This document shows, piece by piece, positions 1 to 64,000 of a stretch of 64,000 bases of DNA (within the stretch, counting starts at the first letter, position 1; every line of letters begins with the position of its first letter). Origin of the DNA: Oligoflexales bacterium (GTDB lineage: Bacteria > Bdellovibrionota_B > Oligoflexia > Oligoflexales > JAPPIL01). Location of the stretch: positions 1,215,717 to 1,279,716 of the forward strand of contig OZ244057.1 in NCBI GenBank assembly GCA_965215515.1, written 5' to 3'. Both the position numbers and the translations under genes were made by a program. A model generated the notes under the pieces. That model was given only the letters and a program-made list of their open reading frames with translations, made no database searches and was not told where the DNA came from.

Positions 1-340
1 CACCACCGCCAGCAGAAAATTGGCGGCGGGGCCTGCCGCGATGGTCAGGGTACGGCGTGTCTTGGAGGCAAGATGCATTTCCTTCCCGCGGTGGATTTCC
101 GCCACCTCTTCGTGGGGCAATGCCCCTGCGAATTTGACGTAACCACCCAGCGGTAACCACGCTACCTGATAGGTAGTACCCCTATGGTGGTAAGCGCACA
201 GCCGCGGCCCGAAACCGATGGAAAACGTCTCCACCCCGATTCCGCATAGTCTACCGACGATGAAATGACCCAGTTCATGCACAAAAATCAGCACGGCGAT
301 CAAAAAAACAATAGCGAGTAGCGGGTGCGAGAGCAGTTGC
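1..340 (-). CDS. rseP: RseP/S2P zinc metalloprotease (regulated intramembrane protease), N-terminal 113 codons; gene continues beyond the window start
   Basis: Reverse-strand translation from ATG at 340 gives MQLLSHPLLAIVFLIAVLIFVHELGHFIVGRLCGIGVETFSIGFGPRL...IPLGGYVKF. The HExxH motif sits in the first transmembrane helix, as in E. coli RseP. The ORF is absent from the supplied track because it runs off the window edge. Conserved uppS-cdsA-rseP synteny. Confidence 0.8.
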
Positions 341-347
341 ATGTGTT

Positions 348-1196
348 TCAGCTCAGCCAGTCGAGCCACAGCAGCAGTGCGGGGGCGGTGAGCAGTACAC
401 CGTCGACGCAATCGAGCAAGCCACCGTGACCAGGCAAGAGAGAACCAGAATCACTTACCCGTGCGAAACGCTTATAGAGCGATTCGAGCAGATCTCCTGC
501 GGAGGCTAACAACGCACCGCCGATGCCGACGAGGGGATACATGTAGAAGCTAAGTCCCCAGCCGAGGAAGGGGGCGAAAGCGGACACCACTACCGCGCCG
601 CTGCACAGGGCGCACAGCGTGCCTTCAATCGTCTTGCGCGGCGAGACGATTTTCGCCAATGCTCGCTTCCCAAAAGCTTTCCCGCCAAAATAAGCTGCCG
701 CATCCGCTACCCAGACGAGGGTAAGCAACAGCACCAAAGCACTTGGGCGGTGCGGAGCTTGCAACAGTTGCCAGACACATATCCACGGCAAGGCGGCGCA
801 GCAGAAGCTGACCACGATACCGACTAGAGAGCCCATTTTGCGTTCGATACTTCCTCGCACCGCGGCCGCGGGCAGCAGCAGAGCAACGATAGCCATGACG
901 AGCAGCTGCGGGGTAGGGTAGACGGTGAAGACGAGCAAAAAGACGAAGGTGAACAGTGCCAGAAGCAGCGGTAGACCGACCGTCGCACCACGACGGGCAA
1001 TCTCGATGTCCGTTTGGGGGTGACCGATAGCTTGCAGCGGTGGAATAAGCAACATGCCAAGCTCAAAGGCGCAGAGGGCAGCGACTGAGGCCACCAACAG
1101 TGCCAACAACCACACGGGGGCAAAGACAATCGCCACCGCCAGCAGCGGGCAGGCGACGAGGGCGGTGATAATACGAGTGGTAGTCACAGGGCACAC
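348..1196 (-). CDS. cdsA: phosphatidate cytidylyltransferase (CDP-diglyceride synthase)
   Basis: 282-aa polytopic membrane protein with a CdsA C-terminal signature (KRxxxxKDxGxxxPGHGGxLDRxDS-like ...GKRALAKIVSPRKTIEG...SDSGSLLPGHGGLLDCVD). Overlaps uppS by 13 bp. Synteny uppS-cdsA-rseP. Confidence 0.8.
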   Translation of the reverse strand: MCPVTTTRIITALVACPLLAVAIVFAPVWLLALLVASVAALCAFELGMLLIPPLQAIGHPQTDIEIARRGATVGLPLLLALFTFVFLLVFTVYPTPQLLVMAIVALLLPAAAVRGSIERKMGSLVGIVVSFCCAALPWICVWQLLQAPHRPSALVLLLTLVWVADAAAYFGGKAFGKRALAKIVSPRKTIEGTLCALCSGAVVVSAFAPFLGWGLSFYMYPLVGIGGALLASAGDLLESLYKRFARVSDSGSLLPGHGGLLDCVDGVLLTAPALLLWLDWLS

Positions 1197-1921
1197 GCTC
1201 CGCGGGTGGACAAGGAAGGGGCCTGTTCGAGACCGTAACGACGCTCTCGTCGTCGATAGGCATCGATAGCACGCATGAAAGATTCCTCACGAAATTGTGG
1301 CCACATCTCGTCGGTAAAGTAAAATTCCGTGTAGGCCAGCTGCCACAGCAGAAAATTGGAAACTCGCTGTTCCCCGCTGGTTCTAATCAAAAGATCGGGA
1401 TCAGGCAAGCCTGCTGTCTGGAGGTTGTCATCGATCAGCTGCGGGGAGACATCGTGGCTCTGCAGTTCGCCACGTTCGACGCGCTGGGCGATCGTGCGGC
1501 AGGCACGGGCAATTTCGCTGCGGCCGAGGTAGTTTAGGGCGACGTTAAGGGTCATACCGTTGCATTTTTGCAGAAACAAACGGGTCTCGGTAAGCAATTG
1601 TTGCGTGCGCGCGGGCAAGCTGGTGATGTTGCCGATAGTGCGTAGATGCACGTCGTTGCGACGCAACTCGGCACGTTCCTTGACGAGGTAACGGTTGAGC
1701 AGCATCATGATAAAGTCGAGTTCCTCCTGGGAACGCAGAAGGTTATCTTCGCTCAAGGTGAACAGTGTCAGCACCTCGATCCCTAGTTCACCCGCACGAC
1801 GAATGATGGCACGGGCACTTTCCACCCCCACTTGGTGACCACGGTAGCGGGGCGCACCACGCGCCGTCGCCCAGCGACCGTTGCCGTCCATGATGATCGC
1901 TACATGTCGGGGGATTGCCAT
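1184..1921 (-). CDS. uppS: undecaprenyl-diphosphate synthase (cis-prenyltransferase)
   Basis: N-terminus PRHVAIIMDGNGRWA...RGHxxG and downstream RxSGExRxSNFLLWQ motifs are typical of UppS. 245 aa. Confidence 0.9.
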   Translation of the reverse strand: MAIPRHVAIIMDGNGRWATARGAPRYRGHQVGVESARAIIRRAGELGIEVLTLFTLSEDNLLRSQEELDFIMMLLNRYLVKERAELRRNDVHLRTIGNITSLPARTQQLLTETRLFLQKCNGMTLNVALNYLGRSEIARACRTIAQRVERGELQSHDVSPQLIDDNLQTAGLPDPDLLIRTSGEQRVSNFLLWQLAYTEFYFTDEMWPQFREESFMRAIDAYRRRERRYGLEQAPSLSTRGACAL

Positions 1922-2011
1922 TACCTGCCTATTCGGCTGTCGCCTGCTTAGGGCACGACAGACGAGGAAAAAACTGCGACCGAAAAATACGCCGTCGCCC
2001 GTACGCTGACG

Positions 2012-2491
2012 CTACCTCCCTATCTTGCTGGTCGGCGCGGATTGGGTGATTTTATCCTGCAGGGTCAGCAGGGCGGCGAGCACCGCTTCGGGGGTGGGGG
2101 GACAACCCGCGACGTAAACATCGACAGGGATAATACGATCGACCCCCTGCAGAACGTGGTAAGCACGATAAAACCCCCCGCTGGAAGCACAAGCACCCAT
2201 CGCCATCACCCACTTGGGTTCGGCCATCTGGTCGTAGACCCGCTTGATGACAGGGGCCATCTTCTCGGTAATCGTGCCCGCGACGATCAACAGATCGGCC
2301 TGCCGCGGCGAAAACCGCACCGCCTCCGCTCCGAAACGGGCGATGTCGTAACGCGGCCCGACCACCGCCATATACTCGATGCCGCAGCAAGCTGTGCCGA
2401 AAGGATATGGCCACAGGGAGTTCTTGCGCCCCCAGGCAACCAGTTCCTTGAGTTTGGTGGTGAACAGCAGTTCGCCGCCTGCTTTTTTCAT
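2012..2491 (-). CDS. nuoB: NADH-quinone oxidoreductase subunit B-like protein (complex I 20-kDa / [NiFe]-hydrogenase small-subunit family), orphan
   Basis: 159 aa with CCGIEYMAV...[21 protein letters not shown]...[21 protein letters not shown]...[15 protein letters not shown], i.e. the four Fe-S cluster Cys ligands and NuoB-like blocks. No other nuo genes flank it. Confidence 0.75.
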
Positions 2492-2606
2492 AACCCCCGA
2501 CCTCCACCCCCATTATCGGCAGCGAAGCACTTTTAAGCAAGTTTTTTCTCCTCGCCACGGCAGCGGTGCCTCGCCAGTATCGTTATTCTCGTATCACGCA
2601 CACACA

Positions 2607-3629
2607 TCACTGCTGGGCACAGGGAATAGTGCCTTTGCGCGTTTGGGCGTAGAAACAGTAGGTGCGCAGACGCGTAACCTTGCCCTCGGAACAGAAAGGG
2701 TTGATAACCTGTCCCTGCATCCATTCCTTATCTTTGTCGGAAGTTTCTTTGTGGTCGATGGCAAAGTATTTCTCATAAGTCCAGCGTTTTCTGTTTTGGT
2801 TGTCCATCCACGTGTCCTCCGTGCCGCTTTTGAACAACCAGCCTTGCCACGCACAGCCGATACCCACACCATCACTCGCTGGGGTCGGCGCAGCACTAAA
2901 CGGATAGATAAGTACATTTTCTCTCTGGCTACCAGCATCCTTCTCTCCCGCAAACCCTGCCTGCAGGTAGGTAACGCGTTCGTTGTCGCAGTAGACGTTG
3001 ATCGCGGTAAAAAGTTCGTTACCTCCATCCGTATCCAGGTATTCGTTGTGGTGCTTGTTCTTTTCAAACAGCCAGCCTTGCCAACCGTGACAAAAAACTC
3101 CCTCCCGCCCCGTCAGGGTGTCGATGCGGTGCGCATAATCTGGTGGTCGATGTTCTCTAAAGCGCCAAGCCATTTGCTGTGGTTTATGCATTCCTTGTCC
3201 AGAACGCATCCACGAGATAGCGATCAAGACCCGATCTTTATCGCAGTACACGTTGGGCATGACCCAGAGTTCTTTCCTGCTGGTGTCGAAGTACTGTTTC
3301 CAGTTTGTCGCCCCAGGATGGTATAACCACCCGCCAGGCGGCAAGGGTTTATCGAACGCCTGGCGCGTCTCGCCTGCATCGAGGCATTCGATACGTCGCT
3401 GGGCGTGCTGGTTTAATCTCTCGACAAAGGACTGTTTGTTAATCTGCGCCCCCTTCATGAAGCCTATAGACCTATCTCCCAAGCGATACTCCGTGTCATG
3501 GCTGGCTTTTATCGCTGCTGCTTTTTCGTGTCGCTGTGCGGGTTGATACCGAGGAAGCAACTGAACGCCATTGCCTGCGATAAACAGAGCGCTGCACAAC
3601 AGTGCGCTGTTGCCTAATTGTCGAAACAT
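2607..3629 (-). CDS. secreted hypothetical protein with three internal ~70-aa W-rich repeats (WQGWLF...VYCDxERV)
   Basis: N-terminal signal peptide (MFRQLGNSALLCSALFIAG). Repeats WLYHPGATNWKQYF...VYCDKDRV / WQGWLFEKNKHHNEY...VYCDNERV / WQGWLFKSGTEDTW... are visible in the translation and as DNA repeats near 2740-2830 and 3000-3090. 13-bp overlap with the next gene. Confidence 0.5.
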   Translation of the reverse strand: MFRQLGNSALLCSALFIAGNGVQLLPRYQPAQRHEKAAAIKASHDTEYRLGDRSIGFMKGAQINKQSFVERLNQHAQRRIECLDAGETRQAFDKPLPPGGWLYHPGATNWKQYFDTSRKELWVMPNVYCDKDRVLIAISWMRSGQGMHKPQQMAWRFREHRPPDYAHRIDTLTGREGVFCHGWQGWLFEKNKHHNEYLDTDGGNELFTAINVYCDNERVTYLQAGFAGEKDAGSQRENVLIYPFSAAPTPASDGVGIGCAWQGWLFKSGTEDTWMDNQNRKRWTYEKYFAIDHKETSDKDKEWMQGQVINPFCSEGKVTRLRTYCFYAQTRKGTIPCAQQ

Positions 3630-4270
3630 GATCCTTCCTTTGCGCGTTGAAAGGCGGCGTTATCGAGCAGTTGCTGACGTTGAAAGACCACGCTCCTGTC
3701 GGGCTCTAACGTCCTTGTCTGGGTATCGGCAAAGATCGTCTTACTGAGCCCATCGGTGAACCGTAACACCAGCTTAACGGTAGCAAGGGCTACTGCCTGC
3801 CTCCCATCGTTAGTAATGTCTATATAGCTCATGCTGTTTCGTTGGCAGCTGTCGGGGTAGGGAATTGAGCGCGGCACGGGGGCGATGATACCGCGCCATG
3901 CCTCTAGAGGTATCGGTTGTGCGCCAGCACTGGTAACGTAATGCTTTTGTCCGTCGCCGAATTCGACGGTGAAGTCTACCGCCTCAGGCTTAGTGTGCAG
4001 CTCGATCGACAACTCGCCTGGATTGATACAGCGGATGGCAAGGCAATCGGAGCCATCCTGACCGTTGATGGCGCGCCGCAGACTCTCGTAGTTATTGCGC
4101 TCCAGTACCATCCTTTTGTTGTGATCCTCTACGCACAGCAGTTCGGTGATCACCGCATCTTTGTTTTCAGGTGCCGCAAGTGCGCAGGGCACATCACCAC
4201 CAGCTGGTGCACTGTTGGCCGCTGACGACAGGAAATGAATACATAAAATGACGCTATTTCTCATCCCCAC
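3614..4270 (-). CDS. secreted hypothetical protein
   Basis: 218-aa ORF with an N-terminal signal peptide (MRNSVILCIHFLSSAANSAPAGG). Co-oriented with and overlapping the downstream repeat-protein gene. No recognisable catalytic motif. Confidence 0.45.
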   Translation of the reverse strand: MGMRNSVILCIHFLSSAANSAPAGGDVPCALAAPENKDAVITELLCVEDHNKRMVLERNNYESLRRAINGQDGSDCLAIRCINPGELSIELHTKPEAVDFTVEFGDGQKHYVTSAGAQPIPLEAWRGIIAPVPRSIPYPDSCQRNSMSYIDITNDGRQAVALATVKLVLRFTDGLSKTIFADTQTRTLEPDRSVVFQRQQLLDNAAFQRAKEGSCFDN

Positions 4271-4286
4271 GCACCCCGCACGGCTC

Positions 4287-4342
4287 TTATCGGCAAACTG
4301 GGCAGACGTTTTAGTAAAAAAAAATGTGGTCGTGCCGATAAG
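4287..4342. promoter_or_regulatory. perfect 10-bp inverted repeat (cttatcggca ... tgccgataag) bracketing an A9 tract in the 84-bp divergent intergenic region; candidate operator
   Basis: cttatcggca at 4287-4296 and its exact reverse complement tgccgataag at 4333-4342. A9 tract at 4317-4325. G6 run at 4345-4350 in the RBS region of the 4355/4361 ORF. Confidence 0.3.
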
Positions 4343-4354
4343 GCGGGGGGAGGT

Positions 4355-6079
4355 GTGGGGATGCGCGGTTGTTTGGGGTGTTATCTGTGGGTGAATGTGC
4401 TGGCTGGCTGTCAGGTGGTACAGTCACAGGGCAAGCGTGCCGAGGCTACCCGCACCTTTGCCGAGTTGAGCCTGCAGGAGAAATATACCTACCTGCGTGC
4501 GGTGCTGAAGGCACAAGAGCAAGCTATTCGTGCAACGCGCATCGCACGGGTGAAAAGCCATCGCGAGCAGTTGACCCATCGGGTTGATTTACAGGCGGTG
4601 ATGATCGACAACGGGGTCGACCGCCCGCAGCTGATTCGCCTGAGCTGGAGTCCTGTGCAGGCGGATAGCATCGAGTTGTTACGCTGCCAAGCAAAAGACA
4701 TCGCCGCAGACAAGACGGTAGCGCCTGACACAACAGTGGTTGCAGCTGGCTATGATTTCGATCATCTGCTAAGTAAGCCTAACGACTACGGGTTTCTGAG
4801 TTGTCGGCGTGTCTACGGGGAAATAAAAAATGGCACGAGCATTGTCGATTACTTGGCAGAGAATGAATTCAGCTACAACTATTTCCTGCGTCCTTGTTTT
4901 AAAAACTATGTCCTTACCGCTCCCGCGACAGATGCCAGTAAAGATGAGGAGTGTGGCGAGGAGAAGATAGTCGCAGCCGAAAACCAACAAAATGACACCG
5001 ACACAGCAGAGCAAACGAAGCTGGTATTCAGATATTGCCCAACCGCGGCGCGGCAAGTGTGCTCGAAAATAGTGAGTAAAGCTAACGGCGACAACAGCCC
5101 TCCGCTCTCTTTCAATCGAGGTATGCCTAGGCTCCCTACCCATTTATCTGCTGAGCTGAAGCGATTAACAGAAAAAATTGACCATCATGAAAATAAAGTG
5201 TGGGAATTGAGCGGTGGGGTGCTTGGAAAAATTTTAAATAATCCCATATCTCAAGACACTGCAAAACATGGGGGAATGCAAGCTGAGCTTAGCGGATTAT
5301 ATGAAGAGCATAAGGATGATATGGTCACACGCATGGACAGAGCTGAAGAGATGCGGGGAAATATTGAAATGTTAGCTGATAATATGCAAGCATCTGTCAA
5401 TAGTTCTATCGATGATTATGTCAGGATAGCCAATCAGCAACAACTGCCAGAGAGCCTCGGACTAGAGTTGTCGTTTGGTAAAAATAATTGCTATGGTGAC
5501 TATAAGGAGGTGAAGGAACAATTCTCGGTGGAGCGTCAGATCGAGCAGGGGCGCGCCGCACGCCGCAGTACATATACCGCGGTAGTAGACTCTGAGGAAA
5601 CAAGGCAGCAGGAAGAGCAGTTAAGGGAAGGGGCAGAAGAGTTAAAGGGATATGAGGATGCTGTAGTGGGTTTGGCGGTGGGCGGATGTCTCGTTAGCTC
5701 CTTGGCTGAAGTTGGTAAGCTGGTAAATTTAAATCCTTTAAAAAAAGGTTTTTTATCCCAAAAAATGCCTGAGGGTTTTAGCAGTCCAGATTGGAATCTA
5801 GCCGCGGTAAATGTTGTTACGAGTTTAATACCTATGGAGAACTCGCAGCTCAATAAACCTGACAGCATCACTGCTTTTGTCGATGCTCTGCATGGCATTT
5901 TTGCTGGGGCTGATACCTACGTCAAAAATCATTGTAAAGCTTGTTTAGATTATATAGCTGAGCTTAGGTATCACACCCGACAAATTCGTTATCTTCAGGA
6001 ACGGCTAGCAACACTGAATGTGGAGATAGACGAGGAACTTAGGAAAAAAGGAGCTATTGATGATCCTCATGCGCCGTGA
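4355..6079 (+). CDS. hypothetical lipoprotein, first gene of a 5-gene coupled operon (coiled-coil rich)
   Basis: 574-aa ORF. Probable start ATG 4361 after a GGGAGG RBS. Lipobox-like LAGC at residues 17-20. Long charged/coiled-coil segments and one internal hydrophobic stretch (AVVGLAVGGCLVSSLAEVG). AT-richer than flanking genes. Confidence 0.55.
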   Translation: MGMRGCLGCYLWVNVLAGCQVVQSQGKRAEATRTFAELSLQEKYTYLRAVLKAQEQAIRATRIARVKSHREQLTHRVDLQAVMIDNGVDRPQLIRLSWSPVQADSIELLRCQAKDIAADKTVAPDTTVVAAGYDFDHLLSKPNDYGFLSCRRVYGEIKNGTSIVDYLAENEFSYNYFLRPCFKNYVLTAPATDASKDEECGEEKIVAAENQQNDTDTAEQTKLVFRYCPTAARQVCSKIVSKANGDNSPPLSFNRGMPRLPTHLSAELKRLTEKIDHHENKVWELSGGVLGKILNNPISQDTAKHGGMQAELSGLYEEHKDDMVTRMDRAEEMRGNIEMLADNMQASVNSSIDDYVRIANQQQLPESLGLELSFGKNNCYGDYKEVKEQFSVERQIEQGRAARRSTYTAVVDSEETRQQEEQLREGAEELKGYEDAVVGLAVGGCLVSSLAEVGKLVNLNPLKKGFLSQKMPEGFSSPDWNLAAVNVVTSLIPMENSQLNKPDSITAFVDALHGIFAGADTYVKNHCKACLDYIAELRYHTRQIRYLQERLATLNVEIDEELRKKGAIDDPHAP

Positions 6080-6088
6080 TGTTTTTTT

Positions 6089-6595
6089 TTGCTATGTCTC
6101 GGCAGTTGTCAAGTGAGTGTCGATGACGCACACAAAGATTCCGCTACCTTGACGGCTATCGAGCAGACAGAATATGAGCGCCATCTCAGTGCCATCAATG
6201 CTTGTTTGCAGAGTGGCGGGGGAAGGGCTATGTCTGGGCAAGATCTCGCCGCGGCACGGCAGGCCTTACGGCGTGAACGACGGCTGCGCGGCGAAGCGGA
6301 AGAGATTCAACCTATCGCTTACGGCAGGATCTGTGCCAACTACACGAGTGGCACACTGGAAAGCGAACAGGTGCGTCGTTGCCGCTACCAGCTAGGTATT
6401 TATCCTATCACCGCGCTAAAATACTGTATCCAAGATGCTAGAGAGAGTGCCGCCATCATAAAAAAGCAGGTGCGGCATGCTTGCCAAAAGGCAAAAGATG
6501 CTGCTGAAAAGCTTTCTGAAAATCTCATAAAGGAACGGCGACTTAAGATGATACCAAATTACCTGCAACTCGAAGGACAAGAGTGTGGAGGATAG
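6089..6595 (+). CDS. hypothetical small lipoprotein (operon gene 2)
   Basis: 168-aa ORF starting TTG inside a T9 tract 10 bp after the upstream stop. LGSC lipobox-like N-terminus. Stop overlaps the start of gene 3 by 13 bp. Confidence 0.4.
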   Translation: MLCLGSCQVSVDDAHKDSATLTAIEQTEYERHLSAINACLQSGGGRAMSGQDLAAARQALRRERRLRGEAEEIQPIAYGRICANYTSGTLESEQVRRCRYQLGIYPITALKYCIQDARESAAIIKKQVRHACQKAKDAAEKLSENLIKERRLKMIPNYLQLEGQECGG

Positions 6596-8673
6596 TGATG
6601 TCGAGGCGACGTGCATTAGTTTTGTTACTGTGGTTGTGTGCCTGTGCTGCGCCTGTCGCACGGGAAGGTCGCCGTGTGCCGCGTGGCTGGACACTCGATA
6701 GCAGTAAACAGGACATAGCTGCTGTTAATGTTAGGGAACAGAAAGCTTTCGGCGAAGGGAAGACAATTAAGGTAGACAATTACAGCAGCGAAAGTCTTAC
6801 TACCGCAGCGACTTTAAGCCCCAACGATGGCAAGGAGCAATTGCGCGCGCTGGTCGCAGCATACAACAAACTGAAATGTAAAGACACCGCCTTAGAAGCT
6901 GCACTCAACGAATATCAAGACTGGCATTGTCTCGCGACACGCCGCATAGTCGAGAAACTAGAGGTGCATGTTTCGACATCCATCGGCGCAATGCGTGCTG
7001 CAGAGCACTGGCCACTTTTCCGCGTGAAGTTAGGCACTTCTGGCCAGAATGATTTTGGCAAAGTGCCCGCGGTCGATGGTGGCACGATCGTTTTTAGAAC
7101 AACTTTCGCGCTAGACGAAGCAGAACCTACCCACGGCTACAACATGCAGGAGGTGGTAAAGCAGATTACTTTTGAGTTGACAAATGCCGCCGCTTTTACC
7201 GCGCTGAAGGAACGTTTCGGAAGAGAGTTTTGTGCCGATGGCAGCTGGTTTAGTGGTTGCGGAGCGGGACAGAGTAAAACGCAGCAAAGAAGCTACTATA
7301 TCGCGACAAATACGGTAATCATCGATCGGGTGGAGGTGTACTTGTATTTTGTCGATGATGAGCGCCCCTACAAGGTATTCGCCTCGGACACTTCGTCGGC
7401 TAAACCGCTAGCTCGTTTAGATCAGATTAACCAGCATTATAGCATCGCTAATTTTAAGAACAATCCGCACTGGCTACTGCACTACCATTCACGAAGATGC
7501 AAGTCGTGGGGCGATAAGAATCACGACGGCTCGGATTTTGGCAAATATGTATGGGATAATTACATTGCGAAAGAAAACCCAAATACCATCGATGTTTACA
7601 CACAACTTACCTGTGCAGGGACGAGCCATATGCCCGTTTACGTCGATCCCGAAATTCCTGCTATAGATAACATAAGTAAAGACGACGCGGTGGCAGCATG
7701 GGTAGAAGAGAACGCCAGCAGTTTCAAGCCCTCTGCCAACCGCCGCGAGCCCGAGTGTCAGATACGCACCGCAAAAGTGATCGTACAAGAAGCCGAAGAT
7801 CAGAACAAGTGCGGTGTTACGGAGGAACAGGAACTGCAAGTGCCTTCTGATCTTGACAGTTGGACGGCGGAACGTTTGAAAAGCAAGGCAGTTGATATGC
7901 AAAAAGCAAACAACGAGCTTGAGATAAGTGCCGAGGGAAAAATTACGGATTTAAATGCTATCACGGGTAACGGTTGTTTTTATGAACAACCGCTGTTAGC
8001 TGGCATACAGGTTGAGATTACGGGGCAGAGGCTGGTCAATGTCGGAGGGCGGCTGATGACGAGGAAGAGAGCCGAAGAATGTATTTTCAAGCGAGGAAGC
8101 CAACTGGGGGAGCCTCGCGACAATCCTCTCTATATTAACTTAGGTCTGCACGAATTATCTTATCCCATCATTATCGCAGACAGTGGCGAGGTGGAAAACG
8201 GCAAGTTTTCCTACACTGGTGAGGGGAAACTGCATATCGGGGAGGGGTATACCGAAAAATTTGCTTTGCGTGATGTTCTCTTTCTCCATCTCGCCAGACA
8301 ACAAAATAGCAGTGTGTTTGTGAAAGAAAGGGTTATCGAAACAACCGATAGAGACGGTTTTTTGTCTAACACCAGTGGGGTAGATTTATTATCTACCTCA
8401 GTCGAGTATGGCGTTGTCGCGGTACATAGCATCGAGCTGATTTTTAATGGCAGCACTATCTATAAAGTCGGCAGTCCCTATACTGATAGTCAGTGGGCAG
8501 GTTTAAATGATGATAGAGGGCGATGTGATTTTAGCACCTCAGATGTGTTAGAGTCGCTGTTTATCTTAACTGACAGCAACAGTGCTTGGAGCGATTATGG
8601 GCTACGCAGCAATGCCGCGTGGGTTAAGTGGCGTGATGAGGTTGATCATTGTGCGGTGAAGGAAACAGAATAG
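6583..8673 (+). CDS. hypothetical large secreted/lipoprotein (operon gene 3)
   Basis: 696-aa ORF. Signal peptide with LCAC lipobox (RRRALVLLLWLCACAAP). Many Trp/Tyr/Cys. No recognisable enzymatic motif. Overlaps both neighbours, consistent with translational coupling. Confidence 0.55.
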   Translation: MWRIVMSRRRALVLLLWLCACAAPVAREGRRVPRGWTLDSSKQDIAAVNVREQKAFGEGKTIKVDNYSSESLTTAATLSPNDGKEQLRALVAAYNKLKCKDTALEAALNEYQDWHCLATRRIVEKLEVHVSTSIGAMRAAEHWPLFRVKLGTSGQNDFGKVPAVDGGTIVFRTTFALDEAEPTHGYNMQEVVKQITFELTNAAAFTALKERFGREFCADGSWFSGCGAGQSKTQQRSYYIATNTVIIDRVEVYLYFVDDERPYKVFASDTSSAKPLARLDQINQHYSIANFKNNPHWLLHYHSRRCKSWGDKNHDGSDFGKYVWDNYIAKENPNTIDVYTQLTCAGTSHMPVYVDPEIPAIDNISKDDAVAAWVEENASSFKPSANRREPECQIRTAKVIVQEAEDQNKCGVTEEQELQVPSDLDSWTAERLKSKAVDMQKANNELEISAEGKITDLNAITGNGCFYEQPLLAGIQVEITGQRLVNVGGRLMTRKRAEECIFKRGSQLGEPRDNPLYINLGLHELSYPIIIADSGEVENGKFSYTGEGKLHIGEGYTEKFALRDVLFLHLARQQNSSVFVKERVIETTDRDGFLSNTSGVDLLSTSVEYGVVAVHSIELIFNGSTIYKVGSPYTDSQWAGLNDDRGRCDFSTSDVLESLFILTDSNSAWSDYGLRSNAAWVKWRDEVDHCAVKETE

Positions 8674-27581: not shown

Positions 27582-29684
27582 TCACACCCGCAGATGGTGG
27601 CTCTTGACCCGTATCAGGCCGAATTCGTTGAAGTTGACCAGTACATCGATGGTGTCAAACGATTCTTCAATGCTGGTAATGCGTCCCATGCCATAGGTGG
27701 GGTGGACGATCTGCATGCCGACAGCGAAACGGCGCGGCTGGGCACGGTTAGTCGCAGGAGGTCGCCGCGCAGTTGCTTGCTCGTTTTGCAAACAGGGTGC
27801 GGGGATGTCAGCCATGAAACGTGAGGGCGAATTGCTACTCCAGGTTTGGAAAACACGGCGACTGGCGGCACAAGTAAGGGTGAGTTTTTGGCGTGCACGA
27901 GTCATACCCACGTAGAGCAAACGGCGTTCTTCTTCCAATTCAGCACGGGAAGCGATGCTGTTGCGGTGCGGGATAAGCCCTTCCTCCACCCCTGCGATGT
28001 AGACACGGTTGAACTCCAAGCCTTTTGCAGCATGCAAGGTCATCAGCGAAACGCTAGCATCGTTCTGACATAACTCATCACCGACGAGTGCCACCGACTG
28101 TAACCAGCTGTCGAGCGTGGCTTCAGGGTAACGGCTGGCAAAATCACGCAATGCCGTATCCAGCTCCATAACGTTTTCTTTTTTTTCGGTGGCTTGGTCG
28201 CGATATTTTTTGTCAAGATATTCGAGATAAGCAACCGTGCGCAAAAAAATCGCCAAGGTCGCGGCTAGTTCGCCAGCACGCAGCGCTTTTTGTAATGCGT
28301 TGAAGGTCGTCACAAAAGGTTTCAGCTTGCCTGCCAGTTTAGGAAAGTTGTCTCGCACCAGGTTGCGTGCTTGCTGTAACAGCGATTGTTTGGCTGCCGC
28401 AGCTTGTTGTTCAATAATCTCCAACGAGCGTTGCCCGATACCAGAGCGAGGGGCATTGATTACCCGTTTGAAACTGGCAGCATCGCTTTCGTTAACAACC
28501 AACCGCAGCCAAGCGATGATGTCTTTAATTTCGATGCGATCATAAAAACGCAAGCTACCGTATATCTGGTAGTTGACGTGTCGTCGTCGCAAAGTGTCTT
28601 CTAGCAAGCGTGATTGGCTGTTGGTGCGATAAAAAATCGCGACTTCTCGCCACGGAAATTTATCCTGTTCGTTAACCAGACTATCGACGATGGTATGTGC
28701 CTCCATCTCAGCATCGGCATCGCGTTTAAATTCAATCAAACTACCCGCATCGTTAGCCGTCCAAATTTCTTTGTCCACCCGCGTTGCATTCCTGGCGATG
28801 AGTGCCCCCGCGGCTTTAATAATCGTTGCTGAACTACGGTAATTGCGGTTAAGAATAATTTTTTTGGCTTGCGGATAAACTTCTTGAAACTGCAAAATTT
28901 TGTGGGGACTTGCCCCTCGCCAACTGTAAATAGACTGATCATCATCACCGACCACGAACAAGTTGCGATGTTTGGCGGCCAGCAGTTGAATTAACTCAAA
29001 CTGACATTGGTTGATGTCTTGGTATTCATCGACAAGAATATAGCGGCAACGATTTTGTAAATTTTCCCGCACCGTTGCGTTGCGCCGTAACAAAAAGACT
29101 ACATGCAAAATTAAATCACCGAAATCAACGGCATGGCAAGAACGCAGATAGTGCTGATAGGCGAGGTAAATGTTGAAGCCACCGCTGGCAATGAGTTTAG
29201 GATAGAGGCGTGCCACCTTGTCGTTTTCGTCGGCAAAAACGCCGTTTATCTTTGCTTGTGAGATTGCCCATTGGTAGCTAGCTACTGAGTTATCGTCGTC
29301 GAGCGGAATGTGTAGGCGGTTAAGCACTGTCTTTAGTGCTGCACTGCTGTCGCGCTGATCGTAGATTAAAAAATTACTAGGCAAACCCAGTTCACCAGCA
29401 AATTCTCGCAACCAACGCGCACAGGCCGAGTGGAAGGTCGCTACCACACTCTTGCGCGCCTGTGGCGACAGACGCTCGACCCGCTGCCGCATTTCGTCGG
29501 CCGCCCGATTGGTGAAAGTCACCGCCAGGATATGCCGCGGAGCAACACCTTGGTCGATCAAGGCAGCAATACGTGCCGTGATGATGCGGGTCTTGCCACT
29601 GCCAGCCCCTGCGAAGACGACCGCCTGTCCGTCGCGATGCTGCACCGCCTCCTGTTGCGTTTCGTTAAGGGTCAAGACGCTCAT
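27582..29684 (-). CDS. ATP-dependent DNA helicase, UvrD/PcrA/Rep family
   Basis: 700 aa. Motif I AGAGSGKTRIITARIA, motif II VDEYQDIN, and the other SF1A helicase blocks (TFH, LNRNYRS, VGMTRAR). Confidence 0.9.
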   Translation of the reverse strand: MSVLTLNETQQEAVQHRDGQAVVFAGAGSGKTRIITARIAALIDQGVAPRHILAVTFTNRAADEMRQRVERLSPQARKSVVATFHSACARWLREFAGELGLPSNFLIYDQRDSSAALKTVLNRLHIPLDDDNSVASYQWAISQAKINGVFADENDKVARLYPKLIASGGFNIYLAYQHYLRSCHAVDFGDLILHVVFLLRRNATVRENLQNRCRYILVDEYQDINQCQFELIQLLAAKHRNLFVVGDDDQSIYSWRGASPHKILQFQEVYPQAKKIILNRNYRSSATIIKAAGALIARNATRVDKEIWTANDAGSLIEFKRDADAEMEAHTIVDSLVNEQDKFPWREVAIFYRTNSQSRLLEDTLRRRHVNYQIYGSLRFYDRIEIKDIIAWLRLVVNESDAASFKRVINAPRSGIGQRSLEIIEQQAAAAKQSLLQQARNLVRDNFPKLAGKLKPFVTTFNALQKALRAGELAATLAIFLRTVAYLEYLDKKYRDQATEKKENVMELDTALRDFASRYPEATLDSWLQSVALVGDELCQNDASVSLMTLHAAKGLEFNRVYIAGVEEGLIPHRNSIASRAELEEERRLLYVGMTRARQKLTLTCAASRRVFQTWSSNSPSRFMADIPAPCLQNEQATARRPPATNRAQPRRFAVGMQIVHPTYGMGRITSIEESFDTIDVLVNFNEFGLIRVKSHHLRV

Positions 29685-29690
29685 TATAGT

Positions 29691-30166
29691 GCCGTCAGAT
29701 ACTCTGCGCCAAGGTAAGTTATCTGCCAGTGCCGTCAGATACCCTGCGCCAAGGTAAGTTATCTGCCAGTGCCGTCAGATACCCTGCGCCAAGGTAAGTT
29801 ATCTGCCAGTGCCGTCAGATACCCTGCGCCAAGGTAAGTTATCTGCCAGTGCCGTCAGATACCCTGCGCCAAGGTAAGTTATCTGCCAGTGCCGTCAGAT
29901 ACCCTGCGCCAAGGTAAGTTATCTGCCAGTGCCGTCAGATACCCTGCGCCAAGGTAAGTTATCTGCCAGTGCCGTCAGATACCCTGCGCCAAGGTAAGTT
30001 ATCTGCCAGTGCCGTCAGATACCCTGCGCCAAGGTAAGTTATCTGCCAGTGCCGTCAGATACCCTGCGCCAAGGTAAGTTATCTGCCAGTGCCGTCAGAT
30101 ACCCTGCGCCAAGGTAAGTTATCTGCCAGTGCCGTCAGATACCCTGCGCCAAGGTAAGTTATCTGC
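29691..30166. repeat. 40-bp direct tandem repeat, about 12 near-perfect copies (tgccgtcagataccctgcgccaaggtaagttatctgccag)
   Basis: Exact head-to-tail units from 6 bp upstream of the helicase start codon to 30 bp beyond the FtsW/RodA stop. Only the first unit differs (tactctg vs taccctg). There are no spacers, so this is not a CRISPR. Confidence 0.9.
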
Positions 30167-30196
30167 CTACGGAAGTCAACCTGTCCCCGTTTCAGG

Positions 30197-31354
30197 TCAA
30201 TGCACCCACCGTCTGCCGCGGCGAGAGACGGAGGTGCGGTCGATTGCGACGAGCAAACCGACCGCGCAACTGTTAGCGAGCAGAGACGAACCACCGCAGG
30301 AAAAAAACGGCAGTGGTGTTCCGACCACAGGAAACAGCCCTGCGATCATTGCCGTATTGACGGCGAATTCCACAAAAATTTTCGCGGTCAAGCCAACTGC
30401 TAACAGGGTGGCGAAAGAATCTTTGTTGGCACGGGCGGCGATCTGCAGACCGAGCCAGGCAAAGGCTGTGAACAGCAGCAAGATCAGTACTGTGCCGACA
30501 AAACCGTGTTCTTCAGCCAGCACTGCCAGAGCAAAGTCCGTGTGGCGAGCGGGAAGAAAGTGCAGTTGGCTCTGTGAACCTTGTAAGAAACCTTTGCCGA
30601 GCAAACCACCGCTGCCGATCGCGATCAACGCTTGTAAAGAGTTGTAGCCCGAACCGTGTGGATCGAGAGCAGGGTTGAGCAGATTGAGGACACGCAGTTT
30701 CTGGTAGTCGTGCAGCAAAAACTGCCAAGCTACCCAACTGCTCAGCAGGGCGATAACGACAGCAAGCAACACACTCTTTCGACGCAGCGGCACACAACAC
30801 AACTGTGCACAGACGATGGCAAGGCAGATACCTGCCGTGCCGAGATCAGGTTGACGAAAGATTAGCAAACACAATAGCGCAACGCAAGCCAGCAACGGCC
30901 ACAGGTCACGCAACCGCCAGCCTGCGACACGACGATGGAAAGCAAAAAACCTGGCAGTCAGCAGAATCAAAGCCAGCTTGGCAAACTCGGCAGGCTGAAA
31001 ACGCAACACAGCAAGCGACAGCCAGCGCTGCGAACCACCCGCTTCATGGCCGATCGCCAACACCAACACGTGCAACAACAGAATCAGGGCATAGAGAGGG
31101 TAAGCCCAGGCTTGCAGGTGCTGTAGGGGCACAAACAAAGCACACAACCCGAAAGCTACACCCGCGGGGATGAGATACACCAGCTGTGTTTGCCAGAGGT
31201 TAGCGTTCGAGCCTGCACTGTAGAGATTGGTAATCCCCAGCACTAGCAACAGCGTAAAAAGTGTCGCCAGCTGCAACCCACGTGCGGCCAGCGGCGGAGC
31301 GCTACGCATACCTTCTCTCCCATATAAGGCAAGAGATACAAGATGATAGCGCAC
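30197..31354 (-). CDS. FtsW/RodA/SpoVE family peptidoglycan glycosyltransferase (SEDS protein)
   Basis: 385-aa polytopic membrane protein with the conserved C-terminal SEDS blocks (PLPFFSCGGSSLLANSCAVGLLVAI; DFALAVLAEEHGFVG). Confidence 0.85.
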   Translation of the reverse strand: MRYHLVSLALYGREGMRSAPPLAARGLQLATLFTLLLVLGITNLYSAGSNANLWQTQLVYLIPAGVAFGLCALFVPLQHLQAWAYPLYALILLLHVLVLAIGHEAGGSQRWLSLAVLRFQPAEFAKLALILLTARFFAFHRRVAGWRLRDLWPLLACVALLCLLIFRQPDLGTAGICLAIVCAQLCCVPLRRKSVLLAVVIALLSSWVAWQFLLHDYQKLRVLNLLNPALDPHGSGYNSLQALIAIGSGGLLGKGFLQGSQSQLHFLPARHTDFALAVLAEEHGFVGTVLILLLFTAFAWLGLQIAARANKDSFATLLAVGLTAKIFVEFAVNTAMIAGLFPVVGTPLPFFSCGGSSLLANSCAVGLLVAIDRTSVSRRGRRWVH

Positions 31355-31406
31355 TAATCGCGAGCTGGCAACAAGTACCTCTCTGGCATATTTTTAAAAT
31401 AATTGC

Positions 31407-32516
31407 TTGAAAAAATTTAAAGAACATGTATCATGTGGCGTGCTTTTTTGTTTTTTGTGTGGATATAGTATAGGGAAGGTTAACATGTTAGTATCAGGGG
31501 TTAGTTTCAAGAATCTGGTGGCGGTGGCGGTGTTGGCGCTGTCGTTGTCTTGCGGCACGCAGATGACGGGTGAGGTGCAGCGGGTAAATGATCCCGACAG
31601 AGCGCGCAAGGCGGTTTCGCTGAGTGAAGATGTCTGGCGTTGGGCGAGAGGCAACAAAGGCAAGGTGGTGATCGCGGCGGGAATTGTCGCGGTGCCGATT
31701 TTGTTTAATGTGTCGAAGAATTTTTTCGTATTCTCTAATCCGATGGTTGAGGCTGGTTATGTCGGTTATGTGTATAAAGAGCCTGTGAAGCTTTCTCACA
31801 CTGAGGGTGGTTTCTATCGTACCATCGAGGGGCCAGCGCGACTAGGTTTGCGTTTTTCGCAAAACGAGTACAAGGTCATTCCGATCGACATTCGTTATCG
31901 CACTTATTCCGAGCGCTTTAAAATTCTCGCTGCTGACCAGTTGAATATTGAGTTTACCGCTCATGTACGTTTGCGGACGAAGCGTGATGAGGGTTCGATT
32001 CGTGAGGTGGTTGAAGTTTACGGTGGTTCAAATTGGTATCAGACTAACATCAAAGAACCTGTGCGCACGCAGGTACGCAAAGCGGTACAGGTTTACAGAA
32101 GCCCTGAGGTTAAGGAGCATCGTGCCACCATTGAAAGTAATGTGTTGCAAGAACTGCATGCTTTTCTTGCCGACAAGCCGTTTGAGGTGGATACTATTTC
32201 GGTCGGTAACATCGATTACCCCGATGTAGTTGAGAATGCAGTCGAGCGCAAGCTTGCCGCACAACAGAAGCTCGAAGAGCAGCGTATTCAAAAAGCCATC
32301 GCCAAGGAGAAGGCTGACATCAAGGTAATTCAGGCCGAAGGACAGGCAAAGGCACAAGAGATTGTCAGGCAGACTCTCACAGCGCTGTATATCAAGCACC
32401 AAGCGGTGAAAGCGATGGAAGAGTTGGCCAAGTCTCCTAACAAAGTCTTCATTTATATTCCTGTTGAAGATATGGCGATTCCGCTGGTCAAGACCGTCGA
32501 AGAAGGTTCGCAGTAA
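31407..32516 (+). CDS. SPFH/band-7 (stomatin-prohibitin-HflK/C-like) membrane-anchored protein
   Basis: N-terminal signal/lipobox (LALSLSCG; probable start ATG 31485). Band-7 core followed by a long coiled-coil (AAQQKLEEQRIQKAIAKEKADIKVIQAEGQAKAQ). Confidence 0.7.
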   Translation: MKKFKEHVSCGVLFCFLCGYSIGKVNMLVSGVSFKNLVAVAVLALSLSCGTQMTGEVQRVNDPDRARKAVSLSEDVWRWARGNKGKVVIAAGIVAVPILFNVSKNFFVFSNPMVEAGYVGYVYKEPVKLSHTEGGFYRTIEGPARLGLRFSQNEYKVIPIDIRYRTYSERFKILAADQLNIEFTAHVRLRTKRDEGSIREVVEVYGGSNWYQTNIKEPVRTQVRKAVQVYRSPEVKEHRATIESNVLQELHAFLADKPFEVDTISVGNIDYPDVVENAVERKLAAQQKLEEQRIQKAIAKEKADIKVIQAEGQAKAQEIVRQTLTALYIKHQAVKAMEELAKSPNKVFIYIPVEDMAIPLVKTVEEGSQ

Positions 32517-32552
32517 TAATTTTTTCCTGAGTTCCGCAGGTAAATTAGCATT

Positions 32553-32658
32553 GTTGCGCCTAAGTCGATGTGTTTTCAGGCACTACGAGTCAGTTTGGCA
32601 GAAGAAATCAGACGAGAATAAGGCACGGCCGCAGCACCGATTATCGACTTAGGCAACG
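32553..32658. repeat. imperfect 16-bp inverted repeat separated by ~75 bp (gttgcgcctaagtcgat ... atcgacttaggcaac), followed by an AT-rich tract
   Basis: Seen directly 35 bp downstream of the SPFH stop. Could form a long stem-loop (terminator or structured RNA). Confidence 0.35.
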
Positions 32659-32734
32659 ATGCTCAGTGATTCGGGTAACTAATTATAATTATTGTTTTTT
32701 ATAATAACTTTCTTCCCACCACTCAAGAATACGA

Positions 32735-33346
32735 GTGGATATGCCGACAGGGTCGGGTGTGGTTTCTATGTATACCGCGGGAAGGAGAGCGAAGGTGCGT
32801 GTATATGTTTCTGTGTTGCTGTTTTGCTGTGTTGCCTGTCAAGGAGAGCCGCTGGTGTCAGGTGAGCGGTTCGAGATCAGTGCAGTGGAGGAGGAAGAAG
32901 AAGAGGTAGGTTACTGCGATGACGATGATGACGATGCTAGGGAACACGTGCTGACGGGGAAGATCGAGGTTTTTGGCCGTGATGGCACGTCAGAACACAC
33001 GGGTGTGGTGGAGCGTTTTATCCTCACCGCAGCGCTGACTTGCAGCGATGACAAGCCTGCTAGCATCGCTTTGACACCCCAAGACGGTGGGGTAACTTAT
33101 CTCGATGAGAGCGGTGCGCAGAGGGTTGCCGAGCTCAGCCTTGTCGGGCTCGATGCGCCGCTGAAGAAAGACCCTCCTGTTGTGCACGCTGACCATCGTC
33201 TGCACACGTGGTTTGCCCATGACCACACTAGGCGGGTAGTGCTGCAAAAAAGGGAGGAACTTGACGACATGTGGGCAGCTGATTTTCACGTGACGACCTA
33301 TGTCCTGCACGACGCTGCCGCCGAGTTACATCTGTCACGGCAGTAG
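32735..33346 (+). CDS. hypothetical acidic lipoprotein (poly-Glu / poly-Asp tracts)
   Basis: Probable GTG start at 32795 after a GGAAGGAGA RBS. Signal peptide with CVAC lipobox. EEEEEEV...DDDDDDA encoded by GAG/GAA and GAT/GAC trinucleotide runs (32886-32930). Confidence 0.4.
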   Translation: MDMPTGSGVVSMYTAGRRAKVRVYVSVLLFCCVACQGEPLVSGERFEISAVEEEEEEVGYCDDDDDDAREHVLTGKIEVFGRDGTSEHTGVVERFILTAALTCSDDKPASIALTPQDGGVTYLDESGAQRVAELSLVGLDAPLKKDPPVVHADHRLHTWFAHDHTRRVVLQKREELDDMWAADFHVTTYVLHDAAAELHLSRQ

Positions 33347-33383
33347 TGGTTTTATTATTGGCGCAGGTGCGCGTCGCGAGTGT

Positions 33384-34733
33384 TTATTGTGCAAAATCTG
33401 GCTCAGGGCATTCCTCAGCGACACAAGGTGTGAAGGTCAGCTTAGCGAAACCTGTCAGGCCACCACGTGGTTTTAAACTCATCCACATCTTCTTGATGTG
33501 GAGGTGATGATCGAAGTCAACTTTGCCCAGGGTGAATTCCTTTTTATGCTTCCTGGAAGTGGTGCGAGACTCATAACGCAAAGCGACATCGCCGCGTTTG
33601 CTGTCGTCCACATAAATAGTGAGATTGAGATGCTCTTGCACACCCGCCGAGTAGAAGAAAGGCATCGTAAAAGGTTCGTAAAATGCCAAGATGTCGTGGG
33701 CTAGCAGTAGCCGCGCTAACTTGAGACGTGCCAAGTTTTCTACCAGTACGCTAAAATCAGCATCCGCCGCGGCACGTGGTGCGAGATTGAGTTGCAACAG
33801 CTTTACCGCAGATGACTGACGTAGAGCAAGCACTGCACGATAAGCCGCATCCGCGGTGTTGAGTACCTCTTGATCGAGCTGTACACCACGCAGACGCTGC
33901 TTGTGAGCGATCCTTTTATTTGGCAAGATGAGATGCCGATGGGCGATGGCCTCCCTCACCGCACGGTAGTCAAAAAACCTAAGCCCCGCAAACTTGACCT
34001 CCGTCTGTGTGGCAAGGTTGTCGAACCCGTAGCCATCGCTGTCAGCCACATGCAGTCTGGCAAAACCCCGATACATGCTGCTGCCCAGCTCTACCAACGC
34101 CCGTTCGCTGGCAGCAACGGCAGACAACACCTCGGCTATCCGCGTGAGCACCCTGCGGCGCTCCGAAGCTAACCAACTGAGACGCAGAGGCATGGTGAAA
34201 CCATTATACAATCCGTCATGTGTCACATAGTTCTCGTCCGCGAGATAAAAACGTACGGGCTCTGGATCGAGATACTTCCCCCCCTTCAAAGTCGGAGCGA
34301 GATAACCAGCAACGCTAAGCACACCCTCTTCCTCCTGCACACGCACGTGCATGTGTGCAATCTTCCCCTTTGCCGTCACTGCAATCGACCAACGAGTCGT
34401 GTGCAACAGTTCTGCACCTACGTCCATGCCTGTCTCGCTACGTAGCATAGGGGGTACTTGCCCCTCGCCTCCCGCGGCCCCCCGTGCGCCAGATGAGGCG
34501 ATCCCTGCGCTTTGCACGGGAGGTAGGCAAGCAAGGCTCAACAACGCACCGCCGCACGCGGCAACCCTTACCCAGCGGTCGAGATGATGACGTTGTTCGC
34601 CCATCAGCCTGTGCAGACTATCCCGTACTAACTTCCCCCTACCTCCAGCACGCCACGATAGAGCCGTGTTTAAATGTAGCGCGACGCACAGCAACAACAA
34701 AGTTCTGACCACCCCACCTCCAGCACAACACAT
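33384..34733 (-). CDS. hypothetical secreted protein
   Basis: 449-aa ORF with an N-terminal hydrophobic leader (VVRTLLLLCVALHLNTALS). No recognisable motif. Last gene of a 4-gene minus-strand envelope cluster. Confidence 0.4.
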   Translation of the reverse strand: MCCAGGGVVRTLLLLCVALHLNTALSWRAGGRGKLVRDSLHRLMGEQRHHLDRWVRVAACGGALLSLACLPPVQSAGIASSGARGAAGGEGQVPPMLRSETGMDVGAELLHTTRWSIAVTAKGKIAHMHVRVQEEEGVLSVAGYLAPTLKGGKYLDPEPVRFYLADENYVTHDGLYNGFTMPLRLSWLASERRRVLTRIAEVLSAVAASERALVELGSSMYRGFARLHVADSDGYGFDNLATQTEVKFAGLRFFDYRAVREAIAHRHLILPNKRIAHKQRLRGVQLDQEVLNTADAAYRAVLALRQSSAVKLLQLNLAPRAAADADFSVLVENLARLKLARLLLAHDILAFYEPFTMPFFYSAGVQEHLNLTIYVDDSKRGDVALRYESRTTSRKHKKEFTLGKVDFDHHLHIKKMWMSLKPRGGLTGFAKLTFTPCVAEECPEPDFAQ

Positions 34734-34836
34734 GCCAGTAAAAATAAAGAGGGGGCGATACTACACACACAAGACGATGAAGACAAGCGAGATTGCAGAG
34801 GAAGAGTCCGCCTACGGACGACAGACGACGTAGCCG

Positions 34837-35829
34837 CTAAGGCTGCTGAACCTGTCTCTGTTTTTCATAGAAATCGCCCGTGAAACCAGGCAGATAGCGT
34901 TTGATGAGATCCATCTCAGCCGTGATGGAAGGATTAGCGAGTGGTAGTAGCCGCAGAGCATCGGTCAACCACGCGCGGTGTTGACGCAAGTCAAGGGCGA
35001 AGGAATGAAACCGCAGCAGCGGCAACGCCATACTGTGAATGCCGACGAGATGCATCGTGCCGTTGTCATCGTGCCACCAGACAGGGCCGCCAGAATCACC
35101 GAAACCGATCCGCGCGCGAAAATTAGTGAATTCCAACAGATCTGAATGCTGGTAGTCTTTCTTGATAACTACCTCCGCCTTGCGCAAGACACCGCCCGCC
35201 TGTCCCAGACGACCCATACCATAGCCAGCCAGCGTGACCCGCCGCCCGCTGAGGTCGGTGGTGGGGGACGGAATGCGATAGGCTAACTCATAAGGTAGAG
35301 GCAAAGGTGATGCGAGTTGCAACAAAGCGATGTCCCTCAGCTGGGAACGGCGTGGCAGGAGAAAGAGCATGGTCTCCCACATCACGGCAAACGCTCTACC
35401 GCTGACAAAAGAGAACGAAGTGGCACTGCGCAGATAAGAGCCAGGTGCAATCCACGACACACCCGCACGGCTAGCATGCCAACTCCGCCCGTTCGCCAAA
35501 ATTACCTTGTTGTGATAACCGACCGTGACGTGCGCTCGCCAGGCACCGACCATGCAGTGTGCCGCCAACAACACCTGATTGGGAGTGAGCAACGTGCCTG
35601 AACAGCGTGAGTAACGATACCCATCGCCAGCGCTGACCGACAGCGCTACATGCACCGTGTAACGGTTGAAAGGATCACTGCCATGTACCTCAACCCCACC
35701 CACCTGTACCTGTGCGGAGGGAGATGCACCGCAGGCGCTGAGCAACACAAACCCTGGCAGCAACACCGCTTTCATGGCGCGCTCTCTGTCTCTGCGTGGC
35801 AAGGCAAGGAATTTTCCGTCACCAACCAC
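34837..35829 (-). CDS. trypsin-like (S1 family) serine protease lipoprotein
   Basis: Catalytic His block TLLTPNQVLLAAHC and Ser block GFGDSGGPVWW. Probable start ATG 35775 (MKAVLLPGFVLLSACG, lipobox LSAC), giving a 4-bp overlap with the upstream gene. Confidence 0.75.
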   Translation of the reverse strand: MVGDGKFLALPRRDRERAMKAVLLPGFVLLSACGASPSAQVQVGGVEVHGSDPFNRYTVHVALSVSAGDGYRYSRCSGTLLTPNQVLLAAHCMVGAWRAHVTVGYHNKVILANGRSWHASRAGVSWIAPGSYLRSATSFSFVSGRAFAVMWETMLFLLPRRSQLRDIALLQLASPLPLPYELAYRIPSPTTDLSGRRVTLAGYGMGRLGQAGGVLRKAEVVIKKDYQHSDLLEFTNFRARIGFGDSGGPVWWHDDNGTMHLVGIHSMALPLLRFHSFALDLRQHRAWLTDALRLLPLANPSITAEMDLIKRYLPGFTGDFYEKQRQVQQP

Positions 35830-36368
35830 CCCAACACCTTCTCGACACGCGGCAGTGCATCGTCAGCACGATGTATGCCTGGGGACAGGATGGCATCGAT
35901 GGTCGCAGCACTCTCCTTCGCAGCCACTGCTTCAGTAGCCAACACCGCCCCGACGAGAGATACACCCGCTGCACAGGTTAACACCGTGGCCCGCCGCAGT
36001 GCCACGTGCCGACTCGCTACCCAGGCGGTGAAAGTTGCCAAACACACGGTTGCAGTGGGAAACAGCGCATAGGCCGCAGCGGGAAACTTGTAGCTCGTAT
36101 AAACAGACTCCGCCTCCACTGCACGGCGCAGGTCATCAGCTGCCACCGTTTGCGCCGTAAGCAACTGTGCGTCACCACGCACCTCTACGTCGAGTAAACC
36201 ATCGGCCGCACTCGTGCCGATGGCAAAGTCCCTGCGATAAATGCAGTACTGCCCGTTTTTACGCTGTTCAGCAAAAACAACCGCCGCGGCCCCCGCATCG
36301 TTGTCGGTGACCACATACCCAGCACCACCAGGCGGATCGTCCGCACAAGCAAAGGCGGACAAGCACAT
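35772..36368 (-). CDS. hypothetical lipoprotein with C-terminal hydrophobic segment
   Basis: Most plausible start ATG 36368 (MCLSAFACADD, lipobox AFAC). The track ORF extends to 36572 but would overlap the upstream gene. A 20-bp direct repeat at 36311/36369 encodes GAGYVV twice. Confidence 0.35.
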   Translation of the reverse strand: MCLSAFACADDPPGGAGYVVTDNDAGAAAVVFAEQRKNGQYCIYRRDFAIGTSAADGLLDVEVRGDAQLLTAQTVAADDLRRAVEAESVYTSYKFPAAAYALFPTATVCLATFTAWVASRHVALRRATVLTCAAGVSLVGAVLATEAVAAKESAATIDAILSPGIHRADDALPRVEKVLGWLVTENSLPCHAETESAP

Positions 36369-36544
36369 CACCACATACCCAGCGCCACATCGCACGGCAG
36401 CCCTAGGAAAAAAACCCAAACGCCCCCTCAAAGCATTCCTCCACCAGTCCTGACAACCTGGGGCGCTTGTAGCAGAGGAGTGCGGCACTGGCAAGCGAAA
36501 ACAAAAAACACACCCGTCGGGGGTGTAGAGAGGGCGAGCTGCGT

Positions 36545-37450
36545 TCAGATGCGAATACCCATCCCGCCCCACATGGTGAAAAAGTTATGGTAGCCATCAG
36601 GAGTTGCCAGGAGAGTAAAATTACGCAACTCAACCTTGATGAACATATGTTTCAGGAAATGATACTTCTGCCCTACACTGAAGCTGACAAACAATTCGGT
36701 ACGATCTTCTGGTTCAGGTCGTCCTGCCGTTCCCCATAATTCTTTTTCATTCTCCCCAGCTCCAAAACTTTTCATATCCTCCTTCACATTACCATCGGCT
36801 TTTCGCGTAGTGTAGCGAGATGTCTTCCCAGTCTTAAGTTTCTTGCTCAGCGGATAATAGGTAGACGTACCCATCCCGCCACCAAAAGTCAGGAAAATAT
36901 CCATGTGACTGGTGCGCGGCAAAAAAGAAAAAATCTGCTTGCCATAGACAGGTGACCAGACGGCACTGAGCGAGAACAGCTGACCTATCTCCGTGATGGC
37001 TATGTACGCGGGGCCAACATTGGCACTTGCCCCAGGTTGTCGAAGTGTTGCGCCAACATCGCCGAGCGCACCATCCGCACACTTGCCTGGCAACGACGGA
37101 CCGTTTTGCGGACTAAAATCATTGTAAAAAGATTCGATACATAAACGCTCGGCACGATCTTGGTTCATCGCTACCGCAGCTTCCAAAGCCATGCCCCACG
37201 CTTCCGAAAAGTGATAGCTAACTCCACCGTGCACCATCATCGTGTTGACGAAGGAGTGATTCATGATTGCCCCGAAGTTGGCATTTACCTCGATGCGTTT
37301 TTGCTTGGGGAAAAGTTTGCGCAGCACAACAGCTTGACCCTCGGTCGCTTTACGGTAGGCTCGGTGCTTTTTCCCCCAAACTGGGACGGAAATACACAAC
37401 AACACCGCCACCAAAGATAATCTGGTCGAGAAGGTTTCCAGCACGAGCAC
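36545..37450 (-). CDS. hypothetical secreted (possibly outer-membrane) protein
   Basis: 301 aa. Signal peptide (LSLVAVLLCISVPVWG). Gly/aromatic-rich alternating pattern. First gene of the minus-strand cluster. Confidence 0.4.
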   Translation of the reverse strand: MLVLETFSTRLSLVAVLLCISVPVWGKKHRAYRKATEGQAVVLRKLFPKQKRIEVNANFGAIMNHSFVNTMMVHGGVSYHFSEAWGMALEAAVAMNQDRAERLCIESFYNDFSPQNGPSLPGKCADGALGDVGATLRQPGASANVGPAYIAITEIGQLFSLSAVWSPVYGKQIFSFLPRTSHMDIFLTFGGGMGTSTYYPLSKKLKTGKTSRYTTRKADGNVKEDMKSFGAGENEKELWGTAGRPEPEDRTELFVSFSVGQKYHFLKHMFIKVELRNFTLLATPDGYHNFFTMWGGMGIRI

Positions 37451-37603
37451 AACTCCAGCACCTGCCTACCATTTTAAGTTTATTCACGACATCATGCCAG
37501 CGGGACACTTGGCCATCTCGACCACTGCTCAACCAAAAAACCATATAAACAATGGTTTACAAACATTGCTAATAAAATTTTCACAACCCTCCGATGAGAG
37601 GGA

Positions 37604-37924
37604 GTGAAGGAAGTCGTTCAGCTGCAACGGAGGTGCCGTATGGTAGTGCGAATGTCGAAGCTGGAGAAGTCACTGGTCGAACTGGGGGCGGAGGTGTTCA
37701 AGCTCAGGCACGAGATGGCGGAGATGCGAGACTTTCACGCCTGTGTCGTTGCGACGCTGCACAGTCTGCGCTCCCTGCTGGAAGACAAGGGAGCGATCAC
37801 TGTCGCCGACCTCGATGCCGCGGCAGCCGACGTTGGCTTGCTTAATCAAGGGCAAGAACTATGCGAACAGCAACTCGAAATCACCGCTCAAGAAGTTCTC
37901 ACCCGTAAACGATTGTCACACTGA
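37604..37924 (+). CDS. small hypothetical coiled-coil protein
   Basis: Likely start ATG 37640 (MVVRMSKLEKSLVELG...) with a GGAGGTG RBS. About 95 aa, helical heptad pattern, AT-rich upstream region. Confidence 0.35.
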   Translation: MKEVVQLQRRCRMVVRMSKLEKSLVELGAEVFKLRHEMAEMRDFHACVVATLHSLRSLLEDKGAITVADLDAAAADVGLLNQGQELCEQQLEITAQEVLTRKRLSH

Positions 37925-37965
37925 GCCACGCCTCTCTGCCTAGCCACGGAACTCAGGGGTGAGAG

Positions 37966-38697
37966 TTATTCACGTAACGCGGCGATCAGGGCGACTAACT
38001 CGGCACGGCTGTAATTCTTGAGCAGCACATTGGAGTTGTCGTCGGGCGAGGACTCTTTCTGCGCTAGCACCTTCTCCAGGGCATCGGCAGCCTTGCGTCG
38101 TGAGGACATGGCAAGGTCGGCGAAACGTGCCCACTTCTTGGCCAATTCGAGGTGTCGCCATGCACAGGAATGGTAGACACCCTGTGCGCAGTAAAAGTTC
38201 GCAATGGAGATAAAACTACCCGCGATGCGCCGCTCGCCCTGCTCGATCAACTGCTGTGCCTGCCGTGCTTCCGCACTGCGAGGGTACGCCGCCAACAGCG
38301 CACGCCACGCTGCAAGTGCTTGGTAAGTGTAGTTCTGCTCGCGATCGACTTCGGTCGGAGCCTCTACCCAGTGCGCTTGCCCGATTTGAAACATGGCGTA
38401 AGCACGACGAGGATGGCGCGGGCGTAGACGTACGAAACGCTGGTAGGCGAGCAAGGCCTCTGGATAACGCGCCAGCGCATAGAACGCATCAGCGATCAGT
38501 AGTTCAGCCTCAGCGGCCAGTTTGTTGTAGGGATAGCGCGACTTGAAACTACCGAGACGAGCAATAGCCAGCTCGTAATCCTGCCCCTCGAAACTTTCCC
38601 GCGCCGCAGCAAAGGCCGCCTCAGGATTGTGAGGATCGCCGTTTTTGGCAAAACAACCGCTCACGGTAAGATAAAAGATTAACAAAAACAAGTGCAT
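37966..38697 (-). CDS. TPR-repeat lipoprotein, BamD/YbgF-like
   Basis: Start at internal ATG 38697 (MHLFLLIFYLTVSGC, lipobox VSGC). Several TPR-like helices (ELAIARLGSFKSRYPYNKLAAEAELLIADAFYALARYPEALLAYQRF...). Divergent from the TonB-domain gene. Confidence 0.5.
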   Translation of the reverse strand: MHLFLLIFYLTVSGCFAKNGDPHNPEAAFAAARESFEGQDYELAIARLGSFKSRYPYNKLAAEAELLIADAFYALARYPEALLAYQRFVRLRPRHPRRAYAMFQIGQAHWVEAPTEVDREQNYTYQALAAWRALLAAYPRSAEARQAQQLIEQGERRIAGSFISIANFYCAQGVYHSCAWRHLELAKKWARFADLAMSSRRKAADALEKVLAQKESSPDDNSNVLLKNYSRAELVALIAALRE

Positions 38698-38809
38698 GGC
38701 AACAAACAAGTAAGCATTCGCGTTACATCTGCCGATCTTACCAGTATCATAAAGGACGCGATCAGTAACCCTGTTTTTTGCGGGGAAGACGGATTGAGAG
38801 GAGAATACG

Positions 38810-39580
38810 GTGCGGCAAGCCATCGTCATCATCGCCCTGTCACTTGCCATCCACCTGCTACTGTGGATGATCTTCACCTCACTCGCCACCCCTCAGCGGC
38901 CGCTCACCCGTAAAGTGGCAACACCTACCGTCCTACAGGTGCAAGTCGTGCCAGCACCGCAAGCAAAACGTATCCTGGAGACTGAGCAGGAGGAAACCGA
39001 GCCACCGCTGCAGGCACGCTATCTCGGTCGCACCAACCATCGGGCTGAGGTTGCGACCAAAAAGCAAGCCGCCCCCCGCCGCCGTGCCGCTGTGGAGAAA
39101 TTTGTGCCCCGCCGTAGCATCACCGCACCTCGTTCCGCCACGAACAAACGTGCGCTACCTAAACTGACCTACGCACAGTTTCTGCAACAATCTCACCGCA
39201 GACTCGCCAGCAACGTCGCTCAGGACTTTTTTATTCCCGATGACCTCGCCCGCGGCACCGCGATAGACATCAGCACCCGTGAATATCGTTATATCGGCTA
39301 CTTCAGTAGCCTGCGGAAAGCGATCGAGTTGGCGTGGCACTACCCCGCCCAGGCGGCACGGCGCGGCCAGCAGGGCATCGTGCGCTTGCGGTTTGCGATC
39401 GCCGCCGACGGCTCAGCCTCGCGGATCAAAGTCATGCAATCGTCAGGCTACCGCCTACTCGATGTCGCCATCGTCGACGCTATCCGCCTCGCCTCGCCGT
39501 TCTCCCCCTTTCCTAAAGGGTTCGGACGCGCACAACTCACCATCACGGGCTCGTTTCACTACGTCTTGCGCGGCATCTAA
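38810..39580 (+). CDS. TonB-family protein (N-terminal TM anchor, Pro/charged linker, C-terminal TonB domain)
   Basis: N-terminal TM (AIVIIALSLAIHLLLWMIF). Linker rich in P/A/R. C-terminal block ...YPAQAARRGQQGIVRLRFAIAADGSASRIKVMQSSGYRLLDVAIVDAI... resembles the TonB C-terminal domain. No exbBD nearby. Confidence 0.6.
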   Translation: MRQAIVIIALSLAIHLLLWMIFTSLATPQRPLTRKVATPTVLQVQVVPAPQAKRILETEQEETEPPLQARYLGRTNHRAEVATKKQAAPRRRAAVEKFVPRRSITAPRSATNKRALPKLTYAQFLQQSHRRLASNVAQDFFIPDDLARGTAIDISTREYRYIGYFSSLRKAIELAWHYPAQAARRGQQGIVRLRFAIAADGSASRIKVMQSSGYRLLDVAIVDAIRLASPFSPFPKGFGRAQLTITGSFHYVLRGI

Positions 39581-41334
39581 CCACCGCTGTTAAAACATTT
39601 TCTTATCTCGTCCAGGTCAGCCTGATCTACCGTGCCGTCGCCATTGACATCGGCACGATGGGCAGGGTCATAGGTTTGTGTGGGTCGAGCACCGAGCGAT
39701 GATGCTGCCTTAGTTAGATCAAAAATATTGACAACACCATCGTTGGTGACATCGGTGTGCTTATAGCCGTTGAAGGTGACTTCGATACGCTTGCAACGCC
39801 GCGTCGTCCAGCTCGCATTAGCATCTCCACCGATGTACCGTATCCCTGCCTCGATATTGCAATCACTCGCACCCTTGCTGTCTCCGTTGCTGTATACCAG
39901 AAATTCCTGTCGATGCACCTCGCAATCCGTCGCCGCGTTAGGATTGGGCGTGAACTTGACATACTTCTCGCCCGTACTCGTCCTTGTGGTCATGATTCCT
40001 GTCTCGATAGTCACTAGACTAGAGAATTTTTCGTACTTCTCTACCTTCTCTTGCTTGGTTAGTGTACTGTCGAACGCGGGTACTGCTTCGATTTGCAGTG
40101 CGAGGTTGCCAAAGCGAACGTTGCTAGCTTTATTGAGGTTCTGGACGGATGTGCTGACAGACTGATCTTTGTGGGTAAGCTCGACCTCCCATGTGCTAGT
40201 ATCGAGCAGGGGAATTTCGAGGGCGATCGTCGTTTTTATCCTAAAGCCGCTGTCCGTGTTACTGAAGGTGAATAGCCGCTCCCGTCGGTAGGGGCGGCCG
40301 TAATCGGTGCCGCTGCCTTTGCTCAGCTTGAAGTAAACCGCGGTACTTTTTCCCGCCGCGAGCGTGCCGCTAGCCAGGCTTTCCGCTGCGCTCACGGGCT
40401 GGTACGTGCCTGTCAGCCCTGATCTAAACTGCAACCATGCCGCAGCCTGCTCGCTTTTTACTTTCCAGCGCAGTGTCCCTTGCCCGATGTTACTAACGGT
40501 AACCGGATAGGCAATCACACTACCGCTGATAATGGTGAGGTTCTTGTTTAGCACTTTGAGCGCACCGACAGCTTTCGCCTGGGTGGCAGGCTGTTCATCA
40601 TCGGGACTGGGGGTGGGTTGCTGCTTTTCCCACGTGTAGCGCGTTGCCACCAGCTGTCGCTCACTGTTGTCGCCCAAGCCGCGCAGACAAAGGGTCTTAG
40701 GCCCATTTGCACCGACGGTTAGCTCAAGTATCTTGTTTATCGGCTGTGCCGCGCGGTAGCTAACGTCAGAATCGGTAGCGATATCCGCACAGTCGTATTC
40801 TTTTTCCTGGATCAGCACATACTGGTAGTGGGTGGTGATATCATTGCCTACAATCTCGTTCACGAGCTTAGCGGCGGTGTCTATGGGTTGTGTTTCTAGA
40901 TAAGCGTTCGGTAGCTTGTCGTCCGTGGCAGCACCATCGACCTTTGTCCAGCTGTAGCGTTTAGGGTCGTCTTGCACCTCGCCGTGCTCGTTTTTACCTC
41001 TGAGACAGAGAGTTTTCTCGCCGTTGCCGCCGATCTCGGGAACTGCCAGTTTGGTGTCAAGGGGTAGGAATTCCCCATAGTTAGCGGTGTCGCAGGCCGC
41101 GTCGGCATCGCGCAACAGGGCAAACTGGTACGCGGTCGCCGTGTCGTTGCCTGAGACCGTCGCCTCCACGCTATCGGCACTCGACTCGCCCGCAGGCAGC
41201 CCTTGCCCTGCCTCTACCCAGACCTCTGGCGCAGCCGACGGGTTTGCCTCGCCTCCCCCTCTGGATGGCTCCTCGGGGCGTTGAGTATCACAAGCAATCG
41301 CCAGCAAACCCACCAACCAAGGGATAATCCTCAC
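39577..41334 (-). CDS. large secreted lipoprotein with two copies of a novel ~75-aa Cys-containing domain and a C-terminal dockerin-like (type I) Ca-binding repeat pair
   Basis: Lipobox IAC (LVGLLAIAC). Repeats ...Y.FALL...C....YGEF...G.KTLCLRG...G..Q..P..Y.W... twice. C-terminus DVTNDGVVNIFDL...LG / DVNGDGTVDQADL matches the dockerin D.N.DG.VN..D consensus. Confidence 0.55.
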   Translation of the reverse strand: MRIIPWLVGLLAIACDTQRPEEPSRGGGEANPSAAPEVWVEAGQGLPAGESSADSVEATVSGNDTATAYQFALLRDADAACDTANYGEFLPLDTKLAVPEIGGNGEKTLCLRGKNEHGEVQDDPKRYSWTKVDGAATDDKLPNAYLETQPIDTAAKLVNEIVGNDITTHYQYVLIQEKEYDCADIATDSDVSYRAAQPINKILELTVGANGPKTLCLRGLGDNSERQLVATRYTWEKQQPTPSPDDEQPATQAKAVGALKVLNKNLTIISGSVIAYPVTVSNIGQGTLRWKVKSEQAAAWLQFRSGLTGTYQPVSAAESLASGTLAAGKSTAVYFKLSKGSGTDYGRPYRRERLFTFSNTDSGFRIKTTIALEIPLLDTSTWEVELTHKDQSVSTSVQNLNKASNVRFGNLALQIEAVPAFDSTLTKQEKVEKYEKFSSLVTIETGIMTTRTSTGEKYVKFTPNPNAATDCEVHRQEFLVYSNGDSKGASDCNIEAGIRYIGGDANASWTTRRCKRIEVTFNGYKHTDVTNDGVVNIFDLTKAASSLGARPTQTYDPAHRADVNGDGTVDQADLDEIRKCFNSGG

Positions 41335-41511
41335 GCTAACCTCCAGGCAGTGATCGTCGCTCCTCCATCGGTAAACTAAGTAAATAGTTTAATTTTCCTG
41401 TGTTGTTTTGCCTGTCAGGCTATTTTTAGATGTAAAAACAAATAGTTAATTGATAGGCGGGGCGTTGTTGCATAGGTCGGCGTATTCAACAAAGGCCGTG
41501 TCGCTTCCCTG

Positions 41512-41922
41512 TCATTTAGCGATTTTAAGTGACTTATCGCTTTCGATGCGCAGCACCTGACGGCGCACTGCGGTGTTTTTCGCTTTGGTGATGATCACGA
41601 TGGAACTTAGGCCTTTAAAGCTGTAGACGTAAGGCACTGCGGGCTCGATCGCTAAATATCTGACACGTTCTGAGTTGCGATCGTAGACAGCAAGCTCAAT
41701 CGCCGTCGGTGCGCTCCCCCCCAAGTTGTGGGTGGTCATCTTCAGCGACTGGGGTCTGTCGGTTGCTGACAGCGTAACGCGGGTGTCCAACGGCACATAA
41801 ACCACCGCGGGTTGAGGCAAAGTCACTTCCGATCCACTGGGCAAGGTGTTGAGATTAAAGCCTTTTGCTGCCAGAATACTCGCATTTAGCAACAAAACTA
41901 TGGGTAAGATAAAAACTCGCAC
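41512..41922 (-). CDS. hypothetical secreted protein
   Basis: 136 aa, signal peptide (MRVFILPIVLLLNASILAAKG). No motif recognised. Confidence 0.35.
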   Translation of the reverse strand: MRVFILPIVLLLNASILAAKGFNLNTLPSGSEVTLPQPAVVYVPLDTRVTLSATDRPQSLKMTTHNLGGSAPTAIELAVYDRNSERVRYLAIEPAVPYVYSFKGLSSIVIITKAKNTAVRRQVLRIESDKSLKIAK

Positions 41923-41990
41923 TGAGCTTTATTCTCCCAACTTTACGGTCAAGTTTCAGCCGCGGCGTACGAATAGTATTTTACCATAGG

Positions 41991-43070
41991 GTGGGCATAA
42001 ACAGCATGCTATTGGATGAAATTCTCAAACTTGCCCAGGACAACAGCGTCAGTGACGTTATCCTGAAGGCTGGCAGTGTGCCGATCATGCGTCACGCGGG
42101 AAAACTTTTACGCGTTGGCAACGCACAGAAAATTACCAACACGATCATATATCATATGGTCAGCCAAGTTTTGCCCAGTCATCTGGAACAGAAATTTTCT
42201 GCCGATGGCGATGTTGACTTTGCTTACCAAACAAACAGTGCTCGTTTCAGGGTTAACCTCTACAAGGAACAGCAGCGTCTCAGTCTGGTTTTGCGTCTCA
42301 TCAAGGATGTAATTCCTGCAGCCGAAGAACTGATGCTGCCTCCTGTAATAGGTAGATTTGCGCAACATAGAAGAGGCTTGATTTTGGTGACAGGAGCGTC
42401 TGGAAGTGGGAAATCTACCACTGTTGCCTATATTTTGAACCTGATCAATCAACAATGCTCTTATCACATTGTTACCATTGAAGATCCCATCGAATACGTT
42501 TTTAAAGAAAAAAGTTGTACGATCAGTCAACGTGAAGTGGGCATCGACACGCCGTCATTCCAGAAAGCATTGAGATCTGTCTTACGGCAAGATCCCGATG
42601 TAATTTTTGTCGGTGAGCTGCGAGATAAAGAGACAATTGAGGTAGCGATGCAAGCTTCCGAAACAGGACATCTGGTCATATCAACCCTTCACACCTCAGG
42701 CTGCGTAGACACCGTGTCCAGGATTATGTCTTACTTCGAACCCAGCAAACACGCCAGTGTCAAGCTGACCCTGGCGCGCTGCCTGAACGGCATAATATCA
42801 CAACGTCTCGTCACAGGCACACAAAACAATCTCGTCTGTGCTTTTGAAGTTATGCTTGCTAGCAGTTTTGTGCGTGAATGTATCTTGAGAAAAGACAATT
42901 TCGATGATATCGATAAAGCAATCAAAGAAGGTGCAGAAAAAAACGGTATGATAAGTTTCGACAACTCGCTCTTGCAACTCTACCAAAATCGTCATATTAC
43001 AAGACAAGCAGCACTCTACGAAGCTGACTCCCCCGCTGACCTGGAACTAAAAATGCGTGGAGTTGGCTAG
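41991..43070 (+). CDS. pilT: PilT-like type IV pilus retraction / type II secretion-family ATPase
   Basis: Walker A GASGSGKSTT, Asp box, Walker B DVIFVGELRD, His box ETGHLVISTLHT. Length 359 aa, typical of PilT. No other pilus genes nearby. Confidence 0.8.
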   Translation: MGINSMLLDEILKLAQDNSVSDVILKAGSVPIMRHAGKLLRVGNAQKITNTIIYHMVSQVLPSHLEQKFSADGDVDFAYQTNSARFRVNLYKEQQRLSLVLRLIKDVIPAAEELMLPPVIGRFAQHRRGLILVTGASGSGKSTTVAYILNLINQQCSYHIVTIEDPIEYVFKEKSCTISQREVGIDTPSFQKALRSVLRQDPDVIFVGELRDKETIEVAMQASETGHLVISTLHTSGCVDTVSRIMSYFEPSKHASVKLTLARCLNGIISQRLVTGTQNNLVCAFEVMLASSFVRECILRKDNFDDIDKAIKEGAEKNGMISFDNSLLQLYQNRHITRQAALYEADSPADLELKMRGVG

Positions 43071-43198
43071 AAACTGTCAAGAAAGCCGCGTTTCTATCGT
43101 CGGGGCGGGCGGTAATTTTTTCCTTCAGATATGGTGAGATTGAGATTAAATTTAAAATCTTTACAATTTGCCGATAGGGGTAGTGTTGGTTTATTTAT

Positions 43199-44317
43199 TT
43201 GACAGTTATGAATATGCGTTGTGCAATCCTCATGTTTTTGTTGGCATGCAATAAGTACGATGGTGGTGCGATTGGTTTTAGTGCTGATGCCGAGGTCATT
43301 CGCAGTGAGGAGCACACGGAAGTTTTTACCCCTGCAGTGGATAGGGGACGTAAGCTTGACATCTTGTTGGTGGTAGACAACTCTGGCTCGATGCTCGAAG
43401 AACAAGAGAACTTGGCAGGCAAGCTTGATAGCTTGCTGGAGAAGGTTAGCGGCAGTGATTGGCAAATTGCCATCACCACTACCGACACACGTGATTGTGT
43501 GGTTAAGATAATTACCCCTGCCAACAAGGATGAGTTTGCCACGACGGTGCGAGGGTTAGGCACGGACGGTAGCGGTGATGAGATGGCAGTGTGGCAGATA
43601 TTACAGGCATTGCAAGGCAACTGTATTCGTGACGACAGCGGCGGTAGTGAGGAAACCATCTTGATGGAAAAGGCATTGCAGTTACGCACGGACGGCGTAT
43701 TGTTCGCGGAAAATGATGAAATCAGGGCAATGCAGCTACCCCCTGGTCATGATGCCAGAGATGTCAGCAGTTGTGAACGACGACGCACTTGGTTGCGTAA
43801 TGACTCGACACTCGCCATTTTGCTGGTCAGCGATGAGGATCACAACTGTAGCGAACACTACATGTGTGGCTTGACCGATCTTTACTTCTACCTCAATAGT
43901 ATTCGCACTTTGCACGCTACGGCACGCCTTTACGGTCTACTCGACATCGATACCAAAGATGATGGTAAGGGTAGCGGTTGGGCAACCTTGCCTGGGGCAC
44001 AAAAATTCTTGCAGTGGCAAGACGGTAACGGCGAATCGCTGTTCGACCACTATGCGTCGATTAACGACAATGATTACAGCGAGACATTGCAGAAAATTTC
44101 TCGCAGTATTTCTTCCGCCATGCAGAGTACTTTTATTTTGAAACACACGCATGACGGACGCAAATTTACCATCAAAGTCAGCTACGGCAACGACAGCAGA
44201 GTGCTGGCGGAAAACGAATACATACTCGACGATAAAACACTACGTATCGTCACCACTCTGCCTGCCAACACCTCCCGCATCGAGGTGCTATACACCCATA
44301 ACCCCGATCGAGTGTGA
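43199..44317 (+). CDS. von Willebrand factor type A (vWA) domain lipoprotein
   Basis: Lipobox LLAC (AILMFLLAC). MIDAS-containing vWA start DILLVVDNSGSM. Confidence 0.6.
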   Translation: MTVMNMRCAILMFLLACNKYDGGAIGFSADAEVIRSEEHTEVFTPAVDRGRKLDILLVVDNSGSMLEEQENLAGKLDSLLEKVSGSDWQIAITTTDTRDCVVKIITPANKDEFATTVRGLGTDGSGDEMAVWQILQALQGNCIRDDSGGSEETILMEKALQLRTDGVLFAENDEIRAMQLPPGHDARDVSSCERRRTWLRNDSTLAILLVSDEDHNCSEHYMCGLTDLYFYLNSIRTLHATARLYGLLDIDTKDDGKGSGWATLPGAQKFLQWQDGNGESLFDHYASINDNDYSETLQKISRSISSAMQSTFILKHTHDGRKFTIKVSYGNDSRVLAENEYILDDKTLRIVTTLPANTSRIEVLYTHNPDRV

Positions 44318-44387
44318 AAAATAAACCGCACCCTAACCCTCGCAGCGACGACGATAGGCACGCAGTTTGGGAAGCTAAGCAGATACT

Positions 44388-45074
44388 TTAAACAACAAAA
44401 CCACCTAACCTCTCCTGCATAAGGCGGAAAACTTCCGCCACCGCATCTGCTCCCTGTAGCTCAGAGGTATCAAGACACACGAGGCGTGCGTCACCTTTGT
44501 CACACAGTGCCTTGAAGTGTTGTTGAATGCGCTCGTGTTCGCTCTTTTGCTGTGGATCATAGCGCATGACAGTGTCGCGCGTGCTGCGCGCGGCAATACG
44601 TGCCTCGACCACCTCGTATTTGCTGACGAGCACGATAGTCAAATCAGGCACGATGCCAAAAGTAGTCAGTGCGATGACCTGTTCAACGGCCGCGGCAGGC
44701 AGTCCACCGAGACAGCCTTGGTAGACACGCGTGGAGTCGGCAAAACGATCGCATAGCACAATCCTGCCCGCACGCAGGGCAGGTGCAATGACCCGTTGCA
44801 CATGCTGGGCGCGGGCGGCAGAAACCAGCATCAACTCGGCTTCCATCGTCAGCGTTTCGGTCGTGTCATGGTTACGAAAGATGGCACGCATACGATCGGC
44901 CAAGGGCGTACCGCCTGGCTCTCTAGAGCATATTACAGGCAAGCCGTGGGAGTGCAGGAAGTCCTTCAGTGCTTGCACGAGATAGGTTTTCCCCGTGCCT
45001 TCGCTGCCTTCTATGGTGATAAATTTGCCGTGCATCTCCATTCCAGATCCACCTGCGCCGCTTGTAACACACAC
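44388..45074 (-). CDS. tmk: thymidylate kinase
   Basis: P-loop FITIEGSEGTGKT (probable start ATG 45041), DRF/DRY motif region (LCDRFADST) and Tmk lid. Confidence 0.9.
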   Translation of the reverse strand: MCVTSGAGGSGMEMHGKFITIEGSEGTGKTYLVQALKDFLHSHGLPVICSREPGGTPLADRMRAIFRNHDTTETLTMEAELMLVSAARAQHVQRVIAPALRAGRIVLCDRFADSTRVYQGCLGGLPAAAVEQVIALTTFGIVPDLTIVLVSKYEVVEARIAARSTRDTVMRYDPQQKSEHERIQQHFKALCDKGDARLVCLDTSELQGADAVAEVFRLMQERLGGFVV

Positions 45075-45169
45075 GGCAGATTTTCTCTACTTCCTTCGCT
45101 CCCCGCTCAACTTTCAGGGTAAACTAGCCGACAGCAGCGCTGAGCAGCGTTTTTCTGAGCGGTGAGGAA

Positions 45170-47044
45170 GTGGTGATCGGGGCGCGTTACGTTCTCGGCA
45201 GTAGAATAGCCTCAGGTGGCATGGCAGAGATACACCTGGGCAAGCAAGTCAGCAAGGATGGCTTCGAGCGTCTCTGTGCGATCAAGCGTATTTTGCCGCA
45301 TCTGTCTAGCAACCGCGATTTCATTGAAATGTTTCGTGATGAAGCACACATCTGCAAAAAACTCCAGCACACCAATATCGTACGCATCGAGGGGTTCGAG
45401 GAGATCGATGGCTCATTTGCCATCATCATGGAGCTTGTCGATGGCAGTGATTTGCGCTCTATTTTGTCAGCTTGTGAGCGTTCCAAATCTCGTTTAAGTG
45501 TGCCCATGGCGTTGTTCGTTAGCGCAGAAGCGGCACGTGGGTTGCACTACGCCCATACTAAACGTGATGATATGTCGCAAGCAGCGCTCGGCATCGTGCA
45601 CCGTGATATTTCGCCACAAAATATAATGATTAGCTACGAAGGTGAGGTAAAAGTCACCGATTTTGGTATCGCCAAAGCTAAAAACAAAAATACAGAAACA
45701 CAGACAGGCACAGTAAAAGGCAAGTATTCCTACATGAGTCCCGAACAAATTACGGCGCAAAAAACAGATCGCCGCTCGGATATTTTTTCGCTGGGCATTG
45801 TCTTGTGGGAAACACTGGCAATGCGCAAGTTGTTTCAAGCGGGCAACGATGTTACCACTATCGGCAGAGTGCGCAACTGCAAAATTACCACGTCACTATG
45901 CAAAGAAAACAAAAACGTTACACCAGAATTAGAAAAAATCATTCTCAAGTGTTTAGCTAAAGATCCCAAAGATCGTTATCAGACCGCAGACGAGATGGAA
46001 AAAGCAGTTCGTAAATTTCTCTATGCAAATTACTCTGACTTCAGTACTCACGTTCTCGGCAAATTCCTCAAAGGGTTGTTGAATAAAAAAAGAAAGCAAA
46101 TGCGCAAAAGCTTGCAAACTATGCTTTCACAAAAATCTTCACCAGCTGCTGCAGAGATGAAATTAGCACTTGCTAAATCTAGACACACAGAGGAGAAACA
46201 TGCCCCGCGCCTTCCCCCGCAAGCAGAAGACGGTAATGCTGCCCGTAAAATTGAGTTTGCACCACCAACGACTCTTTCTGACCCTGCCAAGCGCAAGAAA
46301 GGACACAGAGCAGTTGCTACACAGAGAGAGGCAAAGCCGTCGAATTATTTAGTTTTGAAAGAAGATCTTTCCAAATCGGTCAGAGAAAGTAAAAAAGAAG
46401 TGCTCACACCGCATGCCATCAGAGCACGGGGAAAAAGACGAGGACAACAGAAGAGCAGCAGCCTAAACATGTTGGTGGTTGCCAGTATCATATTTGTGGT
46501 TGGGATTATCGCTTATGTGGTAAAAAATAAACAGGACTTGCGCTTGTCACGCCCCAGCTACTTGGGGCTTAAACTCGACACAACACCCTCAAGAGTTAAA
46601 ATCAGCATCGACGACAAACTCTACAAGAATGGAGCATACCAGAAGACACCGCTTGTTGTACAAACTACCGCGGGGAAACATCTAGTCAAAATTTTTAGGC
46701 AAGGCTATCGTCCGCGTAAATTCGAATATCGGGGTGGGGAAGGGCAAACAATTGGAAAAACGCTGGTGCTCGAACCAAGCACCAGAATGTCTGCAGTGCG
46801 GATCGTCAGCGAAAATGCTAGCAAGAAATATCTCCTCGATATTAATAACGGCTTTTTTGTCGGCGAATCACCAGCTCTCGTGCCTGATTTAGTTTACAAC
46901 AAGAGACACTCCGTTCGCATCACACCCAAAGGTGGTGGACGCACGCAGCAGTTTGCCTGCAGCTTCGTGCCTACTTCCCGTTCCGTTAGCAGACCACATT
47001 TGCTGGTCATCAAGAGAGGACGCTGTGTCGGACGTACACATTAG
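45170..47044 (+). CDS. eukaryote-type Ser/Thr protein kinase with a transmembrane segment and an extracytoplasmic C-terminal domain
   Basis: Gly-loop LGSRIASGGMAEI, catalytic loop HRDISPQNIM, DFG (VTDFGIA), APE-like SPEQ. TM at about residue 440 (LVVASIIFVVGIIAYVV), then a ~170-aa C-terminal domain. Confidence 0.85.
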   Translation: MVIGARYVLGSRIASGGMAEIHLGKQVSKDGFERLCAIKRILPHLSSNRDFIEMFRDEAHICKKLQHTNIVRIEGFEEIDGSFAIIMELVDGSDLRSILSACERSKSRLSVPMALFVSAEAARGLHYAHTKRDDMSQAALGIVHRDISPQNIMISYEGEVKVTDFGIAKAKNKNTETQTGTVKGKYSYMSPEQITAQKTDRRSDIFSLGIVLWETLAMRKLFQAGNDVTTIGRVRNCKITTSLCKENKNVTPELEKIILKCLAKDPKDRYQTADEMEKAVRKFLYANYSDFSTHVLGKFLKGLLNKKRKQMRKSLQTMLSQKSSPAAAEMKLALAKSRHTEEKHAPRLPPQAEDGNAARKIEFAPPTTLSDPAKRKKGHRAVATQREAKPSNYLVLKEDLSKSVRESKKEVLTPHAIRARGKRRGQQKSSSLNMLVVASIIFVVGIIAYVVKNKQDLRLSRPSYLGLKLDTTPSRVKISIDDKLYKNGAYQKTPLVVQTTAGKHLVKIFRQGYRPRKFEYRGGEGQTIGKTLVLEPSTRMSAVRIVSENASKKYLLDINNGFFVGESPALVPDLVYNKRHSVRITPKGGGRTQQFACSFVPTSRSVSRPHLLVIKRGRCVGRTH

Positions 47045-47050
47045 AGCTTG

Positions 47051-48643
47051 TCACAGAGGAATGTTGCTGTGTTTTTTATACCGTACGGTGGTTTTTTTGT
47101 GGCGTAGCACATCGAGAGCTGCACACAGAGTAGTGCGTGTTTCGGAGGGAAAGATCACCGCATCGACAAAACCTTTTTGCGCCGCGATCCAGGGGTTAGA
47201 AAATTTTTCCCGATAGGCCGCAATCAGTTCTTGACGTTTGGCCTGTGGGTCGTCAGCCTGTGCGATTTCTTTTTTGAAAATTATATTGCATGCACCTTCT
47301 GACCCCATCACAGCGATTTCAGCATTAGGCCAAGCGCAGTTGAAGTCTCCCCCGATGTGTTTGGAACTCATGACATCGTAAGCACCGCCATAGGCTTTAC
47401 GCACGATGACAGTCAGTTTGGGCACGCTTGCCTCGCAATAGGCATAGAGCAGTTTCGCCCCGTGACGGATGATGCCCTGATGTTCTTGTGCAACCCCTGG
47501 CAAGAAGCCTGGCACATCGACGAAAGTCAGGAGAGGTAGGTTGAAAAGGTCACAGAAACGTACGAAGCGGGCAGCTTTGACGGAAGCTTCGCTGTCGAGC
47601 ACACCCGCCATGTGGTGCGGGTTGTTGCCGATGACACCGACCGCATTGCCTTGTAGACGGGCGAGAGCAATGATGATGTTGGGGGCATACTCCTCTTTTA
47701 ACACAAACAACGAGTCGGGATCGACTACTCTGGCAATCAGCGTTTGCATATCGTAGGGTAGATGCGCAGCCTGAGGCACGAGCGTTTCCAAATCACGGGC
47801 ATGGGCGCTGATGAGTGCGGGATCGAACTCCTGTATGCCCATAGGGGGCTTCTCGCCCGCGCGGGAAGGCAGATAGGAGAGCCAACGGCGCGCGGCGAGC
47901 ATTACGTCAGTTTCCGCGCCGCAGCGCAAATCGCAGACTCCGCTCTCGCGAGTGTGGATGTGCGCGCCGCCGAGACCTGCGAAATCGATCTCTTCCCCTG
48001 TCACTTCCTTGATGACATCGGGGCCTGTGATAAACATGTGGCTGATACCATCGACCATAAAGATGGCATCGGTCATGGCTGGTGAGTAGACCGCCCCGCC
48101 CGCACACGGCCCGACGATCAACGACAACTGCGGTATCACCCCGCTAGCTTGCACGTTACGGTAAAAAATATCGGCGTAGCCTGCGAGGCTAGCGACCCCT
48201 TCATGGATACGTGCTCCACCCGAATCGTTGATACCGATCAGCGGAACACCATTGTTCATCGCTAGTTCCATGATTTTGCAAATCTTTTTCGCCATCGTTG
48301 CCGAAAGACTGCCGCCGAAAACGGTTGCGTCCTGAGCGAAGAGGCAGATGCTGCGCCCGTCAATGCGAGCGAAACCAGTAATGACCCCATCGCCTGCAAC
48401 CTTCCTTTCCCCCATCCCGAAGTCTTGGCAGTCGTGTACGGCAAATTGGTCGAGCTCGACAAAGCTGTCGCGATCGACGAGCAACTCGATGCGCTCGCGT
48501 GCGCTGAGCTTTCCTTTGCGGTGCTGTGCGGCACAACGCATACCGCGGGTGGTTTGGGCACGCAAAGCGCTGAGTTTTTGCTGTTGGGCGTGCACGACTC
48601 TCCCTGTTATCGGTAGCGCGTGTGTGCGTGTAACACGATGCAA
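47051..48643 (-). CDS. acyl-CoA carboxylase carboxyltransferase subunit (propionyl-CoA carboxylase beta / methylmalonyl-CoA decarboxylase alpha family)
   Basis: 530 aa. Carboxyltransferase N- and C-domains (GKLSARERIELLVD...; ...LGGAHIHTRESGV; ...AYGGAYDVMSSK). Probable start at the internal Met (MRCAAQH). Confidence 0.85.
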   Translation of the reverse strand: MHRVTRTHALPITGRVVHAQQQKLSALRAQTTRGMRCAAQHRKGKLSARERIELLVDRDSFVELDQFAVHDCQDFGMGERKVAGDGVITGFARIDGRSICLFAQDATVFGGSLSATMAKKICKIMELAMNNGVPLIGINDSGGARIHEGVASLAGYADIFYRNVQASGVIPQLSLIVGPCAGGAVYSPAMTDAIFMVDGISHMFITGPDVIKEVTGEEIDFAGLGGAHIHTRESGVCDLRCGAETDVMLAARRWLSYLPSRAGEKPPMGIQEFDPALISAHARDLETLVPQAAHLPYDMQTLIARVVDPDSLFVLKEEYAPNIIIALARLQGNAVGVIGNNPHHMAGVLDSEASVKAARFVRFCDLFNLPLLTFVDVPGFLPGVAQEHQGIIRHGAKLLYAYCEASVPKLTVIVRKAYGGAYDVMSSKHIGGDFNCAWPNAEIAVMGSEGACNIIFKKEIAQADDPQAKRQELIAAYREKFSNPWIAAQKGFVDAVIFPSETRTTLCAALDVLRHKKTTVRYKKHSNIPL

Positions 48644-48741
48644 GCGTTATGTTAAGCCATAACATCTGCATGCAGGGTTACCCTGTCGATGCACCCAAAA
48701 AAGAAGCTGCCTAGCATCAGCAATCGTGCTAAAATCAGGGC

Positions 48742-49509
48742 ATGAACAGTCGGCAACGTAAAGCGACAGTGATCGCGGTGGCCAGTCCTCGCCAGGGCAT
48801 AGGCAAAAGCGTGGTGGCACTGAACCTCGCCGCATCCCTGACACTGGCGGAGAAACGAGTGCTGTTGGTCGTCGCTGACCCACGTCACACCGTGGCCCTA
48901 CACACCCCCAAAAACACCACCCTCTACGAGGTACTACACGATAACATCGCGCTCAGCAGCGCCATCGCCCCCGCCGCCCTGCCACAACTCGAAGTCGTCC
49001 CCTCGTCACCCGCACTGTGGCGACTAGAGGCGGATCTGCTGTGTGTCAAAGACCGAGAACTGCGCATGCAGCAAACACTACTGACGGTATCCACAATGTA
49101 CGACTTCTTGCTTATCGACTGCCCCTCCGCACTCGATCTGCTGGCCCTCAGTGCTCTGCTCGCCGCCGACAAAGTAATCATCCCCATCAATGCAACCACC
49201 TCCATGTGCGCAGAGGCAGAACAACTGCTGCGAGTGATAGCCAACCTGCGCCGCACCCTCCAACCCTCCCTAGGAGGGGTGCATCTAGTAGCCAACAAAG
49301 TAAACAAGCAAACAAACCACCACCACCAACCACCACTACAACTACTGGCAGTGCAAATTCCTACCAGCACAGACATCGCTACCGCCGCAGTGCTCGGCCT
49401 ACCCACAGTTCTCCAAGCAGCGGATAGTGACGGGGCCACCGCCTTCCACCAACTAGCCAAAACACTACTAGCAACCGACACGACCACAGCACAGGAGCAC
49501 AACCTGTGA
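48742..49509 (+). CDS. parA: chromosome partitioning ATPase ParA/Soj (divergent Walker A; His-rich insertion)
   Basis: ParA-like architecture (VIAVASPRQGIGKSVVALNLAASL, LIDCPSALD). Followed by parB with a 4-bp overlap. Low-complexity insertion NKQTNHHHQPPLQ encoded by CAA/CCA runs at about 49300-49330. Confidence 0.75.
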   Translation: MNSRQRKATVIAVASPRQGIGKSVVALNLAASLTLAEKRVLLVVADPRHTVALHTPKNTTLYEVLHDNIALSSAIAPAALPQLEVVPSSPALWRLEADLLCVKDRELRMQQTLLTVSTMYDFLLIDCPSALDLLALSALLAADKVIIPINATTSMCAEAEQLLRVIANLRRTLQPSLGGVHLVANKVNKQTNHHHQPPLQLLAVQIPTSTDIATAAVLGLPTVLQAADSDGATAFHQLAKTLLATDTTTAQEHNL

Positions 49510-50336
49510 CCACTGACGACGACAGCCCCACGCTAGCACCCCAACAAAACCAACAACAGATATTCCTAGTAGCACTCACCAAACTCACACCAGGCCCCTA
49601 CCAACCACGACTAAACTTCGACGACCAACGGCTGCAAGAGATGGCCACAAGCATTAAACACAACGGTGTACTACAACCCATAATCCTCACCCGCAAAGAC
49701 GATTGCTACAACATCGTAGCAGGTGAACGACGTGTACGAGCGGCACGCCTAGCTGGCCTGCGCAGCATCCCCGCTATCATCAAAGACCTAAGCGCAGCCG
49801 AGATGCTGCGCGTCGGCCTGATCGAAAACATACAGCGCAGTGACCTCAACGCCATCGAAGAAGCAACCGCCTACCAAACACTGATCAGCGATTTCGGCCT
49901 GACACAAGGACAATGCGCCAAACAAATCGGCAAAGACCGCTCCTCCATCAGCAACGCCCTGCGCCTGCTAACCCTGCCACTGGAAATAAAAACCGACCTC
50001 ACGCAACAACGCCTAAGTATGGGACACTGCCGCGCCCTGCTGTCGCTGCACAACACCGCCCTGATGCTGGAAGCACGCCAACTAATACTCAGAAAAAACC
50101 TCAGCGTGCGCCAAACCGAGCTCCTCTGTCGTAACCTACCGAGCAAAGATAAAAAAAACACCCGCAACAACACCGCCGAACTCAACCACCTGGCCGAAAG
50201 CCTGCGTACCCGACTCCAAACCCGCGTGCGCGTCTCTGGTTCTGGCAGCAAAGGACGAATCGAAATCTCCTACTTCTCCGCCGCCGAACTCGACCGCATC
50301 ACCAGCCTAATGGGTTGCCACCAAAGAGAAAACTAA
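49506..50336 (+). CDS. parB: chromosome partitioning protein ParB/Spo0J
   Basis: ParB box GERRVRAA (IVAGERRVRAARLAG), HTH region LTQGQCAKQIGKDRSSISNALRLL. Confidence 0.85.
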   Translation: MTTDDDSPTLAPQQNQQQIFLVALTKLTPGPYQPRLNFDDQRLQEMATSIKHNGVLQPIILTRKDDCYNIVAGERRVRAARLAGLRSIPAIIKDLSAAEMLRVGLIENIQRSDLNAIEEATAYQTLISDFGLTQGQCAKQIGKDRSSISNALRLLTLPLEIKTDLTQQRLSMGHCRALLSLHNTALMLEARQLILRKNLSVRQTELLCRNLPSKDKKNTRNNTAELNHLAESLRTRLQTRVRVSGSGSKGRIEISYFSAAELDRITSLMGCHQREN

Positions 50337-50602
50337 AAACTAGTAATCCCGACACGACAATGCTACAACGGCGCTTGCGCGAAGGCGCAGTCCCCGAACA
50401 CAGGGGGAGGAGCAAGACGACGGTGATTTTTTCCCGCCAAGACCTGCAAGTCGAAGAATGGTCGGAGCTGCTGGCATTCCTGCCCATCCTCGTTTTCGTC
50501 GCTCTCGTCACACCCTTCCTGCTCGCAGGCTACACCCTAGGGTTTTGCCTGAGCAGACTCGGCCTGTTGGAAGACTAACGCACTCCAGAGCAAAAAAATA
50601 TT

Positions 50603-51508
50603 GTGAAAATTTTGTCACTGTGCAAGAGTGGTCGCTCCTGTTTTTTTGTAACCCTATCACGGAGTATCGACATGCTACGAGCGCTACTGATGAGTACCTT
50701 GCTGCTGATGGCTGCAGCAAACGAGCAACCCTATGACTTCAGCACAGCGGATGCCCTCTTCGCACAGCGCGCCCCCACGGAGGAAGGGAAGGAAGCGATT
50801 CGACGCGCCCTGGCCGCCTACCACAGTGCTCTGGACACCGTCGAGGGTGACGATCTGCTGTACGCCGTCTCGCAAATCTCGCGTCTCTACATCTACGACG
50901 GAGACATGACCTACCCCGAAAGTGCCAAAAGAGAACGTATGCACATCTTCGACAACTGCCTCGCTACCTTGAAAGAATACCTCCACCCCGACGCAGTGGG
51001 GGAAACACCACAGTACTACTACTACAAAGTCTACTGCCTGGCACTGTGGGGTAAGGCGGCTGGGCCGCTGCGCGTCCTACTGCGTGCCCCCATCCTGAAA
51101 CGCTCCATCAGTGCAGGCCTGAAGCTCGACACCCGCTACGAAGGCGGAGGACTGCGCCGCATGGTGGGAGCTATCTACCTGAACAACAAAGCACGCCCCA
51201 TCGGTCTCTACAAACCAGCGGAAGCCCTACGACTGCTCGAAGAAGCGATTGCATCCGAAGGTGTCGCCGACCGCGCCTACCCCGAAATCCTCACGGGGGC
51301 TGATGTGTCCGAAAACTATTACCACTATGCCGAAGCACTGCTGAAAAACGGGCGCAAAGCAGAAGCGATAGATATTCTTGAACAGACAATCGCAGAATAC
51401 GAAGAGCTGATCGAACTGGAGGCACTGCCTGTAGGTCGCGAGCCAGAGGCACGCTACTATCTCCAGAAACTACGCGATCGGCTAACTGGATACACGGCTG
51501 AAGAGTAA
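50603..51508 (+). CDS. hypothetical secreted helical-repeat protein
   Basis: Probable start ATG 50672 (MLRALLMSTLLLMAAANEQ signal peptide). TPR-like helical hairpins. First of three co-oriented, abutting genes. Confidence 0.4.
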   Translation: MKILSLCKSGRSCFFVTLSRSIDMLRALLMSTLLLMAAANEQPYDFSTADALFAQRAPTEEGKEAIRRALAAYHSALDTVEGDDLLYAVSQISRLYIYDGDMTYPESAKRERMHIFDNCLATLKEYLHPDAVGETPQYYYYKVYCLALWGKAAGPLRVLLRAPILKRSISAGLKLDTRYEGGGLRRMVGAIYLNNKARPIGLYKPAEALRLLEEAIASEGVADRAYPEILTGADVSENYYHYAEALLKNGRKAEAIDILEQTIAEYEELIELEALPVGREPEARYYLQKLRDRLTGYTAEE

Positions 51509-52834
51509 ATGCCTAAACGGGACGCTAAGGGTAGCCGACGTGCACGAAAACACGTCGCATCGGCACGGTTACACGGAACATGGGAGGTGCGGGTAGTGAA
51601 ATTTTTTCTCGCAACAACGCTGCTGCTGACAGCTGAGGCGTGGGCACTGGAAAACGCAAAAGTCCTGCCGCAAGGTGTACGACGTATCAACATCAAAAGC
51701 TTGACCACCGATTTAGCCCGCACCTACAACGACGAGGGGGATCTGGCCAGCCTCGCCCAACCGTTGGCGAAAGATATCACCTTTGAAAACGTGCTGAAGG
51801 GCAAACAGGGACTGGACAACACCAGACTGCGTGCCTTCCTGCACGAAAACAATATCCCCCACGAACAAGTACTCGGTTCGCTGAGTGCTGACCTTAAAGG
51901 AAGTATCTGGGTGATTGCACCAGTCGTCGCCTACGGTCTGACGGAGCGCGTTACCCTGGCGATAGCCGCCCCGTTCTACCTTGCACGTACCGAAGTCGCA
52001 CTCGGCTACCGCGCTAACGAAACCAATGCCCAGAACTTCCTCAACCTTCTGAGCAGCCCACGATACAACCAAGTAGCCGCGGCACGCGAAGCCTACGATA
52101 GCCTCTCTGACGGCGTGGCAGCACTCAACGACAAACTGCTAGACAACGGTTACCGACAACTCGACTCTTGGGAAGACAAAGCATTCGGTGATATCACACT
52201 GGCAGTTAAAACCAGCATCGTCGGCGATGCCACCAGCGACCTACGCCTCGCCAACCTTACAGGTGTAGTAGTGCCTACAGGGAGAGTAGACGATCCTGAC
52301 ATACTGACCGACATCGCCTTCGGTGACGGTAGTTGGGACATCTTCGCGGGACTGATGTGTGACCAACAACTGACCGACAACGTCTTCCTTAACCAATTCG
52401 CCAAATTTACCTACCAAACGGAGACCGACCTTGTCGTGCGCACACCGACTGCCGACGAAGCCATCGCAGTGCCCAAGGAACGCCTGACCCTCAAGCCAGG
52501 CAACAAACTCGATCTCGGTGTCTCCGTGCAATGGGAATCAGAATCTGGCCTGGAAATGGGACTCGGCTACGAATTCAACCGCAAACAACAAGACAACTAC
52601 CGAGCACGTGCTGCAGTGCAACAAGAGCTTGAAAAAGAAACATTGTCGCAAGCGAACAACCTCGAAGTTAAACTCGGTTTCAGCACCATCCCCGCTTTCA
52701 AACGTAAACGAATACCGATACCACTGGACATCAGCCTGCAATACAAACGAGTAATCGATAGTCCCCTACTGGCAGCTAACAGAAATACCCCTGCAACACA
52801 GTTGTTTACGCTCGATATGAACTTCTATTTTTAG
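51509..52834 (+). CDS. putative outer-membrane beta-barrel protein
   Basis: Signal peptide (VKFFLATTLLLTAEAWA; probable GTG start near 51596). C-terminal ...TQLFTLDMNFYF ends in aromatic-x-Phe, as in OMP beta-signals. Confidence 0.45.
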   Translation: MPKRDAKGSRRARKHVASARLHGTWEVRVVKFFLATTLLLTAEAWALENAKVLPQGVRRINIKSLTTDLARTYNDEGDLASLAQPLAKDITFENVLKGKQGLDNTRLRAFLHENNIPHEQVLGSLSADLKGSIWVIAPVVAYGLTERVTLAIAAPFYLARTEVALGYRANETNAQNFLNLLSSPRYNQVAAAREAYDSLSDGVAALNDKLLDNGYRQLDSWEDKAFGDITLAVKTSIVGDATSDLRLANLTGVVVPTGRVDDPDILTDIAFGDGSWDIFAGLMCDQQLTDNVFLNQFAKFTYQTETDLVVRTPTADEAIAVPKERLTLKPGNKLDLGVSVQWESESGLEMGLGYEFNRKQQDNYRARAAVQQELEKETLSQANNLEVKLGFSTIPAFKRKRIPIPLDISLQYKRVIDSPLLAANRNTPATQLFTLDMNFYF

Positions 52835-52848
52835 GGAGCGAACAAAAA

Positions 52849-54780
52849 ATGCGCTACACTTTATCAATACTGTTACTGTGCGGTTGTGGAGTGAACGTGC
52901 CACCACTGGCGCAACAGGAAATCATCAGCAACCTCACTAAACCCGCCTGGCCTGTCGCACAGGAAGGGCTTAACCTGACGGGTAACAACAACCGACTTAG
53001 CATGAAAGGGTCATTGCTGATCTGGGATGAACAGATAGACAGGGCCGACATCGAACGTCTTTCAAAAGTTTCTTTGCTCAAAAAACAACAGTCGGTTAAC
53101 TACGAGCAGGTGTCGCAATACGTCGCTTCCGAACGGCAACGCCTGCAAGCGGCTCTCCCTCTGATCGACGCACAGCGGCGGAAAGTGCGCACCCTCACCT
53201 CCGCGGCCTACGCCCGTGCCCGTGCCGATAACCCTACTGAATGGCAACGCCGTCAGCGAGAGCAGTGGGACAAGGGATCTGCTTGGCTAGAGGCACGGAT
53301 AACCGAGCTGACGACAAACGATCCCCACTGGTCGCGGGAGCATACCGATCAGATACTGCATAACTACTGCGAAGGTAAAATTTTTGCCTTCGCAGTTAGC
53401 GAAAACCTCCTGCGTCGCCGCTATACGCAACGCCCCACTGCCCACATCATGTGCGAAAACCACTACCGTGCTTTGTTCGCCGATAAACCAGCCTGCCAGC
53501 CCGCCGAGGATGACGCGGGTCGGGACTACTTTCAATGTATATGGCTACACGGGGTACTCGCTTCCACCTACTTCGCCGCATACTACGCCACAGTAGAAAC
53601 ACAGCAAGAAAGAATCACCGCGCTGCAGCAAATGCTTACCGACGAACCTCAAACACTCAAACAACTTATCCTGACCGCCTACGACAACCCCGCGCAACGG
53701 CGTCACCTAAAATTCTACCAGCGTTTAGGACGCATAGGTTTTGGAGAGCGCGCCATAACGATAAGTCCTGGCAAAAGGCAACCGTTTATCCTGCGAGTAG
53801 TGCACGCCGTCGAATCACCCGCCCAACTGGAAGACATCGTTAGTCTCGCGGCCGAACACCGCATCTTCAACACACCCGCAACCTCGCCTGACAGCGCAGC
53901 GCAGCGCAACATCTTGATAAGCGGACTACAGGCGGTAGCCAAGACGGTGGCAGGGGTCAGCGTCAGCGACTACCGCTTTAACCGCGACATCGCCGTGCCC
54001 CGCTTCGCCGCAGTCCAAGAAGGCAACTGTGTTACCACAGGTATTCTCTCGGAAGCGATGGAGTTTCTCTGCAACCTACGATCTGCGGAAGCCCTGCTGC
54101 CACAGCTGTTGCAAGAAGTACAGTTGCCCTTGCCCGCCGCTGACCAAAAGATAATCGCTCACACCCAGCAACGACTAACCGCGATGCAGCGAGAATATGA
54201 CGATGCCCTCGCCGAACTTGAGAAACAAGACCTCGCCGCTTTCGATGTATACAGCCAAGCACTCGACACCGCCGTCAATACCGCACGCGGCCCTAATATG
54301 GCACAGGCACTGTTCACGGGATTGCAGTTGCAGATTGTCAAAGATGCGCAGCGATACGTCGTTAGTTTTAAATTACTGGAACGTAACGATAACTGGCTCA
54401 CTGCCTGTATCGCACGCACTAGTGGCGAAGGAACGAGCTGCGGCACGTTGCCCACAGATCAAGGGCAGGATACCGAACTTTTCCGCGCCTCATACGTCGC
54501 TGAAGAAGGGCGACTTGACTTACGCTTCAATCTGCAACAACCCGCGCGACTCGGTTTTGCCTCTCTCAGCCGCGCGTCTGACGACCGCGAGCTAGATCGT
54601 GCTTCCTTCTGTGATCTGACCCAAGCGAAGTTTAAAGATTTGCAACTCGACATGGAGCTCTACGCCAATCGCTTTGCCTCCACCCTAGCGATAATCACTG
54701 GCAGTGGTAAGTTTCAGAACACCGACGACGAGACCGTCTACCGAGCCAGGGTAAGTTTTGCCAGGGAGTTGGATATTTAG
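52849..54780 (+). CDS. hypothetical lipoprotein (643 aa)
   Basis: Lipobox LLCGC (MRYTLSILLLCGCG). Largely helical. No recognisable motif. Confidence 0.45.
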   Translation: MRYTLSILLLCGCGVNVPPLAQQEIISNLTKPAWPVAQEGLNLTGNNNRLSMKGSLLIWDEQIDRADIERLSKVSLLKKQQSVNYEQVSQYVASERQRLQAALPLIDAQRRKVRTLTSAAYARARADNPTEWQRRQREQWDKGSAWLEARITELTTNDPHWSREHTDQILHNYCEGKIFAFAVSENLLRRRYTQRPTAHIMCENHYRALFADKPACQPAEDDAGRDYFQCIWLHGVLASTYFAAYYATVETQQERITALQQMLTDEPQTLKQLILTAYDNPAQRRHLKFYQRLGRIGFGERAITISPGKRQPFILRVVHAVESPAQLEDIVSLAAEHRIFNTPATSPDSAAQRNILISGLQAVAKTVAGVSVSDYRFNRDIAVPRFAAVQEGNCVTTGILSEAMEFLCNLRSAEALLPQLLQEVQLPLPAADQKIIAHTQQRLTAMQREYDDALAELEKQDLAAFDVYSQALDTAVNTARGPNMAQALFTGLQLQIVKDAQRYVVSFKLLERNDNWLTACIARTSGEGTSCGTLPTDQGQDTELFRASYVAEEGRLDLRFNLQQPARLGFASLSRASDDRELDRASFCDLTQAKFKDLQLDMELYANRFASTLAIITGSGKFQNTDDETVYRARVSFARELDI

Positions 54781-54828
54781 ATATTTAGCGCGTAATAACA
54801 AAGGTTATTGCCACGCTTCAGCAACGAC

Positions 54829-57800
54829 TTACATCAATCTCCTGTATTTGCCCCCCAGCTTAAACAGCAGCTGGGTGATCTCCTGCAGCGTGGCGTGTTT
54901 CACCGTGTGCATCAACTCGGCAAAAATATTGTCGCCGCGTAAGACCGTCTCCTGTAATTTTTGTAGAGCAACCTGTGCCTCCTGTGTGTTGCGTTTCTTG
55001 AACGCGGCCAGGTCAGTGAGTCGTTGCTCCTTGGTGGCGGACGTGGCTCTGATCAGAGCGGTGGTAGCCCGTTGTTGTTTGACGGGGGTGTCGGTCAGAA
55101 AGGTGTTGACCCCTATGATCGGCACACTCCCCGTATGTTTAAGTTCCTCGTAGTGCAAGCTTTGTTCCTGAATTTTGCTGCGCTGATACTGTAGTTCCAT
55201 CGCACCGAGCACCCCGCCGCGTTCGGCAAGACGTTCAAATTCTTGCAGTACCTGTGCCTCGACAAGATCGGTCAGATACTCTATAAAATACGAGCCCTGT
55301 AAAGCGTTTTCACACTGATTAATTCCTAGCTCGCGATTGATGATCAACTGAATCGCCATCGCCTGCCGCACACTCTCCTCCGTCGGTGTGGTCAAGGCTT
55401 CATCGAAGGCATTGGTATGCAGGGAGTTGCAGTTTTCGCACAGAGCCAACAACGCCTGCAAAGTAGTACGAACGTCGTTGAAAGTCATCTCCTGTGCATG
55501 CAACGAACGTCCTGAGGTCTGCACATGGTACTTTAGTTTACAACTGTCCTCGTTCGCCGCGTAAACATCACGCAGAGCAATCGCCCAGATACGACGTGCT
55601 ACCCGCCCTAGCACACTGGATTCGGCATCAAGACTACTGCTGAAAAAAAACGACAGATTCGCGGCAAAGTCATCTACTCGCATGCCACGTGCTAAATAAT
55701 ACTCGAGATAGGTGAACCCATTGGCTAGCGTGAAGGCCAATTGCGTGACAGGATTCGCGCCCGCTTCGGCGATGTGAAACCCAGAGATAGAAATGCTGTA
55801 GTATTTTTTTATTTTTTGGGCAATAAAATATTCCTGTACATCGCCCAGCATGCGTAAAGCAAACTCGGTGGAAAAAATACAGGTGTTCTGTGCTTGATCT
55901 TCTTTCAAAATATCTGCTTGCACTGTGCCACGTACCGTTTGCAAAGTTTGCGTGGTAATTGCTTCGCATTCAGCCGCCGTGAGCTTTTTTGGGCCTGCGG
56001 CACGGTGTTTAGCGAGTTGCTGGGCGATAGCCGTGTTGAGGTACATAGCCAAAATTATCGGTGCGGGGCCGTTGATGGTCATGCTTACGCTGGTGTGTGG
56101 GGCACAGAGATCAAAGCCTGCATAAAGTTTTTGCATGTCGTCGAGAGTAGCTACCGAGACTCCCGATTCACCCACCTTGCCATAGATGTCGGGACGTAGA
56201 TCAGGGTCACAGCCGTAAAGAGTTACACTGTCAAAGGCAGTGCTCAAACGTTTGGCGGGCGAAGCAGAAGACAAATAATGAAAACGTTTGTTGGTTTGTT
56301 GCGGGCTGCCCTCACCAGCAAACTGCCGTTGTGGATCTTCTTGCACGCGCCGCAAGGGCATAATACCAGCCGTATAGGGGAAACTGCCAGGCAAATTCTC
56401 TTTACGCAAATAGCGCCACAGATCGGCATCGTTACTGTGCCGCGGACGGGCGACTTTGGGCAGTTTGTTCTCCGTCAAAGAGACGAAATATGGCACTGCG
56501 GTGATGTTTTTACCGCGCACATTAAAACTCATTTCCTCTCTATCGTAATCAGCATTTTGCTTACACCATGCGGCGATGCTTGCCTGTATTGTAGCGGGCA
56601 ACTGTGCTACGAGTTTTGCCTCCGCCTGCCTTAATTCAGCCCGCGCCTCGTCCGACAGCGCATTGTTGTCCTGTGCCATTCGCAAACTATCCCGCTCCTG
56701 CAACAAAACAGCCATGCGCTCGCTATCCCGATGATAGCTGCGTACCGCGGCGGCGATGTCATACAAGTACTGTTGCCGTGTGGCAGGTAAAAGCGGTGCG
56801 CGCTGTGTCGATTGTAAGACGGCAGGGCGATGTTTATACTCGTTTCGTGCGGGGAACAGCGTTGCACAGATGCGTCGATAGAGGCCACTCACGCCATCGT
56901 CGTTGAAACGGTTGGCAATCACGCCAAACACGGGGTAGTCATGTTCCCGTTGCTGCTGCCCCGCGTAACGACTGCGCCTTACCTGTGTGCGCACATCGCG
57001 CCAGGCATCGAGTGCCTGTGGCCGTTCGAATTTATTGATGGCGATGAAGTCAGCGTAATCGAGCATGTTGATTTTTTCCAACTGACTCTGTGCTCCGTAT
57101 TCGGGGGTCATAACATAGAGGCTGTGATCGGAAACTTGCACGATATCGGCATTCCCCTGTCCGATACCGCTGGTTTCAACGACGATCAAATCGAAATCTC
57201 GCGCCCGCAAAAGTTGCACCGCTTCCCGCAAAAAGGTTATTATCTCACCCGTGCCATGCCGTGTGGCAAAGCTACGCACGAAGACCCGCGGGTCGCTGCC
57301 GCAATTAAAACGCAAGCGATCACCGAGCAGTGCTCCCCCTGTCTTGGATTTAGTCGGATCGATGCAGATGACCGCGATGTTGAAATTTTTAAAATCTGCT
57401 AAAAAGCGCGCTAAAATTTCGTCGCTGAGCGAGCTCTTGCCTGCACCACCGCTACCCGTGACTCCCAGCACAGGAGTTTTTTTCTCGTCAGGCTGTGTTG
57501 CCACCGACGATGACCAGGGCTGTCCTGCCTCGAGCAAGGTTAAAGCGCGCGGCAGATTGTCTTTTACCTGTGTGCTGAGATCGGTGTCGCAGGTTTGCAA
57601 CATGTAGCCGATGATGCCGTCAAGTCCTGCTATCTGCCCATCTTCGGGACTGAAAATTTTGCTGATACCCTGCTGTTGTAAAGCAACGATCTCTTCAGGG
57701 GTAATGACCCCACCACCGCCGCCAAAAATCTTGATATGATCGCCTCCCTGCTCGTCGAGCAGTCGGCGCAGATAGACGAAAAACTCGTTGTGCCCACCCT

Positions 57801-58038
57801 GATAGCTGGATACCGCCACCCCGTGGACATCCTCACACCAGGCAGCACGAGCGATCTCGGTCGCGGCACGATCGTGTCCGAGATGAATAACCTCCGCACC
57901 ACGATGTTGTAGTAAACGACGGAAAATATTGATGCTGGCATCGTGCCCATCGAACAGGGCGGTAGCCGTTACGAAACGCAGCTTATGACGCGGTACGTAA
58001 GCACGCAACTGCTGCCAGTCAATGCTTGCCATACACAA
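54829..58038 (-). CDS. icmF: fused isobutyryl-CoA / methylmalonyl-CoA mutase IcmF (B12-binding domain + MeaB-like G-protein + mutase barrel)
   Basis: 1069 aa. N-terminal B12-binding (DGHDASINIF...GAEVIHLGH, cobalamin DxHxxG-type). Central P-loop GTPase GVTGSGGAGKSS with MeaB-like blocks. C-terminal mutase substrate domain. Confidence 0.85.
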   Translation of the reverse strand: MCMASIDWQQLRAYVPRHKLRFVTATALFDGHDASINIFRRLLQHRGAEVIHLGHDRAATEIARAAWCEDVHGVAVSSYQGGHNEFFVYLRRLLDEQGGDHIKIFGGGGGVITPEEIVALQQQGISKIFSPEDGQIAGLDGIIGYMLQTCDTDLSTQVKDNLPRALTLLEAGQPWSSSVATQPDEKKTPVLGVTGSGGAGKSSLSDEILARFLADFKNFNIAVICIDPTKSKTGGALLGDRLRFNCGSDPRVFVRSFATRHGTGEIITFLREAVQLLRARDFDLIVVETSGIGQGNADIVQVSDHSLYVMTPEYGAQSQLEKINMLDYADFIAINKFERPQALDAWRDVRTQVRRSRYAGQQQREHDYPVFGVIANRFNDDGVSGLYRRICATLFPARNEYKHRPAVLQSTQRAPLLPATRQQYLYDIAAAVRSYHRDSERMAVLLQERDSLRMAQDNNALSDEARAELRQAEAKLVAQLPATIQASIAAWCKQNADYDREEMSFNVRGKNITAVPYFVSLTENKLPKVARPRHSNDADLWRYLRKENLPGSFPYTAGIMPLRRVQEDPQRQFAGEGSPQQTNKRFHYLSSASPAKRLSTAFDSVTLYGCDPDLRPDIYGKVGESGVSVATLDDMQKLYAGFDLCAPHTSVSMTINGPAPIILAMYLNTAIAQQLAKHRAAGPKKLTAAECEAITTQTLQTVRGTVQADILKEDQAQNTCIFSTEFALRMLGDVQEYFIAQKIKKYYSISISGFHIAEAGANPVTQLAFTLANGFTYLEYYLARGMRVDDFAANLSFFFSSSLDAESSVLGRVARRIWAIALRDVYAANEDSCKLKYHVQTSGRSLHAQEMTFNDVRTTLQALLALCENCNSLHTNAFDEALTTPTEESVRQAMAIQLIINRELGINQCENALQGSYFIEYLTDLVEAQVLQEFERLAERGGVLGAMELQYQRSKIQEQSLHYEELKHTGSVPIIGVNTFLTDTPVKQQRATTALIRATSATKEQRLTDLAAFKKRNTQEAQVALQKLQETVLRGDNIFAELMHTVKHATLQEITQLLFKLGGKYRRLM

Positions 58039-58116
58039 CTCCCGCTACCACTCGCCGCCTTGTACAAAAACTTGCTAGCTTTTTCAAGATGTGATGCCCA
58101 GAAGTACCTACTCCTC

Positions 58117-58560
58117 CTAATCATCGTCGGGAGGCGGATCGACAACAATCGACCAAGCAAACGCAGTAGGTGTCTTTTGTGTAACGCCGTGCGCGTCCTT
58201 GCCGATAGCGCAGAGCAGATAAGAATCTTCCTGTAGATCACGATGGGTAATCGTCTGTGTGAGTGCGACGAAATCGCCGTAATCAGCGCTTTCACACCCC
58301 GAACTGCCGCCCGCAGCCGCATCACCTGCGAGCAAGGCATGCTTATACTCGACAGCCCCGTTTTGGCTGCTAACGACGACATCGATAGCATCACTGTCGT
58401 CCTCTATGCTCGGCAAATTTTCAAAACTAACACTGACCGCCTTACCGACCTGGGATTCAGCTGTTTGCGCGCTAGCATATTCTGAACCTGTGGACTGATA
58501 ATCGCGTTCATCGGCGCGGCAAGCAAATAACAGTGACAGCAATACGCACGTTCTCACCAT
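58117..58560 (-). CDS. small lipoprotein carrying one copy of the novel Cys-containing ~75-aa domain
   Basis: Lipobox LFAC (VLLSLLFAC). ...YKHALLAGDAAAGGSSGCESADYGDFVAL...SYLLCAIGKDAHGVTQKTPTAFAW... parallels the repeats in the 39577-41334 and 58665-60083 proteins. Confidence 0.4.
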   Translation of the reverse strand: MVRTCVLLSLLFACRADERDYQSTGSEYASAQTAESQVGKAVSVSFENLPSIEDDSDAIDVVVSSQNGAVEYKHALLAGDAAAGGSSGCESADYGDFVALTQTITHRDLQEDSYLLCAIGKDAHGVTQKTPTAFAWSIVVDPPPDDD

Positions 58561-58664
58561 CTATTCCTTACTTATCTCCCAGGTCGAACGAGACAGGGCA
58601 CACCTGGCTTTCGGAAAAAAATGAATGAAACTTTAGAAAAAGTTAACTTTTTCTTCTAAAGGTC

Positions 58665-60083
58665 ATGCACTGCTGTGCCGATGCTTGCGTTGTATTGAGG
58701 GGAACGATCTTGCGACAGCTGATGTTCTTTACGATGTTCGCTAGCGCGCTGGTGGTCTGCACCGACAGACCGCGCGACGACAGCCAGAGAGATGGTGCGG
58801 ATGAGGATAAAACCGCAGATAGCACGTCAGGGGCAGCACCGCAGGTGGTGTTTATCAATAAACCTGATGATTCTAGTGCTAGTCGGATTATCGTGGCAGT
58901 CATACACAGCAATTGGCGCACTAGGGAGTATGCTTATGCTCTTATCAAGGGTGAAGGTGATTGCAACAGTCCAGCTTACAGCAGCTGGCGAGAGTTCACC
59001 GTTCCCATCACGTTAACCCCTGAGATGCTCGGCGGATACGGCATCAAGACCTTGTGCGCCAAGGGTAGAGGATCTGATGGCAGCGAGCAAAAGATTCCTA
59101 CACGGCATAGGTGGCAACTGCTGCCACCTGTAGATGCAGCTGCAGCCGCAGATGTTCCACCTGACGCTGATTCTAGCTCTGACACTGCGGCTACCTCTAC
59201 CACGCCGCTACCCGCGTCCGCCGTGGTTACAACGACCCGCGGCTTGCGACTGTCGGACAACGTTTTGAAGTTTGCCAGTGCGAGCAGGGAGATAAAGACC
59301 GTCGCTCTGATGAACATCGGTAAAAGCCAGCTAGAATGGTCGGTTACGACTACTCAGGGGGGAGGATTACTGAGTGTACGCAAGGTTGCTGCTAGTGCCA
59401 AGGATGAACCCGATGATGGCAGTCATTGGCAAGCTATGGACACCTCGCGACCCCTCCCGTTGTCGGGAACGCTAGCCAGAGATAGTAGGGAGCAATATCT
59501 ACAGTTTAAGTTGTCTGATTCGGATAAAACCGACTACGGGGGCAATCAAGCGACGACCATAGCAATCGGAGATGGTTCTGGCAGCAGTGTCGAGCTAACG
59601 GCACATATCCTCGTTCCTCAACTGAGGATTACGGGGAGCGGAAATAATATCGTCAAGAAGGTCAGTGACCAGGTCTGGCAGGTAAATTTAAGTCCCACGG
59701 TCAGGGAAGCCAGCCTGACCATAGCTAATGCTAAGGCACAGGGATCTCTTGATGATTTGTCATGGGATGTATTTCCCTATGCCTGGTTACCAGACTGGCT
59801 TGATTATGTTAAGAGTGCGGGCGATCTAACTATCTATCTCGAGGGTGATTGCAGGCTTTATCCCGCAGCTAGTGAAGACGATGAACTTACCCTAGTGATC
59901 GCTTCCAACAGCGACAGTACGGGAGTACAGGCGCGCAGTTTTGCTCTGACTCACGCACAGCAGGAGATTGTGTGGCAGGAGGAGGGAGGAGTTACCAAGA
60001 GCAAAAGAGCTGAGTGGCGCACCGACGACATCAGGTATGTGGTGGTGAAGTATGAAAACGAAAATAACACTCCTTGCCCCTAG
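58665..60083 (+). CDS. hypothetical secreted protein with N-terminal copy of the novel Cys-containing domain
   Basis: Signal peptide (LMFFTMFASALVVC). ...YAYALIKGEGDCNSPAYSSWREF...GYGIKTLCAKGRGSDGSEQKIPTRHRW. Divergent from the small lipoprotein gene. Confidence 0.45.
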   Translation: MHCCADACVVLRGTILRQLMFFTMFASALVVCTDRPRDDSQRDGADEDKTADSTSGAAPQVVFINKPDDSSASRIIVAVIHSNWRTREYAYALIKGEGDCNSPAYSSWREFTVPITLTPEMLGGYGIKTLCAKGRGSDGSEQKIPTRHRWQLLPPVDAAAAADVPPDADSSSDTAATSTTPLPASAVVTTTRGLRLSDNVLKFASASREIKTVALMNIGKSQLEWSVTTTQGGGLLSVRKVAASAKDEPDDGSHWQAMDTSRPLPLSGTLARDSREQYLQFKLSDSDKTDYGGNQATTIAIGDGSGSSVELTAHILVPQLRITGSGNNIVKKVSDQVWQVNLSPTVREASLTIANAKAQGSLDDLSWDVFPYAWLPDWLDYVKSAGDLTIYLEGDCRLYPAASEDDELTLVIASNSDSTGVQARSFALTHAQQEIVWQEEGGVTKSKRAEWRTDDIRYVVVKYENENNTPCP

Positions 60084-60137
60084 AAATCACATAAACTGTA
60101 GGCACCTATACCGCGCCCCATCTCCTCCTTCTTTCCC

Positions 60138-60809
60138 TCAGGGGCAGATATACCCTCGTGCGGCATTGTCTCGGGATAAGCTACTGGCATCGAGCACACC
60201 GGTAGCACACACCGATGTGCCGTCTGTCTTCGTGTATTTAAGCCGCCAGGGAATTTGCAAAGCCATGGAGAGAGAAGTCCCGCCGTCTAGTAGCTCTGAG
60301 CTATGAACATCCATCCCTCGATACTTTTGCTCTTCCAGTTCCAGTTCTGCCCCTTCTTGCACTTTTTCGTTGGGATCGAAGACGACATGAGGTTTAAATC
60401 CTCCTTCCTGCACTTCGAGGTAGAGCGATACTGCCGCGGGAGCAGTACTGATGGCAGCATGGGGTTCACAACTGTTGCTGTCCCTTAATAACCCTTCCAA
60501 CTGACATCTTTTGCCTTTTGTGTCCCGTACAATGCAGCCAGCATTATCACTTCTTTCCGCTGCTAATCCAACTACCTTACAACCTTCAGGCTGCGTCACG
60601 GAAACAAAAGAGCAGCCTTCGGCAAATTCTTTAATACTATACTCACCTTGGCAAACGGTTTTTGTGGTTAGATTGATACGACACGTGCCATCAGCATTCG
60701 TCCCGTGCATACATTCAGGCGGGGTACGTTTACGCCCCGATTTAATACAGCTTTCGGTCAACAATGTTAGTAGCAGCAATGTTGACAACCACACAAAACT
60801 AAATTTCAT
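60138..60809 (-). CDS. Cys-rich hypothetical lipoprotein
   Basis: Lipobox TESC (LLLTLLTESC). 14 Cys in 223 aa. AT-rich. Immediately downstream of spoVR. Confidence 0.4.
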   Translation of the reverse strand: MKFSFVWLSTLLLLTLLTESCIKSGRKRTPPECMHGTNADGTCRINLTTKTVCQGEYSIKEFAEGCSFVSVTQPEGCKVVGLAAERSDNAGCIVRDTKGKRCQLEGLLRDSNSCEPHAAISTAPAAVSLYLEVQEGGFKPHVVFDPNEKVQEGAELELEEQKYRGMDVHSSELLDGGTSLSMALQIPWRLKYTKTDGTSVCATGVLDASSLSRDNAARGYICP

Positions 60810-60835
60810 TGGATTTCTCCTCTCGGTAAAATTAA

Positions 60836-62338
60836 TTAAATTTTCTCTATCTGATGATCAGTTCCAGAACAGGAAATTCTTTTCGCTACTCCTTCAATAC
60901 GTGTCTCCAAATGCACAGGTCGTTTCCACAAGCGGAATAAATTTTTTAGTGTCTCCAAAGCAAAATCCTGCTTAAGATCCAGTTCTTTGTGTTCATGCAC
61001 CAGCAACAGTTCACGACGATTGCGAAAGTTGCCGTCTTTGACAACGATAATTGGATTACCTACGTTAGTGAGTTGGTCGAGCAGTTTGCGTTTAACGTCG
61101 GAGAATTCACGTGACGAGATAACGTGCTTGTTACGATTGCGATCGTAATCGTAGACAAGCATTTTTTGTTCGTGACAAAAATCCTCGTCAAGATAGGCAT
61201 CGATAAACGTTACATCGTTATGTACTCTTCTTATTTCAAAAAGTTTTTCTTTGCCTTGTTGAGTGTGTCTATTCCAAAACTTGCGCCTTTTTGGATCAGT
61301 GCAGTTGAGATAGTCAAGGCCAAAACGTCCTTCGTTCCAGCGTTTTTCGCAATGCCGTAGCAGCTCAACACCCAGCTTGTACGGATTAAGCTGCCCTGGC
61401 TGGCTGGCGACTACTCCCGCGTAATGATCGCAGTAGTCGATAATTTCCGCCGCGGATAGAGGATAGAGATTAGTCATCATCTTGCTGTGCCAATATGTCG
61501 CCCAGCCTTCGTTGAGGATTTTTGTCTGTGCTTGTGGGGCAAAATAATAAGCTTCAGCACGAATTATATCTAACAACTGCCATTCCCAATCTTTTAGCGG
61601 TGCATGGCAAAGCAAATAATTCAGTACGTCTCGTTCGTTAGTTTTAGAATCAAGCAAAGGGTCTTTGCTATGTTTTTCTTCCAATAATTTACGTTTACGA
61701 GCAATGTATTCTTTAGGATTAACGTACGTGTCCATGTAGGACTTGGCATCGAGTTTCAGTTCATCTTCGGTAATATGCAAATCTTCTGAGGTCTTTTCAT
61801 TTTTCTTTTTAGCTTTTACTTTGAAAGGGGAGTAGATATCGATTAAATTTTCTAGCGACAGACAGCAGTCAAGCAGACTCTCGACCTTATCATGCCCAAT
61901 ATCGTTGATCAGTGAGCGTACAATCGTGCCGTGATTAGCCATTTGGTTAAGCATTTTGTCGTTAGTTTTACTGAACCAGTAATTTTTTTGAAAAAAATCA
62001 CAATGTCCATAGACATGAGCGATCACTGTTTTTTGATAGACAAGATCGTTTGCCCGTAACAGATAGGCGTAGCAAGGGTTGTTATTGATGACCATCTCAT
62101 AAATAATCGCCAAACCATAGGTATAGCTTTTAGCTAGGCGTTCGTATTCCATCCCGAAACGCCAATGTGGGTAGCGGGTTGGAAACCCCATGTAGGCTGC
62201 GATTGCGTTAAGTTGCTTGTAATCGACCAGCTCAAAGATAGTTGTGCACGGTTCAAGTCCTGCCTCACGAGCAGCTTGTTCGAGTTCTTGGGCAAAAAAA
62301 TTAATTTCTTCAGTCAGCTTTGTATCAAAGCCCAGCAT
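60836..62338 (-). CDS. spoVR: SpoVR-family protein
   Basis: 500 aa with conserved SpoVR blocks (YAYLLRANDLVYQKTVIAHVYGHCDFF; NEGWATYWH). Start codon 1 bp after the yeaH stop. Confidence 0.85.
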   Translation of the reverse strand: MLGFDTKLTEEINFFAQELEQAAREAGLEPCTTIFELVDYKQLNAIAAYMGFPTRYPHWRFGMEYERLAKSYTYGLAIIYEMVINNNPCYAYLLRANDLVYQKTVIAHVYGHCDFFQKNYWFSKTNDKMLNQMANHGTIVRSLINDIGHDKVESLLDCCLSLENLIDIYSPFKVKAKKKNEKTSEDLHITEDELKLDAKSYMDTYVNPKEYIARKRKLLEEKHSKDPLLDSKTNERDVLNYLLCHAPLKDWEWQLLDIIRAEAYYFAPQAQTKILNEGWATYWHSKMMTNLYPLSAAEIIDYCDHYAGVVASQPGQLNPYKLGVELLRHCEKRWNEGRFGLDYLNCTDPKRRKFWNRHTQQGKEKLFEIRRVHNDVTFIDAYLDEDFCHEQKMLVYDYDRNRNKHVISSREFSDVKRKLLDQLTNVGNPIIVVKDGNFRNRRELLLVHEHKELDLKQDFALETLKNLFRLWKRPVHLETRIEGVAKRISCSGTDHQIEKI

Positions 62339-63432
62339 TAGCGTCCTCTGCCCAGAAAAATTTTCAGCGCAGCGATAATCGCATCACGATCTTTTATTTT
62401 GGCTAGTGCAACTCTCTCATTGTTAGGAAAACTTTTCTCCAGATCACGTAAAAACTGCCCCGACCCGTAACGTGACTCAACTTGCCCATAACTGAACAAG
62501 TTAGCATTGGGTAAAATATCGTTTTTCATAATATTAAGGCACTCCGTGGTATCGTTACCAGACCAGTTATCGCCATCAGAAAAATGAAACAGATAAACAT
62601 TCCATATCTCGGTTGGATAATCTTTTTCCATAAGATTTACTGCCAGTTGGTAGGCAGAGCTAATCAATGTGCCTCCTGATTCGCGGGTACGATAGAAGGT
62701 TTCTTGATCTACTTCACGGGCGATCGCGTCGTGCACAACATAGCGTCGTTCTAAACCTGCGTATTGTCTGGTCAACCAAGTATCTAGCCAAAATGCGGTT
62801 AGGCGCACAATTTTTTTTTGTTCTTCGCCCATACTGCCAGAAACATCCATCATGTAAATCACGACCGCGTTTGTTTCGGGCTTAGAGACCGTTTTAAACG
62901 AGCGATAGCGTTTATCGTCTTTGACAGGAACAATCATGGGAGATTGTGCGTCATACGTACCACTGATAATTGCGCGTTTCAATGCTTCTCGGAACGTACG
63001 TTTGAAATGCCGCAACGACTCAGGCCCTTGCTTAAAAATACCTGTATACTTATGTTGCAAAGCCTCGATATTTTTTTCCCCCTTACCCCTGATACGCGGC
63101 AAGGCTAGCTCTTCACTGAGAATGTCGGCCAGTTCCTCCAGTGAAACTTCTACCTCAAGGGTTTTTTCCCCTTCGCCCTGACCAGCCTGCTGTTGTTCTC
63201 CTTGCGCTTGTCCTGGTAATGGATCACCGACTTCGCCTTCGCCCTGTCCTACGCCACGTTGTTGTGGGCCGAATTGAAACCTCGGTATATCTATACGGGG
63301 GAGAGGGATACTGATTGTCTTGCCCCCCTGCCTACCGAGCAAATCACCGCTAGTAATAAATTTGCGCAGTTCTTTTTTTATTTTACCACGCACAATCTTG
63401 TGGAAGCGATTTAAATCAGAATCCATCTTCAT
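62338..63432 (-). CDS. yeaH: YeaH/YhbH-family protein (DUF444, vWA-like)
   Basis: 364 aa. Conserved motifs of the UPF0229 family (VVIYMMDVSGSMGEEQK; Gly/Gln-rich acidic linker GQGEGEVGDPLPGQAQGEQQ). Confidence 0.85.
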   Translation of the reverse strand: MKMDSDLNRFHKIVRGKIKKELRKFITSGDLLGRQGGKTISIPLPRIDIPRFQFGPQQRGVGQGEGEVGDPLPGQAQGEQQQAGQGEGEKTLEVEVSLEELADILSEELALPRIRGKGEKNIEALQHKYTGIFKQGPESLRHFKRTFREALKRAIISGTYDAQSPMIVPVKDDKRYRSFKTVSKPETNAVVIYMMDVSGSMGEEQKKIVRLTAFWLDTWLTRQYAGLERRYVVHDAIAREVDQETFYRTRESGGTLISSAYQLAVNLMEKDYPTEIWNVYLFHFSDGDNWSGNDTTECLNIMKNDILPNANLFSYGQVESRYGSGQFLRDLEKSFPNNERVALAKIKDRDAIIAALKIFLGRGR

Positions 63433-63434
63433 TA

Positions 63435-64000
63435 CTATTTCTCTTGTTTAGTAACTCCACCGCGGGCGAAAATGCTGGCAACAAAATTCAGTGCATCGCT
63501 AGCACATATATCGCAGTAGTGATAGTTTTTAACCAAACGTCCTTTGACAACAGAAATTTTTTCTTGAGTTTCCTTGTCGACAACGTTGGAAACAAGAGTT
63601 GTCAGTTTGATAGTATCTCTTTGATCTTCAAATAACTTAAGTTCAAGTGCTTTGTGCAAACGCTCGTTGGTTTTATAGTCGAACGATCGTCCTTCGAGAG
63701 CTAAAGCACCTATATAGTTCATGATTTCACGCCGAAAATCATCTTTACGACTGTCGGGAATATCGATTTTTTCTTCGATCGAGCGCATGAGGCGTTCATC
63801 AGGCTCTTCGTCAGCACCTGTGAAAGGGTTTTTGACTTTCTCGTTTTGGATATAAGCTTTGAGGTTATCGATATAGTTGGCACATACTTTGGAGATAGCT
63901 GACTCATCGGCAGATATGGCGCGCTGCACCTCGTGTTTGACAGTGTCTTCGTATTCACGTTTCACCTCGGCAAGTAATTCAGTGTAACGCTTGCGATCTT
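63435..64000 (-). CDS. prkA: PrkA-family serine protein kinase (AAA+ N-domain not in window), C-terminal 176 codons; gene continues past the window end
   Basis: C-terminal PrkA blocks (...[34 protein letters not shown]...[15 protein letters not shown]...). 2-bp gap to yeaH. Classic prkA-yeaH-spoVR order. Confidence 0.8.

What the first reader, a model, noticed from the sequence alone, without database searches (positions are those of the whole stretch)
29685..30196. Twelve tandem copies of a 40-bp unit filling the gap between FtsW/RodA and the UvrD/PcrA helicase start
tgccgtcagataccctgcgccaaggtaagttatctgccag is repeated head-to-tail about 12 times, with only copy 1 variant. The array starts 6 bp upstream of the helicase initiation codon, so it constitutes that gene's entire promoter and 5' UTR. 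40 is not divisible by 3 and there are no spacers, so it is neither coding nor CRISPR. Together with the 110-bp array 3.4 kb away, it brackets the dehydrogenase-helicase pair. Copy-number change would move any upstream promoter relative to the repair helicase, a plausible mutator or expression rheostat. It is also a ready-made strain-typing marker.
Basis: seen in the sequence. Interest (0 to 1): 0.65.

Follow-up and report, generated by a model that had tools for sequence, protein, structure and literature searches.

The report
Twelvefold tandem repeat of helicase promoter
A 40-base piece of the promoter and leader of a DNA-repair helicase gene (pcrA/uvrD type) has been copied head-to-tail twelve times in this one uncultured Oligoflexales-like bacterium, a real but ordinary kind of bacterial "promoter tandem repeat" whose effect on the gene is unmeasured.

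Summary
TRF finds 12.0 head-to-tail copies of a 40-bp unit at 29688-30167: 11 are identical and one differs by a single base. None is expected by chance.

The array lies between rodA (30197-31354, minus) and a PcrA/UvrD-type helicase (27582-29684, minus).

In eleven relatives whose PcrA is 78-85% identical, the same upstream region is single-copy. It carries a conserved promoter-like footprint: TTGACTT, 17 nt, TA.C.T, a leader, and a Shine-Dalgarno-like (SD-like) GGAAT.

The unit is a slice of that footprint. It holds the end of the spacer, the -10 hexamer, the likely start site and about 25 nt of leader. The conserved -35 hexamer lies outside the array and occurs once (30174-30179).

Each unit junction recreates a weaker promoter-like pair, CTGACG-16 nt-TACCTT.

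The unit next to pcrA keeps the ancestral A. The other eleven share a derived G, so the array has a multi-step history.

The unit was not found elsewhere in the window, in 172 fetched loci, in GTDB species representatives or in viral contigs.

It is best read as a lineage-specific promoter tandem repeat, a known kind (Mycobacterium tuberculosis dop, lpdA and cysG). A rheostat function is plausible but untested, and polymorphism cannot be tested with one genome.

The "bracketing" with the 110-bp array is not supported.

The parts
29688..30167 (-). Tandem array of 12.0 copies of a 40-bp unit. On the minus strand, the strand the genes are read on, the unit is GGCAGATAACTTACCTTGGCGCAGGGTATCTGACGGCACT. 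Each unit holds the end of the promoter spacer, the -10-like TACCTT, the likely start site and about 25 nt of pcrA leader.
   Evidence: TRF; pattern search with shuffles; 11 perfect units counted; homology of the unit to the single-copy pcrA upstream region of relatives.
29688..29727 (-). The unit next to pcrA, the only variant. It reads GCGCAGAG where the other 11 read GCGCAGGG (base 29703). The A is the state in every relative in the alignment that shares the footprint (L168, which lacks it, cannot be scored at this column), so it is ancestral.
   Evidence: alignment column after CGCAG.
30174..30179 (-). Conserved -35-like hexamer TTGACT. It occurs once, outside the array, 17 nt upstream of the first TACCTT (30156..30151).
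   Evidence: TTGACTT is invariant in 8 of the 9 relative loci in the alignment, and also in L169, including loci where the upstream gene is not rodA. Coordinates read.
29711..29716 (-). The last -10-like hexamer TACCTT, the one nearest pcrA. It is preceded at 16 nt by the cryptic -35-like CTGACG of the previous unit. The same pair recurs at every unit junction, for example CTGACG at 30138..30133 with TACCTT at 30116..30111.
   Evidence: Read. This is inference; the consensus scanner does not call these sites because the -10 matches only 3 of 6.
29683..29712 (-). Promoter-like match TTGGCG-18 nt-TATAAT (10 of 12). Its -10 overlaps the pcrA ATG. It is probably not usable for pcrA, because a transcript from it would begin after the ATG.
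   Evidence: The relatives have an SD-like GGAAT or GAGAAT at this place instead.
27582..29684 (-). PcrA/UvrD-type SF1 DNA helicase, 700 aa and intact. ATG at 29684.
   Evidence: NCBIfam TIGR01073 pcrA, E 4.5e-188, 627 bits, below the 911-bit equivalog cut-off. Full-length relatives at 78-85% identity.
30197..31354 (-). rodA (SEDS peptidoglycan polymerase), the gene upstream of the array. Its stop codon is at 30199..30197.
   Evidence: TIGR02210, 343.8 bits against a cut-off of 336.7. The rodA-then-pcrA order is kept in L001, L002, L164-L167 and L169.
25846..26285 (-). A separate 110-bp x 4 array, not part of this feature. Each unit is 50 nt of mnmG upstream sequence plus the ATG and the first 20 codons (MKHEFNIIVIGAGHAGCEAA).
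   Evidence: mnmG assigned by TIGR00136 at 805 bits.

Best explanation
The array is a lineage-specific promoter tandem repeat. A 40-bp slice of the helicase gene's own core promoter and leader (-10 hexamer, start-site region, about 25 nt of 5' UTR) was duplicated and then expanded to 12 copies. The likely mechanisms are slipped-strand mispairing or unequal RecA-dependent exchange.

Shown:
- The unit is homologous to the single-copy pcrA upstream region of relatives.
- The ancestral state is single-copy.
- The conserved -35 lies outside the array and occurs once.
- The unit next to the gene carries the ancestral base.

Inferred:
- The gene now has one full promoter 440 bp further upstream, giving a leader of about 465 nt made of repeats.
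- It also has up to eleven weaker junction promoters (CTGACG-16 nt-TACCTT). The last of these restores a short leader of about 20 nt.
- Copy number therefore sets the number of start sites and the length of the leader, and so the amount of pcrA mRNA.
- The 40-bp spacing is shorter than an RNA polymerase footprint, so any gain would be less than proportional.
- The near-perfect identity of the units makes the locus prone to gaining and losing copies.
- The expansion may compensate for a weakened proximal promoter and for the 8-nt loss of the SD-like motif seen only in this lineage.
For: - The array is real and not a chance pattern.
- The pcrA upstream regions of L001, L002, L161-L167 and L169 share TTGACTT-17 nt-TA.C.T-CGCAGA...CTG.CA...GGAAT-start. 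This holds even where the upstream gene differs, in L161, L162 and L163. L168 lacks the footprint.
- blastn maps window 27589-29722 and 30144-32525 onto overlapping positions 9955-9973 of L001. About 420 bp of the array therefore has no counterpart there.
- No relative has a tandem repeat in the conserved promoter region immediately upstream of pcrA.
- The A-versus-G variant implies at least duplication, then mutation, then expansion.
- Two adjacent units fold as single-stranded DNA into a hairpin of -14.1 kcal/mol (z -3.5), which would favour slippage.
- A precedent exists in M. tuberculosis. Units of 54-58 bp lie 12-29 bp upstream of lpdA and cysG, with a 57-bp unit at dop, and copy number varies within and between strains (PMC12817950).
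Against: - No transcription start site, expression data or second genome of this species is available, so neither promoter activity nor copy-number variation is shown.
- The -10 (TACCTT) matches the consensus at only 3 of 6 positions. The scanner calls neither the conserved promoter nor the junction promoters. The promoter assignment rests on conservation alone.
- The strict pattern TTGAC-N17-19-TAnnnT is not enriched upstream of other genes in the window: 5 hits, of which only this one is intergenic.
- Internal units lack the conserved -35.
- A neutral minisatellite would look the same in sequence.
Confidence: 0.6

Rival explanations
1. It is a neutral or slightly harmful minisatellite. The same amplification of promoter and leader DNA occurred, but as a by-product of slippage in a lineage prone to such arrays. 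pcrA expression would be essentially unchanged and nothing would be selected.
For: - Minisatellites are frequent in the roughly 190 kb of this clade examined. Examples are 110 bp x 4 in the window, 35 bp x 4.7 at 100% identity in L163, and 45 bp x 3.3 and 82 bp x 2.5 in L002.
- They affect different kinds of sequence: a gene's 5' end and a terminator-like hairpin.
- No relative keeps an array at pcrA.
- Near-identical copies mean the array is recent and has had no time to be tested by selection.
Against: An array that moves the only conserved -35 hexamer 440 bp away and adds eleven -10 and leader copies is unlikely to leave transcription untouched. The same short region has also lost the SD-like motif, so changes are concentrated on expression signals. 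Neither point is proof.
Confidence: 0.28
2. It is an assembly artefact. The true genome would have one or a few copies, and the assembler inflated the array.
For: The source is a metagenome-type assembly: a single 2.18-Mb contig and a single record. No reads are available to check. Copy number in perfect repeats is the hardest thing to assemble.
Against: - The array has internal structure that matches evolutionary history: the ancestral A is in the gene-proximal unit only, and the derived G is in the other 11.
- It has clean borders and exactly 12.0 copies.
- A 480-bp array is far shorter than long reads. Contigs of megabase size and the ctgNNN naming of sister assemblies suggest long-read data, though that reading of the names is my inference.
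- Assemblers usually collapse repeats rather than expand them, as argued in PMC12817950.
Confidence: 0.06
3. It is an array of protein-binding sites or a structured RNA leader. The junction palindrome TATCTG-N10-CAGATA would act as a repeated operator that titrates a regulator. Alternatively, the repeat-built 5' UTR would fold and control pcrA translation.
For: - Each junction forms CTG-N10-CAG flanked by TAT and ATA.
- The 541-nt leader folds better than shuffled sequence, at -204.5 kcal/mol (z -5.1).
- uvrD and pcrA belong to SOS regulons in model bacteria (my own knowledge).
Against: - The palindrome exists only at the junctions, so it is a product of the duplication. It is absent from the conserved single-copy region of relatives.
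- There is no Rfam match at E <= 1.
- Any repeat with partial self-complementarity folds better than its shuffles.
- No candidate regulator was identified.
Confidence: 0.05
4. It belongs to a dispersed intergenic repeat family (REP, MIRU or similar) that happens to sit here.
For: Relatives do contain dispersed short repeats and repeat-rich intergenic regions, for example L002 16680-17560 and L163. The rest of the source genome could not be searched.
Against: A 24-mer from the unit has 0 matches in the other 63.5 kb of the window, in GTDB species representatives, in viral contigs and in the 168 loci held at the time. The unit is clearly homologous to the local pcrA promoter of relatives.
Confidence: 0.02

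Closest known systems
Promoter tandem repeats (PTRs) of Mycobacterium tuberculosis upstream of dop, lpdA-glpD2 and cysG-efpA (Modlin et al. 2025, PMC12817950)
   Same: Both are minisatellite-size units (54-58 bp there, 40 bp here) repeated head-to-tail within a few to about 30 bp of the start codon. Both are made of the gene's own promoter sequence. Both are proposed to change promoter output with copy number and to be hypermutable by slippage or recombination.
   Different: - In M. tuberculosis the units cover mapped promoters or start sites, and copy-number variation was shown within cultures and across 93 isolates. Here there is no start-site map and only one genome.
- The unit here lacks the conserved -35 and has only a cryptic one.
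- There are 12 copies here, against a few there.
- The gene is a repair helicase in an uncultured Oligoflexales-like bacterium.
MIRU-VNTR loci of mycobacteria, such as the senX3-regX3 intercistronic repeats (my own knowledge: Supply et al. 1997, 2000)
   Same: Tandem units of 40-100 bp lying between two genes that point the same way. They are useful as typing markers.
   Different: MIRUs are a dispersed family present at about 40 loci, and many carry small ORFs that overlap the flanking genes. This unit is locus-specific, derives from the local promoter, and has stops in all frames within 3 units.
Simple-sequence contingency loci in promoters, such as the spacer repeats of Haemophilus and Neisseria (Moxon et al. 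2006, cited in PMC12817950)
   Same: A repeat tract in a promoter whose length changes by slippage and alters transcription.
   Different: Those tracts have units of 1-7 bp that change the spacing between -35 and -10, giving on, off or graded states. Here whole -10 and leader modules are multiplied, and the spacing inside each module is constant.
TR34 and TR46 tandem repeats in the Aspergillus fumigatus cyp51A promoter (my own knowledge)
   Same: Tandem duplication of a short promoter segment (34 or 46 bp) that raises expression of the downstream gene.
   Different: That is a eukaryotic enhancer-type element with 2-3 copies, selected by azole exposure.
CRISPR arrays
   Same: Repeats of comparable length (about 24-48 bp) in a non-coding stretch.
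   Different: There are no spacers at all here; the units abut. No link to cas genes was sought or seen, and the unit is promoter DNA.

Membership tests
Bacterial minisatellite / VNTR locus | Head-to-tail copies of a unit of about 10-100 bp with high identity | tested here: met
   Period 40, 12.0 copies, 99% matches, 0 indels. 11 units are identical.
Bacterial minisatellite / VNTR locus | Copy number varies among strains of the species | not testable with these tools
   Only one contig carries this PcrA. Exact look-ups return nothing. The nearest relatives are other species at 85% identity or less, and all are single-copy.
Promoter tandem repeat (PTR, as in M. tuberculosis) | The array lies immediately upstream of the start codon and is made of the gene's promoter region | tested here: met
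   The array ends 3 nt before the ATG. The unit aligns to the conserved -10, start-site and leader block of the relatives. The promoter is assigned from conservation, not from a mapped start site.
Promoter tandem repeat (PTR, as in M. tuberculosis) | Each unit carries a complete, active promoter | tested here: inconclusive
   Each unit has the -10-like TACCTT. The conserved -35 TTGACT is outside the array. Junctions give CTGACG (4 of 6) with a 16-nt spacer. The scanner does not call them.
Promoter tandem repeat (PTR, as in M. tuberculosis) | Expression of the downstream gene changes with copy number | not testable with these tools
   This needs reporter constructs or transcript data.
Dispersed intergenic repeat family (REP / MIRU / ERIC type) | The same unit is present at many loci of the genome or of related genomes | tested here: not met
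   0 further hits in the window at up to 3 mismatches. 0 in GTDB representatives, 0 in viral contigs and 0 in the 168 loci held at that point. The rest of the source genome was not available.
CRISPR array | Repeats separated by unique spacers of similar length | tested here: not met
   The units are contiguous, with successive copies starting exactly 40 bp apart.
Known structured RNA (Rfam family) in the leader | A match to a covariance model | tested here: not met
   No match at E <= 1 over 29300-30600 on either strand.

The most novel reading that the evidence does not exclude
The array could be a self-referential contingency switch. PcrA/UvrD-type helicases strip RecA from DNA and suppress tandem-repeat rearrangement. 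In E. coli a uvrD mutant shows 3.3-fold more RecA-dependent repeat contraction (PMC3477136; Bierne et al. 1997, cited there). A hypermutable repeat that sets the level of this very helicase would couple repeat instability to helicase dosage. Low-PcrA variants would rearrange repeats faster, both genome-wide and at their own promoter, giving a reversible hyper-recombination state. The nearby 110-bp array at mnmG and the density of minisatellites in this clade would then be symptoms of that state.
Probability: 0.05. Interest if true: 0.7.

Novelty: new member of a known kind. Interest (0 to 1): 0.3.

Why it matters
If the copy number really tunes pcrA, this would be a promoter tandem repeat controlling a genome-maintenance helicase, outside pathogens and in a barely studied phylum. 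It would support the recent view, drawn from long-read M. tuberculosis genomes, that minisatellite-type promoter repeats are a general and overlooked source of heritable expression variation.

In practical terms it is a clean example of how such an array is born. The single-copy ancestor, the exact slice that was amplified, and the order of events can all be read from the sequence.

It is also a caution for annotation. The conserved -35 hexamer now lies 440 bp further from the gene it serves, about 490 bp upstream of the start codon.

As it stands, the array is one locus in one metagenome-derived genome, with no functional data.

Tried and rejected
- **Retrieving the source genome.** Exact-protein look-ups for PcrA, RodA and P0001 returned nothing. 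Genome-wide dispersal and read-level copy number could not be checked.
- **Searching for the unit elsewhere.** A 24-mer from the unit had no hits in GTDB species representatives or in viral contigs.
- **Metagenome scan with PcrA.** Nothing closer than 41% identity was found, so there are no same-species contigs.
- **CRISPR, coding repeat and known RNA.** All rejected.
- **Replication-origin or DnaA-box array, considered because mnmG/gidA is nearby.** The unit's TTATCTGCC matches TTATCCACA at only 6 of 9 positions and lacks the CACA core. Rejected by eye.
- **LexA/SOS operator.** The CTG-N10-CAG palindrome exists only at unit junctions and is absent from the conserved ancestral region. It is treated as a by-product.
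- **Sigma-54 promoter.** CTGGCAG-N5-TTACC has the -24 GG but AC in place of the -12 GC. Rejected by eye.
- **The scanner's TTGGCG-18-TATAAT site.** Its -10 overlaps the ATG, so a transcript from it would lack the start codon. The next in-frame GTG would delete the conserved LNxxQxxAV motif. It is judged unusable for pcrA.
- **Flanking repeats that would make the dehydrogenase-helicase segment a cassette.** Only chance-level inverted repeats were found.
- **Genome-wide support for the TTGAC-N17-TAnnnT promoter form.** Too few hits to say anything.
- **Microhomology at the borders of the 40-bp array.** None was found, and there are exactly 12.0 copies.

Full report
**Observation**

Tandem Repeats Finder reports an array at 29688-30167 with period 40, 12.0 copies, 99% matches and no indels. 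Dinucleotide-preserving shuffles give no hits. In the register GGCAGATAACTTACCTTGGCGCAGGGTATCTGACGGCACT (minus strand), 11 units are identical. The twelfth, next to the helicase gene, differs at one base. No ORF of 50 aa or more lies inside the array and there are no spacers.

**Context**

All relevant genes are on the minus strand.
- rodA is at 30197-31354 (TIGR02210, above its cut-off).
- A 700-aa SF1 helicase is at 27582-29684. It scores best against PcrA, then UvrD and Rep, and is below every equivalog cut-off.
- Beyond these lie a Trp/Glu-dehydrogenase-family gene on the + strand (26498-27550), then mnmG (about 24085-25905) and eno.

The gap from rodA to pcrA is 512 nt. It consists of 29 unique nt, then the 480-nt array, then 3 nt, then the ATG.

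**Relatives**

The closest genomes in the GTDB representative set are two "Oligoflexales bacterium" MAG chromosomes, L001 (PcrA 84% identical) and L002 (82%). The protein database holds the identical protein on a single 2.18-Mb contig, which is the source and is not retrievable. It also holds relatives at 78-85%, whose loci I fetched as L161-L169. A JGI metagenome scan found nothing closer than 41%. No second genome of the species exists in these collections.

**What the unit is**

The 95-160 nt upstream of pcrA were aligned or inspected across the relatives. They share a block that begins at an invariant TTGACTT. Next come 17 nt, a hexamer TA[A/G/C]C[T/C]T, then CGCAGA, CTG[G/A]CA, and an SD-like GGAAT or GAGAAT 6-10 nt before the start codon.

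The block is kept even where the upstream neighbour is not rodA. L161 and L162 have an extra 321-324-aa gene there. L163 has a PTA_PTB-domain gene (pta-like) about 1.1 kb upstream. L169 has a remnant of the extra gene's 3' end. Conservation that starts at the TTGAC is what a gene-specific sigma-70-type promoter would produce. That is my inference; no start site is mapped.

The window matches this block: TTGACT (30179..30174), 17 nt, TACCTT (30156..30151), GGCGCAG and so on. The 40-bp unit starts 6 nt after the -35 hexamer and runs to about 25 nt past the -10. The unit therefore holds the end of the spacer, the -10, the start-site region and most of the leader.

blastn shows the same thing. Window 27589-29722 and 30144-32525 both map to L001 at overlapping positions 9955-9973, so about 420 bp of array has no counterpart there. 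None of the relatives has a tandem repeat in the conserved promoter region immediately upstream of pcrA. The array is therefore a derived, lineage-specific amplification of part of the pcrA promoter and leader.

**History**

At the variant position, every relative that shares the footprint has A (CGCAG-A). The gene-proximal unit also has A, and the other eleven have G. This requires at least a duplication, then a point change in one copy, then expansion of that copy. Such a pattern is hard to get from an assembler, and it also shows that the expansion is recent.

There is no microhomology at the array borders. Two adjacent units can fold as single-stranded DNA into a hairpin spanning the junction (-14.1 kcal/mol, z -3.5), which would favour slippage.

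The window also lacks 8 nt that carry the SD-like motif in the relatives. In their place is CACTATA-ATG.

**Likely consequences (inferred)**

- The only copy of the conserved -35 is now 440 bp further from the gene. A transcript from it would carry a leader of about 465 nt made of repeats. That leader folds more stably than shuffled sequence (z -5.1), as any partly self-complementary repeat would.
- At each junction, the leader part of one unit places CTGACG (4 of 6 against TTGACA, keeping the TGAC core) 16 nt upstream of the next TACCTT. Up to eleven weaker promoter-like modules follow the first, and the last would restore a short leader of about 20 nt.
- The consensus scanner calls none of these sites, because the -10 matches only 3 of 6. 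It calls only TTGGCG-18-TATAAT (29712..29683), whose -10 overlaps the ATG and which could not serve the full-length gene.
- Units spaced 40 bp apart cannot all be occupied by RNA polymerase at once (general knowledge). Any gain in transcription would therefore be less than proportional to copy number.
- The expansion may have compensated for the weaker proximal signals. I cannot tell the direction or the size of the effect.

**Comparison with known systems**

The closest described kind is the promoter tandem repeat of M. tuberculosis. There, 54-58-bp units lie 12-29 bp upstream of lpdA and cysG, with a 57-bp unit at dop. They are built from the promoter, vary in copy number within cultures and among 93 isolates, and are proposed to scale promoter output (PMC12817950).

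The present array meets the positional and compositional criteria of that kind. The criterion "complete promoter per unit" is inconclusive. Copy-number variation and an effect on expression are not testable here.

It is not a dispersed REP or MIRU-type family as far as I could test. It is not CRISPR, and it is not a known RNA.

The 110-bp x 4 array (25846-26285) is unrelated in sequence. Each of its units is 50 nt of upstream sequence plus the ATG and the first 20 codons of mnmG.

Nothing ties the two arrays into a bracket. Only chance-level inverted repeats occur around them. Synteny with the relatives ends at the pcrA stop codon. Where a called gene follows pcrA in the relatives it is usually purF-like, and the dehydrogenase gave no tblastn hit in the ten loci searched.

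What the two arrays do share is that each multiplies the 5' end of a gene and each is near-perfect. Together with arrays in L002 and L163, this suggests a clade prone to forming minisatellites.

**Speculative reading**

UvrD suppresses RecA-dependent contraction of tandem repeats in E. coli, with a 3.3-fold increase in a uvrD mutant (PMC3477136). A mutable repeat that sets the dose of the homologous helicase could therefore feed back on repeat stability. Nothing here tests this, and I give it about 5%.

**Verdict**

The array is real. It is best explained as a recent, locus-specific promoter tandem repeat: a new member of a known kind, with modest interest and no functional evidence yet.

Noticed in passing
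window 25846-26285 (minus strand): The 110-bp x 4 array is a quadruplicated 5' end of mnmG. Each unit has 50 nt of upstream sequence, the ATG and 20 codons (MKHEFNIIVIGAGHAGCEAA, including the FAD-binding GxGxxG). Because 110 is not a multiple of 3, the three upstream copies are out of frame with the gene. The copy furthest from the gene has one change (AAAAAACCCC against AAAAAATCCC). GAAGCG occurs at the start of the unit and again 3 nt before its end.
   Followed up: partly
window 29682-29700 compared with L001, L002, L161-L167: The window's pcrA lacks 8 nt that hold the SD-like GGAAT or GAGAAT motif found in the relatives that share the footprint. In their place is CACTATAATG, a perfect TATAAT overlapping the start codon.
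   Followed up: partly
L163 3997-4161: A relative (PcrA 84% identical) has a 100%-identical 35-bp x 4.7 array. Its unit looks like an intrinsic terminator: GTCATCTGC-ttatt-GCAGATGAC followed by a T run. It sits just downstream of a PTA_PTB-domain gene (pta-like), in a 1.1-kb gene-free stretch upstream of pcrA. This is a tandemly multiplied regulatory element of a different type.
   Followed up: no
L002 16680-17560: A non-coding stretch of about 0.9 kb is packed with short arrays (45 bp x 3.3, 55 bp x 2.1, 82 bp x 2.5) built from GCTCGCT-rich motifs. The motif TTTTTGYCGCTTTCTMGC is shared with the window's 110-bp unit, and among the 168 loci searched it occurs only in L002. It may be a clade-specific short repeat motif.
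   Followed up: partly
L161 3911-4876, L162 3909-4883, L169 2845-2935: The rodA-pcrA spacer is a variable site in this clade. Two relatives carry an extra 321-324-aa gene with no Pfam match inserted between rodA and the pcrA promoter. L169 appears to keep only that gene's 3' remnant, which makes its spacer 156 nt.
   Followed up: no
window about 27550-27590: Synteny with all relatives stops at the pcrA stop codon. Most relatives continue with a purF-like gene. The window instead has a convergent Trp/Glu-dehydrogenase-family gene followed by mnmG and eno. A lineage-specific rearrangement breakpoint therefore lies between the two arrays.
   Followed up: partly
window 29688-30167 and 25846-26285: The two arrays share the 9-mer CGGCACTGG in opposite orientation. 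In the 40-bp array it spans the unit junction. It occurs only twice elsewhere in the window (20379 and 36483). This is probably chance, at roughly 2-3% for two units of these sizes by my own estimate.
   Followed up: partly

What the first reader, a model, noticed from the sequence alone, without database searches (positions are those of the whole stretch)
39577..41334. Secreted lipoprotein with dockerin-like Ca-binding tandem at the C-terminus and two copies of a novel Cys-containing domain shared with two other loci
The C-terminus contains DVTNDGVVNIFDL...LG and DVNGDGTVDQADL, matching the type-I dockerin duplicated F-hand consensus. This implies cohesin-like partner binding or Ca-dependent anchoring. 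The body carries two ~75-aa repeats (Y.FALL..(D)..C....YGEF........G.KTLCLRG....G..Q..P..Y.W). The same domain occurs once in the lipoprotein at 58117-58560 and once in the secreted protein at 58665-60083. This defines a dispersed paralogous family of surface proteins with an undescribed domain.
Basis: seen in the sequence. Interest (0 to 1): 0.6.

Follow-up and report, generated by a model that had tools for sequence, protein, structure and literature searches.

The report
Lipoprotein with Ig-like repeats and dockerin
The gene encodes a lipid-anchored envelope protein built from beta-sandwich modules and ending in a dockerin-type calcium-binding module; its "novel" cysteine domain is an uncatalogued branch of the common bacterial Ig-like adhesin repeats, so the finding is real but fairly ordinary.

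Summary
ORF 39577-41334 (-) encodes a 585-aa protein with a lipoprotein signal (Cys15) and a C-terminal module that passes the Pfam Dockerin_1 cut-off (33.9 vs 22.9 bits). It carries two ~85-aa Cys-pair domains, which recur once in ORF 58117-58560 (-) and once in ORF 58665-60083 (+). A profile built only from copy 1 finds the other three copies at E 5e-10 to 6e-14; the next-best window ORF scores E = 2.

The interpretation needs correcting in three ways:
- **The domain is not private to this genome.** A profile search finds 640 cluster representatives, some with up to 26 tandem copies. It folds as an Ig/Fn3-like sandwich. It has no Pfam or NCBIfam model, but shows weak motif-level links to Big_13/Big_3_3 and the SiiE BIg domains.
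- **The 585-aa and 472-aa proteins are paralogues over their whole length.** The larger one has gained a second N-domain and the dockerin.
- **No cohesin was found** in 47 window ORFs, and the C-terminal module resembles calmodulin EF-hand pairs about as well as it does dockerins.

The family (about 25 proteins) appears confined to relatives of an Oligoflexales MAG. Most likely role: a lipid-anchored, Ca2+-dependent adhesion or tethering protein. This is inferred, not shown. It is a new member of known kinds, of modest interest.

The parts
39577..41334 (-). Gene A: 585-aa lipoprotein made of signal/lipobox, 2 Cys-pair Ig-like domains, a BACON-like Ig module, an alpha/beta 'YSNGDSKG' module and a dockerin-type module
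   Evidence: ORF. 13 orthologues at 41-50% identity share the architecture. AF2 model has mean pLDDT 72.5 and is mostly beta.
41340..41344 (-). Shine-Dalgarno-like GGAGG, 5 nt upstream of the GTG start
   Evidence: Read from the sequence. The N-terminus MR... matches the orthologues.
41290..41334 (-). Signal peptide with lipobox LAIA|C (aa 1-15); Cys15 invariant
   Evidence: PROSITE-like rule matched in A and all 13 family members. C15 is invariant.
40933..41193 (-). Cys-pair Ig-like domain, copy 1 (aa 48-134; Cys81, Cys110)
40615..40887 (-). Cys-pair Ig-like domain, copy 2 (aa 150-240; Cys182, Cys216)
   Evidence: Found at iE 5e-13 by an HMM built only from copy 1 sequences. C182 and C216 are invariant.
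40210..40572 (-). BACON-like Ig module (aa ~255-375) with an invariant TDYG motif; shared with protein C
   Evidence: Sub-threshold Pfam BACON_2 in 7 of 13 orthologues, best E 4e-4. All-beta with pLDDT 80-93. Aligned to C by hhalign.
39760..40209 (-). C-terminal alpha/beta module (aa ~376-525) with invariant YSNGDSK and Cys471, Cys492, Cys514; shared with protein C (SNSDS)
   Evidence: Invariant columns. hhalign to the C family. No Pfam or PDB sequence match.
39598..39756 (-). Dockerin-type module (aa 527-579): Ca2+ loops at aa 528-539 (nt 39718-39753) and aa 562-573 (nt 39616-39651), each followed by a helix; invariant Cys580 just after
   Evidence: Pfam Dockerin_1 33.9 bits vs cut-off 22.9, matched in 13/13 orthologues at E <= 1. 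Best PDB profile hit is the C. thermocellum xylanase Y dockerin 2ccl_B/1ohz_B. Helices 537-545 and 571-580 in the model, at low pLDDT.
58117..58560 (-). Gene B: 147-aa mini-lipoprotein (lipobox LLFA|C) with one Cys-pair Ig-like domain (aa 53-142, nt 58135-58404)
   Evidence: A 149-aa counterpart lies in L004.
58665..60083 (+). Gene C: 472-aa full-length paralogue of A with one N-domain (aa 69-158, nt 58869-59138), a BACON-like module and an SNSDS module, and no dockerin
   Evidence: hhalign A family vs C family: 99.6%, E 1.4e-24, 419 columns. 10 orthologues.
38810..39580 (+). Context, not part of the protein: a convergent TonB-family gene whose stop codon overlaps that of A by 4 nt, followed by a BamD/YfiO-like gene at 37966-38889 (-). 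This arrangement is conserved in orthologous loci
   Evidence: Pfam TonB_C and YfiO. Synteny in L001, L002 and L003. Sequences.

Best explanation
Gene A encodes a lipid-anchored cell-envelope protein of an Oligoflexales-like (Bdellovibrionota) bacterium, built as beads on a string. After the lipobox cysteine and a short disordered linker come two Ig/Fn3-like beta-sandwich domains, each carrying a conserved cysteine pair. These belong to a large, so far unmodelled subfamily of the bacterial Ig-like repeats that make up giant adhesin-like proteins. Here they most likely form a disulfide-stapled stalk. Next comes an acidic, proline-rich linker, then a clade-specific body made of a BACON-like Ig module and an alpha/beta module with a YSNGDSKG motif. 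The protein ends in a dockerin-type pair of Ca2+-binding loop-helix motifs.

The most likely role is Ca2+-dependent adhesion or tethering at the cell surface. In this picture the dockerin-type module is the Ca2+-dependent interaction or stabilisation element and the body is the specific binding part.

Shown: the architecture, the lipobox, the Dockerin_1 membership by score, the repeat homology, the paralogy with C, the fold class and the distribution. Inferred: the disulfides, the surface location, Ca2+ binding and any partner binding.
For: - Lipobox in all 13 orthologues and in B, with an SD sequence before the GTG start.
- Dockerin_1 above the gathering cut-off and matched in 13/13 orthologues.
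- The profile aligns 52 positions to 52 residues of the xylanase Y dockerin, so the loop spacing is the same.
- Loop positions 1, 3, 5, 6, 8 and 12 are D, T/N, D, G, V, D.
- There are 640 homologous representatives, some with up to 26 tandem copies.
- The two Cys are 94% and 100% conserved across 217 diverse copies.
- There are weak links to Big_13, Big_3_3 and SiiE through the ADGxYTLxVxxxDxAGN motif.
- A and C are homologous over the whole body.
- A evolves fast: 46% identity to its orthologue, against 70-80% for its neighbours. This is typical of exposed proteins.
Against: - No partner was identified. No cohesin appears among 47 window ORFs.
- The C-terminal module alone matches calmodulin EF-hand pairs as well as dockerins (E about 2e-5). 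The AF2 model is of low confidence there (pLDDT 35-58).
- Asp at +2 after the lipidated Cys in A would mean inner-membrane retention under the E. coli rule. The residue varies among orthologues.
- Nothing here tests adhesion, Ca2+ binding, disulfides or location.
Confidence: 0.55

Rival explanations
1. True cohesin-dockerin system. The dockerin docks protein A onto a cohesin-bearing scaffold or anchor protein encoded elsewhere in the genome, assembling a surface complex.
For: Dockerin_1 passes the Pfam cut-off, and the best PDB profile hit is a clostridial type I dockerin with the same loop spacing. The module is conserved in all 13 orthologues.
Against: No cohesin was found in 47 window ORFs, and no other dockerin-type loop occurs in the window. 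Loop positions 10-11 are IF and QA, not the Ser-Thr pair used by clostridial type I dockerins to contact cohesin (read; the role of that pair is from my own knowledge). Dockerin-like modules without cohesins are reported as common outside cellulosome producers (Peer et al. 2009, seen only as a reference in PMC6487960; its content is from my own knowledge).
Confidence: 0.15
2. The C-terminal module is only a structural Ca2+-binding EF-hand-like pair stapled to the body and has no partner. The function lies in the BACON-like and YSNGDSKG modules, for example glycan or envelope-polymer binding, as in paralogue C, which has no dockerin.
For: Similarity to calmodulin is equal to that to dockerins. 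Paralogue C has the same body without the module. In the C family a Cys in 'DCxLYP' and a C-terminal 'CP' Cys are present or absent together. hhalign aligns A Cys471 with the first of these, and A has an invariant Cys580 at the end of the dockerin. This suggests a staple that closes the module onto the body. There are weak BACON_2 matches.
Against: EF-hand Pfam models stay below their cut-offs in A (12-14 bits vs 25-30). BACON_2 is sub-threshold. No carbohydrate-active enzyme or transporter is linked to the gene in four orthologous loci. The disulfide is inferred, not measured.
Confidence: 0.25
3. Periplasmic, inner-membrane-retained lipoprotein that works with the adjacent TonB and BamD genes in envelope biogenesis or transport.
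For: The A / TonB / BamD arrangement is conserved, with a 4-nt overlap of convergent stop codons, in the window and in L001-L003. A has Asp at +2.
Against: The genes are convergent, so they are not co-transcribed. The +2 residue varies (A, T, E, S, D) among orthologues. A diverges much faster than TonB and BamD. The upstream neighbours differ in every locus.
Confidence: 0.05

Closest known systems
Type I dockerin (Pfam PF00404), e.g. the Clostridium thermocellum xylanase Y (Xyn10B) dockerin, PDB 1ohz_B / 2ccl_B
   Same: Two 12-residue Ca2+ loops (DxNxDGxVxxxD), each followed by a helix. The inter-loop spacing is the same and the module is C-terminal. It scores above the Pfam gathering cut-off.
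   Different: The host is a Gram-negative lipoprotein with no glycoside hydrolase. No cohesin was found nearby. The Ser-Thr recognition pair is missing. Loop 1 has Thr at position 3. An invariant Cys follows the last helix.
Bacterial Ig-like repeats of giant adhesins (Pfam Big_13 PF19077, Big_3_3 PF13750; SiiE BIg domains, PDB 2yn3)
   Same: Beta-sandwich of about 85 aa, used in long tandem arrays in very large proteins. Shares the C-terminal motif ADGxYTLxVxxxDxAGN...W.
   Different: The copies in A, B and C match no Pfam model even at E <= 10. The subfamily has a nearly invariant Cys pair (94% and 100%) that the SiiE segments aligned lack at the second Cys position (S/V in place of C). Matches to Big_13 cover only the last third of the model.
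Calmodulin-type EF-hand pair (Pfam EF-hand_7 and relatives)
   Same: The loop-helix-linker-loop spacing aligns with both calmodulin lobes at E about 2e-5.
   Different: EF-hand models are below threshold in A. Loop 1 follows a beta-strand directly, with no predicted entering helix (low confidence).
BACON / BACON_2 domains (Pfam PF19190)
   Same: An Ig-like module with the pattern G.L.W...WL...G.L..G, placed membrane-proximal in lipoproteins. Weak hits in 7 of 13 orthologues.
   Different: Below threshold, no hit for A itself, and not in Bacteroidota.

Membership tests
Dockerin type I (PF00404) | Score above the Pfam gathering cut-off | tested here: met
   33.9 bits vs 22.9, aa 527-579. All 13 orthologues match at E <= 1, best 7.9e-9.
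Dockerin type I (PF00404) | Duplicated 12-residue Ca2+ loop with D1, N/D3, D/N5, G6, hydrophobic 8 and D12, at dockerin spacing | tested here: met
   DVTNDGVVNIFD and DVNGDGTVDQAD start 34 residues apart. 52 profile positions align to 52 residues of 2ccl_B. Loop 1 has Thr at position 3; the orthologues have Asn.
Dockerin type I (PF00404) | Loop-helix (F-hand) motifs without entering helices | tested here: inconclusive
   The AF2 model shows only helices 537-545 and 571-580, with loop 1 preceded by strand 515-521. However, pLDDT is 35-58 in this region.
Dockerin type I (PF00404) | A cohesin partner encoded in the genome, with Ca2+-dependent binding to it | not testable with these tools
   Only 64 kb of the genome is available. 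No cohesin was found in 47 ORFs. Binding needs an experiment.
EF-hand pair (PF13499 / PF00036) | Score above the Pfam gathering cut-off | tested here: not met
   EF-hand_7 12.1 vs 30 and EF-hand_1 13.9 vs 25.4 in A.
Bacterial Ig-like domain Big_13 / Big_3_3 | Match to the Pfam model | tested here: not met
   No hit for A, B or C at E <= 10. Only 7 of 63 diverse family copies give sub-threshold Big_13 hits. Multi-copy relatives reach 27-41 bits through partial matches to model positions ~45-99.
Ig/Fn3-like beta-sandwich fold (E-set type) | Predicted fold superposes on solved Ig/Fn3-like sandwiches | tested here: met
Bacterial lipoprotein (SPase II substrate) | Lipobox [LIVMFWSTAG]2-[LIVMFYSTAGCQ]-[AGS]-C after an uncharged h-region, near the N-terminus | tested here: met
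   Met in A, all 13 A-family members and B. Not met in the window's C (ALVVC), although 8 of the other 9 aligned C-family members meet it. Lipidation itself was not tested.
BACON_2 (PF19190) | Score above the Pfam cut-off | tested here: not met
   No hit in A. Best E 4e-4 among 7 of 13 orthologues.

The most novel reading that the evidence does not exclude
The dockerin-type module of this clade-restricted lipoprotein could be one half of a non-cellulosomal cohesin-dockerin-like docking system on the surface of Oligoflexia (Bdellovibrionota). In that system the Cys-pair Ig-like repeat family (at least 640 representative proteins, no Pfam or NCBIfam model) would provide the stalks. That would be a protein-assembly system on a Gram-negative surface with no link to polysaccharide degradation.
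Probability: 0.1. Interest if true: 0.6.

Novelty: new member of a known kind. Interest (0 to 1): 0.25.

Why it matters
There are three practical gains, none of which changes current understanding.
- **An annotation gap.** A repeat domain found in hundreds of very large, adhesin-like proteins has no Pfam or NCBIfam model. The precomputed Pfam record for an 11-copy protein shows only a faint Big_3_3 hit, and the six members whose source gives any name are called 'hypothetical protein'. The 63-sequence alignment made here (A4) could seed a model.
- **A small lipoprotein family in a poorly studied lineage.** It is fast-evolving and appears confined to relatives of an Oligoflexales MAG. It shows a clear history of module gain: a duplicated N-domain and an added dockerin.
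- **One more non-cellulosomal dockerin.** This is a dockerin-type module on a Gram-negative lipoprotein, and the function of such modules is still unknown.

Tried and rejected
- **NCBIfam** on A, B and C gave nothing meaningful. NCBIfam on six multi-copy relatives gave only weak OmpL47-type or Ca_tandemer matches outside or at the edge of the domain.
- **PDB sequence searches.** The narrow domain profile (A3) found nothing at E <= 10. The broad profile (A4) found only SiiE at E 1e-3 through a 23-residue motif.
- **Fold searches.** The full-length model against PDB returned only generic multi-Ig proteins with TM <= 0.22, which is uninformative. The afdb50 library was unavailable. For that reason the aa 376-525 module could not be searched on its own; both structure-prediction jobs had also been used.
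- **Locating the window's genome.** The look-up of encoding contigs found no record for the window's own protein. The genome-contig scan returned only one relative, an Oligoflexales MAG. The window's organism is therefore inferred from 46-80% identical syntenic genes, not identified.
- **Body-profile search (A6).** It retrieved only C-family proteins, because of the word-index pre-filter. 'Clade-restricted' is therefore a lower-bound statement.
- **Names.** The listing of cluster members gave only 'hypothetical protein'.
- **Literature.** The searches found cellulosome papers only. Peer et al. 2009 is not held.
- **Rejected ideas.** The repeats are not a chance or low-complexity match. The domain does not match a known Pfam family outright. 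A is not in an operon with TonB, because the two genes are convergent.
Full report

Yes. The ORF at 39577..41334 (-) is 585 aa with a GTG start. A GGAGG lies 5 nt upstream. The N-terminus MRIIPWLVGLLAIAC matches those of 12 other proteins in the same family. A PROSITE-like lipobox rule is met, with Cys15 as the lipidated residue, in A, in every member of the 13-protein family and in ORF B.

The two quoted Ca2+ loops are at aa 528-539 and 562-573. They are the only such loops in any six-frame ORF of the window. Pfam Dockerin_1 scores 33.9 bits against a gathering cut-off of 22.9.

The two body repeats lie at about aa 48-134 and 150-240. Single copies lie in B (58117..58560 -, 147 aa) and C (58665..60083 +, 472 aa). 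All four align with invariant Y, L, Y, LC, G, Q, W. As an independent test, an HMM built only from copy 1 of the orthologues finds copy 2 of A at 5e-13, B at 6e-14 and C at 5e-10 among 1,133 six-frame ORFs. The next best ORF scores E = 2. There is no further copy in the window.

**2. What is the N-terminal domain?**

None of the four copies matches a Pfam or NCBIfam model, even at E <= 10. The domain is nevertheless far from private to this genome.

- **Distribution.** A 23-sequence profile searched against 1.84 billion cluster representatives finds 640 proteins at E <= 1e-3 and 251 at E <= 1e-10. Many are giant: up to 6,874 aa among those listed, and up to 26 matched stretches in one 3,197-aa protein.
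- **Consensus.** Across 217 diverse copies it reads ..sLnVtVsG..v..YkYal....dC..a.Ys...vst.I...lgaDG.ktLCV.GrDaaGN.Q..aT.ytWtKD. The two cysteines are conserved at 94% and 100%. The copies in A, B and C are divergent members of this family.
- **Sequence links to known families.** Multi-copy relatives give partial Big_13 and Big_3_3 matches of 27-41 bits, covering only the last third of the Pfam model. Seven of 63 single copies give sub-threshold Big_13 hits. A broad profile hits the BIg domains of the Salmonella adhesin SiiE (2yn3) at E 1e-3 through ADGxYTLxVxxxDxAGN.
- **Annotation.** The precomputed Pfam record for an 11-copy protein shows only 'Big_3_3 (faint)'. Where a source gives a name, it is 'hypothetical protein'.

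My reading is that this is an unmodelled, Cys-pair-bearing branch of the bacterial Ig-like adhesin repeats. It is a known fold and a known kind of module, but a real gap in the domain databases.

**3. What is the rest of the protein?**

The full-length AF2 model (pLDDT 72.5) is a string of beta modules.

- **aa ~255-375** is an Ig-like module with an invariant TDYG motif. It gives sub-threshold BACON_2 hits in 7 of 13 orthologues.
- **aa ~376-525** is an alpha/beta module with one long helix (427-440). It has an invariant YSNGDSK motif and Cys471, Cys492 and Cys514. It has no Pfam or PDB sequence match.

Profile-profile comparison shows that A and C are homologous over the whole body (99.6%, E 1.4e-24, 419 columns). 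A is therefore a C-like protein that gained a second N-domain and a C-terminal dockerin. Two A orthologues have only one N-domain. In related genomes the B/C locus carries extra paralogues. The body profile found no relatives outside these families, but the word-index filter limits that search.

**4. Is the C-terminal module a dockerin?**

By score, yes. The family profile's best PDB hit is the C. thermocellum xylanase Y dockerin (2ccl_B, 1ohz_B). It aligns 52 positions to 52 residues, so the loop spacing is identical.

Calmodulin EF-hand pairs score almost the same (2e-5). The EF-hand Pfam models stay below threshold in A. The model shows two helices, one after each loop, and a beta-strand directly before loop 1. 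That is the dockerin 'F-hand' pattern, but confidence there is low.

Loop positions 10-11 are IF and QA rather than the Ser-Thr pair of clostridial type I dockerins (sequence; the role of that pair is from my own knowledge). No cohesin is present among the 47 window ORFs scanned. The module is thus a dockerin-type Ca2+ module. Whether it binds a cohesin-like partner remains open.

One inference follows from the cysteines. In the C family, a Cys in 'DCxLYP' and the C-terminal 'CP' Cys are present together in eight proteins and absent together in two. hhalign aligns A Cys471 with the first of these. A has an invariant Cys580 at the end of the dockerin. A Cys471-Cys580 staple would tie the dockerin's C-terminus back to the body. 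This was not measured.

**5. Context and organism**

The only relative in the species-representative genome set is an Oligoflexales MAG, OZ245333.1. A is 46% identical to its orthologue there, while the adjacent TonB-family and BamD-like genes are 70% and 80% identical.

The arrangement A / convergent TonB / BamD, with a 4-nt overlap of the two stop codons, recurs in L001, L002 and L003. The upstream neighbour differs in every locus. The genes are convergent, so this is conserved position rather than an operon.

The rest of the window is ordinary chromosome: ParAB, enolase, MnmG, UvrD, IcmF-like mutase, PilT-like ATPase, SpoVR/DUF444.

**6. Mechanism**

Most likely (0.55) A is a lipid-anchored envelope protein. 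Its disulfide-stapled Ig-like domains act as a stalk, its clade-specific body is the binding part, and its dockerin-type module provides Ca2+-dependent interaction or stabilisation. In short, it is an adhesion or tethering protein.

- **For this reading:** the lipobox, the adhesin-type repeats, the fast divergence and the Ca2+ loops.
- **Against it:** no partner is known, the location is untested, and Asp at +2 in A could mean inner-membrane retention if the E. coli rule applied. That residue varies among orthologues.

The rivals are a true cohesin-dockerin system (0.15), a purely structural Ca2+ module with the function in the body (0.25), and a periplasmic partner of TonB/BamD (0.05).

**7. 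Verdict**

This is a new member of known kinds: a non-cellulosomal dockerin-type lipoprotein carrying an unmodelled subfamily of bacterial Ig-like repeats. Interest is modest (0.25). The most useful outcome is a seed alignment for a missing domain model, plus a testable question about a partner for the dockerin-type module.

Noticed in passing
window 39577-39580; L002 7725-7728; L003 7506-7509: The stop codons of gene A and the convergent TonB-family gene overlap by exactly 4 nt: CTAA in the window, CTAG in two orthologous loci. The overlap is conserved even though A is only 41-50% identical across these genomes.
   Followed up: partly
window 2607-11059: Seven consecutive ORFs (340, 218, 574, 168, 696, 437 and 365 aa; two on the - strand, then five on the +) have no Pfam match at E <= 1e-4. 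This is a block of unknown genes next to the uppS and cdsA genes.
   Followed up: no
window 58665-58760: The first-ATG start of ORF C gives a 19-aa extension (MHCCADACVVLRGTI...) that the orthologues lack. Its lipobox has Val at -1 (ALVVC) and fails the rule, while 8 of the other 9 aligned C-family members (with LVAC or IVGC) pass it. The true start is probably further downstream, and lipidation is uncertain.
   Followed up: partly
window 60138-60809 (-): A 223-aa Cys-rich ORF with a signal/lipobox-like N-terminus (LLTLLTESC) lies immediately after gene C. It has no Pfam match and does not match the shared N-domain profile.
   Followed up: no
L004 2809-4368 (-): In a related genome, a 149-aa ORF with only the N-domain (the counterpart of B) sits directly upstream of a 302-aa ORF that matches the body profile. 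This looks like a split paralogue. The window retains only the 147-aa B, next to the IcmF-like gene.
   Followed up: partly
L004 4380-5843 (-); L005 2825-5844 (-): Related genomes carry extra 487-511-aa paralogues (N-domain plus BACON-like part) at the B/C locus. The family therefore expands and contracts locally.
   Followed up: partly
proteins P0023 and P0024 (alignment A5): These two C-family proteins lack both the 'DCxLYP' cysteine and the C-terminal 'CP' cysteine that all the others have. This covarying pair suggests a disulfide. They also carry an insert of about 90 aa after the N-domain.
   Followed up: partly
window 37966-41334 vs L001: Gene A is 46% identical to its Oligoflexales MAG orthologue. 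The adjacent TonB-family and BamD-like genes are 70% and 80% identical, so A evolves much faster than its neighbours.
   Followed up: yes
window 60836-63965 (-): SpoVR-like and DUF444 (YeaH-like) genes lie in tandem, with a further ORF at 63435..63965 (-) that was not scanned. Unrelated to the finding.
   Followed up: no
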